From an uncultured cyanobacterium (GTDB lineage Bacteria; Cyanobacteriota; Cyanobacteriia; Cyanobacteriales; Nostocaceae): a stretch of 64,000 nt of DNA. Where the stretch lies: contig OY970166.1 in assembly GCA_963706595.1 (NCBI GenBank), positions 4,928,001 to 4,992,000 on the forward strand. Direction: 5' to 3'. The notes beneath the pieces are model-generated. The model saw only the letters and a list, made by a program, of their open reading frames with translations, had not been told where the DNA came from and ran no database searches. Below are positions 1 to 64,000 of the stretch, one piece after another. How positions within the stretch are numbered: the first letter of the stretch is position 1; every line of letters begins with the position of its first letter. Made by a program: the position numbers and the translations under genes.

Positions 1-1062
1 CAGTGGAATGAGAAATATTTAGGAATTAAATCTAGAGAGAAGCAAGAAATAAAAACCATTGGTGAATTATTAGATACATTTGACGAAAAATATTATCAAA
101 CCCGTCAGAGAACTATAACCAGTCAAAATACTTTTGCTAACTATATATCTGTAATTAAAAGAAACTTGCCTCTCACCCATTTAGCCACAAAAGATAATTT
201 TGAGGAAATTATTAATTCATTTCAGGGGAATAAAAAAAATGAACTAATTGCGGTAACTTCTGTTTTGATTAAAACCTTTAATTTAGGATTTAAACTTGAT
301 GTCACACGGGATAATGTCACCCCAGCCCATAGAGAAATTCCTGAAGATGATCAGATAATATCTGCTTTTGACCTATTTGAAAAATTCGCCCTCAACCGCA
401 AAAATACCAATATTAGTGATGAAATTGACACTTGGGAAATGTGGCGTTGGGTATATGGAATGTTGGCGACTTTTGGGTTAAGACCAAGGGAACTATTTGT
501 ACAACCAGATATTAATTGGTGGATGTCTCCCCAAAATATAGACCATACTTGGAAAGTGAATAAAAATACAAAAACTGGATATCGAGAAGTTATCCCCTTT
601 GTACCTGAATGGATAGAATTATTTGATTTACAAAATCCCAAACCATTAAAGATTTTAGAGAAAAAGGTTACAAAAATCGCATCTGTGCAAAATATTAATT
701 GGATGCGGAGAGATATATCCAGATGGTTTCGGAAAGTGGGTATTGAGTTTCAACCCTACGATTTACGGCATGGTTGCGCGATTAGATCGCATCTTCAGGG
801 AATACCTATTAAGGCCGCAGCAGACAATTTGGGTCATACTGTTGATGAACATACAAAAACCTATCAAAGATGGTTTGGGATTGAAAACCGGAAAAAAGCC
901 TTTGGTGAGGTAATTAGTCAAAAGTCTTTAATTGAGTTGCAGAAGAGTGAAATATTGGCGCTACGGACGGAGAATGAAAGGTTAAAGTTGGAAGTTGAAA
1001 AATTGAAATTTTTGGGTAACAAGAATTTAGAGGAGTGGGAACAGGTTTATCATCACGGGTAA
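1..1062 (+). CDS. xisC: XisC-type tyrosine site-specific recombinase of the hupL excision element (5' end outside window)
   Basis: Frame open from base 1 (QWNEKYLGIK...). Tyrosine-recombinase motifs ATFGLRPRE, YDLRHGCAIR, LGHT...HTKTY. Lies opposite in orientation to, and inside, the interrupted hupL. Confidence 0.88.
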   Translation, partial: QWNEKYLGIKSREKQEIKTIGELLDTFDEKYYQTRQRTITSQNTFANYISVIKRNLPLTHLATKDNFEEIINSFQGNKKNELIAVTSVLIKTFNLGFKLDVTRDNVTPAHREIPEDDQIISAFDLFEKFALNRKNTNISDEIDTWEMWRWVYGMLATFGLRPRELFVQPDINWWMSPQNIDHTWKVNKNTKTGYREVIPFVPEWIELFDLQNPKPLKILEKKVTKIASVQNINWMRRDISRWFRKVGIEFQPYDLRHGCAIRSHLQGIPIKAAADNLGHTVDEHTKTYQRWFGIENRKKAFGEVISQKSLIELQKSEILALRTENERLKLEVEKLKFLGNKNLEEWEQVYHHG

Positions 1063-1066
1063 GAAC

Positions 1067-1130
1067 ATCTAGAAAATTCTGTATAATGTCCTAATTTGGA
1101 TGTTATTATACGGGAAATTTCTGGATATCA
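1067..1130. promoter_or_regulatory. ~60-bp imperfect inverted repeat containing TATAAT; related copy at 8217-8279
   Basis: ATCTAGAAAATTCTGTATAAT...ATTATACGGGAAATTTCTGGAT. Confidence 0.5.
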
Positions 1131-1255
1131 ATGATAAATCTAACGAAAAGCTTCTACTTATGTACAAAAAATGAGGTACACTTTATTTTGAGACATAAAG
1201 TAGCAATCAAAAACCAATATTAGAATGTAACTCATAATAAAGGAATCTGCTGTAT

Positions 1256-2290
1256 ATGACATTGAAGAACAGATTTGTTAAAGTTCTAGAGCAAACAAAG
1301 GGTGAACGGGAAATACACAATTTCTTGAAGAAAGAACCTTTACTTGTTTGGGCAACTTTTATGAATTGTGGGGGACATTCTGATTATGTCATTTCTGAGT
1401 TCTCTTTAAGTGGAAAATATCGTGCTGACTTTGTTGTAATGCAATCGTTTTCTGGAGGCTGGAATGTTGCATTTATAGAGTTAGAGCCAGTTGATTTAAA
1501 ACCTTTCAAAAATGATGGAAGTCCATCTGACAGATTAGATGGTGCTATAAAGCAGATTAATAACTGGCGCAATTTTGAGGAAGATGAGGGACCATCTTTG
1601 CGTTCACACTTAGCCGATATAGCTAAAAAGCATGATATGTTGTATCCTGAACACAATCTGGCGCGAGAACCGTGGTGTGTCAAGATGCCACTACGCGATC
1701 CTAGAACCTATTTGTGCTGCGAATATTTTATCGTTATGGGGAGACGTAGCCACTTTGATGAAGAGCTTATCCATGTAAAATCAAAATTTGTTCGACATCA
1801 CAATGCTAAAATACTAACCTATGACCGTTTCATAGACGTTGCTGAGAAGTTAAACCAACGAAATGAATACTACAAAAGCAGAAAGATAGAAAAAGAAGAC
1901 AAAGATTTTCTAGAGCAGTTTGCTGAAAATCCAGAACAATTTAGTATTTTTGATAATAGAAATATTGATAAGTATCCAAGTGAGATAAATGTTCATGGAA
2001 CTTGCTACAAGGTACAGCTTATCGAGGAAAGAGATGGTTGTGTAGTCAATATTCTCGGTACTTCCTATGAAATTTTTGAAGATCGGCGTACATTTAGTCT
2101 CAACCGAATCGAGCCTGATGGTTTAGGGTTAACCGTAGCGGTCAGTATAGAGTCTTTGGCTGCCGCAATACAACTTGCTGAAATTTATGAGCGACTCATC
2201 TACTTTCACATAGATACCAAGCACTCGCTTGACTTTGTAGATGAATGTTTACAGCCTTTAAGAGAAAATCCACCGTATAAAATCGAGTAG
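1256..2290 (+). CDS. DUF4263/Shedu(SduA)-like PD-(D/E)xK nuclease with a C-terminal extension
   Basis: Motifs EFSLSGKYRADF, FIELEP, AIKQINNWR, IVMGRR, ILTYDRFI. Confidence 0.65.
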   Translation: MTLKNRFVKVLEQTKGEREIHNFLKKEPLLVWATFMNCGGHSDYVISEFSLSGKYRADFVVMQSFSGGWNVAFIELEPVDLKPFKNDGSPSDRLDGAIKQINNWRNFEEDEGPSLRSHLADIAKKHDMLYPEHNLAREPWCVKMPLRDPRTYLCCEYFIVMGRRSHFDEELIHVKSKFVRHHNAKILTYDRFIDVAEKLNQRNEYYKSRKIEKEDKDFLEQFAENPEQFSIFDNRNIDKYPSEINVHGTCYKVQLIEERDGCVVNILGTSYEIFEDRRTFSLNRIEPDGLGLTVAVSIESLAAAIQLAEIYERLIYFHIDTKHSLDFVDECLQPLRENPPYKIE

Positions 2291-2537
2291 GCGATCGCTA
2301 ATCTTGTAGTGGCGTGACAAGCTTAAAATGTTGCAAAAAAATTGTAGGTTGGGTTGACGTAAGGAAACCCAACATCATTGGTCGCGTTGGGTTGCTTAAG
2401 TCTGGTTGTGGGTGGTAGTTCAGAATTCTAGGTTAGGACATTAAAGCTTGAAGACGTTAGTTCATAATTCAGCGTGGGAACAATGATTCTATACATACTG
2501 AATTACGGCTTACTCAAAAGACAGCGAGGTTATCGGC

Positions 2538-3459
2538 ATGGTTGGCTTTACAGACAAATTCAAATCTCTTGTAAATCAGGCACAGCAAAAGATCACAGAG
2601 GTCCAGAGCAATGAACAGTTAAAAGATTTAGTTGGTCAGGTACAAAAGAAGGTTTCGGAGTACTCAGATATTGCTCAGACGAAGCTAGAAGAGTACAAAG
2701 CAAACTTAGAAAAGCAAAGATTTGAAACTGCTGCTGCTCACGCATCTACTCACAAGTACCAGAAAGCGATTAATACTCTAAAGGCGATTCCTGCTTCATC
2801 CGAATTGTACGAGGAGGCGCAACAGAAAATTGTAGAGTATGTCAACGCTTCGGCTGAATATGTGATTCAGCAAGCAACTCAAATGATCGAGCAAGGTCTT
2901 TACAATGAAGCAATTGCCTCTCTAAAAACAATTCCTGAAGAAGCCGTCTCATATATAGCAGTTCAGGAAAAGATTTCTGAATATGTAAATGCGTTTGAGT
3001 CGCTAATCAAAAAGCACAAGAATCTTATTCCCATACTTTACAGTGGGAGGATTATTGCAGCAGCTTTTGTGGATCAAACCATCCATTCAGTCGGCAAGAT
3101 TGAGCGATCATGCCTCATTTATAACTCGCTTGGAAGTACATACGCCGATGGAGAATTCCTCATTATTCGACTCATCCTTCGGAATGATGGTAAGAAAGCT
3201 CGCACGATTTCGGCTTCAATGATGAACATAGTTGACTCCCAAGAACGTGAGTACAGTGTTTCTAGCAAGGGGACGACAGACTCTTCAAATGAAAGGAGAT
3301 CAAACCGTTGAGTTTTTGGCTAGTGAGATTCAGCCAGGGTTACAAAAAACGATTACTATCGTATTTGATGTGCCTGTGGGAGCAAACAGTTTGAGCTTGA
3401 AAGTACCTAGCAATGGTTGGGGAGGTTCAGCAATTTTGCCTTTGTCGTTAGCTGTTTGA
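2538..3459 (+). pseudogene. Helical-repeat plus DUF4352-like protein, split by one extra base near 3270-3280 (pseudogene or sequencing error)
   Basis: ORF 2538-3311 (ADGEFLIIRLILRNDGK...VDSQEREY) continues in another frame as LQMKGDQ...EIQPGLQKTITIVFDVP; span 922 nt = 3n+1. Confidence 0.65.
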
Positions 3460-3626
3460 AATTCACATGGATGCTACATTAAAACGAGACAAGTCGCAAC
3501 CTAACAAGTGCGATCGCTAATCTTGTAGGGGGCATTACATTTCATTAATGTACCTTTTTGATGCTTATTATTTATGCAACACGCTTTTTTGCTAAACTAT
3601 AATCAGGGAAACAGCAAGATGAGATT

Positions 3627-3866
3627 ATGAACTTAGATACAATTCAACAAGATATTGCGTCTCTTCCTCCCGATGCACAACTAATCATAGTGGAACTCGT
3701 AGAAGTCCTGAAAAAACGCTACCTTTTGAATCAACACGAATCTTCAGAAAATTCCTCGCAAGACTGGTCAGACTTTATCGGTTGCATAGAAGCTGAAACA
3801 GACCTCTCAAAAAACCATAAAAACTACTTAGACCGTGAACTTAACCAAAAATATGATCATAGTTGA
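3627..3866 (+). CDS. Putative antitoxin (VapB-like partner)
   Basis: 79 aa, overlaps the downstream PIN gene, C-terminal FIGCIEAETDLSKNHK. Confidence 0.7.
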   Translation: MNLDTIQQDIASLPPDAQLIIVELVEVLKKRYLLNQHESSENSSQDWSDFIGCIEAETDLSKNHKNYLDRELNQKYDHS

Positions 3867-4278
3867 TACAGGCTTTTGGTTAGCTCTTGCTAATAAAAAA
3901 GATGCAGTTCATATATCCGCCAAAAAACGATTTCAAGATTTAGCTAATCAGCAATTTATTACAACCTGGTGCGTCGTCACGGAAACCTGCTATCTATTAC
4001 AAAAAAGAGTAGGAGTAGATGCTCCAAAAATCTTTATTCATAAAATTTCTACAGGAAAGCTACAAATCTTTGATCTCAAACAACATCATTGCCAGCGTAT
4101 TGAAGAACTGATGGAAAAATATAAAGACTTACCGATGGATTTAGCCGATTCCTCTCTCGTTATCCTGGCAGAAGAATTAGGCCATGGCCAAATTTTATCG
4201 GTTGATTATCGAGACTTCAACACCTATCGCTGGAAAAATACAGAACCGTTCGATAACCTCTTTCAGGAATTTTTATGA
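3853..4278 (+). CDS. PIN-domain VapC-family toxin
   Basis: MIIVDTGFWLAL...VVTET...MDLADSSLV...ILSVD..DF acidic PIN motifs; ATG at 3853 preferred. Confidence 0.85.
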   Translation: MIIVDTGFWLALANKKDAVHISAKKRFQDLANQQFITTWCVVTETCYLLQKRVGVDAPKIFIHKISTGKLQIFDLKQHHCQRIEELMEKYKDLPMDLADSSLVILAEELGHGQILSVDYRDFNTYRWKNTEPFDNLFQEFL

Positions 4279-4371
4279 CGTAGTGCGATCTCTATTCCTT
4301 CGGAACGCTACGCACTTGAAAAAATAATTGCGACAGAAACAACCAAGCACACTAAGATTCAGTGTTATTCT

Positions 4372-4740
4372 TCAGGCAGCTTTTTGAGAATTTTCAGAGG
4401 ATGGTTCAGCCAGCATCGGTTCAATATCCTGGCTTTTGTCTCTTTGGATAAATTCATCTAGTAATTGAAAAAAGTAATCAAATGCAGCTTTTTCATCAAT
4501 ACAGGTGAGTAAAATAATTTTATCCCAAGCGTTAACAGTATGGATAGATAAGCGGTTTTGTAGCCAAGGTTGAAAGTTTTTATAAAAATCACTTTCAGTT
4601 TCAGTATTAGTAATACCTAATTCAGAGCGAGAAAAGCGATATCCCAAAATAAACATCCGTAAATTACTAATAGATGCTGTTCCCAAATATAAGCCTGGTT
4701 TAGTTTTAATTTTTTCCAGTAAATTAAATAATGCACTCAT
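4372..4740 (-). CDS. Hypothetical protein, possible immunity partner of the upstream toxin-like gene
   Basis: 122 aa, 24 bp downstream of 4765-5148 on the same strand. Confidence 0.6.
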   Translation of the reverse strand: MSALFNLLEKIKTKPGLYLGTASISNLRMFILGYRFSRSELGITNTETESDFYKNFQPWLQNRLSIHTVNAWDKIILLTCIDEKAAFDYFFQLLDEFIQRDKSQDIEPMLAEPSSENSQKAA

Positions 4741-4764
4741 TCAGTTTAACTCCATTAAACATTT

Positions 4765-5148
4765 TCAAAATTCTTCTATTACTTCTATTTTAAACTCATT
4801 AGATAGAGAAGTAAAATCTTGAATCCAGTCATCTGGGTATAGTCCTTGTGGGGAAAGATTGTCGAAAATTTTGCCAAAAACTTCAACACCGTAATGAACG
4901 CCATTTTCCGTAATAGTTTCAAAGCAACCTTGTTTTTCCAGGCGATTACTCAAAATAAAGTCTTCATTGTCGTATATGGTCGAAAGTCGCCAAAGTTTAC
5001 CAGGAATTTTACGTTGTTGTAGCCACTGTTTGAGTGTCTTGGCACATTTTTGGCAATGAAGTAATGGAAATCGAATGACAAGATTACCAATTGCTTGATG
5101 AATTTCAGCAATGGCTAAATCATCCGGTAAATTATTCAGAAACAGCAC
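4765..5148 (-). CDS. Papain-fold toxin (Tox-PL-2-like) domain protein
   Basis: CQKCA...ENGVHYGVEV.G.IFDNL, a candidate Cys-His-Asp triad. Confidence 0.6.
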   Translation of the reverse strand: MLFLNNLPDDLAIAEIHQAIGNLVIRFPLLHCQKCAKTLKQWLQQRKIPGKLWRLSTIYDNEDFILSNRLEKQGCFETITENGVHYGVEVFGKIFDNLSPQGLYPDDWIQDFTSLSNEFKIEVIEEF

Positions 5149-5194
5149 CTCCTAAAAAATGTTGATCTTATTTTAGTCTTGGATAAACTATTCA

Positions 5195-5303
5195 TAAGTA
5201 GTCGTGCAAAATAAATTTTATATTTGGGAGAGGGAACAGATAAGGAATACAGAGATTTTTGTTTCTTCCGAAAATGTTAAATTAATTTTGCTCAGGTTGA
5301 CTT
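5195..5303. repeat. Degenerate TAAGTAG-type MITE-like element
   Basis: TAAGTAGTCGTGCAAAATAAATTT...AAATTAATTTTGCTCAGGTTGACTT imperfect terminal inverted repeats. Confidence 0.45.
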
Positions 5304-5338
5304 GTCAGTTCGCTCAATATCCATTTTCTTGTGCTTCC

Positions 5339-5788
5339 TTAATTGCGATCGCTAGTATTGCGAGCAGTAAATTTCAAACATAATACTTGCTGCCCAGTAG
5401 GCTCGTGCAATTTCTCTTCTAGATGCTCAAAACCGTACCGAGAGTAAAATTTCCGACCAATTGAGTTTTCTTTAAATACCTCAACCACTAGGTCGCCGTG
5501 TAATTCTTGTGCTTTATCCATTAGGGCTTTTCCCACACCCTTGCCGTGGTAATCTGGCTGTAGGAATATGGCTCCCACCTCGTTGCCCATTAGTGCAATA
5601 AAGCCCTCAACATTACCGTCGATATCTGCAACCCATGTATCTGTATTAGGTATGTATATTTCAGCTACGTTTATTCGCTCTTGAGCTATAAATTCGTCAG
5701 TCATAAACGGATGTGCTAATCGAGTTGCTATTTCCCAAGAGGAGAGAACAGCATCTAAGTCAGAATTTTCATATTGTCGGATCTTCAC
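5339..5788 (-). CDS. GNAT family N-acetyltransferase (YjaB-like)
   Basis: GFIALMGNEVGAIFLQPDYHGKGVGKALM, N..GRKFYSRYGF. Confidence 0.85.
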   Translation of the reverse strand: MKIRQYENSDLDAVLSSWEIATRLAHPFMTDEFIAQERINVAEIYIPNTDTWVADIDGNVEGFIALMGNEVGAIFLQPDYHGKGVGKALMDKAQELHGDLVVEVFKENSIGRKFYSRYGFEHLEEKLHEPTGQQVLCLKFTARNTSDRN

Positions 5789-5964
5789 GAATCTATTTCC
5801 TTGTAAAACTTTTGACGATTTTTAGTTATGATGATTCATCATTATATCTATCTTAGGAGAATATAGCGAAGCGCTGCTGCAAGCAGATCGCCGATTTTGT
5901 AGGGTGCGTTAATGGAATGTAACGCACCTTATTACGTTTTCATCAAACAGTAATTTCATGCTGA

Positions 5965-6186
5965 TCAGGTCGAAATCATCAGCCGACATTCACGGTCAGC
6001 CGCATAAGCAATACAAGCTTTTAAATCTTCTCGCGTCAGGTAGGGAAAATCATCAAGAATTTCCGCTTCACTCATCTCGGAAGCTAGGTATTCAAGCACC
6101 TCATAAACTGTAATTCGCAAGCCACGTACACAAGGCTTACCACCGCGTTTATTCGCTTCGATGGTGATATAGTTTCTGTAATCCAT
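5965..6186 (-). CDS. DUF433 family protein
   Basis: KRGGKPCVRGLRITV...EILDDFPYLTREDLKACIAYA; start at MDYRNY preferred. Confidence 0.85.
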   Translation of the reverse strand: MDYRNYITIEANKRGGKPCVRGLRITVYEVLEYLASEMSEAEILDDFPYLTREDLKACIAYAADRECRLMIST

Positions 6187-6482
6187 AATGTGGCTATGCA
6201 TTCTTGCCAACTTCTTTGATTTTACCATGTATTTCTGCTAAAAACTCAATAAATCAATACTTCTATACTCAGGGATAAATGTAACTATTTTAATCATTTT
6301 ATCGTTATTTGCGTATTTATATTGAGAAAAAAGCGGGTTTATATTCCAATAGTAAGAAAATAATTATACTTAACCACTTGCGTTGGACTTCCCCTAATTG
6401 CGATCAGCGTTCGCGGAGCGTGTCCCCTTGGGATTCAGCTTTACACCAAAGGCGATCGCCTATTTATTTCCAGTCCAAACAC

Positions 6483-8033
6483 TCACGCCCGAATCACAGT
6501 AATCCGACGTTGATTTTCCGTCACCACAACCTGAGTTGATAAACGTTCTTCCATTGGTAGGGCATTTTTACGCCTATCAAATACAAATAACCAACCAAAA
6601 TCTAACCCCAAACGGGCTAAATAGGATTCTAACTGCTCAATACCCTCAGCTTGGGGGTCACGCTTTTTCTCCCGCCATACCTTTAACTCAATACCTAACG
6701 TTACACCTTTGTAACGCAGACATAAATCCATTCTGTCACTACCAATTGCATACTCCCTTTCCAAGATTCCACCACCATTGACAACACGATGCAAGAAAGC
6801 CATTAATACTATGTGGGGAGCAATTTCATGGTAGGCAGCGCTACTTAATAACGGTTCTCCGTGCTGTCGCCAAAATTTGATAAATGCTTCCAACAAAGCA
6901 TCTATATTTAATTCACCTCTTGGGGTCAACCAACTAGGACTAATATGAGGTAAACTATCCTGAGTTCCTTGCACTAAAACGCGGGGAATGACTTCACGAT
7001 AAATGGGGTTAGAAATAACCAATCCCCCCGCAGGATCACGTCGCAATAATCCTAAATCAATTAAATATTGGCGATCATCCGCTAGGGTATCGGGTAATGT
7101 TTGTCCTGCTAAAATCGGTTCAATAATATTTTTAACTCGTTTTTCTCTAAGTTTTTCAGCTAGACTATCCAAATGAGTATCTTGACGAGCAATTAATATT
7201 TCCTTAGCCTGTAGAATATGTTCTTTGGTAATAGCAATACTTCTATCCTTAACCATTTTTTCCACAACTTCTTTAGCAAGAGCATTCACTAACCAAGGTT
7301 GTCCTTGGGTTAAATCAAAAGCTGTTGCTGTGGCTTCAGGAGTGAAAATTTGTCCGGTTTCTTCTGTATGTTGGTGATATAGTTCTACAACTTCCTCAGC
7401 ATTAAAATTTCTCAGAGTAATGGAAGTAACTTTAATATTAAAAGGACTAGATGTATTTAATCTGTCACTACCACCCGATGCCACCTTATAATCCCGCACA
7501 TCCCGTAAACCAATTAATCCCACCGATGAAGGAAAATTTTCTGGACGACTGCGATAGCCATCTCGTAACTGTCTTAAAACTGAAATTAGTGTTTGGTCTT
7601 GTAGCGAATCAATTTCATCTATAAATAATAGTAACGGACGATTTATAGCTCGTGACCAAGCTCTTAAATTTTCGCCAATTCTCTGCCCAGGAACATTATA
7701 AACCCAAGTTGAGGGTTGTAGTTCTGGGGGTAAGCTATCCTCAATTGTATTCCGCCAAGTTCCCAAAATCGCTAATTCTGCTGCACCTGGGTCATGATTA
7801 AAAGCACTTCCCACCTCTACTGATACCATTACTGCTGCATAACGTCCTGTAGCGGTAAGTTGCTGTGCTAGGGCTAACATTGCTGTGGTTTTCCCTGTTT
7901 GTCGCGGTGCATGAAGGACAAAATAACTTTCTTGTTCAATCAGCATTGATAAGTCAGGGAGACGACTTGTTGCTGGGAGTGTATAGTGTTTTTCAGGTTT
8001 ACATGGACCTGCAATATTGAACCAGCGAGACAT
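6483..8033 (-). CDS. AAA-type ATPase with C-terminal PD-(D/E)xK-like nuclease domain, copy 1
   Basis: Walker A HAPRQTGKTT, Walker B LLFIDEID; C-terminal EREY...RMDL...IELK...EQLESYL. Confidence 0.75.
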   Translation of the reverse strand: MSRWFNIAGPCKPEKHYTLPATSRLPDLSMLIEQESYFVLHAPRQTGKTTAMLALAQQLTATGRYAAVMVSVEVGSAFNHDPGAAELAILGTWRNTIEDSLPPELQPSTWVYNVPGQRIGENLRAWSRAINRPLLLFIDEIDSLQDQTLISVLRQLRDGYRSRPENFPSSVGLIGLRDVRDYKVASGGSDRLNTSSPFNIKVTSITLRNFNAEEVVELYHQHTEETGQIFTPEATATAFDLTQGQPWLVNALAKEVVEKMVKDRSIAITKEHILQAKEILIARQDTHLDSLAEKLREKRVKNIIEPILAGQTLPDTLADDRQYLIDLGLLRRDPAGGLVISNPIYREVIPRVLVQGTQDSLPHISPSWLTPRGELNIDALLEAFIKFWRQHGEPLLSSAAYHEIAPHIVLMAFLHRVVNGGGILEREYAIGSDRMDLCLRYKGVTLGIELKVWREKKRDPQAEGIEQLESYLARLGLDFGWLFVFDRRKNALPMEERLSTQVVVTENQRRITVIRA

Positions 8034-8216
8034 GGCATTTTAGCAGTTAGCGAACTATTTCAGTTTAGACGATTTTAGGGTTGGGGATGGCAAAAAGGGC
8101 TAAGTGGGGATTTTTGTTTGTTTAAACATCGGGTAGATATACCGAATCATTCCGTTTATTACCCGGAAAAGGATAATAGCCAGAAAATTTATTGCTATCC
8201 AGCCAGATTTAGGTAG

Positions 8217-8279
8217 TTATCTGGAAATTTTCTGTATAATAGGTGGATATTGACGATATACGGAAAAGTTCTTGATATC
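8217..8279. promoter_or_regulatory. Imperfect inverted repeat containing TATAAT, homologous to 1067-1130
   Basis: TATCTGGAAATTTTCTGTATAAT...ATATACGGAAAAGTTCTTGATA. Confidence 0.5.
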
Positions 8280-8319
8280 TTGATGTACAGCCGTACAAGT
8301 TATACATATAAGCAAAGAG

Positions 8320-9411
8320 ATGGAAAACATTATATTAAGTTTGCTAGATAATGGCATAGATTATATTCTTGAGGCAGTACGTCCATTATTTATTAATCGT
8401 CTTGAATCTGAACACTTTCTTAAATATTCCATATTACATCTCTACTCAGGAATTGAATTATTACTAAAAGAAAAACTTAGACAAGAACATTGGAGCTTAA
8501 TCTTTCAAGATGTTAGTAGTGCAGATCCCAGGAAGCTTCAAAGTGGTGATTTTGTAAGTATCTATCATGATGAGTTGGTGAAAAGGCTTAAGGGTATTCT
8601 AAATATTGATATTAACGACAAACCATTTAAAATGCTTCGAGCCTTAAGAAATAGATTTGAGCATTTTGAGGTAAAAGTATCTATTAGTGAATGTAAAGAA
8701 ATTATTGCTTCTGCATTAGATGAAATTATAAGCTTCTGGGATAAACACCTAATTGAAAATAGTACGGTTGAACAACAAAAAAAATTTGGGCAGATAAAAT
8801 CAATTGCAACTAGTTATGAAGAATATAAACGACAAAGGCTAAAAAAATTCGAGCCAGTAATTAATGGGATTACTGAAAGTGAGAATGGAATTCTTGTTGT
8901 ATGTCCGAGTTGTCTGTCACTTGGTTTCGTAGTCTTTAAGGATGCTCATAAAGATTGTAAGTGTTTTGTCTGTGATGAAAAAATTGCCAAAATTGATTAT
9001 TTTAATAATACAAGAAAACAAGAGAATGATAAGGAAGAATTTTCATTTTTACCATTTGAACCATACGATACAAAATGCTCATCTTGTGGTTCAGAAACAA
9101 GAATAAGAGATAAAATTTCAGATGATGAAACTGTGTATTATTGCTTGAACTGTCTTGATACACAAGTCATCTCAAAACAAGAGCAAAGAAATAAAGAGCT
9201 TAATGAATGGGTTGAGAGGTTGTATGCTGAACATACAAAAGACGAAGCTAGGTCGATATTGGAAAATAAGATATTTGAATTGGAAGAAAGTCTAATAGAA
9301 TCAGGTTCTATTAGTAGAGAAGAAGTGGAAAGGGAAAGACAAGTCAGAAAAGAATCATATCGTATTGCTCTTTTGGAAGAGTTAGAAAAAAGAAGAGGTT
9401 TTGAAGTGTGA
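8320..9411 (+). CDS. Putative HEPN-domain protein with C-terminal Zn-ribbon motifs
   Basis: LHLYSGIELLLKEKL and R-N-x-x-x-H (RNRFEH); CxxC pairs CPSC, CFVC, CSSC, CLNC. Confidence 0.6.
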   Translation: MENIILSLLDNGIDYILEAVRPLFINRLESEHFLKYSILHLYSGIELLLKEKLRQEHWSLIFQDVSSADPRKLQSGDFVSIYHDELVKRLKGILNIDINDKPFKMLRALRNRFEHFEVKVSISECKEIIASALDEIISFWDKHLIENSTVEQQKKFGQIKSIATSYEEYKRQRLKKFEPVINGITESENGILVVCPSCLSLGFVVFKDAHKDCKCFVCDEKIAKIDYFNNTRKQENDKEEFSFLPFEPYDTKCSSCGSETRIRDKISDDETVYYCLNCLDTQVISKQEQRNKELNEWVERLYAEHTKDEARSILENKIFELEESLIESGSISREEVERERQVRKESYRIALLEELEKRRGFEV

Positions 9412-9438
9412 TTGCCAACCTACTCCTTATCAAAATAC

Positions 9439-10995
9439 TCACGCCCGAATCACCGTAATCCGACGTTGATTTTCCGTCACCACAACCTGGGTTGATAAAC
9501 GTTCTTCCATTGGTAGGGCATTTTTACGCCTATCAAACACAAATAACCAACCAAAATCCAACCCCAAACGCCCTAAATAGGATTCTAACTGCTCAATACC
9601 ATCAGTTTGGGGGTCACGCTTTTTCTCCCGCCATACCTTTAACTCAATACCTAACGTTACACCTTTGTAACGCAGACATAAATCCATTCTGTCACTACCA
9701 ATTGCATACTCCCTTTCCAAGATTCCACCACCATTGACAACACGATGCAAGAAAGCCATTAATACGATGTGAGGGGCAATTTCATGGTAGCCAGTGCTAC
9801 CTAATAACGGTTCTCCGTGCTGTCGCCAAAACTTGAGAAATGCTGCAAGTAACGCATCTATATTTAATTCTCCTTCTGGGGTTAACCAAGTCGGTGCAAT
9901 TCTTGGTAGAGAAGCCATTGGTGTCACCGTTAACACCCTGGGTAAAACTTCCCGATAAATGGGATTAGCAATGGTTAATCCACCTTGGGGGTGCATTTTA
10001 CACAAACCCAAATCAATCACAAATTGAATATCATCATTGGGTATATCCCCCAATTCCAAACCTGCTAACATTGGCTCGATAATTGCTTTTATCCTTGGTT
10101 CTCGTAAGCGTTCCGCTAAACTATCTAAATGAGTATCTTGACGAGCAATTAATATTTCCTTTGCCTGTAAAATGTGTTCTTTGGTAATAGCAATACTTCT
10201 ATCCTTAACCATTTTTTCCACAACTTCTTTAGCCAAAGCATTCACTAACCAAGGTTGTCCTTGGGTTAAATCAAAAGCTGTTGCAGTTGCTTCTGGTGTA
10301 AAAACTTGTCCTGTTTCTTGTGTATGTTGTTGATATAGTTCTACAACTTCTTCAGCATTAAAATTTCTCAGAGTAATGGAAGTGACTTTAATATTAAAAG
10401 GACTGGATGTGTTTAATCTGTCACTACCACCGGATGCTACTTTATAATCTCGCACATCTCTTAAACCAATTAATCCCACCGATGAGGGAAAATTGTCTGG
10501 ACGGTTGGGAAAACCATCTCTTAACTGTCGTAAAATTGAAATCAGAGTTTCATCTTGCAAAGAATCAATTTCATCAATAAATAATACCAAAGGTCGGGGT
10601 GAAGCTGTCGCCCATGCTTGCAAAAAAGCTCTAATTCTTTGTCCTGGTTCTTGGTTTTGCCATTGCTTAACAGGTGGTTGCAATTCATCGGGTAATCGGA
10701 TGGAAATTGTATTATACCAAGTTCCCAAAATCGCCAATTCTGCTGCACCTGGGTCATGATTAAATGCACTTCCTACCTCTACCGATACCATTACTGCTGC
10801 ATAACGTCCTGTATCGGTAAGTTGCTGTGCTAGGGCTAACATTGCTGTGGTTTTCCCTGTTTGTCGTGGTGCATGAAGGACAAAATAACTTTCTTGTTCA
10901 ATCAGCATTGATAAGTCAGGGAGACGACTTGTTGCTGGGAGTGTATAGTGTTTTTCAGGTTTACATGGACCTGCAATATTAAACCAGCGAGGCAT
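9439..10995 (-). CDS. AAA-type ATPase with C-terminal PD-(D/E)xK-like nuclease domain, copy 2
   Basis: Paralogue of 6483-8033; start MPRWFNIAG at 10995 chosen by alignment with copy 1. Confidence 0.75.
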   Translation of the reverse strand: MPRWFNIAGPCKPEKHYTLPATSRLPDLSMLIEQESYFVLHAPRQTGKTTAMLALAQQLTDTGRYAAVMVSVEVGSAFNHDPGAAELAILGTWYNTISIRLPDELQPPVKQWQNQEPGQRIRAFLQAWATASPRPLVLFIDEIDSLQDETLISILRQLRDGFPNRPDNFPSSVGLIGLRDVRDYKVASGGSDRLNTSSPFNIKVTSITLRNFNAEEVVELYQQHTQETGQVFTPEATATAFDLTQGQPWLVNALAKEVVEKMVKDRSIAITKEHILQAKEILIARQDTHLDSLAERLREPRIKAIIEPMLAGLELGDIPNDDIQFVIDLGLCKMHPQGGLTIANPIYREVLPRVLTVTPMASLPRIAPTWLTPEGELNIDALLAAFLKFWRQHGEPLLGSTGYHEIAPHIVLMAFLHRVVNGGGILEREYAIGSDRMDLCLRYKGVTLGIELKVWREKKRDPQTDGIEQLESYLGRLGLDFGWLFVFDRRKNALPMEERLSTQVVVTENQRRITVIRA

Positions 10996-11228
10996 GGGAC
11001 TTTGGCAGTTAGCGGACACTTTGAGTTTAGACGATTTTGGGGTTGGGGAAGGCAATGTAGGGAAGAATTAGGTAATGTCTGAGAAAACCAAAAAACTTTT
11101 AGCAGAGAAAAATCAATGGATTGGCTGCTAGATACCACTTCAGAATCTCCTGATTTAAGGAAACGCTAGGGAATCATTGCACCTATCCTGACAAATCCTG
11201 ACTATATAAGCAATTCCCCAATTTATCA

Positions 11229-11244
11229 CCATATAACTGCTGTG
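11229..11244 (-). other. hupL recombination site CACAGCAGTTATATGG
   Basis: Lies ~500 nt into hupL exactly where homology ends; matches the hupL direct repeat as I recall it from Nostoc PCC 7120. Confidence 0.8.
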
Positions 11245-11739
11245 AGGCCATTGCCCCCCTAATAAAGCATAGATTTCTACAGGTTTGGCGGAAATTGTCA
11301 CACCGATTTCGTAAGACTTACCAGTGTAAGCCGCAAACCTGCGACAAGCTTCTTCATAATAGCGACTACGACGGTATTTTTTATTAGTCAAATCAATGGC
11401 GAACAATCCATAAAAATACCGAGGAATACTTTGGAGAGTTTCGGCAATTTGACCCAAATTTCTCGCCAAAATTGCATTGCGAGGCACTTCTGCACCCCAA
11501 AGGGTATCTAATGCCCAAGATGCACTCGTGAGATGGGAACCACCGCAGATACCGCAAATCCGGGGTGTAACAATTAATCCGGCTTGGGGGTCTTTACCTC
11601 GGAGGATAATTTCAAATCCGCGAAACAGTTCCGCATGTGTCCAGGCGTTAACTACTCGCCCATTATCGATATCGACGCGCACATCTAAATCGCCTTCGAC
11701 TCTACCAACAGGCGAAATATCTAGTGTTTGAATTGTCAT
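11229..11739 (-). CDS. hupL: Uptake [NiFe] hydrogenase large subunit, 5' segment (gene completed by excision)
   Basis: GRVEGDL, RGFEIILRG, PRICGICG (L1 Ni-binding motif); codons past 11229 run into element DNA. Confidence 0.93.
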
Positions 11740-11761
11740 TCTCCTCTCCTTTAATTAATTA

Positions 11762-11840
11762 GTAGGGTGCGTTACAGACATTTCTCCTCATGCACCTAAA
11801 ATCAGAATTGGTGCGTTACGCTACGCGATAACACACCCTA
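11762..11840. repeat. GTAG-type REP-like palindromic repeat (related copies near 2344, 5899, 39152)
   Basis: GTAGGGTGCGTTA...TAACACACCCTAC. Confidence 0.55.
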
Positions 11841-11938
11841 CCTGTACAGAACGGCATAATCAGACTTACACAAAAAAGCTCTCAAATTCTCATAACTCTG
11901 TGTACTTTGTGCCTCTGCGGTTCGTTTCTTCCTGACTT

Positions 11939-12901
<963 letters not shown>

Positions 12902-13317
12902 TAGCTACACGTTTATCTATTGTTGATCATACCGGATCGAGGTGATAGGACTTGTAGAGTATCACCTGTTTACTAATACTTATTTATAAATATAATCTAT
13001 GATTTGTAAAAATTAAATTTCATTAAATAAAAATTAATTATTTAGGTAAGTTAGTACAAAACAAAATTAATTCCCACAATCAGCAATGGCAAAATAGATG
13101 TTAAATATCTTATGTGTTTAAAGCTGACATTAATATTAGCAATTTCCCCATAGAATTTCAGAAATAGATTGTTCTATAGTAAAAAAATTGATGAAAAGAC
13201 GCGATGATCGATAGACGCGATTCATCGCGTCTCTACAAGGGTGTGGGATTCAAAATCTGCGTAAATCCGCTTAGTTAATAAACCCACTTGATGGGCGTTG
13301 ACAAAATTAAGGCAGTT

Positions 13318-14295
13318 ATGAACCCCAGCATTACAGATTCAGCAGTTAAGGCGGCGATCGCAGCTATCGGATCAGAGTCAGCGACAGCAGCAGAGAAAAT
13401 CGAGATGCTGATCGAAATGGCACAAGGCTTTCATAAGCAGCCTAAAACCGCCCAAGATTTGCGGAACGCAGTGGGGCTATATTACCGAGCATATCAGATG
13501 TGTGGTGAGGAGTACGCCCTATTGAAAGCCCGCGCCTTGGTGGGGATGGCAGGGACGTTACAGAGTATTCCTGATCAAGGTTCTCAACTGCTGCTGCAAG
13601 CGAAAGCCAGTTATGAAGAGGCTTTGCCTATTTTACAACAATTAGCTTTGCCAGAAGAATTAGCCGAGGCACAGATGAATTTTGGGTTGGTGTTGCAGTC
13701 TTTAGTACCATTCAATTTGGCACGCATGACGGACAGTATCAAAGCTTATCATCAGGCTTTGGAGGTGTTTACCTGGGAGGATTACCCACAAGAATACGCA
13801 ATTTTATACAATAATATTGCGATCGCCTACCTTTCCATGCCCATGTCATCAGAACGGGAATATTTGCGTCAGGGTTTAGCAGTGCAGTCATTTGAAGTGG
13901 CATTAAAGCATATTAACTTAATTGACCATCCCAGGGAATATGCAATGTTACAGAACAACTTGGGTAACGCGTTGCAATATTTAGTCAGTTCCCATCCTGT
14001 AGATAATAACTTACGTGCGATCGCCGCTTATGACGAAGCCTTAAAAGTGCGTAACGCCAGAGACACACCCTTAGAATATGCTAACACCATATCTAACAAA
14101 GCTAACGCCTTATTCAACTTACCCGATGACCTCGAAAAACCAGAAGCTGGTAATCCTCAAAATCTGTTAAAAGCATATACCTACTATCAAGAAGCTTGGG
14201 GAATATTTACCCAAAATCAGCAAACAGCACAAGCAGAAGCCGTCGCCCAAGCCATACAAGATGTAGAAGTAGAAATGCGAGTAGGTATGGATTAG
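13318..14295 (+). CDS. TPR-repeat protein of the extended hyp operon
   Basis: Repeated EYA..NN.G.A helices; context. Confidence 0.8.
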   Translation: MNPSITDSAVKAAIAAIGSESATAAEKIEMLIEMAQGFHKQPKTAQDLRNAVGLYYRAYQMCGEEYALLKARALVGMAGTLQSIPDQGSQLLLQAKASYEEALPILQQLALPEELAEAQMNFGLVLQSLVPFNLARMTDSIKAYHQALEVFTWEDYPQEYAILYNNIAIAYLSMPMSSEREYLRQGLAVQSFEVALKHINLIDHPREYAMLQNNLGNALQYLVSSHPVDNNLRAIAAYDEALKVRNARDTPLEYANTISNKANALFNLPDDLEKPEAGNPQNLLKAYTYYQEAWGIFTQNQQTAQAEAVAQAIQDVEVEMRVGMD

Positions 14296-14327
14296 CCTGG
14301 CATTTTTCCCCTCATTTCATAACTACC

Positions 14328-14594
14328 ATGACAGAAATTTTGAACAACCCAGAAATCAGAGATTTTCTCACAAGTTTAGCAGCAGGTGAATTGAACATCG
14401 CCACAGAATTCGCCTGGATAGTCATAGCCACAGCCTTATCAATGATTAGTGGTGCTATTGGCGCAATGCTGTTAGCTGGGAAAGACATTGGTTATCAATT
14501 TGCAGCAACATTAGGCGCATTATTTGGACCGGCTGGTGTAATTCCCGCCATATTCTTAAGTTTTGCCGTACTAAAATTATTCACCAATTATTAG
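14328..14594 (+). CDS. Small membrane protein of the hyp region
   Basis: Two hydrophobic segments; ATG at 14328. Confidence 0.7.
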   Translation: MTEILNNPEIRDFLTSLAAGELNIATEFAWIVIATALSMISGAIGAMLLAGKDIGYQFAATLGALFGPAGVIPAIFLSFAVLKLFTNY

Positions 14595-14602
14595 GAGTAA
14601 TC

Positions 14603-14827
14603 ATGTTTGAAATTGCATGGCTTTCAGCGAAATTATTTTTCAAAGGAAAACTACTGCGCGATCGCAGATATTTTTTCAAACAAATTGTGATTGGTACAAG
14701 CATTGCTTCCATGATCATCCTATCATTATCGCAAACAAAATTACCCCTTTGGCTACCAATAACAGTATCTAGTTTAGTCACAGGTACAGTAATGCCATTT
14801 CTCCTCAAAGATTTCAAAATGAAATAG
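14603..14827 (+). CDS. Small membrane protein of the hyp region
   Basis: AGGAG RBS; two hydrophobic segments. Confidence 0.7.
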   Translation: MFEIAWLSAKLFFKGKLLRDRRYFFKQIVIGTSIASMIILSLSQTKLPLWLPITVSSLVTGTVMPFLLKDFKMK

Positions 14828-15021
14828 ATATCCTGACAGATAAACCTCCCAATTTAGTAAAAACATAGAATACCGACGCAAAAGACCTATTAAACCCTCT
14901 TACCTTGGCGTTCTTTGCGTCTAAAGCCCAGGGGGCATACGCTGCGCGTTAGCGGAGCTTCGCTTTAGCGATAGGCGGTTCGTTCTAAATTTATTTCCCA
15001 ACGAATAAAGACGAGATAATA

Positions 15022-15855
15022 ATGACAAAACTGGAAGAACTAATTCAAGAAATCAATCGATTTGAAGCAATAATAGCCCAATGGGATGAAAGCCAAAGAT
15101 GTGTAGCAGTAGGACTAAAAAGAGCCATCGAAGACTTACATAAAGCAGCACTAACACATTTAATCAAAAGCCTGAAACAAGAATCAATGTCAGCCTTGCG
15201 CCAAGCCGTAGACGATGAAATAGTATATTCAGTTTTGCTTTATCACGAACTAATTAAACCACCACAAGCACCATTAATAGAAAGAATTCAAACAGCCTTA
15301 GAAGAAGTGCGCCCAGGTTTAAAAAGCCATGATGGCGATGTAGAATTTATCGCCATTAAACCACCAGATACGGTCGAAGTTAAATTAATTGGAAGTTGTA
15401 GCAGTTGTCCGACTTCAACTTTAACTTTAACTCAGAGTGTAGAACAGGCAATAAAAAATCATTGTCCCGAAATTACTAAAGTTGTAGCAGTCAATCATAC
15501 TTCCACTGACAACAGTCCATTTACGCCAGAAGATACCTCTACTTGGGTTAAACTAACAACAATTGATCAAATTCCTGAATCTGGGATATTGACAGGTAAA
15601 GTTGGCAAAAATTCCTTAATTTTATATCGCCAAGGTGAAAATGTTACCTGTTATCTAAATGCTTGTCCACATTTAGCAACTCCCTTGGATATGGGGAAAT
15701 TAGATCATGGTATTCTAACTTGTAAATCGCATGGATTTCAGTATAACTTAGAAACTGGCGAATGTTTAACTGTTGCTGATGTCCCATTACAGTCATATCC
15801 AGTCCAAATTAAAGGTGAGAAAGTTTTTGTAAAATTGCCCAAATATTCAATTTAA
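15022..15855 (+). CDS. NifU-C domain fused to a Rieske ferredoxin domain
   Basis: VRPGLKSHDGDVE...GSCSSCP; CPH...CKSHG Rieske ligands. Confidence 0.85.
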   Translation: MTKLEELIQEINRFEAIIAQWDESQRCVAVGLKRAIEDLHKAALTHLIKSLKQESMSALRQAVDDEIVYSVLLYHELIKPPQAPLIERIQTALEEVRPGLKSHDGDVEFIAIKPPDTVEVKLIGSCSSCPTSTLTLTQSVEQAIKNHCPEITKVVAVNHTSTDNSPFTPEDTSTWVKLTTIDQIPESGILTGKVGKNSLILYRQGENVTCYLNACPHLATPLDMGKLDHGILTCKSHGFQYNLETGECLTVADVPLQSYPVQIKGEKVFVKLPKYSI

Positions 15856-15932
15856 TTGCAAAATTGCCACCATTGATACACGTTGATATCAGCCAATGAG
15901 TTTAAATAACGATCAGTGTTTATCTCCGGTTC

Positions 15933-17108
15933 ATGGATATACCCATAAATCTTAATCCTGCATTAGACTTATTACCTTTATTATCTGATAGTCCCAAAGT
16001 TATTTTAGGTAATATTCTTGAACCAGAAATATTAGCTATACCTATAGCACCTAGTCCGATAAATATGTTCGGTCCGCGTAGTGCTTGTTTATTATCTGAA
16101 ACAGGGTCTTTGTGGGTATCAGATACAGGACATCATCGATTATTGGGATGGCGAAATTTACCCACCAGAGATAGTCAACCGGCTGACTGGGTAATTGGAC
16201 AACCTGATTTTTATCATGAAGGTCAAAATGCTAAAGGTACACCAGGAAGAAATACTTTTAGTGTCCCCACATTAATTTGTGCTTGTGGTACAGGTTTAGC
16301 AGTAGCTGATGCTTGGAATCATCGGATATTGATTTGGAAAAATGTCCCAGAAGATAGTCATGTTCCAGCAGATTTGGTGTTAGGACAAGCTGATTTTAGC
16401 CAAAATGAACCAAATAGAGGAACTCATCAAGCTGCTGCTAATACTATGCACTGGCCTTATGGTGTTTTCTATCACCAAGGAAAGCTATTTGTCGCTGATA
16501 CGGGAAATCGCAGGTTATTAATTTGGCAGCAATTACCGACAGAAAATGGTCAACCGGCTGACTTAGTTTTGGGACAACCAGACATGATATCTCGCAACGA
16601 AAATGGGGGGAGTTCTCCGACTGCGGCGAGTATGCGTTGGTGTCATGATATTACTATTTGGGGAGACAATTTAGTTGTAGCTGATGCTGGTAATCACCGG
16701 GTGATGATTTGGGAGGGAATACCTACAGAAAATAATGCCCCTTGTGCGGTGGTTTTAGGACAAAAAAGTTTTGATTCTGTGGAAATGAATCAAGGTGTTT
16801 ATTTGCCTAGTGCTAGCAGTTTAAGTATGCCTTATGGTGTAGCGGTTGGTAATGATTGTTTGATGGTTGCTGATACTGCAAATTCTCGTTTGTTAGGATG
16901 GAGAAAGCCGGAGTCTCAATTTTTATCCGGGGCGGTTGCTGATGGTTTGGCGGGACAAGTTAGTTTTAAATCTAAGGGTGAAAATCGTGATTTTGGATTA
17001 CCTGGGCGAGATACTTTGAATTGGTGTTATGGGGTGAAGGTTTTTGGTGATGTGGCGATAATTGCTGATTCTGGGAATAATCGGGTTTTGTTGTGGGGTT
17101 TGGAGTAA
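15933..17108 (+). CDS. NHL-repeat protein of the hyp region
   Basis: Repeated VADxGNxR and ADLVLGQ motifs. Confidence 0.85.
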   Translation: MDIPINLNPALDLLPLLSDSPKVILGNILEPEILAIPIAPSPINMFGPRSACLLSETGSLWVSDTGHHRLLGWRNLPTRDSQPADWVIGQPDFYHEGQNAKGTPGRNTFSVPTLICACGTGLAVADAWNHRILIWKNVPEDSHVPADLVLGQADFSQNEPNRGTHQAAANTMHWPYGVFYHQGKLFVADTGNRRLLIWQQLPTENGQPADLVLGQPDMISRNENGGSSPTAASMRWCHDITIWGDNLVVADAGNHRVMIWEGIPTENNAPCAVVLGQKSFDSVEMNQGVYLPSASSLSMPYGVAVGNDCLMVADTANSRLLGWRKPESQFLSGAVADGLAGQVSFKSKGENRDFGLPGRDTLNWCYGVKVFGDVAIIADSGNNRVLLWGLE

Positions 17109-17150
17109 GAGGTGTTTCACGCAAAGGCGCAAAGACGCAAAGTAAGAAGA

Positions 17151-19494
17151 ATGGAAGAGATTCGGGTTCGGGGGACTGTTCAAGGTGTGGGATTTCGTCC
17201 TACTGTTTATCGTCTGGCTAAGGTTTGTGGTTTGTTTGGTGATGTTTGTAATGATGGAGAGGGTGTTTTAATTCGGGTTTCGGGGAGTGAGGCGGCTATT
17301 ACGGAGTTTATCAACAAACTATATATTGAATGTCCTCCTTTGGGGAAAATTCAGGAGTTGACGAGAGTTTGTTATGAAGGTGATGGGGATTTTACTGATT
17401 TTGTGATTTCTCGTAGTGTGAGTGGTTCTAAAAATACAGAAGTTACTCCTGATGCGGCGATTTGTCCCCAATGTCAACAGGAAATTTTTGACCCTTTTAG
17501 CCGTTTTTATCGTTACCCTTTTACTAATTGTACTCATTGCGGTCCTCGCTTCAGTATCATTCGTGGGATTCCTTACGATAGATGCAATACCAGTATGTCT
17601 GCGTTTGCTATGTGTGCTGAATGTGAAGGGGAGTATGAAAATGTAGAAAATCGCCGTTTTCACGCCCAACCTGTAGCTTGTCATACTTGCGGACCGAATG
17701 CTTGGTTAGAACGGGCTGATGGTAAACCTGTTACGGCTTCGATGTTTTCAATGATGGATGATGTTGATGCTGTTTGTACTCTGTTGCAAAAAGGCGAAAT
17801 TGTGGCTATTAAAGGGTTGGGTGGTATTCATCTAGCTTGTGACGCAACTCAAGAAGCTGCTGTACAAAAATTGCGTCAGCGTAAACGACGTTATCACAAA
17901 CCTTTGGCTTTAATGGCGCGAGATATAGGAGTAATTACAGAATATTGTACTGTTAATACAAAAGAAAAAGAATTATTAGCAAGTTCTGCTGCGCCTATTG
18001 TATTGTTACAGAAAAATCCTGAATGTCTAATTGCGCCTTCTGTTTCACCGGGACTAAATCATATCGGGTTTATGTTACCTTATACGCCTTTACATCATTT
18101 AATTTTGCGGCGGATGAATCGCCCGATTGTGTTGACGAGTGGGAATATTGCTGATGAACCACAATGTATTGATAATGGAGAAGCTAGAGAAAAGTTAGGT
18201 CATATTGCTGATTATTTTCTTTTGCATAATCGAGATATTGTGAATCGAGTAGATGATTCTGTTGTGCGGGTGATTGATAATCAAGTAAAAGTTATTCGCC
18301 GGGCTAGAGGATATGCACCAGCACCGATAATTTTACCACCTGGTTTTGAGAATGTAACGCCAATTTTAGCAATGGGTAGCGAGTTGAAAAATACCTTTTG
18401 TTTATTACGCGACAATGAAGCAATTCTTTCTCAACATTTGGGTGATTTAGAAAATGCTGCGGCTTTTCATGCTTATCAAGATACACTCAATTTATATTTA
18501 AATTTATTTGAGCATCAACCAGAGGCGATCGCTATTGATAAACACCCTGAATATCTTGCCACAAAACTCGGTAAAGAAATCGCATCTGTTAATAAACTTA
18601 AACTTCATCCTATCCAACATCATCACGCCCATATTGCTGCTTGTATGGCAGAAAATGGCATTCCTTTAGATTCTCCCCCAGTTTTAGGTATTGCTTTAGA
18701 TGGATTAGGTTATGGCGAAGATGGCAAATTTTGGGGAGGAGAATTTCTGTTAGCAGATTATCGAAAGTTTCAGCGCCTCGCAACATTTAAACCAGTGGCG
18801 ATGATTGGCGGTGAAAAAGCAATTTATCAGCCTTGGCGTAACACCTACGCCCACTTACTCAATGCTGATATTTGGGACGAATGCCAACAAAAATATTCTG
18901 AGTTGGAAATTATCAAATTTTTGCAACAACAGCCATTACAGGTACTTAAACAGGCTGTAGAAAAAGGAATTAACTCGCCGCTAGCCTCATCCGTAGGGAG
19001 GTTGTTTGATGCAGTAGCTGCGGCTATCGGCATTTATCCAGAAGAATGTAGCTATGAAGGACAGAGTGCGATCGCAATGGAAGCCTTAGTAAAACCTAGC
19101 AGCTTAAATAATTATGAAGAAACGCTAAATTATCCTTTTAATCTTAACTTTTCAGATAGCATTTATTATATAGACTCAAAACCAATGTGGCAAGCCCTGC
19201 TTCAAGACTTGCAAAAACAGATTAGTCAATCAGAGATAGCTACAAAATTCCATAAATGTTTAGCTCAAATTATTGTAAATGTAGTTAAACATCTTGCTCA
19301 AGAAAACCTGATTAATCAAGTTGTATTAACCGGAGGAGTATTTCAGAACTGTATTTTATTAACACAAGTTACTCAGGGCTTACAAAAGTTAGGACATAAA
19401 CGTAATAACTCACAGTTTACTACCCTCCAACGACGGCAACATATCACTAGGACAAGCAGTAATTACAGCCGCCCAATTAATCCCCAACTCTTAA
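17151..19494 (+). CDS. hypF: Carbamoyltransferase HypF with an apparent one-base insertion at 19394/19395
   Basis: GTVQGVGFRP, Zn fingers, QHHHAH; the normal C-terminus INVITHSLLPSNDGNISLGQA* lies in a shifted frame ending 19494. Confidence 0.9.
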
Positions 19495-19547
19495 TCTTCA
19501 CTCTGCGTTCTCTGCGCCTCTGTGGTTCGTTATATCCAGAAAAAAAA

Positions 19548-19808
19548 ATGTGCTTAGGAATCCCCGGACAAATAGTAGAAATCAGCGACATTAACCATAA
19601 ACTAGCCATAGTTAATATAGCTGGAGTCAAACGCCAAATAAACATAGCCTGCATAGTCAACGAACAACATCCCCCCGAAAAATGTATAGGAGATTGGGTA
19701 TTAGTTCACGTAGGCTTCGCCATGAATCGTATCAACGAACAAGAAGCAGCCGAAACATTAAAACTATTAGAAGAACTAGCAACAGCCCAAGCCCAAATAA
19801 CCAACTAA
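19548..19808 (+). CDS. hypC: Hydrogenase chaperone HypC
   Basis: MCLGIPGQI...GDWVLVHVGFAM. Confidence 0.93.
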   Translation: MCLGIPGQIVEISDINHKLAIVNIAGVKRQINIACIVNEQHPPEKCIGDWVLVHVGFAMNRINEQEAAETLKLLEELATAQAQITN

Positions 19809-19886
19809 AACTCCTCCTCCTCCTTGGCGTACTTGGCGACTTGGCGGTTCGTTTAAAACCCCCCTAAAAAAAAGCGAAAATACCCC

Positions 19887-21026
19887 ATGAAATACGTCAA
19901 CGAATTTCGAGAACCTGAAAAAGCCGCAGCCTTACGCAACCAAATAACCCAACTATGCGACCAACTAAAAAAACCCATAAAACTGATGGAAGTATGCGGT
20001 GGACATACCCATTCCATATTTAAATACGGTATAGAAGACATCCTACCCCCCAACCTAGAACTCATCCACGGGCCTGGTTGTCCAGTATGCGTCATGCCAA
20101 AAGGGAGATTAGACGATGCGATCGCCATATCCCAAAATCATAACGTCATTCTCGCCACATTTGGCGACACCATGAGAGTTCCCGGTTCCCATACCAACCT
20201 CCTGCAAGCCAAAGCCCAAGGCGCAGATATCCGCATGGTATACTCCCCCCTGGATAGCCTGCAAATCGCCAGAGACAACCCAGACAAAGAAATAGTCTTC
20301 TTCGCCCTCGGCTTTGAAACCACCGCCCCCAGTACCGCCCTCACCATATTGCAAGCAGCAGCCGAAAACATCACCAACTTTAGTATGTTTTCCAATCATG
20401 TTCTTGTTATACCAGCCCTTCAAGCCCTACTAGATAACCCAGATTTACAACTAGATGGATTTATTGGGCCTGGTCATGTCAGCATGGTAATTGGTACAGA
20501 ACCATATCAATTTATTGCCCAAAAATATGATAAACCCATAGTAATTTCCGGCTTTGAACCCTTAGATATCTTGCAATCAATTTGGATGATATTACAGCAG
20601 TTAGTAGAAAACCGTTGTGAAGTAGAAAACCAATATAACAGATTAGTAGAACCAGCCGGAAATTTAGTCGCATTGCAAGCCATGAACCAAGTATTTGCAG
20701 TGCGAGAAAAATTTGATTGGCGAGGCTTAGGTGAAATACCGGAATCAGGCTTAAAAATTCGGGCTGAATACGCCCAATTCGATGCCGAAAATAAATTTAT
20801 TATTCCTAACTTAAAAGTAGCAGACCATAAAGCTTGTAAATGTGGAGAAATTCTCAAAGGAGTCTTAAAACCTTGGGAATGTAAAGTATTTGGTACAGCT
20901 TGCACACCAGAAACACCCATTGGTAGCTGCATGGTTTCATCAGAAGGTGCGTGTGCAGCCTACTACAAATATGGACGACTTTCTGCAATTAGTAAAAAAG
21001 CCCAAAAATTAGCCACATCCAAATAA
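19887..21026 (+). CDS. hypD: Hydrogenase maturation protein HypD
   Basis: MEVCGGHTH, GPGCPVC, GFETT, PGHVS, CMVSSEGACAA. Confidence 0.96.
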   Translation: MKYVNEFREPEKAAALRNQITQLCDQLKKPIKLMEVCGGHTHSIFKYGIEDILPPNLELIHGPGCPVCVMPKGRLDDAIAISQNHNVILATFGDTMRVPGSHTNLLQAKAQGADIRMVYSPLDSLQIARDNPDKEIVFFALGFETTAPSTALTILQAAAENITNFSMFSNHVLVIPALQALLDNPDLQLDGFIGPGHVSMVIGTEPYQFIAQKYDKPIVISGFEPLDILQSIWMILQQLVENRCEVENQYNRLVEPAGNLVALQAMNQVFAVREKFDWRGLGEIPESGLKIRAEYAQFDAENKFIIPNLKVADHKACKCGEILKGVLKPWECKVFGTACTPETPIGSCMVSSEGACAAYYKYGRLSAISKKAQKLATSK

Positions 21027-21044
21027 CTATAACTATTCTCTAAC

Positions 21045-21082
21045 TCCCCTCCTCGCTTGCGGGGAGGGGCTGGGGGTGGGGT
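21045..21082. repeat. Hairpin plus G-tract dispersed repeat (relatives at ~22627, 40109, 44659)
   Basis: CCCCTCCTCGCTTGCGGGGAGGGG followed by G-runs; identical core at 40109. Confidence 0.6.
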
Positions 21083-21108
21083 GATTCACAAACTAGGAGA
21101 AAAAATAT

Positions 21109-21324
21109 ATGCCATTTATCACAGTCCAAATAGCCAAAGGTCACTCAGTCGAGAAAAAGCGCCAACTAGTCAAAGCACTAACCGAGACACTAATTGAAAC
21201 CTTGGGTGCTAAACCAGAATGGATAACCATACATATTGACGAATTTGAGCGAGAAAATTGGGCAGTTGGCGGTCAATTGCATATAGATAAACACAGTGGT
21301 AGACATAAAGAAAAAGGCATCTAA
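21109..21324 (+). CDS. 4-oxalocrotonate tautomerase family protein
   Basis: MPFITVQI...EKKRQLV...ENWAVGG. Confidence 0.88.
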   Translation: MPFITVQIAKGHSVEKKRQLVKALTETLIETLGAKPEWITIHIDEFERENWAVGGQLHIDKHSGRHKEKGI

Positions 21325-21381
21325 ACTTCCTCTTCCTCTCTTCCTTCGCTACCTTCGTTACTTCGTGGTTCGTTTTTTTAT

Positions 21382-22479
21382 ATGAATATTTCCCCCAAAC
21401 ATCAAACCCAAAATCCCCTACTACAAAAAATCGGCAAACCCCAAAAAAGTAAGGTGAGAGACACCCATATTACCCTCGCCCACGGTAGCGGAGGTAAAGC
21501 CATGCGCGATTTAATTGAAGATATTTTTGTAAATAGCTTTGATAATCCAATTCTCTCCCAATTAGAAGACCAAGCCAGTTTAAACTTAGCTAGTCTCAGC
21601 CAACAGGGAGATAGACTAGCTTTTACAACAGATTCTTACGTTGTAGACCCTTTATTTTTTCCCGGTAGTGATATTGGCGAATTAGCAATTAATGGCACTA
21701 TTAATGATTTAGCCGTCAGTGGGGCTAAACCTTTATATCTCACTTGTAGCGTTATTATAGAAGAAGGATTAGAAGTAGAAACTTTGCGGCGTGTCGTTGC
21801 TAGTATGAAATTAGCCGCCCAACAAACTGGCGTGCAAATTGTCACAGGTGACACAAAAGTTGTCCAACGTGGTGCTGCCGATAAACTATTTATTAATACT
21901 ACAGGTATTGGGGTAATTCCTCAAGGAATTAACATTTCATCCCATAATATCCAAGTGGGAGATGTGGTAATTATTAATGGCGAATTGGGAAATCATGGTG
22001 CAGCAATTTTAATCGCCCGTGGGGAATTAGCATTAGAAACTAATATCGAAAGTGACTGTCAACCTTTGCATAGTTTAGTAGAAAGTATCCTCAGCGTTTG
22101 TCCTGATGTTCATGCTATGCGCGATGCTACACGGGGCGGTTTAGCGACAGTTTTAAATGAGTTTTCTGTGAGTTCTGGTGTAGGTATTCGTCTCGATGAA
22201 GAATCTATCCCGGTGCGGGAAGAAGTTAAAGGAGTTTGTGAAATACTAGGTTTAGATCCTTTGTATTTGGCGAATGAAGGGAAGTTAGTGGTGGTGGTAG
22301 CTGGTGAGAATGCTGAAGTTGTTTTATCAGCTATGAAGTCACACTCAGCCGGGAAGGATGCTTGTGTTATTGGTGAGGTTATTGCTTCACCTGCGGGTGT
22401 GGTTTTGTTAAGAACTGCTTTTGGGACTGAACGTATTGTTGATATGTTGGTGGGTGAACAATTACCGAGGATTTGTTGA
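21382..22479 (+). CDS. hypE: Hydrogenase maturation protein HypE
   Basis: HGSGGK, TTDSYVV, MRDATRGG, terminal PRIC. Confidence 0.96.
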   Translation: MNISPKHQTQNPLLQKIGKPQKSKVRDTHITLAHGSGGKAMRDLIEDIFVNSFDNPILSQLEDQASLNLASLSQQGDRLAFTTDSYVVDPLFFPGSDIGELAINGTINDLAVSGAKPLYLTCSVIIEEGLEVETLRRVVASMKLAAQQTGVQIVTGDTKVVQRGAADKLFINTTGIGVIPQGINISSHNIQVGDVVIINGELGNHGAAILIARGELALETNIESDCQPLHSLVESILSVCPDVHAMRDATRGGLATVLNEFSVSSGVGIRLDEESIPVREEVKGVCEILGLDPLYLANEGKLVVVVAGENAEVVLSAMKSHSAGKDACVIGEVIASPAGVVLLRTAFGTERIVDMLVGEQLPRIC

Positions 22480-22688
22480 TTTTTTGGAATAACGAACCGC
22501 CAAGTCGCCAAGTACGCCAAGGAAGAGAGAATGATTATTTAGAGAATGTTTGAAAAGTATTGTTTATTACCCAAAAATTTTATAAACCTAACCGCCATTC
22601 CCTTGTAGGGAATGGGTGTTTCAAAGCCTCTCTCCTTGTAGGAGAGAGGTTTGGAGAGAGGTTTTTAGTATACTCAGCACTTAATTTT

Positions 22689-23018
22689 ATGCACGAATTA
22701 GGAATTACGCAAAATATTGTGGCTATTGTTAGTGAACACGCCCAAGGTGCAAAGGTTCAACGGGTGGTGTTAGAAATTGGTCAACTTTCGGCGATTTTAC
22801 CTGATGCTATTGAGTTCTGTTTTGATATCTGTACTCAAGGTACGGTTTTGGTGGGGGCGATATTAGAAATTAGGGAAATTCCTGGTTTAGCACGTTGTCG
22901 TGAATGTGGTGCAGAAATACATTTAAATAAACCTTTTGGTGTATGTGGCTGTGGTAGCGTGCAGTTAGACTTAATAGCTGGTGAAGAATTGAAAATTAAG
23001 GAAATCGAAATAGAGTAA
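22689..23018 (+). CDS. hypA: Nickel metallochaperone HypA
   Basis: MHELGI, CREC...CGC; true start at 22689. Confidence 0.93.
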   Translation: MHELGITQNIVAIVSEHAQGAKVQRVVLEIGQLSAILPDAIEFCFDICTQGTVLVGAILEIREIPGLARCRECGAEIHLNKPFGVCGCGSVQLDLIAGEELKIKEIEIE

Positions 23019-23020
23019 TT

Positions 23021-23872
23021 ATGTGTGTAACTTGCGGTTGTTCTGATGATGCTGAAAGCACAATTACTAATTTAGAAACTGGTGAGGTTGAACACAATCA
23101 GCATGATCATACTCACACTTTACCTGATGGGACTATAATCACTCATTCTCATAGTCATAACACTCAGCATGAAGCTTCTCAAGTTCATGCCAAAATACAT
23201 AATACAACAATATCTTTAGAACAAGATATTTTAGCGAAAAATAATTTGATAGCAGCCCAAAATCGGGGATGGTTTAAAGGACGCAATATTTTAGCTTTAA
23301 ATTTAATGAGTTCTCCTGGTTCGGGTAAAACAACTCTGTTAACTCGGACTATTCATGATTTAAAGCATCAGCTACCTATTAGTGTAATTGAAGGCGACCA
23401 AGAAACAGCTAATGATGCCGAAAAGATTAGGGAAACTGGCTGTAAAGTTGTGCAAATTAATACAGGTACTGGTTGTCATTTAGAAGCCTCTATGATTGAT
23501 AGGGGTTTACAGCAATTAAACCCGCCTCTCGATTCGGTGGTGATGATTGAAAATGTCGGAAATTTGGTTTGTCCGGCTTTGTTTGATTTGGGAGAACACG
23601 CTAAGGTGGTTATTCTCTCGGTAACTGAGGGAGAGGATAAGCCGATTAAATATCCCCATATATTTCGTGCTAGCGATATCATGATTTTGACTAAGGTTGA
23701 TTTGCTACCTTATGTGCAGTTTGATGTGCAGAAATGTATAGATTACGCCCGACAGGTGAATCCTCAAATTCAAATTTTTCAGGTTTCTGCTACTACTGGT
23801 GCTGGTTTAGAAAATTGGTATGGGTGGCTATATGCAAAAGTGGCTAATTTATCAATTCCGGTTTCTGTTTAA
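23021..23872 (+). CDS. hypB: Nickel incorporation GTPase HypB
   Basis: MCVTCGC, His-rich linker, SSPGSGKTT, ENVGNLVCP. Confidence 0.96.
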   Translation: MCVTCGCSDDAESTITNLETGEVEHNQHDHTHTLPDGTIITHSHSHNTQHEASQVHAKIHNTTISLEQDILAKNNLIAAQNRGWFKGRNILALNLMSSPGSGKTTLLTRTIHDLKHQLPISVIEGDQETANDAEKIRETGCKVVQINTGTGCHLEASMIDRGLQQLNPPLDSVVMIENVGNLVCPALFDLGEHAKVVILSVTEGEDKPIKYPHIFRASDIMILTKVDLLPYVQFDVQKCIDYARQVNPQIQIFQVSATTGAGLENWYGWLYAKVANLSIPVSV

Positions 23873-24211
23873 TTTCTATACCGGAAAATTGGAAAATATT
23901 ATCATTCAAAAAAGTAAATCTCAATGAACACAGATAAGACAAGATATCTGTGTTTTTTCGTGTGTTTACTAATTTGTAAAGTATCTAATTCACAGGTTAA
24001 GTTCATTTATTTGGTCTTTGTATTTTGATTTAACCTTTTAATTAACAACAATTCTTGGTTTATTAAATCCGTCTGAAGTTCAATGAAAAAATGATTTATT
24101 TTTATCAAAAATAAATAGTGCATATTCTTTTTTTACTGGCACTGCATAAATTTTAAATAATGCACTTCAGGGTTTAAGTAGCAAAGCTATATTGCAACGC
24201 AGATAATCACT

Positions 24212-24913
24212 ATGGTCAATGTAATCGCTCGTGACACTGACAAAGGACTCCTTACTTACATTATTCAATTCCTAGCATCTAGTACCCTAAAAATTGACGA
24301 TGGTCGCACTGATGCAGTATTTGACTTTGAAGACGCACTTGATCAAACGGAAATGGCACAGTTAGCCGTTAATGAACTTAAAAAAATCCCGGAAGTGAAT
24401 GTCTTGTTTAAAGAACGCTGGCTTCCTACTCCTTTCAATCTGGAGGAATTAAGCCAACTTCCAGAGGGTACTTTGGGTCATGTTTATGCTCATAAAATTA
24501 AGTCTGAAGACTTTAATCCCTACTTCTACAAAACGGTTCCTGTAGTTGATGATATCTCTTATCTCAAAATGCTTTGGAGAACTACCCATGATATTTATCA
24601 TGTGGTTGGGGGATTTGATACTGATGAAATTGGTGAAATTGGGCTACAAGCTTTCTTTATCGCTCAAACCCCGATTCCTATCAGCGCCATGATTGTGAGT
24701 TTTGGTCTGGTGATGATTAGTCTTTACCAACCACATAACTGCAAATATTTAATGTCCGAAATTTCCCGTGGTTACAATCTTGGTTCCCAAACTCCAGGTA
24801 AGTTTATTGCTCAAAAATGGGATAAATATTGGGATGTCCAGATTAGCGATATTCGGGCTAGTTTGGGAATGAAGCCTAGTTTGTCAAACAGATCCTTAGC
24901 AGCTAAGATTTAG
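24212..24913 (+). CDS. Coq4-like protein
   Basis: LPEGTLG, HDIYHVVGGF...GEIGLQAF. Confidence 0.75.
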   Translation: MVNVIARDTDKGLLTYIIQFLASSTLKIDDGRTDAVFDFEDALDQTEMAQLAVNELKKIPEVNVLFKERWLPTPFNLEELSQLPEGTLGHVYAHKIKSEDFNPYFYKTVPVVDDISYLKMLWRTTHDIYHVVGGFDTDEIGEIGLQAFFIAQTPIPISAMIVSFGLVMISLYQPHNCKYLMSEISRGYNLGSQTPGKFIAQKWDKYWDVQISDIRASLGMKPSLSNRSLAAKI

Positions 24914-25004
24914 CCACAAATTTCCGAGAGTTATGTCTGTTTTAATTCTCTCCCCGAAGGCGGGGAAGAGTAAGATTATATTAGGCAATTCGAGAGGTTT
25001 GCGA

Positions 25005-25376
25005 TTAAAGCCAATCCCGATAAGCCGAAATTTCATTGACGCTGATTTCAAATGGCTGCCCTTTACCAAATGGAGGATAAACGCGGATTTTGGCGTTACT
25101 GGTAAACCTCTCTAGTCTATTCCCTAATTGAGCAATGTTACTGACTATATGCCAGTAAGATACTATGTCAGGGCAGTCAATAATTAGGGTCAGGGTTGTG
25201 CTATTCTTGGTCAGATACCATTGACAGTTTGATAATAAGACTTGCGTAATGCGATCGCAAGCGTGAAAAAAGCATCTGCCAATAGATCGTTCTAACTCCA
25301 AATGCAGCATTCCATCCTGTTTCGTTACCTCAGTGGGTGGTAAATCATCGGGAGGAAGCTGGTACAGTTTAGACAT
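25005..25376 (-). CDS. Hypothetical protein
   Basis: 123 aa, overlaps the stop of the LLM gene. Confidence 0.7.
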   Translation of the reverse strand: MSKLYQLPPDDLPPTEVTKQDGMLHLELERSIGRCFFHACDRITQVLLSNCQWYLTKNSTTLTLIIDCPDIVSYWHIVSNIAQLGNRLERFTSNAKIRVYPPFGKGQPFEISVNEISAYRDWL

Positions 25377-26373
25377 AATTCCGAACCTCTTGGTTGTAGC
25401 GCTCTAAACTTTCTAAGTTCTTTTGCAGAACAAAAGAAGAGGGTTTGAGCGCTAATGTACCGATATTTAACTCGGATTGAAATTTTTTGATTTTGTCTCG
25501 ACAAGTCCTCACATCACCGATAATTGAGTTCTCAATCAAATAGTCTTCGTCGAAACAAATATTTGTGCGGTCAAATGGTTTCTGATTGGGATTCTTACTT
25601 TTTTGGATGACTTCAGCCGAGTTTGCTTGCATTTTTTGGCTGAATTTGCGAATGAATGGTAATGCTTCACTCACGGCTTCATCGGAGGTTTTACCAACAT
25701 AAAAGAAGCGCGCCAATACAAGTTTTTCTGAGCCGCTAGTATTGAATTCTCGATACTTAGCTACGGTGTTTTTCAATCTCTCTAAGGAGAATGGTGGACC
25801 CCCCATTAAGCCAAAGGAATTTTGGGCGGCAAATTCGATGCCTTGATCGTCACCAGTGGCGATGTAAACTGGAATTTGAGCCTGTAATGGTTTGGGGTAA
25901 ATTGTCAAGCGATCGCATTGATAATACTGCCCATTAAATGACACGTTGTCATCATATAGCAGCTTTTGAATTAAGGCGATCGCTTCTAACATTTTGGGGC
26001 GAGATTCACCCATTGGTGTACCAAAATGCTTATTATGCTCAGGAAATGGACCTCCTTTCGCCACTCCAAATAACAATCTGCCATTACACAAATTATCCAA
26101 AGTAGCAATATCTTCCGCTACCCGAATCGGGTTATGAAATGGCAATAATACCGCCGCCGTCGCTAATTGAATCTTTGACGTAAGCCCCGCTAGGTGTGCC
26201 ATTAACAGCAACATAGACGAACTGAGATTGAATTCATTAAAATGATGTTCACTCACCCAGGCTGAGTCAAAACCTAAGCTTTCCGCCTGTTGTACTAGCG
26301 CGACTTGCTCAAAGATTGTGCGGCTGGTATTCTGATGATGATTTTCGTAATTGCAAAAAATTCCAGTTTTCAT
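25369..26373 (-). CDS. LLM-class (luciferase-like) flavin-dependent oxidoreductase
   Basis: AESLGFDSAWVSEHHF, PIRVAEDIATLD; start MKTGIF overlaps the upstream TGA. Confidence 0.88.
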   Translation of the reverse strand: MKTGIFCNYENHHQNTSRTIFEQVALVQQAESLGFDSAWVSEHHFNEFNLSSSMLLLMAHLAGLTSKIQLATAAVLLPFHNPIRVAEDIATLDNLCNGRLLFGVAKGGPFPEHNKHFGTPMGESRPKMLEAIALIQKLLYDDNVSFNGQYYQCDRLTIYPKPLQAQIPVYIATGDDQGIEFAAQNSFGLMGGPPFSLERLKNTVAKYREFNTSGSEKLVLARFFYVGKTSDEAVSEALPFIRKFSQKMQANSAEVIQKSKNPNQKPFDRTNICFDEDYLIENSIIGDVRTCRDKIKKFQSELNIGTLALKPSSFVLQKNLESLERYNQEVRNYV

Positions 26374-26756
26374 TGTAGGCGATCGCAATTTAAAGTTGTC
26401 ACCCATTGCAACTCCAACCATAAACGGGGATTGGTATGCTTGAGCTTCGACATCGGGTCTCGTAGCAATCGCGACCCGTTCATACAAACTACTTGAATTA
26501 GCCCCATATTATCTGCCAGTTCTCTGAGGACATCTTTTTGGGCTTGCACATAGGGAAGCATTTTTTCCGAGCAGTAAATCCCTACATATTGCAAACGTCT
26601 AGCTGGTCGTCCCCAAAAACAGGTGATGACTTTCACATGACACCCGTCTAGCAATTCCCCAAGTGTTGGGTAATAGTGAGTGACGACTCTTGTGAACTCT
26701 TTAGCTAGGATATGTTCAGCAATCATACCAACTGATATTTCTGTAGCGTTCATCAC
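26370..26756 (-). CDS. Hypothetical protein
   Basis: 128 aa, ATGA-coupled to the LLM gene. Confidence 0.7.
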   Translation of the reverse strand: MMNATEISVGMIAEHILAKEFTRVVTHYYPTLGELLDGCHVKVITCFWGRPARRLQYVGIYCSEKMLPYVQAQKDVLRELADNMGLIQVVCMNGSRLLRDPMSKLKHTNPRLWLELQWVTTLNCDRLQ

Positions 26757-26868
26757 GCTATTTAATATAACATATTATTGTCAATTAAACCTGACAAATT
26801 ACACGATTTCTTTCTTTTTTGCTATTAGACATCTCTGACAAAGAAAACGCATATTTTAATTCAGTCGA

Positions 26869-26981
26869 TAAGTAGCTCAAACTTAAAAAGCTTAATACCT
26901 AATACCCAGATCACCGACTTCTCTAAGCAGTCGGGGATCTATATCTTCAAGGTTTTATGTTTAATTATCTTGACCTACTTA
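26869..26981. repeat. TAAGTAG...CTACTTA MITE-like element with an internal AGATC(C/A)CCGACT hairpin; second copy at 60202-60307
   Basis: Two closely similar ~110-bp copies with terminal inverted repeats. Confidence 0.75.
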
Positions 26982-27154
26982 CCTATAAAAAAATGAGGCG
27001 TGCTTGAGTTTAGCATCACCTCATCTCATCATCCTATGGAATTGTGACAAACTTCAGAATTCGGTTGATCAAATTGGGAGAAGGTTTTAAATAGCAAACT
27101 CAAAATCTTCAGCTTTAATTAATGTACATTCTGAATTTTGAATTTTAATGAATA

Positions 27155-27466
27155 TCAACGAGCTTTACGCTCTGCTACTAAAACTTCAGCTACCATTTCT
27201 GGAACATCGACAAAATCTGAAAATCCTTCTGAAGCCGGAATTGGCGAAATAAATGTATAGTTGGGGTCACACATTCCCGTATCATAGACTTCAATAAACC
27301 AACGATCCGGAAACCCTTCGACACCCAATTCCACAATGTACCAACTCTCGCCAATCAGCCGAGAGCCAAACATGACAAACCACTCTCGATGATCTTCTGA
27401 AATGTTCCAATCTGCCATGAGGAACTCTAACGCAATTTGTCCAGCGTCGGTTTCAGTCAGCAGCAT
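27155..27466 (-). CDS. Hypothetical protein
   Basis: 103 aa, AAGGAG RBS. Confidence 0.7.
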   Translation of the reverse strand: MLLTETDAGQIALEFLMADWNISEDHREWFVMFGSRLIGESWYIVELGVEGFPDRWFIEVYDTGMCDPNYTFISPIPASEGFSDFVDVPEMVAEVLVAERKAR

Positions 27467-27468
27467 AT

Positions 27469-27735
27469 TTACTCCTTACTTGCAACTTCTGAATTGGGGA
27501 CTTCAGGATATAAGCCCAGTTGCTTTGCTAATTCACGAGCCACAAAAAACAAAAACTGAGCGCCTTCTTGATTACCACCATGGGCAAAACTAGCTGCTAC
27601 TTGTAACATTGTTTCCACGAAAGGAGCATCAATCAATTCTGGTTGAGATTCTAAAATTTCTGGTTCTTGACCATTCGGACATTTAAGTAATTGGTCAATG
27701 AGATCGAAATATTGGATTTGGCGTTCTTCTGTCAT
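27469..27735 (-). CDS. Hypothetical protein
   Basis: MTEERQIQY...LLKCPNGQE; operon spacing. Confidence 0.7.
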   Translation of the reverse strand: MTEERQIQYFDLIDQLLKCPNGQEPEILESQPELIDAPFVETMLQVAASFAHGGNQEGAQFLFFVARELAKQLGLYPEVPNSEVASKE

Positions 27736-27776
27736 GGTAATTTTGTTTCTTGAATGAGTAAAATTTGCAGAGAGGA

Positions 27777-28202
27777 TTACTCGATACTTTGCTGCCAAAG
27801 CCTTTCCAACATTTCAACTTGTTCTTTTAAGATAGCAGCACGATAAACAAGATATCTGTCATAAACAATAATCCCTAATCCTACAAAAATAGGGGTGATT
27901 AAGACAAACCATTGCAAAATGCTCGCCAGTCTATATTGCTCGGCAGCAATTAATAATCGATTCACAAGATTACGATCAGAGATTTCGTTTTTTGTCTGAT
28001 ATTCAGATAAACTTGTACTTGTTTCTGGGGAAAATAAGGCAGAATTACCTGGAGGATTTTTGTTGATTTCACAGGCTAAATTCTGCATTTTAACGAACTC
28101 AATATGTCGTCCCCAAACTATACTGAATACTACTATCCCCGGAGAAAGCACTACTAAGGTAACTAAACAAACTGTGAGAACATTTAGAAGTTTAACTTTC
28201 AT
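27777..28202 (-). CDS. Hypothetical membrane protein
   Basis: Two hydrophobic segments; AAGGAG RBS. Confidence 0.7.
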   Translation of the reverse strand: MKVKLLNVLTVCLVTLVVLSPGIVVFSIVWGRHIEFVKMQNLACEINKNPPGNSALFSPETSTSLSEYQTKNEISDRNLVNRLLIAAEQYRLASILQWFVLITPIFVGLGIIVYDRYLVYRAAILKEQVEMLERLWQQSIE

Positions 28203-29182
28203 ATTTGCTCTCCTTCTCTAGGTAATCTGTACCCAGATGAATATCTGTTCTTGTTTACCTAACCAGCTTTTGCTTTCCACTGTTCAAACATTTCGGATAC
28301 TAAAGTTTAACCATTTATCAGCGCTCAGTTTGTTCACTGAAGACTGAAAACTTACCAATTTTTCCACAAAAGCTATAGTTATCAACTTAGGACTAACATT
28401 TTCCTAACCAGAGGAGTTAAGAAGTCCCCCCTAATTCTGTGGGTAAAACCCTAAGAACTTCGGGGGGTAGAGGGGAATCTCTGCGTAAATCCTACAAAAT
28501 TTATAGCAGTCGTCCCTGTTGATGCGAGTTTAACCTGGGTGAATTAAGATTATTAAACTTATTAAAGTTGTACTCAAAGCCTATAACTTCTATCTCATCA
28601 GGCTTAGATAAATTTTTCGGGGTATGGGTACGAGTATTTATGATCTGGGGTGCTAGTGTTTATGAGGTGGGGTACTAGTATTTCTGCACTCAGGCTTAAA
28701 GCTATGTAGAGCAATGGTAGAGGGCAGTTTTGATGCTGTTTTTTGATCCTTAAAGGTTGTACTCAAATAAATAGATTATGTGGTGAGTCTACACTAAATT
28801 TCCCGGAAAATCTATTATTTTTTGATTGTAAATGCAGCCTCATATACTAAATATAAATTATAAAAAGTTAAATGTACAACTTTTTCATCCAGGAAGTAAA
28901 CTTCTGTTAACCGGATTATGTCAACAATAAACAAATGAACTTCGCCTAGACAAAGACAGTAGAATTAAACTATGAAGTTGGACTATGGTAACTAAAAAAC
29001 ATTACTGGTCAAGGACAAGTGAGAAAATGACTGCTAATTGATGATTTAAACGGTCAATTCCGAATTTTGATTAGAGTAGATAATCTAGACTTTTACTCAC
29101 ACCGCATAGAAATTAAATACGTACAAGTTGATTTTTACTAGTGAATAATTGGTCATAGGCGTAAAATCATAGGAGTTAATTT

Positions 29183-30142
29183 ATGAGAATTGCTAAAGAT
29201 ATTACCGAACTTATTGGTAGAACGCCTTTAGTTCAATTGAATAAAATTCCTCAAGCTGAGGGAGTGGGCGCGAGGATTATTGTCAAACTCGAAGGTATGA
29301 ACCCAGCCGCTTCAGTCAAAGACCGGATTGGCATTAGTATGGTTTTGGCGGCAGAAGCCGAGGGTTTAATTGAGCCGGGAAAAACGATTTTAGTTGAGCC
29401 AACTTCCGGAAATACAGGTATTGCTTTAGCGATGGTAGCAGCAGCGCGTGGCTACAGTTTAATTTTGACAATGCCAGAGACAATGAGCCAAGAACGACGC
29501 GCTATGCTCAAAGCCTATGGTGCAACTTTAGAATTAACACCAGGCGCTGAAGGAATGCGAGGAGCGATTAATAAAGCGGAAGCAATTGTGGCAAATACTC
29601 CCAATGCTTTAATGCTGCAACAGTTTCGCAACCCAGCCAACCCCAAAATTCACAGAGAAACTACCGCCGAAGAAATTTGGGCAGATACTGACGGAGAGGT
29701 TGATTTCGTGATTGCTGGAGTCGGGACTGGTGGGACGATTACAGGGATTGCAGAAGTATTAAAACAATACAAGCCGAGTTTGCAAGCGATCGCAGTTGAA
29801 CCCAGCAATAGCCCCATCCTTTCTGGTGGTGCAGCCGGACCGCACAAAATCCAAGGTATTGGCGCAGGATTCGTCCCAGACGTGCTACGCCTAGAACTAA
29901 TTGATGAAGTGATTAGAGTCAGTGATGAACAAGCGATCGCTTATGGGCGACGTTTAGCCAAAGAAGAAGGATTATTATCTGGTATATCCTCCGGTGCGGC
30001 TTTATGTGCAGCAATTCAAGTCGGTCAACGCCCAGAAAATGCCGGTAAGTTAATTGTGATGATTCAGCCTTCCTTTGGAGAACGTTACCTCAGCACGCCG
30101 ATGTTCCAAGATTTGTCTTTAGACTCTGCTCATTTGCGTTAA
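29183..30142 (+). CDS. cysK: Cysteine synthase A
   Basis: [32 protein letters not shown]. Confidence 0.95.
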
Positions 30143-30241
30143 GAAAAATTAGAAATTAGTCTCATCACTTCTCAGAAATATCAACAAGAAGTGATGATTA
30201 ATTTCTTCCCTACAATGATTTACCGGAAATACCAGTTCGCC

Positions 30242-30706
30242 CTAATGCTTACAACCACCTTCATGATGATGGTCATGACTATGACCGTGAGCGCAACCTT
30301 GTAAATTTTGACTCGTGAGACTTTCGCTGACAGATCGTAAAGACTCATCCACAGGCTTTAAGCCAATCCAAGCATCGATTGCTTCCACATCGAAACCGAC
30401 CTCACGGCGACTTTCTACTTCTAGTAAAGGACGGCGAATTAACAAAGGGTCTTCCAACATTAGTTCTAAAGCTTTTTGGGCATCAATTTTTTCCGGAACC
30501 ACCTCGCCAGATTTTATCTTGGGAGCAGAACGATTGAACCATTCAGCCACGGGGCGATCGCCAAAAAACGACCGCAAGCGCTCAATTGTCCAAGGTTCTT
30601 TTAACAGATTGCACACGACAACTTCATGACCAGCAGCAGTGAGCAAAACTTTTTGCTTGACACCACCTTTACAACCTGGCTTCTCATAGAAAATTACTCT
30701 AGCCAT
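30242..30706 (-). CDS. ArsC-family nitrogenase-associated protein
   Basis: FYEKPGC...PLLIRRPL; His-rich tail; nif-related context. Confidence 0.8.
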   Translation of the reverse strand: MARVIFYEKPGCKGGVKQKVLLTAAGHEVVVCNLLKEPWTIERLRSFFGDRPVAEWFNRSAPKIKSGEVVPEKIDAQKALELMLEDPLLIRRPLLEVESRREVGFDVEAIDAWIGLKPVDESLRSVSESLTSQNLQGCAHGHSHDHHHEGGCKH

Positions 30707-30758
30707 TGCACTTACTCCCAATTTACGAAATAATCATTCTTCTCCCTCATTCCCCTCA

Positions 30759-31376
30759 TCAAAACTTCTTCGCTGTATGAGTAACTGAGTCAAACTCAAA
30801 CCTCTCCTGCGGATCAGTTTCTCCATAAACATTAAAAGTCACAGTTGGTTCCTCACCCACTGCTTCCACACTGTGAATTGCATCGGGAGTGAAGCTCACA
30901 ATATCTCCTGGAAATAAAGTTATCTCTCCCGTAGGTGCAATTTTGTTTACACAATCAGGGCTGTGGGTACGTTGCCAAGAAGTATTTTTTTCTTGCCCTT
31001 TTAACACAGCCACAACCCCCCACGTCCCATGATTATGAATAGTTGAACGAGTTCCCGGTGCAAATGTGACTGTTTGCACAGTTAAGGGAAAACCCAATTC
31101 ATCATACAGAAGTAAAACAGAGTTTCCCGTTGCCGGATCAGGTTCTGAATATTGACTTTGTACCCAGTAGGAATTGACAACCAAGCGCCTGACAAGCATT
31201 CGGATTTCTGGCAAACGACTTGATTCATCATCTACCCCATTGAGAACATCTTCCACCTCAGTTAAAAACCGATAGAGGCGATAATTCTCTCTTAATAAAT
31301 CCCATGCTCTCACGGATTTACAAGCTTGATATAGACCATTGCCAGTTACTAGCCAATCCTTACCTTTGATCATCAT
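30759..31376 (-). CDS. Cupin / cysteine dioxygenase-like protein
   Basis: STIHNHGTWGVV...GQE...IHSV. Confidence 0.75.
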   Translation of the reverse strand: MMIKGKDWLVTGNGLYQACKSVRAWDLLRENYRLYRFLTEVEDVLNGVDDESSRLPEIRMLVRRLVVNSYWVQSQYSEPDPATGNSVLLLYDELGFPLTVQTVTFAPGTRSTIHNHGTWGVVAVLKGQEKNTSWQRTHSPDCVNKIAPTGEITLFPGDIVSFTPDAIHSVEAVGEEPTVTFNVYGETDPQERFEFDSVTHTAKKF

Positions 31377-31543
31377 TAAATCATCAATTGAGAAGACTGA
31401 GGCAACACCAAGATAGGAGGAGTCAGACTACTAGGAGTACCAGGGCGAGGAGGCAAAGGACTGATGATCACCACAGGTAGAAAAGGACTAGAAGTTTCAG
31501 TTTCAGATAATGACATGGGTTGGTAGATGGAAAAACTATTCAT
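31376..31543 (-). CDS. Possible 55-aa Pro/Ser-rich small protein (not in ORF track)
   Basis: MNSFSIYQPMSLSETETSSPFLPVVIISPLPPRPGTPSSLTPPILVLPQSSQLMI; stop overlaps the cupin ATG (TAATG). Confidence 0.35.
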   Translation of the reverse strand: MNSFSIYQPMSLSETETSSPFLPVVIISPLPPRPGTPSSLTPPILVLPQSSQLMI

Positions 31544-31566
31544 AGTTGTCGATTCTTTTTAGTTAA

Positions 31567-32049
31567 CTAATCGTCTTCATCTGGTGGACGTGTCAAAATA
31601 TCCAGCAGGATTCCGGCTCCAAAATCATTATTTTCGTCAATTTGTTTGACTCGAATACTGATTTCTTTCGCCTGCTCAATTTCCCCTAAATTTGCTAATA
31701 CCATTCCAGAAGCGGCATAAGCATTTAAGTACAATCTGATTTGGGGTTCCTCTTGCCGTTTAATTAATATAGGCTTGAGTTCTTCCCAATCATCAGGAAA
31801 GTTTTCTACTTCTTTAATTTTATCTAAAACTTTAATTGCAGTTTGTAGCGCTAGGGGATAATTATTCTTATAATAAAAAAATCTATATGCTGATACTAAA
31901 ATCTCGGTATTTCCCTCAGCCTTAGCCAAGGCTTGATGAATATACTTTTCGGATTCTGAGGTGTTTTCCCAAGTTTGTGCTGCCAAGATTAATAAATTTT
32001 TGACATCTTCTGGAACCTGAAACCATGAAAATTGATTTGGATCAAGCAT
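31567..32049 (-). CDS. Hypothetical helical protein downstream of coxC
   Basis: Start MLDPNQF at 32049; the upstream extension translates repeat DNA. Confidence 0.7.
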   Translation of the reverse strand: MLDPNQFSWFQVPEDVKNLLILAAQTWENTSESEKYIHQALAKAEGNTEILVSAYRFFYYKNNYPLALQTAIKVLDKIKEVENFPDDWEELKPILIKRQEEPQIRLYLNAYAASGMVLANLGEIEQAKEISIRVKQIDENNDFGAGILLDILTRPPDEDD

Positions 32050-32050
32050 A

Positions 32051-32092
32051 ATTCGTAATTCGTAATTCGTAATTCGTAATTCGTAATTCGTA
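32051..32092. repeat. Heptamer tandem repeat (ATTCGTA)x6
   Basis: Read directly. Confidence 0.9.
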
Positions 32093-32146
32093 ATTGAGGA
32101 CGGGGAGATGAAGGAGATTTTTACCCAGTCCCCAGTCCCCAGTACC

Positions 32147-32735
32147 TTAAAACAAGGTGAGAATGTACACCAATGTGAATAGCACAATCCAGATAATGTC
32201 TACAAAGTGCCAATACATTTCTGCCATTTCGATACCAGTATGTTTGGTAGCAGAATAATGACCGGGACGACGCGATCGCCACACTACACCTAAAATCAAT
32301 AACAGTCCCACAAATACGTGTAAACCGTGGAACGCAGTCATGATATAAAAGCAGTTGGAGAAAACGTTCGTAGTCAGGCCATAGCCTAGATTCATGTACT
32401 CATAAACCTGACCAACTAAGAAAATTGCCCCCATGAGTGCGGTAACAAGATACCAAAACCGCATTCCTATGACATTATTCTTTTTAATCGCCATATCACC
32501 TAAATGAATGACGAAACTACTGGATACCAGAATAACGGTGTTAATCGCGGGCAAAAATAATTCTACTCCTGTTCCTTCTGGAGGCCAAACTTCTGTAATG
32601 CCTCGGAAGAACAAATAAGTGGCAAAAAAGCCCCCGAACATCAATGATTCAGAACAGAGAAACGTCAACAGTCCCCAGATGCGTAAATCTGGATGATGTT
32701 CTTCGTGATGTTCCAGTCGTCGTAGCTACAGTCAT
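32147..32735 (-). CDS. coxC: Cytochrome c oxidase subunit III with an apparent one-base insertion at 32713/32714
   Basis: TAFHGLHV, EMYWHFVD; removing one base restores MTVATTTEHHEEHHPDLRIWGLLTFL; span 589 nt = 3n+1. Confidence 0.88.
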
Positions 32736-32831
32736 ATTGTTTACCCTCTAAGAATTTTGGATTTTAGATTGCCGATTTTAGATTGAAAATGAAAAAATTC
32801 GTTAATCCAAAATCCAAAATCTAAAATTGTT

Positions 32832-34499
32832 TTAAGCGCTAATTTCTGCTGTACCAGATGGTTCTGTTTCACTATGGCCGTAGTCATAAGGACCATGAGT
32901 CACCACAGGTAATACTTCCCAGTTTTCAATTATCGGTGGGGAACTGGTTGTCCACTCTAAACTCAAAGCTTGCCAAGGATTATCACCCGCTAATTCTCCT
33001 TTCCGCCAACTTTGAATAATGTTGATGGTGAAGGGAATTACTGATATTCCCAAAACAAATGCACCAACGGTACAAAGTAGATTCAAGTCAACAAATTGGG
33101 GGTCATACATAGCCACTCTGCGGGGCATACCTTGCAAACCTAACTTGTGCATGGGTAAGAAAGTTAAGTTTGTGCCAATGAAGGTGAGGACAAAGTGAAC
33201 CCGTCCCCAGGTTTCATTCAGCATCCGTCCGGTCATTTTGGGGAACCAGTGATAAATACCGGCATAAATGCCAAACACGGAACCACCAAATAGCACGTAG
33301 TGGAAATGTCCGACTACATAATAAGTATCGTGGACGTGAATATCAAAGGGGGCGGTTCCCATTGTTACGCCACTTAAGCCACCCATAACGAACATCGACA
33401 ATAAGCCAATGGCGAATAGCATGGCGCTGGTGAAGCGAATTTTACCACCCCAAAGGGTAGCAACCCAGGCGAAAATCTTTACGCCAGTTGGCACAGCAAC
33501 AATCAGGGTGGAGATGGTGAAGAACATCCGCATCCAACCGGGTGTCCCACTGGTAAACATGTGGTGTACCCAGACGAACAAACCGACGACGCAGATAGCT
33601 ACACTAGAGTAGGCGATCGCTTTATAACCAAAAATTGGCTTCCGGGCGTGAACTGGGACTACTTCCGACATAATGCCGAAAATGGGCAGAATCATTAAAT
33701 ATACTGCGGGGTGGGAATAGAACCAGAACAAATGTTGGTAAATTACAACGTTACCGCCTGCATCTGGTTTAAAGAAGGATGTGCCAAAGTTGAGGTCAAA
33801 TAACAACAGCACCAAACCCGCAGCTAATACAGGTGTAGAAAGTAAAGCCAGGACAGAAGTTGCTAAGATAGCCCAGCAAAATAAGGGTAATTGATCCCAT
33901 TTCATGCTAGGAACCTTCATCATCAGGATGGTGATCACAAAGTTCACCGAACCCAAAATTGAGGAAGTTCCGACTAAAACGATGGCTAGTATCCACAGGG
34001 TTTGAGCATTTGGTGCTGTCACCAAACTCAATGGTGGGTAAGCTGTCCAACCAGATTGGGAACCACCGAAGATGAAACTCGCTAAAACGAGTAATCCGGC
34101 GACTGGGTTCAACCAAAAGGCGATCGCATTCAGCTTCGGGAAGGCCATATCCCTAGCACCAAGCATCAAAGGGATGAGATAATTACCAAATCCCCCAATC
34201 GCACTGGGGACAATCCACAGGAAGATCATAATCGTCCCGTGGTTAGTCATGAAAGCGTTATACAGATTGGGGTCGAGGAAGTCTGACTCTGGCGTTGCTA
34301 ATTCCACACGCAAAGCCACCGCCATCAATCCACCGATGAGATAGAACACAAATGCTGTCACCAGGTATTGAATCCCAATTACCTTGTGGTCAACATTAAA
34401 TGTAAAATAGTCTTGCCATTTCCACGCCTGGGGATGATTTCCCCCAGTCAATTGATTTCCTTCGGGTGGCGTATTCCCTGGAAATTTTACTTGTGTCAT
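32832..34499 (-). CDS. coxA: Cytochrome c oxidase subunit I (heterocyst cox2-type by context)
   Basis: LFWFYSHPAVY, WVHHMF, GHFHYV. Confidence 0.95.
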   Translation of the reverse strand: MTQVKFPGNTPPEGNQLTGGNHPQAWKWQDYFTFNVDHKVIGIQYLVTAFVFYLIGGLMAVALRVELATPESDFLDPNLYNAFMTNHGTIMIFLWIVPSAIGGFGNYLIPLMLGARDMAFPKLNAIAFWLNPVAGLLVLASFIFGGSQSGWTAYPPLSLVTAPNAQTLWILAIVLVGTSSILGSVNFVITILMMKVPSMKWDQLPLFCWAILATSVLALLSTPVLAAGLVLLLFDLNFGTSFFKPDAGGNVVIYQHLFWFYSHPAVYLMILPIFGIMSEVVPVHARKPIFGYKAIAYSSVAICVVGLFVWVHHMFTSGTPGWMRMFFTISTLIVAVPTGVKIFAWVATLWGGKIRFTSAMLFAIGLLSMFVMGGLSGVTMGTAPFDIHVHDTYYVVGHFHYVLFGGSVFGIYAGIYHWFPKMTGRMLNETWGRVHFVLTFIGTNLTFLPMHKLGLQGMPRRVAMYDPQFVDLNLLCTVGAFVLGISVIPFTINIIQSWRKGELAGDNPWQALSLEWTTSSPPIIENWEVLPVVTHGPYDYGHSETEPSGTAEISA

Positions 34500-34514
34500 A
34501 AGCTATTTTGGATA

Positions 34515-34556
34515 ATTCGTAATGCGTAATTCGTAATTCGTAATTCGTAATTCGTA
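34515..34556. repeat. Heptamer tandem repeat (ATTCGTA)x6 with one variant unit
   Basis: Read directly. Confidence 0.9.
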
Positions 34557-34621
34557 ATTAAATATTGAGTACAATTTCTCAATGATTGTCATTACGAATT
34601 TTCAACTACGCATTATTTTGA

Positions 34622-35593
34622 CTACTTTTGAAGTTGAGCGAGAGTGGATGCACTCATACCCAAATCATGAACATGGGGAGCGAGAAATTCTGAAGTTGAT
34701 AACTCAGCCGGATTAACTGCAACAGCTTGGTTGAGGTCTTGCTTTGCTGCAATCTGGCTTTCGGCTAACCAGCTATCAAAATCTTCTGGTGTGTGAACAA
34801 TTACTTGCGATCGCATGGAACCGTGATAACCACCGCACAATTCTGCACAAACTACAGGATATGTACCTGGTTTAGTAGCGACAAATCGCAGTTGGGTAGC
34901 AATACCGGGAAGCGCGTCTTGTTTCAACCGGAATTGTGGAACCCAAAATGAGTGAATGACATCAATGGCGGAAAGATTCAACTGCACATCCGCACCAACC
35001 GGAACGTGTAACTCGCCAGTGGTAATCCCACTATTGGGATAGTTAAATATCCAGGCGTACTGCATTCCTTGGACATCCACAACCAAGTCAGCTTGTTTAC
35101 CCTGTGAGTTGGGAGAAGCACCAATACCAATGTTTGTGGTGCTTGCAGATGCTGAACTCCCATCAAGAGTAGCTGCAAGAGCCGTTCCACCTGCATGGGA
35201 AACATGAGCCGCCGCATGGGGATGACTTCCAGGCTCAAATCCGCCCATTTGGTTGTAAACATCTACACTGTAAATACCCAAAGCGACTACAATCACTGTG
35301 GGGATTGCTGTCCAAAAGATTTCTAAGGGAACGTTACCTTCTATGGGTAGACCATCGGTATCATCACCCCGACGGCGACGGAATTTCACCAAAAATATGA
35401 GAATGGTTCCCTCTACAATCAGAAACAGTGCGATCGCAATGGTAAACATGACATTGAAAAATCCGTCTACCAAAGGCGCTTGTTGAGATGCTTGTTCTGG
35501 TAGTAGATTGTGATTTTGTCCGAGCCAAATACTAATTGCTGTGACTACAACTCCAGCAACCAGAGTCCATAGTGAAACAGGAACTTTTTGCAT
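34622..35593 (-). CDS. coxB: Cytochrome c oxidase subunit II
   Basis: DVIHSFWVP, CAELCGGYHGSM CuA motif. Confidence 0.95.
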   Translation of the reverse strand: MQKVPVSLWTLVAGVVVTAISIWLGQNHNLLPEQASQQAPLVDGFFNVMFTIAIALFLIVEGTILIFLVKFRRRRGDDTDGLPIEGNVPLEIFWTAIPTVIVVALGIYSVDVYNQMGGFEPGSHPHAAAHVSHAGGTALAATLDGSSASASTTNIGIGASPNSQGKQADLVVDVQGMQYAWIFNYPNSGITTGELHVPVGADVQLNLSAIDVIHSFWVPQFRLKQDALPGIATQLRFVATKPGTYPVVCAELCGGYHGSMRSQVIVHTPEDFDSWLAESQIAAKQDLNQAVAVNPAELSTSEFLAPHVHDLGMSASTLAQLQK

Positions 35594-35959
35594 ATATGCT
35601 ACCTGCTCTTTAAGCGGTCATTAAAGGTGTGATTTTCTGGGATCAGGAGATTGTGATTGAGTATCTAAATACCCTCGCTCTTGTACAGACGCGATTCATC
35701 GCGTCTCTCCCCACTCCCAGTTCATCGCATCCTGCACTTTTGATGTATCACCCTAGCCAAACAAGATAATTCTTGACTTTTTAGCTTGTATTTTTATGAT
35801 TTTCATCATATTCGTGGCTACTGGTTTTTACATTTTCACAGGTCAGCGTTTTTTGTCTTCACTTATTAACTTTCTATCTCACTCTGACAAAATTTGGGGG
35901 AATTTTCCAGATAATTTCATATCCTTCCCCCCAAAGCTTAAGACTATATTTAAATTCCT

Positions 35960-35973
35960 GTAACACCAACTAC
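35960..35973. promoter_or_regulatory. Candidate NtcA box upstream of coxB
   Basis: GTA-ACACCAAC-TAC matches GTA-N8-TAC; spacing to a -10 box is not canonical. Confidence 0.45.
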
Positions 35974-36224
35974 TTCTAATCCAAAAAAATTAGGTACTCC
36001 AAGATGACACTATTAGCCTTAATATTGATCAGACTAGTTTAGCCGCAAGTATGAATTTGTGAATAACTAACAATTTACGATTTACAATTCTGTTTACTGT
36101 GAACTCTTTGCTAGTTACAGTAAATATATATAATTCCCCTCTAATTACCTTGCTTTGTGCCTTCGCTCTTTATTTTCAGAGTACCCGTTGTCACCAGAAC
36201 AACTTTAAGCAAATCCCCAAAGCC

Positions 36225-36518
36225 TTAATTTTCAACTACAGTATGGCTGTAGCAATTCTTAGGACATATCCGTGAACAAGCCTCACAACCAATACAATTT
36301 TCTGGATGAGCCACAACCATTACTTTGCGCTCAATTTCATCATCTTCTTCATCCTCAACAAATTCTCCCTCTTCGTTGAGAGCTTTCAATGATAATACAT
36401 TGTGACCACATATTTTAAAGCATCTGCCACAGCCGATACATTTTTCGTAGTCAATTTCCTGGGCAAATTTAGGTGTCCAGGGATTACCTCCAAATGTCAA
36501 TCCTGTTAGTTGTGCCAT
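36225..36518 (-). CDS. fdxB: nif-specific ferredoxin III
   Basis: [11 protein letters not shown] and [11 protein letters not shown] with an acidic insert; divergent from patB. Confidence 0.88.
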
Positions 36519-37506
36519 GAATAAACGCCTACGAATTTGTTTGTACTTTAATCATCATCCTAACTCAATATTATTGTCTTGTTTTACTGTTAAACAATTA
36601 TTTCTTATCGAATTAAAATTTCATGACTTTTGCTAAATTCTTCGGTGAATTTAGCTATATCAGCTATTAGATGAAACTTATTATCAATAATTTCCAGAAT
36701 AAATTTAGCTGTAAACTATTTGTTTTATATAAATTACATCCTGTAAAATTCTAATGATCCTCTCTGGCTAACTGTTTTATGTTCCAACAACAATAAATCT
36801 GTGTGTGGACAAATATAAATCAATACCGATTATTTATGTTGTAAATTAAATTGGTGATAAAAATAATGACATTTTTTCTTTGATACAAATCAGAAATATC
36901 TCCCCAATAGTATTTTAAAATACAGTTTATATGTTCATTAATTACATTGAGGATTTATCAGTTTGTCATTATTAAAATAAAAATACCCAATTTTGACTTA
37001 ATTTAAGCGCCTTGATTTTTGAAATCTAAAAATTAGCTTGTTCCTTTCTTCATACATTCGTTAAAATGTATATTTAGCAACAGAAATTTCAACTATATTA
37101 AATATTAAAATTATTAATAAAGAAAATGAATTCTCCTAAGCAAATACATCTATGTTCTACAAAAACACTTTGGGTAATGCTTTAAGATTAAGAAAAACAA
37201 TTTATAATCAAACCATTAATTAAAGTCTTAAGAACAGTTTCCTAGCTCATTATGAACAAATCTCTCTAATTATTTATGAAATGTATAGTTAATAAAGACC
37301 TAATCTGATTTTGTCCTGAAAAGCCATAACTATCTTCCGATTGGATGTGTAATTAAAATATGGATGTGGGGAATTATTACAGCAAGCAGAGATTATTTTT
37401 GCTGAAAATATAAATTGGTGGCCAGTGATAAATAGCCAAGAAATATCCAGGGGAGACTTAAGCCGAACATCTCAACAATTAGAGTGGGAAGAAGCCCGAT
37501 AGCCGT

Positions 37507-39138
37507 ATGCCTTATACAATTCCTAACAACAATTGCGTTGGATGTGACAACTGCCGCCCCCAATGTCCTACAGGTGCAATCAAAATAGAAAATGATGAAT
37601 ACTGGATCGATCCTGGTCTTTGTAATAACTGTGAAGGCTATTATCCTGAACCGCAATGTGTAATAGTTTGTCCAACTAATTCGCCCATCCCTTGGCAAGC
37701 CAAAAAAGGCAGATGCAAAGTTGAGCCGAGAGATGCAGCTAGCCCAGATTTATTTGCCAATGGTCAGAATAATCCATTTGCTTCGGCGATTGTGATTTGG
37801 GAAGCTTGCAATGTATTGGCACAACGTACATCCCTGAATTGGGAAATTAATCAAGAAGGTTATTTGTCTTATGGAAGGAAAGTTAAACAAGGACGGGGTG
37901 CGATCGCCTTTCATCTCGAAGATCCATTTCCAGTGAGCGATCGCCAAGAAGCACATCCCAAAAATCCCACAACTGAGTTAGCCGCAATTGCCGCACTTGA
38001 TATTAGAGCTGCTTGTGTTCATCTCATGTTTGCTGCTTATGCTACCTCCTTAGATCAACCCTGGCAAGAGGAGTTTGCCATTGATGAACGCCAAATTGAG
38101 AAATATTTAGGCTTAGAGAAGCGTAAGGATTTAACTAAAAATGCCAAGCTAGCTTTAATTAAAAATATCGTCCAGCAAGCTTGCTCATTGATGATTTCCA
38201 TTGACTGGCCTGAACAAGGTCGCATTTCCGGCTTTTCAGTCAAAGGGAGCCGTTTGTGGCAATTAATCAATATTCAGCATCACTTTCAAGAAGATGATTT
38301 GGGGTGCAAATATTTAGTTGGATTAACCTTTAAAGTAAAAGCCGGAATCTGGGCGCAATATTTCTTAAATAAACAAGCCTGTAAAGACAGAACTGCTTTT
38401 TACCAATATGGCAGTTTACCCAAAACGCTATTAACTACTGTTATGAGTATTTGGCAGCAGCATGAAGGCGCAGTACGACTGATGCTATGGTTGCTGTTTA
38501 AAACCAAAATGGGCAAAGAACAACGCATCACTGTTCCCACATTACTACGTATTGCTTACGGTGAAGAAAAAATTACCATTGCCTCTAGACAACGGGAAGA
38601 ACGTAAGCGTTTACTACGAACTTTTGAAAGTGATTTGGAAGTTCTCAATCATCATGGAATTAAACCCGTTTTTGACCCAGTAACTTACCCGTTAGAAATT
38701 CAACCTTTGTGGGCGAAGTTAATGGGTATTCCCGAAGATCCAGAGGAAGCTTTAGAATTTTGGATTAATGACGGTGGTGGTAACACCCGCCTCACAGATT
38801 CAGGTCCCCGTGGTAAGTGGAATTTGTTGATGAATGCGCGAATTTTATCTTTTGAACTACCGCCAGAATGGGAACAACGCACTTCAGAATCGCAAAAAAA
38901 GCCCCGGCGAACTGTGAAGAGTAGAAGAAAGACTAAAGTCACCAGCGATTTACCCGGCGCACAGATTTTGGAGGCGCGAAAAAATTTGCAGCTATCCCAG
39001 AGGGAGTTGGCAAAGTTAACAGGTAAAAGCCAAAGCTGGATTCGCGACGTGGAAAATGGTCGTTTGAAAGTTAAAGTAGAAGACCAAGCACTGTTACGGA
39101 AAGTGCTAAATATTGATTCAGGGACTTCCAAGGAATAA
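37507..39138 (+). CDS. patB: PatB/CnfR transcriptional activator of nif genes
   Basis: N-terminal 2x[4Fe-4S] (CVGCDNCRPQCP), C-terminal HTH (LSQRELAKLTGKSQSWIRDVENG). Confidence 0.92.
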   Translation: MPYTIPNNNCVGCDNCRPQCPTGAIKIENDEYWIDPGLCNNCEGYYPEPQCVIVCPTNSPIPWQAKKGRCKVEPRDAASPDLFANGQNNPFASAIVIWEACNVLAQRTSLNWEINQEGYLSYGRKVKQGRGAIAFHLEDPFPVSDRQEAHPKNPTTELAAIAALDIRAACVHLMFAAYATSLDQPWQEEFAIDERQIEKYLGLEKRKDLTKNAKLALIKNIVQQACSLMISIDWPEQGRISGFSVKGSRLWQLINIQHHFQEDDLGCKYLVGLTFKVKAGIWAQYFLNKQACKDRTAFYQYGSLPKTLLTTVMSIWQQHEGAVRLMLWLLFKTKMGKEQRITVPTLLRIAYGEEKITIASRQREERKRLLRTFESDLEVLNHHGIKPVFDPVTYPLEIQPLWAKLMGIPEDPEEALEFWINDGGGNTRLTDSGPRGKWNLLMNARILSFELPPEWEQRTSESQKKPRRTVKSRRKTKVTSDLPGAQILEARKNLQLSQRELAKLTGKSQSWIRDVENGRLKVKVEDQALLRKVLNIDSGTSKE

Positions 39139-39350
39139 AATCCCCAATTTGTAGGGTGGGTTAGGACGATAGTCCGTAACCCACCACTATCTACCGTGTA
39201 CACACACACAAGTGTTATCTGTAAGGGTTTCAAGTCTTCTAGACCCTTTAAATTGTCATTACGAGTGCAGCGATCGCGATACGTTTTTCCTAAGCCAAAA
39301 TCCCATAAATATTGGATAATTTATTTCTTGGAAGTCCCTTAACCGATAAA

Positions 39351-39983
39351 TTAACCTGTTGTGTGTCCTATAATTTGAGGCGCATCCACCTGTAAAGTCA
39401 TTTGCTCAAAACCCACAGTTGCAAAAGGCTGATTTAAACCTATCCCAGCAACAGGACTGTCAGCAGCAACTTCTAACTGGGAACCTACCAAACCCAAACG
39501 AGCATCAAATTCAAAGTCAAATCTGAGCAAATTACTACCCAACGTACTGAAACTAGCAGCGTCTAACCCTTGTCGCCATCCTAGACTTTGCTGATCATAG
39601 TTGAGAGTACATAGCAAGACATTGCCTTGACGGACAGTAACACGTTTTTCTTCCCAGCTAAAATCAGCGAGTTCCTTGGGTAGTCCCCAAATTTCCCGAC
39701 CACCAGCCACAGAATCCGCATTATCTACATAAATGTGAGATACCCAAACACCGATTTTACCTTGATAAATCACCACCGCCGGGGCGACAATTAACTCGTT
39801 GTACTCCAGCACCGACCCTGATTTATACTGAGATAAATAGACACCACCAACAGTTTTACCAGGCCATACAGAAATAATATTTAAATCTGACGGGACAAGC
39901 AGCCTTACTCGGTCAATATTCACCAAATGCAGAGTTTGAATGGCATTACCTTTAAGAATCCAAGGGGCTGAAGGGTACGACAT
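39351..39983 (-). CDS. Acetoacetate decarboxylase family protein
   Basis: YNELIV, GGREIWGLPKELA; start MSYPSAPW. Confidence 0.8.
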   Translation of the reverse strand: MSYPSAPWILKGNAIQTLHLVNIDRVRLLVPSDLNIISVWPGKTVGGVYLSQYKSGSVLEYNELIVAPAVVIYQGKIGVWVSHIYVDNADSVAGGREIWGLPKELADFSWEEKRVTVRQGNVLLCTLNYDQQSLGWRQGLDAASFSTLGSNLLRFDFEFDARLGLVGSQLEVAADSPVAGIGLNQPFATVGFEQMTLQVDAPQIIGHTTG

Positions 39984-40247
39984 AAAAGAATTCAGGGTAA
40001 AAAAACAGATTTCAATTTTTCCCCTCCTCGCTGGCGCTACGATGTACACACAAATTCGCCTAGAGCGAATTTTCAGCCCTAAAAACAAAGTTTAAGCAGA
40101 AATCTAATTCCCCTCCTCGCTTGCGGGGAGGGGTTAGGGGAGGGGTTAGGGGAGGGGTTTCATTTTATCTTCTCACGCCTTAAAAAAAATCCCACCCAGG
40201 CATAAGCTTGGATGGGTAAAAATATTACATGGAGATAATATTAAAAA

Positions 40248-42152
40248 CTACTTGCTCTCAGTAAAATCTGCATCAATCACATCATCACCACCACCAGGAG
40301 GAGTAGGTCCACCATCTTGAGGTGCAGCACCAGGAGCCGCCGCATCACCACCAGCTTGCTGATAGATATTGCTACCAACCGCGAACAATGCTTGTTGTAA
40401 CTCTGGTGTCAGCTTCTTGATTTGCTCGTCGTCTTCTTTGGCGACAGCTTCACGGACATCTTTCACCAAACCTTCCACCTTCGTCTTGTCAGCTTCAGGC
40501 ACTTTATCACCTAATTCTTGCAGCTGCTTCTCGGCTTGGTACGCCAAAGAATCGGCTTGGTTCTTGCGTTCAATTCTTTCCCGACGTTCTTTGTCAGAAG
40601 AAGCATTTTTTTCAGCCTCTTGCACCATGCGGTCAACATCAGATTTATCCAAAGTCGAAGCGCCAGTAATGCTGATAGACTGTTCCTTACCAGTGCCTTT
40701 GTCCTTAGCGGTAACATTAAGGATACCGTTGGCATCAATATCAAAAGTAACTTCAATTTGTGGTACACCACGTGGTGCGGGAGGAATACCATCAAGTCTG
40801 AAGGTTCCTAAACTCTTGTTATCGTTTGAGAACTCCCGTTCACCTTGAAGCACGTGAATTTCCACATTGGTTTGTCCATCCACGGCGGTAGAGAAGACTT
40901 CCGATTTCTTTGTGGGGATAGTGGTATTCCGGGGGATAATCTTAGTCATCACACCGCCCAAGGTTTCTACACCCAAAGACAGTGGGGACACATCTAATAA
41001 TAAGATGCCTGTGACATCACCCGCTAACACACCTGCTTGAATAGCCGCACCAACTGCAACTACTTCATCAGGGTTAACACTTTGGTTGGGGTCTTTACCT
41101 AAGACCTGCTTCACAATCTGCTGCACAGCAGGAATACGGGTAGAACCACCAACTAGAACAACTTCATTAATATCGGCTCTGCTTAATTTAGCATCCCGAA
41201 TCGCGTTTTCCACAGGAATGCGGCAACGGTCGATTAAATCCGAGCAGAGTTCTTCAAACTTAGCACGGGTTAGAGTTGTATCCAGGTGCTTAGGACCATC
41301 CTGGGTAGCGGTGATAAATGGCAAGTTAATTTCCGCTTGGGAAACGCTAGAAAGCTCAATCTTGGCTTTTTCTGCGGCTTCAGTCAAACGTTGTAAAGCT
41401 TGTTTATCTTGACGTAGGTCAATTCCTTCTGCTTTTCTGAATTGTTCAGCCAAGAAATCAACTATTTTTTTATCGAAGTCGTCACCACCCAGGTGAGTAT
41501 CACCAGAAGTAGCTAGTACTTCAAAGACTCCATCACCTACTTCTAGGATGGATACGTCGAAAGTACCACCACCAAGGTCAAAGACCAAAATGGTTTCGTT
41601 GCTCTTCTTATCAAAACCATAAGCTAGAGAAGCGGCGGTAGGTTCGTTGATAATCCGCAGAACTTCAATGCCCGCTATTTTACCAGCGTCTTTTGTAGCT
41701 TGTCGCTGGGAGTCATTAAAGTATGCTGGAACAGTGATTACAGCTTGGGTTACAGTTTCACCCAGATATTTGCTGGCATCTTCAACAAGCTTGCGAAGAA
41801 CTTTTGCGGAAATTTCTTCGGGAGCAAACGGTTTACCAACGATTGGACAATCGAGTTTAACGTTGCCGTTGCTACTCAGAACTTTGTAAGAAACTTCCGT
41901 AGACTCGTTACCAACTTCGTCGTAACGTCGTCCCAGAAAGCGTTTGACAGAGTAAAATGTATTTTCAGGGTTCATCACACCCTGGCGTTTGGCGATTTGA
42001 CCAACTAAGTTATCGCCATTTTTGGCAAATGCCACTACTGATGGTGTTGTCCGAAAACCTTCGGCGTTAGCAATAACGGTGGGTTTACCACCTTCCATAA
42101 CTGCTACGCAAGAGTTCGTCGTACCTAAGTCAATTCCAACAACTTTTGCCAT
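40248..42152 (-). CDS. dnaK: Chaperone DnaK
   Basis: [23 protein letters not shown]-terminal DDVIDADF. Confidence 0.97.
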
Positions 42153-42694
42153 TTTAATTATTGGCTCCGTATAACTACAAATGAATGAATGGGAATATAA
42201 GGGACTAAATCTTGAAACAATTGGTTTCAAAAGACAGTCGGTTCAGCATTAACAACCTTTAATTCGGCTTTCCTGGGGTTAAAACCTCAAGTTATCCTGA
42301 TATATATACTGAGAAGTTCAGTTATAGCCAGTCCATGAAGGAGGGTTTCCCGAACCTTGGACGGGACGGTTAATTTTAAAGGATGTATTTAGTTGGTTCA
42401 TTGAGAAATTTACTTTCACTCTGTCTAATGTATGAGAATTAATACTTTCAGCAATTAGGGTGAACCGTAATCTCAAAGTGGTGTTTGCCGTCTTTAGGTG
42501 TAATAAACACGATATTTACTCAGGAGTAATAGTCAAAAAAAGGCAGTATATAGCCAATAACACGGTTAAATCACAGTTATTCTCTACAAAATAAATTTAT
42601 TTAGTACATAAATACTACTATGATGAATGAGTAGATAATGCTCACCCATCAGAGGTAAAATCGCAAGAACGCAAATTTCAGCACTACATCAAGA

Positions 42695-43522
42695 GTGAAA
42701 ACCGACAGTATTTTTTATCGCCTTTTTCAAGAGTTGCCCAGTATTTTTTTTGAATTAATTGGTAATTCACCCCAGCTTGCTGAAACTTACACATTCGCTT
42801 CCATAGAAATTAAGCAAACGGCATTTCGTATAGATGGCGTTTTTCTGCCGACACAAGGCGACCAGAACCCCATCTACTTTGTTGAGGTTCAGTTTCAAAA
42901 TGATACAGAAATTTATTCGCGCCTGTTTTCCGAAATATATTTATATTTGCGGCAAAATCAACCTAAAAACTCATGGCGAGGAGTAGTAATTTATCCCACG
43001 CGCAGCCTTGATACTTCAGATATCAATAATTACAGCGAATTTTTCACCAGCCAGCGTGTTACCCGCATTTATCTGGATGAATTAGGTGAAACAGTATCAT
43101 TGCCGATTGGGATTGCTACTATTAAATTAATAGTCGAAAATAAAGATACAGCAATTGTCACCGCCAGGAAATTAATAGACAGAAGCCAGCAAGAGATTAA
43201 CGCTGAACCAAAACGGCAGCAGTTACTACAATTAATAGAGACAATCTTGGTTTACAAGTTTCCCACAATGAGTCGAAAGGAGATAGAAGAAATGTTTGGG
43301 TTGAGCGATTTGAAACAAACACGAGTTTATCAAGAAGCTAAACAAGAAGGCTTGCAAGAAGGCTTGCAAGAAGGCATACAGGAAGGCATACAGGAAGGTA
43401 GTTTAAAAGCGAAATTAGCAGCAGTATCTCGATTATTGGCATTGGGTTTGACGGTTGAACAAATTGCCCAGGCGTTAGATTTGAATGTTGAACAAGTTAG
43501 GCAAGCTGCACAAGGGGATTAA
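42695..43522 (+). CDS. Rpn family (DUF2887-like) nuclease/putative transposase
   Basis: MKTDSIFYRLF, FRIDGVF, FVEVQFQ, C-terminal QEG repeats. Confidence 0.85.
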   Translation: MKTDSIFYRLFQELPSIFFELIGNSPQLAETYTFASIEIKQTAFRIDGVFLPTQGDQNPIYFVEVQFQNDTEIYSRLFSEIYLYLRQNQPKNSWRGVVIYPTRSLDTSDINNYSEFFTSQRVTRIYLDELGETVSLPIGIATIKLIVENKDTAIVTARKLIDRSQQEINAEPKRQQLLQLIETILVYKFPTMSRKEIEEMFGLSDLKQTRVYQEAKQEGLQEGLQEGIQEGIQEGSLKAKLAAVSRLLALGLTVEQIAQALDLNVEQVRQAAQGD

Positions 43523-43581
43523 AGGCACTTAAATAATCCTAAATACCATCATCATCTTTAATTTTCACAAGTTTAAATTCT

Positions 43582-44634
43582 ATGGTTACACTATCTCCTA
43601 CTTTAAAAGCTAAACTCTCTCAACCCTTAAAAATCGGCTCCTTTGAGGTCAAAAGTCGAGTGCTTCAGTCGCCTTTATCTGGGGTGACAGATATGGTGTT
43701 TCGTCGTCTGGTGCGTCGCTATGCGCCAGATTCGATGTTGTATACAGAAATGGTAAATGCTACGGGGTTGCACTATGTGAAAGAGTTACCCAAAATTATG
43801 GAGGTAGACCCCAGGGAACGACCAATCAGTATTCAGCTATTTGATTGTCGCCCGGATTTCTTGGCAGAAGCCGCAATTAAGGCTGTTGCGGAGGGTGCTG
43901 ATACTATTGATATTAATATGGGCTGTCCGGTCAATAAAATTACTAAAAATGGTGGCGGTTCATCTTTATTACGTCAACCGGAAGTTGCTGAAGCGATTGT
44001 GCGGGAAGTAGTGAAGGCTGTTGGTGTCCCTGTTACGGTAAAAACCCGCATTGGCTGGAATGACCAGGAAATCACAATTTTGGATTTTGCCAAGCGCATG
44101 GAAGATGCTGGGGCGCAAATGATTACAGTGCATGGACGCACCCGCGCTCAAGGGTACAATGGTAATGCTCGATGGGAGTGGATTACCCGTGTGAAAGAAG
44201 TGCTTTCCATTCCGGTAATTGGGAATGGGGATATTTTTTCAGTAGAAGCGGCTGTAAGATGTTTGGAAGAAACTGGCGCTGATGGGGTGATGTGTTCTCG
44301 TGGGACTTTGGGTTATCCCTTTTTGGTGGGAGAAATAGACCATTTCTTGAAAACCGGGGAAATGTTACCGTCACCAAGTTCAATTCAGCTTTTGGAATGT
44401 GCCAAGGATCATTTACAGGCACTATGGGAATATAAAGGCGATCGCGGTGTCCGTCAAGCCCGTAAACACATGACTTGGTACGCGAAAGGTTTTGTCGGTG
44501 CGGCTGAGTTGCGGGGACAGCTAAGTTTAATTGAAACAGTGCAGCAAGGTTTAGATTTGATTGACCGAGGAATTGAACAGTTAAATCATAGTTATGAACC
44601 AATGGAGGAAGCAACGAATTTCCAAGTTGCTTAA
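43582..44634 (+). CDS. dusB: tRNA-dihydrouridine synthase
   Basis: DINMGCP, TVKTRIGW, VHGRTR, IGNGDI. Confidence 0.9.
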   Translation: MVTLSPTLKAKLSQPLKIGSFEVKSRVLQSPLSGVTDMVFRRLVRRYAPDSMLYTEMVNATGLHYVKELPKIMEVDPRERPISIQLFDCRPDFLAEAAIKAVAEGADTIDINMGCPVNKITKNGGGSSLLRQPEVAEAIVREVVKAVGVPVTVKTRIGWNDQEITILDFAKRMEDAGAQMITVHGRTRAQGYNGNARWEWITRVKEVLSIPVIGNGDIFSVEAAVRCLEETGADGVMCSRGTLGYPFLVGEIDHFLKTGEMLPSPSSIQLLECAKDHLQALWEYKGDRGVRQARKHMTWYAKGFVGAAELRGQLSLIETVQQGLDLIDRGIEQLNHSYEPMEEATNFQVA

Positions 44635-44697
44635 TCTAAATCGACCCCAGATTCTTGCTCCCTCTCCTTACTAAGGAGAGGGTTGGGGTGAGGTTCT

Positions 44698-47600
44698 TTA
44701 ATTCTTTACCCCGACATATTTATTCTTCCCAGACTCAACCTTTGATTTTGCATAATTATTAGCTGTTCTACTGTCAAAATTATTAATACCAGCCAACATT
44801 AATTCATCCCGTTGATGCCAAATAGTAAATATTCTTTCCCTGCCATCATAGAATGTATCTGAATCTATTTGATATGCGTCATCGACTCGTTTTAATTTCA
44901 ACCCTAATAAGTTTAATAGCCGACCAAGTATTTTGATGGCTGAAATACGTTCTTTTCCCCTCACCAAATCAATACCTAGCAATCGTTTAATGTGTTTACT
45001 ATGCTGAGAAGCAATATCTTTAAGCAAAATTAAATCAGGATGATGTTCTGTAAATTTTCGTTCGGGTTCTAAGAATTGCAGCATTCCTAGCGCCCTCATA
45101 GCTTCAACTTTACAGGTATAAGTTTTTAAATCTGGCAGAAAAACCTTACCATCACCCCATAATAATTGTTGATGCCATTCTTGCTGGTCTCTAACATGAA
45201 AATACTCACTTTCATGTGTAAGATAATAGTGAATCAGTAATTGAAAATAGTACCCTTTATCATCTCGCAACTTTAATACAGGAGTAACTGGAATCCCATA
45301 TCTTTGTCTGAGGGTATATTTATCAATTTGGTGACGTTCTGCTTCCAAAAGAGAATGTTTATTTAATAGTTGCTCATATTCTAGATAATTAATATCTCGC
45401 GCTTTGGCTACAGCCGTCGCGGCTGATAATTGATGTTGCTGCTTAATTTCTCTAATTTGAAATTTAATGTCTTTAGCTTTTTGACGCTTATCTGCCCAAT
45501 CTCTTTGCACTTTAACGATTTCTACAACCAATCTTTTGCGGTTTTCTACATCGTCAGAATCTGTTGCCAAAAATGCTAGGCGTAAATCTCTCACTATATT
45601 GTTGTGGACAGCATTACTTCGCAACCAAATTTGATGTCCATCTGCTATTAAACCATCGTGCATTGATTGGCGATAGAGACGAATCGAAGCGTTTACCCTC
45701 GCAGATAACTTTGCCCAAGTCCGCAAATGTATCGGGTCATAAACTAATGGCAAATCTACATCTATTTTATGTAACGGACTGAGCAAAGCTAAGTTTTCTT
45801 TTTGATTTTCTTGATACCAATCAGATAGCAATCGATAATTTGTACTCCCACTTCCAATTAAGCCTATTCCTCGCTTGGCACACCAGACAATTCGAGGTAC
45901 ATCATCTCGGACTCTTGCTAATGCTTGTCGTGCTTCTGAGTCAGGAATTACACCTTGAAAAATGCCATAAACTCGGTCGAAGTGTTGAACATCAATACTA
46001 ATTCCTGTACCAAGACTAGGAGTAACAAAAACTGTATCATATTCAGGAATTTTCTGATTAATATCTCCGACAAAATCAACGGCTGCATGACCAGGTGTGC
46101 TGGTTGTACGACTACTAATTACCAATGATTTAGGAAATTGCTGTCGTAATTTTGCTAATCGTTCTTTGAGGTAGCCTTCAATTGTTTCGCAACTATAACG
46201 CCCAGAGCGACTATCTGTAGTAACGTAACATTTACGTCCTGCTATTAAATCTAATTCTAATTGATGAATCAACGGTGTGGGGTTAGGAGAGTCATAGAAA
46301 GTCACATTCCAGCCTTTCTGCGGTTTCCATTGATTTAACAGTACCCAAGGCGTTATTTTAATTCCTGATAATCTTTGTAAATATTCTAAAGATACATCTG
46401 ATAAGTCAGCATCTTGGGCAATTACTAACCCCCCTGTTGTCAAAACAGTAGAAATTAGCTGTTGAAATAATTTTAAAATTTTGACTCGTTTATGTTTACA
46501 AGTATCACTGTTGAGTAGATGCCACAAAGATTGTTCTACTTCATCTAGAATTAATATTGCCCCTTGCCAATCTTGGAGGTTGAGTTTCCAAATAGAATCA
46601 ACACATAAACCGAAAGATTTACTTTTTTTTAATGCTTTGCTGATCATAGGTAAAGTTTGATCTGCTGGCATTAAATATCGATTATTATCAAATCCCCACT
46701 GAATACCAATCTTCTCACACAAAAACCTACCTAATTGAATTCTGTGAGTAATTAACAATACGGGTCGATTTGAAGTTTTAGCTTGATTAACAATAGTTTG
46801 CAGTGCTGTGGTTTTTCCTGTGCCTTTGGCTGATTTTACTCCCACTAATCCCGCAATGGGGTAATTCACATCTTCTAAGTAAGGACAGTTGACTGTGAGT
46901 GCAGCCGGAATAGTTAACTGAGTATGGGGTTTGGTTTGGGCTAAATAAATCTCTAAATCAACACTTTGGCGATAAACTTTATCGAAACCACTTGTACCTT
47001 TAGCAGCAATTAGTTCATCAACACCTTTTTCTATTCCTGGAAGTTCAATAACTTTGATAGGGCATTTTTTTTCTTGGAATAAACAACCTAGTTGGGAAAT
47101 GGCGTTATTGATAGCCGCAATTTTTCTCGGTTGAGTTTCAAAATCAAAACAAATATAAAAGGGGCGTTTTGTGATTGCAAATGCTGCTAAGTCGGGAATT
47201 AGTTGGCGACTTGTGACTTTACCAGATATATCTTTGACAACCCGATAACCACTGGTAATTCCCGGAATGGCGATCGCAACGTATCCTTGTGTTAATAGTG
47301 CTGCTGCTTTCTTCACACCCTCGCAGATAATCACGGGTATCTTTTGTTGCATTACCCACAACCAAAACCCCTCAGCTTCTCCATGAGCATCAACGTTGAT
47401 ACTGCTGGGCATCGTTAAATTATACCGTTGCGAGACTTGCTGCCAAATTTTTATTGTCACCCGCAGACAAAATACCCGTGTTGGTGTGCTGGGTGGATGT
47501 TCGTACTTGATAGATTTACCATTCTGATTAATTCGGGGTTGGTTTGGTTTAAAACAGCCCCATTCCATTGATTCCCAGTGATTTAGAGGATCTAAACCAG

Positions 47601-47820
47601 AACACCACCAACCGCCTGCGGTAACATGATTGTAGCGCTGTAACCAACTATTTCTTATCTTACCAGTGTTCGTACGGGGAAGATGTTCAGAAATGAACAG
47701 ATACTCATAGGCTGATGCGTCTTGGAGAGATTGAAAATTAAGTTGCGCTAAGTGTAAATCTATACTACTACTCTTGACTAATTCCTCAAGGTGTTGGGTG
47801 TGTAAATAGTGCAGATGCAT
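44698..47820 (-). CDS. CyRepA1-like replication protein (DUF3854/TOPRIM-like plus helicase-like domain)
   Basis: CEGVKKA, CFDFE, KGVDE; Walker A SAKGTGKT; LILDEVEQ; PSLGTGISID; QALARVR. Confidence 0.75.
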   Translation of the reverse strand: MHLHYLHTQHLEELVKSSSIDLHLAQLNFQSLQDASAYEYLFISEHLPRTNTGKIRNSWLQRYNHVTAGGWWCSGLDPLNHWESMEWGCFKPNQPRINQNGKSIKYEHPPSTPTRVFCLRVTIKIWQQVSQRYNLTMPSSINVDAHGEAEGFWLWVMQQKIPVIICEGVKKAAALLTQGYVAIAIPGITSGYRVVKDISGKVTSRQLIPDLAAFAITKRPFYICFDFETQPRKIAAINNAISQLGCLFQEKKCPIKVIELPGIEKGVDELIAAKGTSGFDKVYRQSVDLEIYLAQTKPHTQLTIPAALTVNCPYLEDVNYPIAGLVGVKSAKGTGKTTALQTIVNQAKTSNRPVLLITHRIQLGRFLCEKIGIQWGFDNNRYLMPADQTLPMISKALKKSKSFGLCVDSIWKLNLQDWQGAILILDEVEQSLWHLLNSDTCKHKRVKILKLFQQLISTVLTTGGLVIAQDADLSDVSLEYLQRLSGIKITPWVLLNQWKPQKGWNVTFYDSPNPTPLIHQLELDLIAGRKCYVTTDSRSGRYSCETIEGYLKERLAKLRQQFPKSLVISSRTTSTPGHAAVDFVGDINQKIPEYDTVFVTPSLGTGISIDVQHFDRVYGIFQGVIPDSEARQALARVRDDVPRIVWCAKRGIGLIGSGSTNYRLLSDWYQENQKENLALLSPLHKIDVDLPLVYDPIHLRTWAKLSARVNASIRLYRQSMHDGLIADGHQIWLRSNAVHNNIVRDLRLAFLATDSDDVENRKRLVVEIVKVQRDWADKRQKAKDIKFQIREIKQQHQLSAATAVAKARDINYLEYEQLLNKHSLLEAERHQIDKYTLRQRYGIPVTPVLKLRDDKGYYFQLLIHYYLTHESEYFHVRDQQEWHQQLLWGDGKVFLPDLKTYTCKVEAMRALGMLQFLEPERKFTEHHPDLILLKDIASQHSKHIKRLLGIDLVRGKERISAIKILGRLLNLLGLKLKRVDDAYQIDSDTFYDGRERIFTIWHQRDELMLAGINNFDSRTANNYAKSKVESGKNKYVGVKN

Positions 47821-48154
47821 GGAGTGACCCTTGAACGGAATACGATGGATTTAAAACTTACCATGCTTTCGCTGATTTTTTATGGAAGAGATTACGAGGG
47901 TTTTATGATACTTTTTTTACCTCGTTCTAGTGAATACATCGGTGAGTCATCAAGTGGATGATTCTGCCAGAGTAGATTGCTGAAGTAATAAGCTTGTATT
48001 GTAATATTTGCTGATTATTAATTTTAATTTTTCAGTATATTTTCTATTTTGTTAGCGTAAGGGTACTATAAGAAATTTGTATAAATTAGTTTTAGGATTT
48101 TTTAACGCAGAGGGGCGCGGAGGTAAGCGCAAAGGTACGCAGAGGTTTTTGTAT

Positions 48155-49675
48155 TTATCTGTGTTCATCTGGAATACACACATCTGGCGCACACAAACCA
48201 GGAAATTCTAACGTTGTCACTTCAAAGCTTTTCAAATCTACCCGACGGATAACGTGGTTATTCGTATCACTAATATATAGATAGCCACCCATAACACTCA
48301 ATCCCGAAGGTTCAAAAAAACGTGTATTCTGCCCTTTACCATCTTGTAAACCCGCAGAACCATCTCCCAAAACTGTTTGACAATTGCCTGTACTGGGACT
48401 GACTAATTTAATCTTGTGATTATATGTATCTGCTACCCACAGATAATTTTGGGCAGATTCAACTCCTAAACAATGCTGTAAGCGGACGTTCTCACCTTGT
48501 CCATCGATATCACCAAAACCAAATAATTGCCTACTACCACAAATGGTTCTGACTTGCTGCGGTTCTTTCAGTCCCACACCACGAATTGAACTTACTTCAC
48601 TATCAGCAATATATAATTCTTGTCCATTGGTAGTGATTCCACTAGGTTGGGCAAATACTGACTCGGTAAGTAAACCATCTACACAAGCTTCTGCACCAGT
48701 TCCAGCATAGGTGTTAACGATACCGCTTTCTAAGTTCATTTGCCAAATTTGATGCGACCCAGCCATTGCAATAAACAGGGTTTGTCCCAATTGCACCACA
48801 TCCCAAGGGGAATTCAAGGACGTTTCTAGTCCAGCACCCCCATGAGGACGGATATTGTGGCTTTGTTCACCAGTTCCGGCGATGGTTTCTACTATTTGAC
48901 GCTTGAGGTCAACTCGTCGCAGGGTATGATTTTCTGTATCAGCAACAAAGAGAATTTGATTTTCTGGATCAAATGCCATTCCTTGGGGTGCGAAAAACTG
49001 CGCTTCGTTAAATGCGCCATCGGTTAAGCCAGATTTTCCCGTTCCAATTAAGTGCAGAATTTCCCCGTCGTAGTTACTCATTACTACACGGTGATGTCCA
49101 GAGTCAGCGATAAATAAGCCGGCTGGAGTGGCGAGAACTTTACCAGGAAAAGCCAATGGTGTAATTAATGGTTGGCGCTGTTTTTCTAAAGTGAGTCTGA
49201 GTTCCTGGAAATTAATCGTACCTTTTGCTTGGTGTTGACTAATTAATTGCTGAATTAATTCGTCTAAAGTATCACGCTTGCCTTCACCAGAAAGATCACC
49301 AATTACGTAACCTTCTGGATCAATAATCATGAAGGTAGGCCAAGCACGCACAGTATACTCTTCCCAAACCCGAAAATCTCTATCTACTAAAACTGGATGT
49401 TCGATGTCGTAGCGCAGGATGGCTTGGCGAATATTCTCAATCTCTTTTTCGTTGTCAAATTTGGCAGAGTGTACGCCGATAACGGTGAGGCTATCTGGAT
49501 ATTTTTGTTCTAAATATTTCAAATCTGGCAGAATGTGCAGACAATTAATACAGCAATATGTCCAAAAGTCCAAAATTATCACTCTACCCCTGAGTTCTTT
49601 GAGAGACAAAGGTTGATCAGTGTTGAGCCAAGTGTAATTTTGTGGTAGTTCTGGCGCTCTGACACGGGGAGTCAT
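48155..49675 (-). CDS. Thioredoxin-like plus NHL-repeat protein
   Basis: LDFWTYCCINC, GVHSAKF, repeated ADT.NH motifs. Confidence 0.88.
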   Translation of the reverse strand: MTPRVRAPELPQNYTWLNTDQPLSLKELRGRVIILDFWTYCCINCLHILPDLKYLEQKYPDSLTVIGVHSAKFDNEKEIENIRQAILRYDIEHPVLVDRDFRVWEEYTVRAWPTFMIIDPEGYVIGDLSGEGKRDTLDELIQQLISQHQAKGTINFQELRLTLEKQRQPLITPLAFPGKVLATPAGLFIADSGHHRVVMSNYDGEILHLIGTGKSGLTDGAFNEAQFFAPQGMAFDPENQILFVADTENHTLRRVDLKRQIVETIAGTGEQSHNIRPHGGAGLETSLNSPWDVVQLGQTLFIAMAGSHQIWQMNLESGIVNTYAGTGAEACVDGLLTESVFAQPSGITTNGQELYIADSEVSSIRGVGLKEPQQVRTICGSRQLFGFGDIDGQGENVRLQHCLGVESAQNYLWVADTYNHKIKLVSPSTGNCQTVLGDGSAGLQDGKGQNTRFFEPSGLSVMGGYLYISDTNNHVIRRVDLKSFEVTTLEFPGLCAPDVCIPDEHR

Positions 49676-49705
49676 AGAGTATCCTTTGGTTTTAGCTTAA
49701 ACAGC

Positions 49706-50166
49706 AAGAAGCCTCTCACTTAACACGATAGCGGAAGTGATGAGATGAATTGCGCGTGAATTGACGACAGTCTCCCGACCAATGCGACAGCGAGGAAGGG
49801 AGACACGGAGGAAACGAGCAAAATATTTTAAATTTGGTATAATCGATTTGGTTGACTTCACCCATATTGGTGTCTGATAAGCCTCTGTCCAATAGCATTA
49901 CGATTATTGGTAAGCGACTCCGTTGCACAGCATAGAAGCAAGTAGGCACATCTTGATTAATACAGATCACCTCCGGGTTTGTCCTATAGCGCGAATAAGC
50001 CAGCATCTCATCCAGGACAGTAAAATTTGTAGGGTACAAGGTAAGAAATTGCATAGTCTGCGGAGGGGCTTCTCGTGGACTTAAAACAAAGCTCAGTCAA
50101 TGTCTTCATAGAAGAGTCGCTGAGAAGCCTACACTGTATGCTTGCATCAGTGTAGGAGTATGTCAC
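49706..50166 (+). mobile_element. Non-autonomous IS200/IS605-like element with no transposase
   Basis: Left AAGAAGCC plus bulged hairpin CTCTCACTT...AAGTGATGAG; right GAGAAGCCTACACTG...CAGTGTAGGAGTATGTCAC. Confidence 0.55.
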
Positions 50167-50366
50167 TGGTAGGCGATACTAATATAGTTGTCTCATAATC
50201 CGGGCGGGCAGGATGCCCACCCCACAAAATGGTTGATTTTCAGCAGTTTTCATGGAAATGAAGTACAGATATAGTTAATAATTTTTTGATCAACTATATC
50301 TGTACTTCCGAACTGCTGTATTTCTGCCAAATTACTTCTTATCTGCCCTCTTCGCTGGTGTTTTGG

Positions 50367-52073
50367 TTATTTCTCCATAGTGGTAACTTTGTATTCTCCA
50401 GCCCTTTCTTCCTGTTCTGGTACAGGCTTAGTTTCTGGAACTACTGGAGACTCACTGGGAGATAATTTAAATTTTGGCAACTGTCGCGGGTTGAAATATC
50501 TTTTTAATGACGGTTTTTCAGGGTCGGGAGCAATTTTTGTGGGTAACGGTATTGATTCACCTGTTGGCGTTTCCTCTGGTTGTTCTTTCTGTGTAGGTGA
50601 CTCACTAGATTTTGGCGTTTCTGGTTTAGCTAATTTTTCCGGTGCTTCAACTTGAGGTGTGGGAATGATCTCAGGTTCTGCTTCTGATGCAGGTGATTCA
50701 ATAATTTCTGGTAGTGTCGGGGGTAAACTTGTTGACGGTTCAGTTGTCGAGACTGAACGACGTTGGAAAAATCCCTCAAATTTTGGCGTTTCTGGTTTAG
50801 CTACTTTTTCTTCCGGTGTTTCAATTTGAGGTGTGGGAATGATTTCAGGTTCTGCTTCTGATGCAGGTGACTCAATAATCTCTGGTAATGTCGGGGGTAA
50901 ACTCGGTGACGGTTCTATTGTCGGGACTGCACGACGTTTGAAGAATCCCTCAGACTTTGATGTTTCGTTTGCTTCAACTTGGGGTGTCGGTTTTACGGGT
51001 GTTTCTGGAACTTCAGTTTTAGGAATAATCTGAGGCTGTGATTCTGGTGTTGTTTCAACGCTGGGGGTAGGTGTAGGTTCAACTACTGGTTTCTTCGCAG
51101 TGTAATTGGGGTCTACAATACTACGCACCTGATCCGCCTTCAATTCTCCTCTAACAATTCTCGAAAGTGTGTCTTTACCCTGGGGCTGATAATTAATCAG
51201 TCTGGCTGTGGTATTAAAGGCATTTTTTAGAGGATTTCCCTGATTATCGAGAAATTCTAGTTTTACCCAGTTGTTACCGGGTTTGAAGCCCTTGAGGTAA
51301 ATTGGTTGCCAACGATCCAAAATGAAGCTTTCATTATTAATTGTGCAACGAATGCGCCAATCGCTGAACGTATCGTTAGGGTTGTCTTCAGCTACTAGGC
51401 GCAGAGGCGCGTTAGTTAAATAAAAGTCCAGTAAAATTGGTTCTGCACCGTAACTGCCTTTAGGACGGCTGTAAGTTAGTACAGGCAGAGTAGGATCAGG
51501 GTTATTGTCCTCAGTCTTAGTGAAAATATGAAATGTTGTCTGGGCGTAAGCACCTTCATTTTTAAAGCTTTCGTGCCAAGGACGAGAAGCAAAAACGCGT
51601 AGGGTATGTGTACCAGGAGAAACTTCTGGTAAAACTAGAGGTTTATTTACATCGTACACAGCTATATAAGGTTGGTTATCGAGAATTACGTGTAAATGAG
51701 GCCCTAATTCCAATTCAGGATCTTTAAATATTGGTATATCCTTGACCCGAAAGCTGACTGTAACTGTACTGTCTTGGAGGACTTCATCAGGTTGGGGAGA
51801 TAGGATTGTCACCTGTGGCCGATAATTTTCTAAGGTGAGGCGCAGTTCCTGGATGACCTCTGGTGGGGATACTTCGGAAAATTGCTGAGAAATTTGAGAA
51901 ATTTTGGGCGGGTTATTTCTTTGGCTAAAAGGTACTTCTTGACTACCAGCTTTTTCACCACAACTGGTTAGACTCAATACCAGCACCAATGTCATCAGCC
52001 ACTTAAAAATATTAAATTTCAGAGAAAATATTTGCTTTAGCACCCCTGGCTGCCACGATTTCATGCATTTCAT
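50367..52073 (-). CDS. Putative lipoprotein with a Pro/Glu-rich repeated C-terminus
   Basis: Lipobox-like LVLSLTSC; duplicated SLPPTLPEIIESPASEAEPEIIPTPQ. Confidence 0.75.
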   Translation of the reverse strand: MKCMKSWQPGVLKQIFSLKFNIFKWLMTLVLVLSLTSCGEKAGSQEVPFSQRNNPPKISQISQQFSEVSPPEVIQELRLTLENYRPQVTILSPQPDEVLQDSTVTVSFRVKDIPIFKDPELELGPHLHVILDNQPYIAVYDVNKPLVLPEVSPGTHTLRVFASRPWHESFKNEGAYAQTTFHIFTKTEDNNPDPTLPVLTYSRPKGSYGAEPILLDFYLTNAPLRLVAEDNPNDTFSDWRIRCTINNESFILDRWQPIYLKGFKPGNNWVKLEFLDNQGNPLKNAFNTTARLINYQPQGKDTLSRIVRGELKADQVRSIVDPNYTAKKPVVEPTPTPSVETTPESQPQIIPKTEVPETPVKPTPQVEANETSKSEGFFKRRAVPTIEPSPSLPPTLPEIIESPASEAEPEIIPTPQIETPEEKVAKPETPKFEGFFQRRSVSTTEPSTSLPPTLPEIIESPASEAEPEIIPTPQVEAPEKLAKPETPKSSESPTQKEQPEETPTGESIPLPTKIAPDPEKPSLKRYFNPRQLPKFKLSPSESPVVPETKPVPEQEERAGEYKVTTMEK

Positions 52074-52608
52074 CCTAGTGATGGTTGGTCTTCAGTCACT
52101 GATTAAGTTATTTTGACTTAAACCGTGTATCGGACACCATAGCCCAAAAGGTGAAATGTTTTCTACACGCTTTAACATTTTCTTTTGATGTTTTCAGGTA
52201 ACTTTAAAATAATTAATAATTTTTACAGGTTTTTTCCGTAGCAATGGAAACATGAATAAGAAAATTAGGCATATCAACCTGTAATACCCGCCAAATGCGG
52301 TTAATTGGGTTAAACCATAAGTTTGCTAAATTGTTATCCTTTGTAAATTAAATGGAGAAACTCTTGACTTTTAGCTCAAAAGTTGGAATATAAAAGGCTT
52401 GCAAGGTCATTATTTGAGCTAATTTGAAGCTAATTTGAATTATTGTTAAAATGTATTTAACAATGCACCTGTAATGAGTCTATAATTCAACAGAAACAAA
52501 CTTCCACATAGAGTCTTCATCACTGCTCCAGGAATTTCTGTAGTTTGCGACTAGGTTTAACTTTGTGGTATTTATGATTCCTCATTCCTTACTAAGAGAG
52601 GAGGTCGA

Positions 52609-54867
52609 ATGACGATTAGTCCTCCGGAGCGAGAGGAAAAGAAGGCAAGAGTCATAGTTGATAAAGATCCTGTTCCTACCTCATTTGAAAAATGGGCAAA
52701 GCCAGGACACTTCGACAGATCCTTAGCCAAAGGACCCAAAACCACCACCTGGATTTGGAACCTTCATGCCCTCGCCCATGACTTTGATACACATACAAGC
52801 GATTTAGAAGACATTTCTCGTAAAATCTTCGCGGCACACTTCGGACATTTATCCGTAGTAGCGATTTGGTTAAGCGGGATGTTATTCCACGGCGCTAAAT
52901 TCTCGAATTACGAAGCTTGGTTAAGCGACCCACTAAATGTGAGTCCCAGCGCTCAAGTAGTTTGGCCCATTGTGGGACAAGACATTTTAAATGGTGATGT
53001 CGGCGGTGGATTCCGCGGTATTCAGATCACCTCTGGCTTGTTCCAAGTATGGCGCGGCTGGGGGATCACAAGCTCATTCCAGCTTTACGTCACAGCTATT
53101 GGCGGCTTGGTATTAGCAGGATTGTTCTTATTTGCTGGTTGGTTCCATTACCACAAGCGCGCTCCTAAACTGGAATGGTTCCAGAACGTGGAGTCAATGC
53201 TGAATCATCACTTGGCAGTATTGCTAGGTTGTGGTTCCTTGGGATGGACTGGACACCTAATCCATGTGTCAGCACCAATCAACAAACTCTTGGATGCGGG
53301 TGTAGCTGCTAAAGATATACCTTTGCCCCACGAGTTCATCCTGAACAAAGACTTGTTGACAGATTTGTATCCCAGCTTTGCTAATGGGTTAACACCATTC
53401 TTCACCTTGAATTGGGGTCAGTATGCTGACTTCCTAACCTTCAAGGGCGGTTTGAACCCTGTAACAGGCGGCTTGTGGATGACCGATATTGCCCATCACC
53501 ATTTGGCGATCGCGGTTCTGTTCATCATTGCTGGTCATATGTACCGTACCAACTGGGGTATCGGTCACAGTATTAAAGAAATCCTGGAAAACCATAAAGG
53601 TCCTTTCACAGGAGAAGGTCATAAAGGTTTGTATGAAAACCTGACCACATCCTGGCACGCTCAGTTGGCAACTAACCTTGCTTTCTTGGGTTCACTGACC
53701 ATCATCATTGCTCACCACATGTACGCAATGCCTCCGTATCCTTACTTGGCAACGGATTACGCAACGCAATTGTGTATATTTACCCACCACATGTGGATCG
53801 GTGGCTTCTTGATTGTCGGTGGTGCGGCTCACGCAGCCATATTCATGGTGCGGGATTACGATCCTGTTGTGAACCAAAACAACGTGTTAGATCGTGTGAT
53901 TCGTCACCGGGATGCTATTATTTCCCATCTGAACTGGGTGTGTATTTTCTTAGGCTTCCACAGCTTTGGTTTGTACATCCACAACGATACAATGCGTGCC
54001 TTGGGTCGTCCCCAAGATATGTTCTCCGACTCGGCAATTCAGTTGCAGCCAGTATTTGCTCAGTGGGTGCAAAACCTGCACACCCTAGCTCCTGGTGGTA
54101 CTGCTCCTAATGCTATTGAGCCAGTTAGTTATGCTTTTGGCGGCGGTATTTTGGCTGTCGGTGGCAAAGTGGCAATGATGCCGATTGCTTTGGGTACTGC
54201 GGACTTTTTAGTTCACCATATTCACGCCTTCACCATTCACGTCACCGTCCTGATTCTGCTCAAGGGTGTATTGTACGCCCGTAGTTCTCGTCTGATTCCA
54301 GACAAGGCAAACTTAGGCTTCCGCTTCCCTTGCGACGGTCCAGGCCGTGGCGGTACTTGCCAAGTATCTGGTTGGGACCACGTGTTCCTCGGATTATTCT
54401 GGATGTACAACTCCCTATCGATTGTGATCTTCCACTTCAGTTGGAAAATGCAATCAGATGTCTGGGGAACAGTAGATGCAGCAGGTAATGTGTCTCACAT
54501 TACTGGTGGTAACTTTGCTGAAAGTGCCATCACCATTAATGGCTGGTTGCGTGACTTCTTGTGGGCGCAAGCTTCACAAGTAATCAACTCCTACGGCAGT
54601 GCTTTATCTGCTTATGGTCTACTCTTCTTAGGCGCTCACTTTGTATGGGCATTCAGCTTAATGTTCCTGTTCAGTGGTCGCGGCTACTGGCAAGAACTGA
54701 TTGAGTCCATTGTTTGGGCGCACAATAAGTTGAAAGTAGCACCAGCAATTCAGCCTCGCGCTCTGAGCATCATTCAGGGACGAGCTGTAGGTGTAGCTCA
54801 CTACCTCTTAGGAGGAATTGTGACCACCTGGGCATTCTTCCACGCACACATCCTTTCAGTAGGGTAG
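52609..54867 (+). CDS. psaA: Photosystem I P700 apoprotein A1
   Basis: [22 protein letters not shown]. Confidence 0.98.
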
Positions 54868-54998
54868 CAATTCACTTCAGAAGGGCTGGGGGCTGGGTGC
54901 TGGGTGCTGAGTAATAAAAGCTCAAAACCTAGTACTCAAAACTCAGAACTTCAAAAGATGACACCTGATGGCTAAAAGTCAGAGGATTTCTCAAACCT

Positions 54999-57230
54999 AT
55001 GGCAACGAAATTTCCAAAATTTAGCCAGGATCTCGCACAGGACCCGACTACTCGTCGGATATGGTATGCGATCGCTACAGGAAACGACTTTGAAAGCCAC
55101 GATGGCATGACTGAAGAAAATCTTTACCAAAAGATTTTCGCCACTCACTTCGGTCACTTGGCAATCATTTTCCTGTGGGCTTCCAGCCTCCTGTTCCACG
55201 TGGCCTGGCAAGGTAACTTTGAACAGTGGATTAAAGATCCCCTTCACATCCGCCCCATCGCCCATGCGATTTGGGACCCCCACTTTGGTGAACCTGCGAT
55301 TGAAGCATTTACCCAAGGTGGCGCTAGCAATCCTGTAAACATTGCTTACTCTGGTGTTTACCACTGGTGGTACACAATCGGGATGCGGACGAACAGCGAA
55401 CTGTATACCGGTTCTGTGTTCCTCCTCTTGTTATCAGCGTTATTCTTATTTGCTGGTTGGTTGCACTTACAACCCAAGTTCCGTCCTAGCCTCTCTTGGT
55501 TTAAGAGTGCTGAACCTCGCCTGAACCATCACTTGTCAGCGTTGTTTGGTGTTAGTTCTTTGGCTTGGGCTGGTCACTTGATTCACGTTGCTATCCCCGA
55601 ATCTCGCGGACAGCACGTTGGTTGGGATAACTTCCTCACCACACTGCCCCACCCAGCAGGTTTGACTCCGTTCTTCACAGGTAACTGGGGAGTTTACGCT
55701 GCTAACCCTGATACTGCTGGCCATATTTTTAGTACATCTCAAGGTTCAGGTACAGCGATTCTGACTTTCTTGGGTGGTTTCCATCCTCAGACAGAATCCT
55801 TGTGGTTGACCGATATGGCTCATCACCACTTGGCGATCGCAGTTATCTTCATTATTGCTGGTCATATGTACCGGACTAACTTTGGAATTGGTCACAGCAT
55901 CAAAGAAATGCTGAATTCCAAATCTGGTTTAGTACCTGGTAGCAAGAGTGAAGGTCAATTCAACCTGCCTCACCAAGGTTTGTACGACACCATTAACAAC
56001 TCGCTGCATTTCCAGTTGTCTCTAGCTTTAGCAGCACTGGGAACCGCCACTTCGTTGGTAGCGCAGCATATGTACGCTCTGCCTCCTTACGCATTCATTG
56101 CTAAGGACTACACAACTCAAGCAGCGCTGTACACTCACCACCAGTATATTGCTGGCTTCTTGATGGTTGGTGCTTTTGCCCACGCCGCCATCTTCTGGGT
56201 ACGTGACTACGACCCCGAACAAAACAAAGGCAACGTACTTGACCGGATATTACAGCACAAAGAAGCGATTATTTCTCACCTCAGCTGGGTATCGCTATTC
56301 TTGGGCTTCCATACCCTCGGTCTGTATGTACACAACGATGTAGTAGTAGCTTTCGGTACTCCTGAAAAGCAAATCTTGATTGAGCCTGTGTTCGCACAAT
56401 TCATTCAAGCTGCTCACGGTAAAGTACTTTACGGTTTAGACACATTGTTGTCTAACCCTGACAGCATCGCCTACACAGCTTATCCTAACTACGGCAACGT
56501 TTGGTTGGGTGGCTGGTTGGATGCCATTAACTCTGGTACCAACTCCCTATTCTTAACAATTGGCCCTGGCGACTTCTTGGTTCACCACGCATTCGCTTTG
56601 GCTATTCACACCACCACCTTGGTACTTGTTAAAGGTGCTTTGGACGCTCGTGGTTCCAAGTTGATGCCCGATAAAAAGGACTTCGGCTATGCGTTCCCTT
56701 GCGACGGTCCAGGCCGTGGCGGTACTTGCGACATCTCAGCTTGGGACTCTTTCTACCTAGCGATGTTCTGGATGTTGAACACCATTGGTTGGGTAACTTT
56801 CTACTGGCACTGGAAACATCTAGGTATTTGGCAAGGTAACGTTGCTCAGTTTAACGAAAACTCTACATATCTCATGGGCTGGTTCCGTGACTACCTCTGG
56901 GCTAACTCGGCTCAGTTGATTAACGGATACAATCCTTACGGCGTGAATAACCTGTCTGTTTGGGCTTGGATGTTCCTATTTGGACACCTTGTTTGGGCAA
57001 CTGGTTTCATGTTCCTGATTTCTTGGAGAGGTTACTGGCAAGAGTTGATTGAAACCCTTGTTTGGGCGCACGAGCGTACTCCTCTAGCTAACTTGGTTCG
57101 CTGGAAAGACAAGCCCGTTGCTCTGTCTATCGTTCAAGCTCGTTTGGTAGGTCTAGCCCACTTCACTGTCGGCTACGTTGTTACCTACGCGGCGTTCTTG
57201 ATTGCCTCCACTGCTGGTAAGTTCGGTTAA
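54999..57230 (+). CDS. psaB: Photosystem I P700 apoprotein A2
   Basis: [23 protein letters not shown]. Confidence 0.98.
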
Positions 57231-57260
57231 TTCGGCTGCTAGTTTTGTAGGTAAATAATA

Positions 57261-57291
57261 AAAGTCCCCTGCCGGAAGGTGGGGGATTTTT
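57261..57291 (+). terminator. Intrinsic terminator after psaB
   Basis: AAAGTCCCCTGCC-GGAA-GGTGGGGGATTTTT. Confidence 0.7.
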
Positions 57292-57341
57292 ATGTCTACT
57301 CTATACGTCCTACAATGAAATTAAATTCAAGTAGCCGCAAT

Positions 57342-57665
57342 ATGGAAAAACTACAAACCTCCTCTAGACAAGTAGAAATAGAACCCACTTTCGCAGCACT
57401 TGCCAACCAATGGCGTGAAGAAAATCGTGGTGTATCATCAACTAACCAAATGTGTATGCACCCTGCCTATCAACAAATTATAGGAATGGGTGAACCTATA
57501 ATACCTTTACTACTGAGAGAATTAGAGAAAAAATCTGGACGCTGGTTTTGGGCATTAAAATCTATTTCTAGAGAAGATCCTGTACCTCCAGAATACAGAG
57601 GAAATACAAAAGAAATGACTAAAGCATGGCTTGAATGGGGAAAGCAAAGGGGCTATACTTGGTAA
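57342..57665 (+). CDS. Hypothetical protein
   Basis: HPAYQQIIGMG...WFWALKSI; overlaps the next gene. Confidence 0.7.
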   Translation: MEKLQTSSRQVEIEPTFAALANQWREENRGVSSTNQMCMHPAYQQIIGMGEPIIPLLLRELEKKSGRWFWALKSISREDPVPPEYRGNTKEMTKAWLEWGKQRGYTW

Positions 57666-58132
57666 ATAATAATGCTTGGGCTAACTATGTAAAAAAATTT
57701 ATTGAGCGTGATTTTCCCAATCTAGTTACCCAGGGATACAAACTCACAAGTCCAGATACTATTGACTATAACTGTGTGGCTTGGGCAGCAGAAGATGATG
57801 AAAATTGGTGGTGGCCAGATGCTCAAAACGAAGAATATTGGCCGCCAGGTGTCCCCAGAGAAGAAACTCTTGATGCTTTTCAGCAAGCATTTCAAACACT
57901 TGGTTATGAAATCTGTGAAGATGATGCCTTAGAAACAGGATTTCAGAAAATAGCAATATACGTTAATTCCAGCACAATACCAACTCATGTTGCTAGACAA
58001 TTACCTGATGGTAACTGGACAAGTAAGTTGGGTCAAGATGAAGATATAGAGCATAATAATTTACAAGGATTAACAGGCAATCCTGGTTATGGTGAGGTTG
58101 CCTGTATTATGAAAAAACCTATTAAAGTGTAA
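57635..58132 (+). CDS. Hypothetical protein, possible Cys-His peptidase-like fold (start uncertain)
   Basis: YNCVAWAA...THVARQ...WTSKLG. Confidence 0.6.
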   Translation: MGKAKGLYLVNNNAWANYVKKFIERDFPNLVTQGYKLTSPDTIDYNCVAWAAEDDENWWWPDAQNEEYWPPGVPREETLDAFQQAFQTLGYEICEDDALETGFQKIAIYVNSSTIPTHVARQLPDGNWTSKLGQDEDIEHNNLQGLTGNPGYGEVACIMKKPIKV

Positions 58133-58167
58133 AAAATCTTCAGCACCAATACATTAATCTTACTTAG

Positions 58168-58413
<246 letters not shown>

Positions 58414-58423
58414 CAAAAAATTT

Positions 58424-60208
58424 ATGAATGAAAACACAAACAAAGCAAGTTCTGGAGTGAATAGAGAAGAAGCCAAAAGTATCCTCAATCGATTTTTATA
58501 TAATAAAGATTATAAGGTTTTAGCTGTCAAGGGTAAATGGGGTGTTGGAAAAACACATTTAGTACAGAAATTTTTAGATGAACATAAAAAAGAGTATTAT
58601 TCTTATGCTTCTGTTTTTGGCATTTCTTCAATTGAACACCTGAAATCACGGTTAATAGCCAGTTATAAAGGTAAAGAAAATAAAAAATTATTCGATAAGA
58701 GTATATCTAGTTTCGTTGAATTCTCTAATCGTAATTCTGGGAAATTAGAAAAAACTCCAAAAATAGACTTACCATTCTCAGAACAATTATCCATACCAAT
58801 AGCAGGCTCATTAATTTCTGTAGCTGGTGACCTAGCACTCAACATACTTTTTAATGTAAATGTAAAAAATTCTCTTGTGTGCATTGATGATCTTGAAAGA
58901 AAATCTAAACTGCCGTTAGATGAATTACTTGGGTTTGTTGAGTATCTAGTTCAAGAATTAGAATGTCAAATTATTTTAATTTATAATGAAGATATTCTCT
59001 TAAAACATCCAAACTCAAAAGATGCAGATGCTTTACAACAATATCGAGAAAAAGTAATTGATATAGAATTTAAACTTGATCCTACAGTAGAAGAAAATTT
59101 AAATTTCATATTTAAACATCATCCTGATATAGAAGTAATTAAAGAAGTATTTATAAGGGCTGCGGCCAATAATATTAGAGTTATACGCAAAACTAAATGG
59201 CTGATTGATGAGCTTATTCCTTTAATGGAGAATTGGGAGCCTAGTTTACGTAATCAAATTATCAAAAATACTATTATTATTAATTTAGCAAAACTAGATA
59301 CTGACTTTCCTGAACGGTTCTCTATTAATGATCTAAATCCAAACCCTATTGATACTATATTATCATGTTCCAGCAGCGCTCAAGAACTTTATGACAAACG
59401 CAAAGATAATGAAACTGCTAACAAGAGATTCGCATTTTGTCAAAAAATAGCATATATTGGTTATAGACATCTAGAACAAATAAATGAACTTATAATTCAG
59501 TATCTTAAAACCTCTTTACTGAAATGTGATGAACTCCTTGAAAAAGGTGAGATTCTCAATCAAAGAGAAAAGAAAAAACAAATTATTGAAAAATTGGATA
59601 AGTTTTCCAATGATCTTTATAAATCAAAATACCATAGTTCATTTGCAGATAATGAAGAAGATATTATTGATGGAATTAATACTTTCCTCGAACAGAATCA
59701 TCTTGATTTGAGTATTTCCGAATTTGAAAGCCTTGAAAAATTTACATCAATTTTGGAAGTTGATATTTCTATCTATGAAAAGCCTTTATTAGAAAAAATA
59801 ATAACAGAAATTTTTGAATCGAATCCCTATAATAATTTAAGTGCCTTTAGAGATAAATTGAGTAAATATCCTGATTTGAAAGCATCTCTAGACAATAAAA
59901 TCAATGAATATCGCCAAACATTCGATATTACTACTGTTGTGAAAAATTTAATGAATGCTGATTCCCGTTTAATATCACCTGGACTAGAACTAGATACTGA
60001 ATTGTTAAATGAATATACTCTTGATGAATATTGTCAATGGCTTGAAAAAGGTCATCCCGATTTATGTGACATGGTTCGGTGGTTTCTAGATTCCGGGTAT
60101 AACCCTGCATCAAAAAAGCTAGAAAAAGCTATTCGGATGTTAGCTGAATGTAGTATTTTAAATAAAGTTAGAGCTAAGTATCTTTACAAGATAGATATAG
60201 ATAAGTAG
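58424..60208 (+). CDS. KAP-family-like P-loop NTPase
   Basis: GKWGVGKT, CIDDLER, YREKVID; AT-rich. Confidence 0.75.
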   Translation: MNENTNKASSGVNREEAKSILNRFLYNKDYKVLAVKGKWGVGKTHLVQKFLDEHKKEYYSYASVFGISSIEHLKSRLIASYKGKENKKLFDKSISSFVEFSNRNSGKLEKTPKIDLPFSEQLSIPIAGSLISVAGDLALNILFNVNVKNSLVCIDDLERKSKLPLDELLGFVEYLVQELECQIILIYNEDILLKHPNSKDADALQQYREKVIDIEFKLDPTVEENLNFIFKHHPDIEVIKEVFIRAAANNIRVIRKTKWLIDELIPLMENWEPSLRNQIIKNTIIINLAKLDTDFPERFSINDLNPNPIDTILSCSSSAQELYDKRKDNETANKRFAFCQKIAYIGYRHLEQINELIIQYLKTSLLKCDELLEKGEILNQREKKKQIIEKLDKFSNDLYKSKYHSSFADNEEDIIDGINTFLEQNHLDLSISEFESLEKFTSILEVDISIYEKPLLEKIITEIFESNPYNNLSAFRDKLSKYPDLKASLDNKINEYRQTFDITTVVKNLMNADSRLISPGLELDTELLNEYTLDEYCQWLEKGHPDLCDMVRWFLDSGYNPASKKLEKAIRMLAECSILNKVRAKYLYKIDIDK

Positions 60209-60307
60209 CTCAAACTTAAAAAACGTAATACCCAGATCCCCGACTTCTCTAAGAAGTCGGGGATCTATATCGTCAAGGTTTTATGTTTAATTATGTTGAC
60301 CTACTTA
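60202..60307. repeat. TAAGTAG...CTACTTA MITE-like element, copy 2; supplies the NTPase stop codon
   Basis: Similar to 26869-26981; TAG at 60206-60208. Confidence 0.75.
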
Positions 60308-60445
60308 TTCCTTCTAATACTAGTAATGCCAGTTAATTCTTAATAACTCACTGTATTTAAATTGCATTACTGGGGCGGGCAAGATGCCCACCCCAGAAGA
60401 GTTTGGTGAAATTTGGATGATTGAGAATAATGTCAGATATCAGAG

Positions 60446-61687
60446 TTATTCGGGGATTAAAAATTTGGCTACGGTTTGTACATCTTTATCACCGCGTCCA
60501 GAACAGTTGAGGACAATTCGCGGACTACCACTCAGTTGAGGACATAGGGTTTCTAGATAAGCGATCGCATGAGCAGTTTCCAAAGCTGGTATAATTCCCT
60601 CTAGGCGAGATAGTTGCTGGAACGCTGCTAAAGCCTCTGCATCAGTCACACTATAATATTCAGCCCTTCCCATATCCTTCAAATAGCTATGTTCTGGCCC
60701 CACCCCAGGATAATCTAAACCTGCACTAATGGAGTGCGCTTCAATGATTTGCCCTTCTTCATCTTGCAACAAATAGCTCATTGCTCCATGCAATACACCA
60801 ATTTGTCCTTTTGTCAAGGTAGCAGCGTGTTTTTCTGTATTTACACCTTCGCCGGCAGCTTCCACCCCAATTAACCGGATAGAAGACTCATTCACAAACT
60901 CGTGGAATAATCCCATCGCGTTGGAACCACCACCCACACAAGCTATGAGAATATCAGGTAAACCGCCCCACTTTTCCATTGCTTGAACGCGAGTTTCTAC
61001 ACCAATCACAGCATGAAAATCCCGTACCATCATCGGGTAAGGATGGGGGCCAGCTACTGAACCCAAAATGTAGTGAGTTGTTTCCACATTCGTTACCCAA
61101 TCACGGATAGCCTCAGAAGTCGCATCTTTGAGGGTTCCGGTTCCCGCTTCTACTGGACGAACTTCAGCCCCCATGAGTCGCATTCTGAATACATTCAAGG
61201 CTTGACGTTCCATATCGTGAACGCCCATGTAAATCACACATTCCAGCCCAAACCGAGCGCAAACCGTCGCTGTTGCTACTCCATGCTGTCCTGCGCCTGT
61301 TTCGGCAATTACTCTTTTCTTACCCATACGCCGCGCCAACAATACCTGACCCAAGGCATTATTAATTTTGTGCGCGCCTGTGTGATTTAAGTCTTCACGC
61401 TTTAAGTAAATTTGCGCTCCTGTACCATCTGGGCGGGCATAATGAGCAGTGAGGCGTTCGGCAAAATACAATGGTGTAGCGCGTCCAACATAATCTCGCA
61501 GTAAATCTTGTAATTCTGCTTGAAAACTTGGGTCATGGCGATATTGCTGATAAGCTGTTTCTAATTCGGCTAAAGCCGGCATCAGTGTTTCCGGGACGTA
61601 CTTACCGCCAAAGCGTCCAAAGCGTCCAAGGATGTCGGGAACCTGAGTGTTTGATAGGGAACTGGGGGAGAGGGGTGTAGTAGTCAC
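60446..61687 (-). CDS. trpB: Tryptophan synthase beta subunit
   Basis: [30 protein letters not shown]. Confidence 0.96.
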
Positions 61688-61757
61688 GGAAAGTTTTTGA
61701 TGACAGGTCGGATTTAATTATTATAAAAGCATTGTGGGATTGCAAGTACCCAGCCCT

Positions 61758-61898
61758 GGCGATTAGAAATCGCGGCTATACATACATGACGCGGAGCGTC
61801 TTCCCGAAGGGAAGTCCGCCTGCGCGGACTAAGGTCAAAGCAAGGTTTTAAACCCGCGTAGGCGGGTTTCGCCTGTGTAGCCGCGACTTCCAGTCGCC
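61758..61898. repeat. MITE-like palindromic repeat with internal hairpins between divergent trpB and SUI1 genes
   Basis: GGCGATTAGAAATCGCGGCTA...TAGCCGCGACTTCCAGTCGCC. Confidence 0.6.
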
Positions 61899-61939
61899 TG
61901 GTGCTAAGACACAATCACTTTTTCTTAATCAAACATTTT

Positions 61940-62281
61940 ATGTCTTCTGATAAATCTTCTAACAAACGCTTTGTTTACCGTGAATTTGGTAATGATAACT
62001 CTGCGGCTACCCAAAGAGGGGTTCCGGAATTACCTCCGCAGCAACAAAACCTGAAGGTGGAGGCTTCGCGCAAAGGACGCAAGGGTAAAACTGTGACTGT
62101 GATTAGCGGTTTCCAAACTAAGCCAGAAACTTTGGCTGATTTAGTTAAACAGTTGAAAAGTCAATGCGGTTCTGGTGGGACTGTGAAAGATAATGAAATT
62201 GAAATTCAGGGCGAGCATAAACAGAAAATTTTGGATATTTTGACTAAGTTAGGTTACAAAGCCAAAATTAGCGGGGGTTGA
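61940..62281 (+). CDS. Translation initiation factor SUI1/YciH family protein
   Basis: RKGRKGKTVTVI, LKSQCGSGGTVK, IEIQGEH. Confidence 0.9.
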   Translation: MSSDKSSNKRFVYREFGNDNSAATQRGVPELPPQQQNLKVEASRKGRKGKTVTVISGFQTKPETLADLVKQLKSQCGSGGTVKDNEIEIQGEHKQKILDILTKLGYKAKISGG

Positions 62282-62478
62282 TGGGTACGGTTTACAACAC
62301 TTGAATGTGGGATTAATTTAATAAGCTGATGTTATTGTGGGAATTACGAACCGCCAAGATGCCAAGAGCGCCAAGATAAAAAAGATGAATTTTTTACTAG
62401 CAATTTAGGAATGCTGTATGGTGGTGGTGAAATAATAAGTTAATCGGTTGATTTTTTGGAGTTTTATAGGAGGTTAAT

Positions 62479-62637
62479 ATGGATTTAGTTCGGATTGTGT
62501 GTGCTGTTTTACTTCCACCTCTGGGAGTATTTTTGCAAGTGGGTTTTGGTATGGATTTTTGGATTAATATTCTGTTGACATTGTTCGGTTATATTCCCGG
62601 AATAATTCACGCCATTTGGATAATTGCCAAGAAATAA
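62479..62637 (+). CDS. YqaE/Pmp3 family membrane protein (52 aa, not in ORF track)
   Basis: MDLVRIVCAVLLPPLGVFL...INILLTLFGYIPGIIHAIW; AGGAGG RBS. Confidence 0.9.
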   Translation: MDLVRIVCAVLLPPLGVFLQVGFGMDFWINILLTLFGYIPGIIHAIWIIAKK

Positions 62638-62920
62638 TGGTTTGGAGAGGTGGGTGTGTCAGCCTATCTCTCCCTATTTACTATTGAATTAAATCTGAAG
62701 CAGGTAAAAATTTCCGGCAAAGCTACAAATATTGTGACATGGTTGGCAACTAAAGCTCTGTCTCCCTACTCTCAACAAAAACGGGCGATAATACTACTCT
62801 CTGAAGACGTGAAGACCGATCCTGGTATTTCTGTCTCTGTTCCTACAATAACCATATATAAACAAAACAGGCTCTTGTTCTCTGTGCGCCTCATATTTGG
62901 AGTGGTTTATCGAAAAGCCT

Positions 62921-64000
62921 ATGCAACCCACTAATCCTAATCAATTTACCGAAAAAGCCTGGGAAGCGATCGCTCATACCCCAGATATTGCTAAACAATA
63001 TCAGCAACAGCAAATCGAAAGTGAACACCTGATCAAAGCCCTGCTAGAACAGGAAGGTCTAGCCAGCAGTATTTTAACGAAGGCGGGTGTTGATTTGCAA
63101 AAAATCCGCGAACGCACCGAGCAATTTATCCAACGTCAGCCAAAGGTATCTGGTAGCAGCACGTCCGTATTTTTGGGACGGAGTTTAGATACACTGTTAG
63201 ATAGAGCCGATGTCTATCGTCAGGATTTCAAAGACGAATATATCTCAATTGAGCATTTATTGCTCGCTTATGCCAAAGATGACCGTTTTGGTAAAAGTTT
63301 ATTTCAAGAATTCGGTTTAGACGAAAGCAAGCTCAAGAAAATCATTAAACAAATTCGTGGGAGTCAAAAAGTGACCGACCAAAATCCAGAAGGCAAATAT
63401 GAAGCACTGGAAAAATATGGACGTGACCTCACAGAAGCAGCACGGAAAGGTCAACTTGATCCAGTGATTGGGCGGGATGATGAAATTCGCCGCACTGTAC
63501 AAATTCTCTCCCGGCGTACCAAGAATAACCCTGTGTTAATTGGTGAACCGGGTGTGGGTAAAACTGCGATCGCCGAAGGTCTAGCCCAACGGATTATTGC
63601 TGGTGATGTCCCCCAATCCCTGAAAGACCGCAAGTTGATCTCTTTAGATATGGGGGCTTTAATCGCCGGGGCGAAATTCCGGGGCGAATTTGAAGAACGC
63701 CTGAAAGCAGTATTAAAGGAAGTTACGGAATCCGGCGGTAATATAGTTCTATTTATTGATGAAATTCATACTGTGGTCGGCGCGGGTGCGACTCAAGGGG
63801 CGATGGATGCCGGTAATTTGTTAAAGCCGATGTTAGCACGGGGTGAATTGCGGTGTATTGGGGCGACAACTTTAGATGAATATCGCAAGTATATTGAAAA
63901 AGATGCGGCGCTAGAAAGACGCTTCCAGCAGGTTTATGTAGATCAGCCCAGTGTCGCAGATACAATTTCGATTTTACGCGGTTTGAAAGAACGTTATGAA
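62921..64000 (+). CDS. clpB: ATP-dependent chaperone ClpB, 5' part
   Basis: [17 protein letters not shown]..., [28 protein letters not shown]; runs off the window. Confidence 0.93.

Follow-up and report, generated by a model that had tools for sequence, protein, structure and literature searches.

A repeat-anchored compositional halo

A repeat of about 30 bp lying between genes in this filamentous cyanobacterium and its close relatives very probably causes a local, strand-specific compositional halo in the DNA around it, and this halo points to a process, not previously described, in which a repeat directs the repair of one strand. Around 188 of the 227 isolated CT(T/C)(T/G)GCG tandem repeats (mean shift -0.116, negative values being A/C-ward), the repeat's own strand has an excess of A+C at silent sites, in line with an earlier sequence-only reading of the hyp operon that had tied flips in synonymous composition to repeat orientation. 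When orientation was permuted, the standard deviation was 0.011 and none of 20,000 permutations reached -0.116. Outside the window (the whole 64-kb stretch of DNA that was analysed), 182 of 220 copies are A/C-shifted, and when 36,481 intergenic 8-mers were screened without bias, CCTTTGCG predicted oriented skew better than any other (n=143, z -14).

The halo extends to both sides of the repeat with the same sign, decays with lengths of 502 and 399 bp, and is gone by about 1.5 kb. Both sides are shifted in 69 of 112 strictly solitary copies, against one in four expected by chance. The sign would be expected to change at a solitary repeat if that repeat were a two-way origin or a site of double-strand breakage and resection, and no such flip was seen. 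Chance and gene-end codon bias were ruled out by the permutations together with position-in-gene baselines. Transcription direction was excluded as the cause because the halo occurs in all four gene contexts, and replication direction because the genome has no replichore or large-scale skew: the autocorrelation drops from 0.29 at 1 kb to 0.007 at 4 kb, and the halo is found in every fifth of the chromosome. The earlier claim that neither gene direction nor replication position sets the skew therefore held. HIP1 has a mirror-image skew of its own in these genomes and was also rejected as the cause, the coefficient of the repeat being unchanged (-0.227) when both were fitted.

Near the repeat, third-position G+T is shifted from 0.40 to 0.65. 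Most of the signal sits at third codon positions, and it is weak in spacers, as might be expected if selection on mRNA or codons near the repeat were responsible. However, selection would require opposite codon preferences set by repeat orientation, even where divergent genes are transcribed away from the repeat (-0.127/-0.126, n=17), and amino-acid usage is moved in both directions as well, with either Ile, His, Thr and Pro up or Val and Gly down. We consider this explanation very improbable.

Skew flips in the hyp region

The counts on which the sequence-only reading was based proved exact. In hypC (19548..19808, + strand), 72 of 86 codons (19548-19805) end in A or C and the only G-ending codons are ATG, TGG and ATG, while the first 50 codons of hypF (17151..19494, +) end in T 30 times, G 15, A 5 and C 0. 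At four-fold sites G+T falls from 0.91 to 0.42 along hypF and rises from 0.28 to 0.78 along hypE (21382..22479, +), and the positions and orientations given for the repeats were also correct. An additive model of six copies, in which the sign follows orientation and the effect decays over 450 bp, matches the profile from 14.3 to 24 kb with r=0.86 (28 bins).

The first copy (14903..14982, +) is a CTTGGCG variant of the GxxExxY-type repeat, named for the nuclease genes described below; it carries a passenger insert of about 51 bp (14923-14973) at a recurrent junction and has a halo of -0.32. The surrounding A/C-rich halo (14000..15400, +) covers the end of an upstream 335-aa gene, an asr0689-like gene and the start of a host gene for a NifU-like/Rieske protein (15022..15855, +). 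The next copy, on the minus strand (17117..17142), consists of three CTTTGCG units and a GTGA tail, has a halo of -0.34, and is matched in the same orientation in 8 of 9 congeners (all but G005) and in G021. It lies in a G/T-rich halo (16500..17900, +) that spans the end of an NHL-like repeat gene and the start of hypF, and ranks 14th for skew among the genome's 17,045 overlapping 500-bp windows.

Three plus-strand copies follow: a CTCTGCG variant with a GGTTCG tail (19501..19529, halo -0.22, present in 9 of 9 congeners); a copy at 19823..19851 (halo -0.28) identical to the one downstream of the GxxExxY gene at G000:C1:4632015-4632362; and a degenerate copy with CTTCG units and a GGTTCG tail (21344..21372). 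The A/C-rich halo here (19300..21600, +) takes in the end of hypF, hypC, hypD (19887..21026, +), a 4-oxalocrotonate tautomerase family gene (21109..21324, +) and the start of hypE. A minus-strand copy at 22493..22521 (halo -0.27), identical to the one upstream of the same GxxExxY gene, lies in a G/T-rich halo (22100..23872, +) over the end of hypE, hypA (22689..23018, +) and hypB (23021..23872, +). The assembly has one extra base near 19394, so that the hypF open reading frame reads on into hypC; none of the sequencing runs examined contains this strain (best share 0.27), and the extra base rests on the assembly.

Elsewhere in the window, two copies that had been singled out for lacking a halo do lack one: a CTCTGTG-type copy (11896..11925, +) scores +0.13 and an intact copy (48106..48144, -) scores +0.05. 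The site near 62 kb had been called weak, but in addition to the degenerate copy at 62346 it contains a second copy at 62069, which scores -0.29; the pair (62069..62375, -) has a G/T halo.

The halo follows long residence of the repeat

The halo grows with the age of the copy: it is -0.203 around copies fixed among congeners (19/19), -0.134 around polymorphic copies (9/10) and -0.031 around single-genome insertions (10/16). Copies with shared, recently amplified flanks likewise have a halo of -0.057, compared with -0.133. Relatives provide natural experiments. In G021 the hypE/hypA and nifU copies are missing and so are their halos, and in G019 both the copy after hypD and the halo are reversed; in the same comparison of the hyp region, G012 and G018 have flat profiles. 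In other genera the hyp loci show a weak halo (9 of 13 copies, -0.045). Orthologues from genera without the repeat do not share the skew, as the sequence-only reading implied, but are flat or reversed.

These comparisons bear on whether repeats instead insert, with matched orientation, into patches already skewed for another reason. At polymorphic sites, lineages without the repeat keep a compositional halo (-0.115), and 50 of 146 extreme-skew windows have no repeat nearby. Yet single-genome insertions have no halo (standard error 0.025), orthologues from genera without the repeat are flat or reversed, and the bias in substitution rates described below is absent from lineages without the repeat, which largely refutes this reading; we regard it as highly improbable. 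The residual halo in repeat-less lineages fits a slow decay after loss of the repeat.

Changes to G and T are held back near repeats

Substitution spectra were obtained from 13 regions of 20 kb, picked for high repeat density, together with the hyp region. Within 200 bp of repeats there are 109 changes to G/T where 187 are expected (ratio 0.58, 0.48-0.70). In lineages that have the repeat the count is 52 against 94 expected, whereas at the same sites in lineages without it the count is 75 against 74 (p=0.0006). Total changes within 200 bp are also reduced (221 vs 297), as is pairwise divergence (0.096 vs 0.117). Thus, the A/C richness apparently arises by holding back G/T-ward changes on that strand, not by added damage.

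The sequence-only reading had proposed that repeats direct local mutagenesis, the CGCAAAG strand being left single-stranded and suffering extra C>T and A>G deamination. That the effect is local, orientation-dependent and directed by the repeat is borne out, and composition does shift in the expected direction; the deamination part fares poorly. It predicts higher divergence and a rise in G>A plus T>C on the CTTTGCG strand, but divergence is lower, and 139 such changes are seen within 500 bp where 127 are expected (ratio 1.09, 95% interval 0.92-1.29), with G/T-ward changes in deficit. The compositional shift involves transversion pairs too, and a deaminase-like neighbour preference was not found in it. 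Survivor bias among the leftover G/T sites, where constrained codons may be over-represented, could mask a moderate excess, and a slight rise in C>A and T>A on the CTTTGCG strand (1.2-1.35) could reflect damage to the other strand. Overall, we find deamination improbable. A reading in terms of oxidative damage was dropped because the C>A excess of the first spectrum, 2.2-2.7x, fell to 1.2-1.35 with more data and stratified baselines.

Biased gene conversion makes a different prediction. A nick or strand invasion at the repeat could create heteroduplex with a sister chromosome copy or incoming DNA, with mismatches resolved towards A/C on the CTTTGCG strand. Such conversion acts like weak selection and needs homology, which favours conserved coding DNA and would account for coding sites shifting more than indel-rich spacers. 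By rough arithmetic, a bias strength of about 1 yields the ratio of 0.58 and an equilibrium A+C near 0.73, close to that observed. Among congeners, repeat variants turn over at the same sites, and passenger inserts enter the repeat at fixed junctions, both of which would be consistent with conversion. However, conversion predicts about 1.6-fold more G/T to A/C changes, and the number we observe is 40 (40 expected) within 200 bp and 205 (188 expected) within 500 bp. Constraint on the leftover G/T sites could mask part of an excess here too, but we consider gene conversion unlikely.

The repeats are arms of arrays that bracket predicted nuclease genes

The repeats correspond to single arms of the inverted arrays that flank GxxExxY genes. 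Among 30 cyanobacterial GxxExxY loci, 24 have inverted copies on both sides of the gene, and in 29 the four-fold sites within the gene itself go from G/T-rich to A/C-rich (means 0.68 and 0.34). At least 30 repeat matches occur in 24 of 26 genomes with a GxxExxY gene and in 3 of 15 without, although kin among these are not independent. The product is a predicted PD-(D/E)XK nuclease. The linked gene, which lies outside the window, matches PF13366 / TIGR04256 above the curated cut-offs (125-137 bits, cut-off 22; 142.5 bits, cut-off 35), and the D...E-x-K residues (D67, E77, K79) are invariant in 26 sequences. A sequence search of the PDB with the protein gave no match. Its predicted structure (pLDDT 95.5) has PD-(D/E)XK nucleases as its fold matches, with no single standout; the best are Cas4 SSO0001 (Z 8.0, rmsd 3.9, 101 aligned), BpuSI and other nucleases. 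A nuclease at the repeat had been suspected from the window alone; a linked nuclease gene does exist, but its type is PD-(D/E)XK, not HUH.

Most copies stand alone (235 of 267), and 11 inverted pairs lie less than 150 bp apart; at ten close inverted pairs the halos cancel (-0.003/-0.015). Most copies are single, non-hairpin arms, and folding of three arms yielded just -2 to -3 kcal/mol. A two-sided halo, though weaker (-0.055, 87/124), also surrounds copies of an unrelated hairpin family found on either side of a DUF559 gene. STRR-type heptamers, GTAG-type palindromes and two other hairpins have no or almost no halo, and TTTGCG, CTTGCG and similar words that occur singly, well away from repeats, have none. 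Since other repeats and single words lack a halo, the effect tracks families linked to nuclease genes.

The cassette and its repeat are not sufficient, because in other phyla bracketed GxxExxY loci have no flank halo (left -0.004, n=36; right -0.011, n=36). In this set from many phyla, of which 74 loci were scored and 6 of 80 were unparsed and dropped, the change along the gene itself is weak (25 of 40; 0.59 vs 0.50). One interpretation is that a host protein, such as a helicase or a repair or replication factor, reads the repeat and causes the halo, the GxxExxY gene serving only to spread it. The dependence on host lineage would be consistent with this, as would the halo of the unrelated DUF559 family and the skew of HIP1, which implies that host machinery leaves such footprints in these genomes. 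The lack of a halo at single words and other abundant repeats argues against a host reader, and we think it quite unlikely.

A model of nick-directed repair

As the best explanation of the halo, at slightly less than an even chance, we favour a GxxExxY nick on one strand that directs two-way host repair. The nuclease would bind the repeat and nick the CTTTGCG strand, and the nick could serve as a fixed strand signal for host excision repair by MutS/MutL without MutH. Excision would proceed in both directions, fading over some hundred bases, so that errors or lesions on the nicked strand, mostly reading G or T on the strand that carries them, would be removed more often. The nicked strand would then drift to A/C, as the lagging strand does, and total divergence would fall. 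The comparisons of genomes themselves show that a resident repeat, over long residence, produces a two-sided patch of about 1 kb where fewer G and T are gained on the CTTTGCG strand. The MutL domain PF01119 is present in 13 of 13 genomes. According to section 3.4 of Elhai (2015, PMC4390886), cyanobacteria have MutS and MutL and lack MutH, and repair in E. coli fades about 1000 nt from the strand signal.

Several observations count against nick-directed repair. The sign is wrong in 39 of the 227 isolated copies. Intergenic DNA shifts about one third as much as coding sites (G+T 0.43 near strong halos), and the intergenic spectrum has no clear suppression (170/174 unmasked; 107/124 masked, interval 0.71-1.05). 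The equilibrium A+C predicted from present rates is 0.63 against 0.79 seen, and changes away from A/C exceed those towards it, 98 vs 40. The 8-9-bp GTGA type has a full halo yet flanks none of the three GxxExxY genes of this genome. The CTYTGTG and ATCTGYG variants bracket GxxExxY genes in relatives and have little or no halo here (-0.021 and -0.006).

A broader proposal, which we offer as possible but doubtful, is that selfish nuclease-plus-repeat cassettes (GxxExxY, and probably DUF559 as well) establish permanent nick sites on one strand by the hundred, in place of the missing MutH strand signal in cyanobacteria, each site being surrounded by a kilobase zone with preferential proofreading of one strand and lower total divergence. 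If true, this would be the first defined cis trigger for GRINS-like skew, would give a function to a large orphan nuclease family, and would offer a possible benefit letting the repeats persist.

An intergenic word of about 30 bp sets the direction of substitution in neighbouring essential genes. The halo confounds analyses of codon bias and selection in these genomes, and it bears on how cyanobacteria, which lack MutH, choose a strand for repair. A literature search covering main texts and a minority of subscription journals returned no description of GxxExxY with repeats or of repeat-directed skew.

Comparison with known systems

In bacterial chromosomes, replication leaves one strand G+T-rich and the other A+C-rich, the leading/lagging-strand skew. 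The halo has the same polarity but a scale of about 1 kb, with autocorrelation lost by 4 kb, and it does not behave as an origin or replichore would, having the same sign on both sides of the repeat and vanishing within its short range. Among the SDR (small dispersed repeats) and STRR of Nostocales, reportedly described by Elhai and colleagues in 2008, small elements are nested inside tandem repeats, like the passenger inserts found here.

To judge by the title of a 1988 study, Bruni and colleagues are said to have found a mismatch-repair effect on both sides of the strand signal. Nick-directed mismatch repair, as with E. coli MutH/GATC, and the GmeC-directed cyanobacterial repair that Elhai proposes in the part of PMC4390886 considered here share with the halo a sequence-anchored strand signal acting over about 1 kb. 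They differ in that the signal here is fixed to one strand by an asymmetric repeat and does not mark the new strand, which would leave a lasting compositional footprint.

REP/REPIN sequences, the repeats associated with RAYT enzymes (Bertels and Rainey 2011, PMC3116915), are also short, extragenic and present in hundreds of copies, some of them next to the gene for the cognate enzyme, and the repeats here are likewise dispersed extragenically and flank an enzyme gene. The enzyme, however, is predicted to have a PD-(D/E)XK fold rather than to be a tyrosine transposase; inverted hairpin doublets are not the rule, most copies being isolated; and the parts of that account drawn on here describe no flanking skew.

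The halos also resemble GRINS, whose mechanism was unknown in 2021. As portrayed in the portions of PMC8256042 used here, GRINS are kilobase patches of correlated GC and TA skew, strongest at third positions and of both signs on one strand, with a shift between Gly/Val and Pro/Thr/His. In the halos, too, GC skew and TA skew are intense and correlated, with third positions most affected. GRINS are defined there as duplicated coding regions, and those portions name no cis motif. Between 13 and 24 kb we found NHL-like units and short repeats but no long direct repeat, and when 17100-22600 was searched against its own genome the sole long match listed was itself. Here, in contrast, the genes are single-copy, and an intergenic repeat sets the centre and sign of each patch. 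A GRINS-type skew, previously without known cause, is here given a point of anchorage, a rule for its sign, a range and a candidate enzyme, which makes it testable by inserting the repeat in either orientation.

An oriented halo of synonymous composition around intergenic repeats

The window (G000:C1:4928001-4992000) comes from a 5.57 Mb single-contig genome, G000, which shows no replichore skew. At window 14-24 kb the gene order is asr0689-like, NifU-like, an NHL-like-repeat gene, hypF, hypC, hypD, tautomerase, hypE, hypA and hypB, which makes it the extended hyp operon known from Nostoc PCC 7120 (PMC2408588). The intergenic-repeat table of that paper does not include the window repeat. The NHL-like-repeat gene has no NCBIfam match and was named from its 186-nt repeat period and the gene order in the same source. 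The hypF gene carries one base more (window 19394-19395) than 10/10 aligned relatives, which takes its reading frame through the repeat into hypC and is either an assembly error or a recent frameshift.

The sequence-only reading held that third-codon-position preference in this operon flips between A/C and G/T with the orientation of short intergenic repeats; its codon counts were exact on recount, and its repeat positions hold. We scored the four-fold degenerate sites of 4,052 ORFs of at least 100 aa, called by a simple script, and defined the halo as the G+T excess among those lying 30-500 or 30-600 bp away from a repeat, taken on the CTTTGCG-carrying strand. The orientation-dependent skew recurs across the genome: once the repeat list had been extended, an A/C shift was present at 188 of 227 isolated CT(T/C)(T/G)GCG copies (mean -0.116), and at 182 of 220 with the window excluded. 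When 36,481 intergenic 8-mers were scanned without bias, the top predictor of oriented skew was CCTTTGCG (n=143, z -14); further words from this repeat ranked next, ahead of those from a second hairpin family. In the surroundings of 210 copies, A+C goes up from 0.485/0.516 to reach 0.68-0.73 within 150 bp; this holds for both flanks and for genes of either strand, and the decay length of the halo is 502 bp on the upstream side and 399 bp on the downstream side. It agrees in all four gene contexts and in every fifth of the chromosome; among 148 strictly solitary copies, both flanks gave a score in 112, and in 69 each flank was shifted. Where inverted copies lie less than 150 bp apart (n=10) the halos cancel, and two repeat variants have little or none in this genome. 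We regard the halo as real.

A model of repeats plus HIP1 sites accounts for only part of the genome's patchiness: the z variance drops from 2.53 to 2.05. Among the 146 500-bp windows with the strongest skew, 50 have no known repeat within 1.5 kb (for example G000:C1:939500 and 4578500-4579500); genome-wide, the top oriented-skew 6-mers far from known repeats are TAGCCG, CCGTAG, GCCGTA and CGTAGC (z about -9), words that may belong to repetitive coding sequences or to a third kind of element. Window 50500-51000 is a strong G/T-rich block over all bases (GC skew +0.25, AT skew -0.36) with no GxxExxY-type repeat nearby; because its four-fold sites shift little, it probably reflects amino-acid content.

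Other skew-bearing elements

The second family consists of CCCCTCCTCGCTT hairpins, which flank a DUF559 nuclease gene (G000:C1:3384627-3384947) on both sides; about 160 copies are dispersed, one of them at window ~21046-21082. Its halo is also two-sided, and weaker (-0.055; 87 of the 124 copies far from GxxExxY-type repeats). STRR-type, GTAG-type and two other hairpin families have no or nearly no halo in G000. HIP1 (GCGATCGC; 4,324 sites genome-wide) has a mirror-image skew, each strand being G-rich 5' and C-rich 3', with a difference of 0.083 (jackknife error 0.005) at 12-150 bp and still 0.039 at 800-1500 bp. The skew was close to zero at shifted positions and also at control palindromes. 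In contrast to the repeat halo, this skew is mainly G/C. It is weaker in a compared genome, G021 (0.025, error about 0.010).

The halo follows the repeat among relatives

In the hyp operons of nine congeners, repeats occupy the same junctions with unchanged orientation even where another variant is present, and each of the nine retains the halos. The operon of G021 lacks two of the copies and the two halos that go with them. In G019 both a copy and its halo are reversed, and the operons of G012 and G018 are flat. The sign rule is broken in G011 (locus L047), where the sign is opposite to that of GxxExxY-type repeats; its hyp genes are all A/C-rich and lie beside different, C-rich CCCCGCGTCCCC-type repeats.

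The halo also depends on the age of the repeat. In 115 intergenic gaps for which three or more relatives could be aligned, it is -0.203 at repeats fixed among congeners (19/19), -0.134 at polymorphic ones (9/10) and -0.031 at those found in a single genome (10/16), scored with a wide pattern that takes in weak variants and some chance matches. With each genome's own copies the halo was replicated in G004 (21/25) and G021 (7/8); ten other genera gave just 9/13.

Substitutions suggest that changes are held back

The sequence-only reading had suggested that the skew may come from mutagenesis by deamination of single-stranded DNA. We compared up to nine congeners over 13 repeat-rich 20-kb regions and the hyp region and polarised their singleton changes; the baselines for the expected counts took account of how genes are oriented and how far a site lies from a gene end. 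On the CTTTGCG strand, changes to G/T were observed versus expected at 109/187 (up to 200 bp), 343/395 (200-500 bp) and 411/522 (500-1000 bp), modest counts whose ratios (0.58, 0.87, 0.79) are not monotonic with distance; changes to A/C were 112/110, 297/290 and 461/448. The rise in G>A plus T>C that deamination predicts was not seen within 500 bp (139/127), though constraint on surviving G/T sites may mask an excess. Pairwise divergence is lower near repeats (0.096 vs 0.117).

At 15 polymorphic sites, corrected for lineage rate, changes to G/T were 52/94 in lineages with the repeat versus 75/74 in those without (p=0.0006); the figures were 104/182 at fixed sites and 37/28 at single-genome copies. 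Suppression is thus confined to repeat-carrying lineages, and the repeat therefore acts on current rates, by holding changes back. Present rates fall short of composition, with an equilibrium A+C of 0.63 vs 0.79 seen.

The repeat is linked to GxxExxY nuclease genes

G000 has three GxxExxY genes. The first lies in an inverted bracket of exact copies of the window 22493 and 19823 repeats, the second is bracketed by another repeat variant, and the third (G000:C1:2885260-2885607) sits in a different, mostly direct AATCCGTG-type array. A ~62-bp tandem lies upstream of this third gene, which is A/C-rich over its whole length, with 4/116 codons ending in G. Inverted copies bracket 24 of 30 cyanobacterial loci, and in 29 of 30 the gene's own four-fold sites run from G/T-rich (mean 0.68) to A/C-rich (0.34). 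Among 41 genomes, the related ones not being independent, at least 30 repeat matches occur in 24/26 with a strong GxxExxY match vs 3/15 without. The exceptions are G034, G038, G012, G026 and G036; the GxxExxY genes of G034 and G038 carry a GTG variant missed by the search pattern. In the protein D67, E77 and K79 are invariant, and the confident structure model matches PD-(D/E)XK folds, with no standout.

Passenger inserts adjoin repeats at 15/15, 13/18 and 14/19 copies of three insert cores. Small nested inserts, which we take to resemble SDR elements, occupy fixed junctions within the repeat at window 14923-14973 and about 50 other sites. Inserts at fixed junctions are compatible with DNA that is opened again and again at the repeat.

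Nick-directed repair as a possible mechanism

We infer that the repeat may be bound and nicked in one strand, and that the nick would direct excision both ways, a geometry that fits the two-sided halo. As general background, a lesion or misinsertion mostly reads as G or T on its own strand, so the CTTTGCG strand would be the corrected one. With a break and resection, or with an origin, the sign would change at the site, unlike the halo; a promoter or nick translation would act on one side. MutL is present in the host. According to Elhai 2015 (PMC4390886, section 3.4), cyanobacteria have MutS/MutL without MutH, and the E. coli repair range is near 1000 nt.

Some results run against this reading. 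Of 80 GxxExxY loci taken from many phyla, 74 could be parsed; the repeat brackets 40, but their flanks show no halo, and the halo would therefore require a suitable host or long residence. Strong within-gene flips from G/T to A/C are found mainly in cyanobacteria and in one Polyangiaceae record. That record's locus, L516, is the strongest case outside cyanobacteria, its GxxExxY gene going from 0.81 to 0.11 in four-fold G+T. The main point that repair from a nick leaves over is intergenic DNA, which shifts in the same direction with G+T reaching just 0.40-0.49 and has no clear suppression in its substitution spectrum; this speaks for biased gene conversion or for spacers that turn over quickly. 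The two variants with little or no halo, and the patchiness left over by the repeat-plus-HIP1 model, also count against the reading.

Comparison with known systems

A literature search found no description of GxxExxY with repeats or of repeat-directed skew, and the halo is probably undescribed in print. As far as the available descriptions go, GRINS resemble it in the appearance of skewed patches, but the patches here are not duplicated segments; REP/RAYT systems share the layout and differ in the enzyme and in the single arms found here; and nick-directed mismatch repair shares the geometry. The present analysis adds a two-sided halo round single arms, an age series, a lineage test and a protective spectrum.
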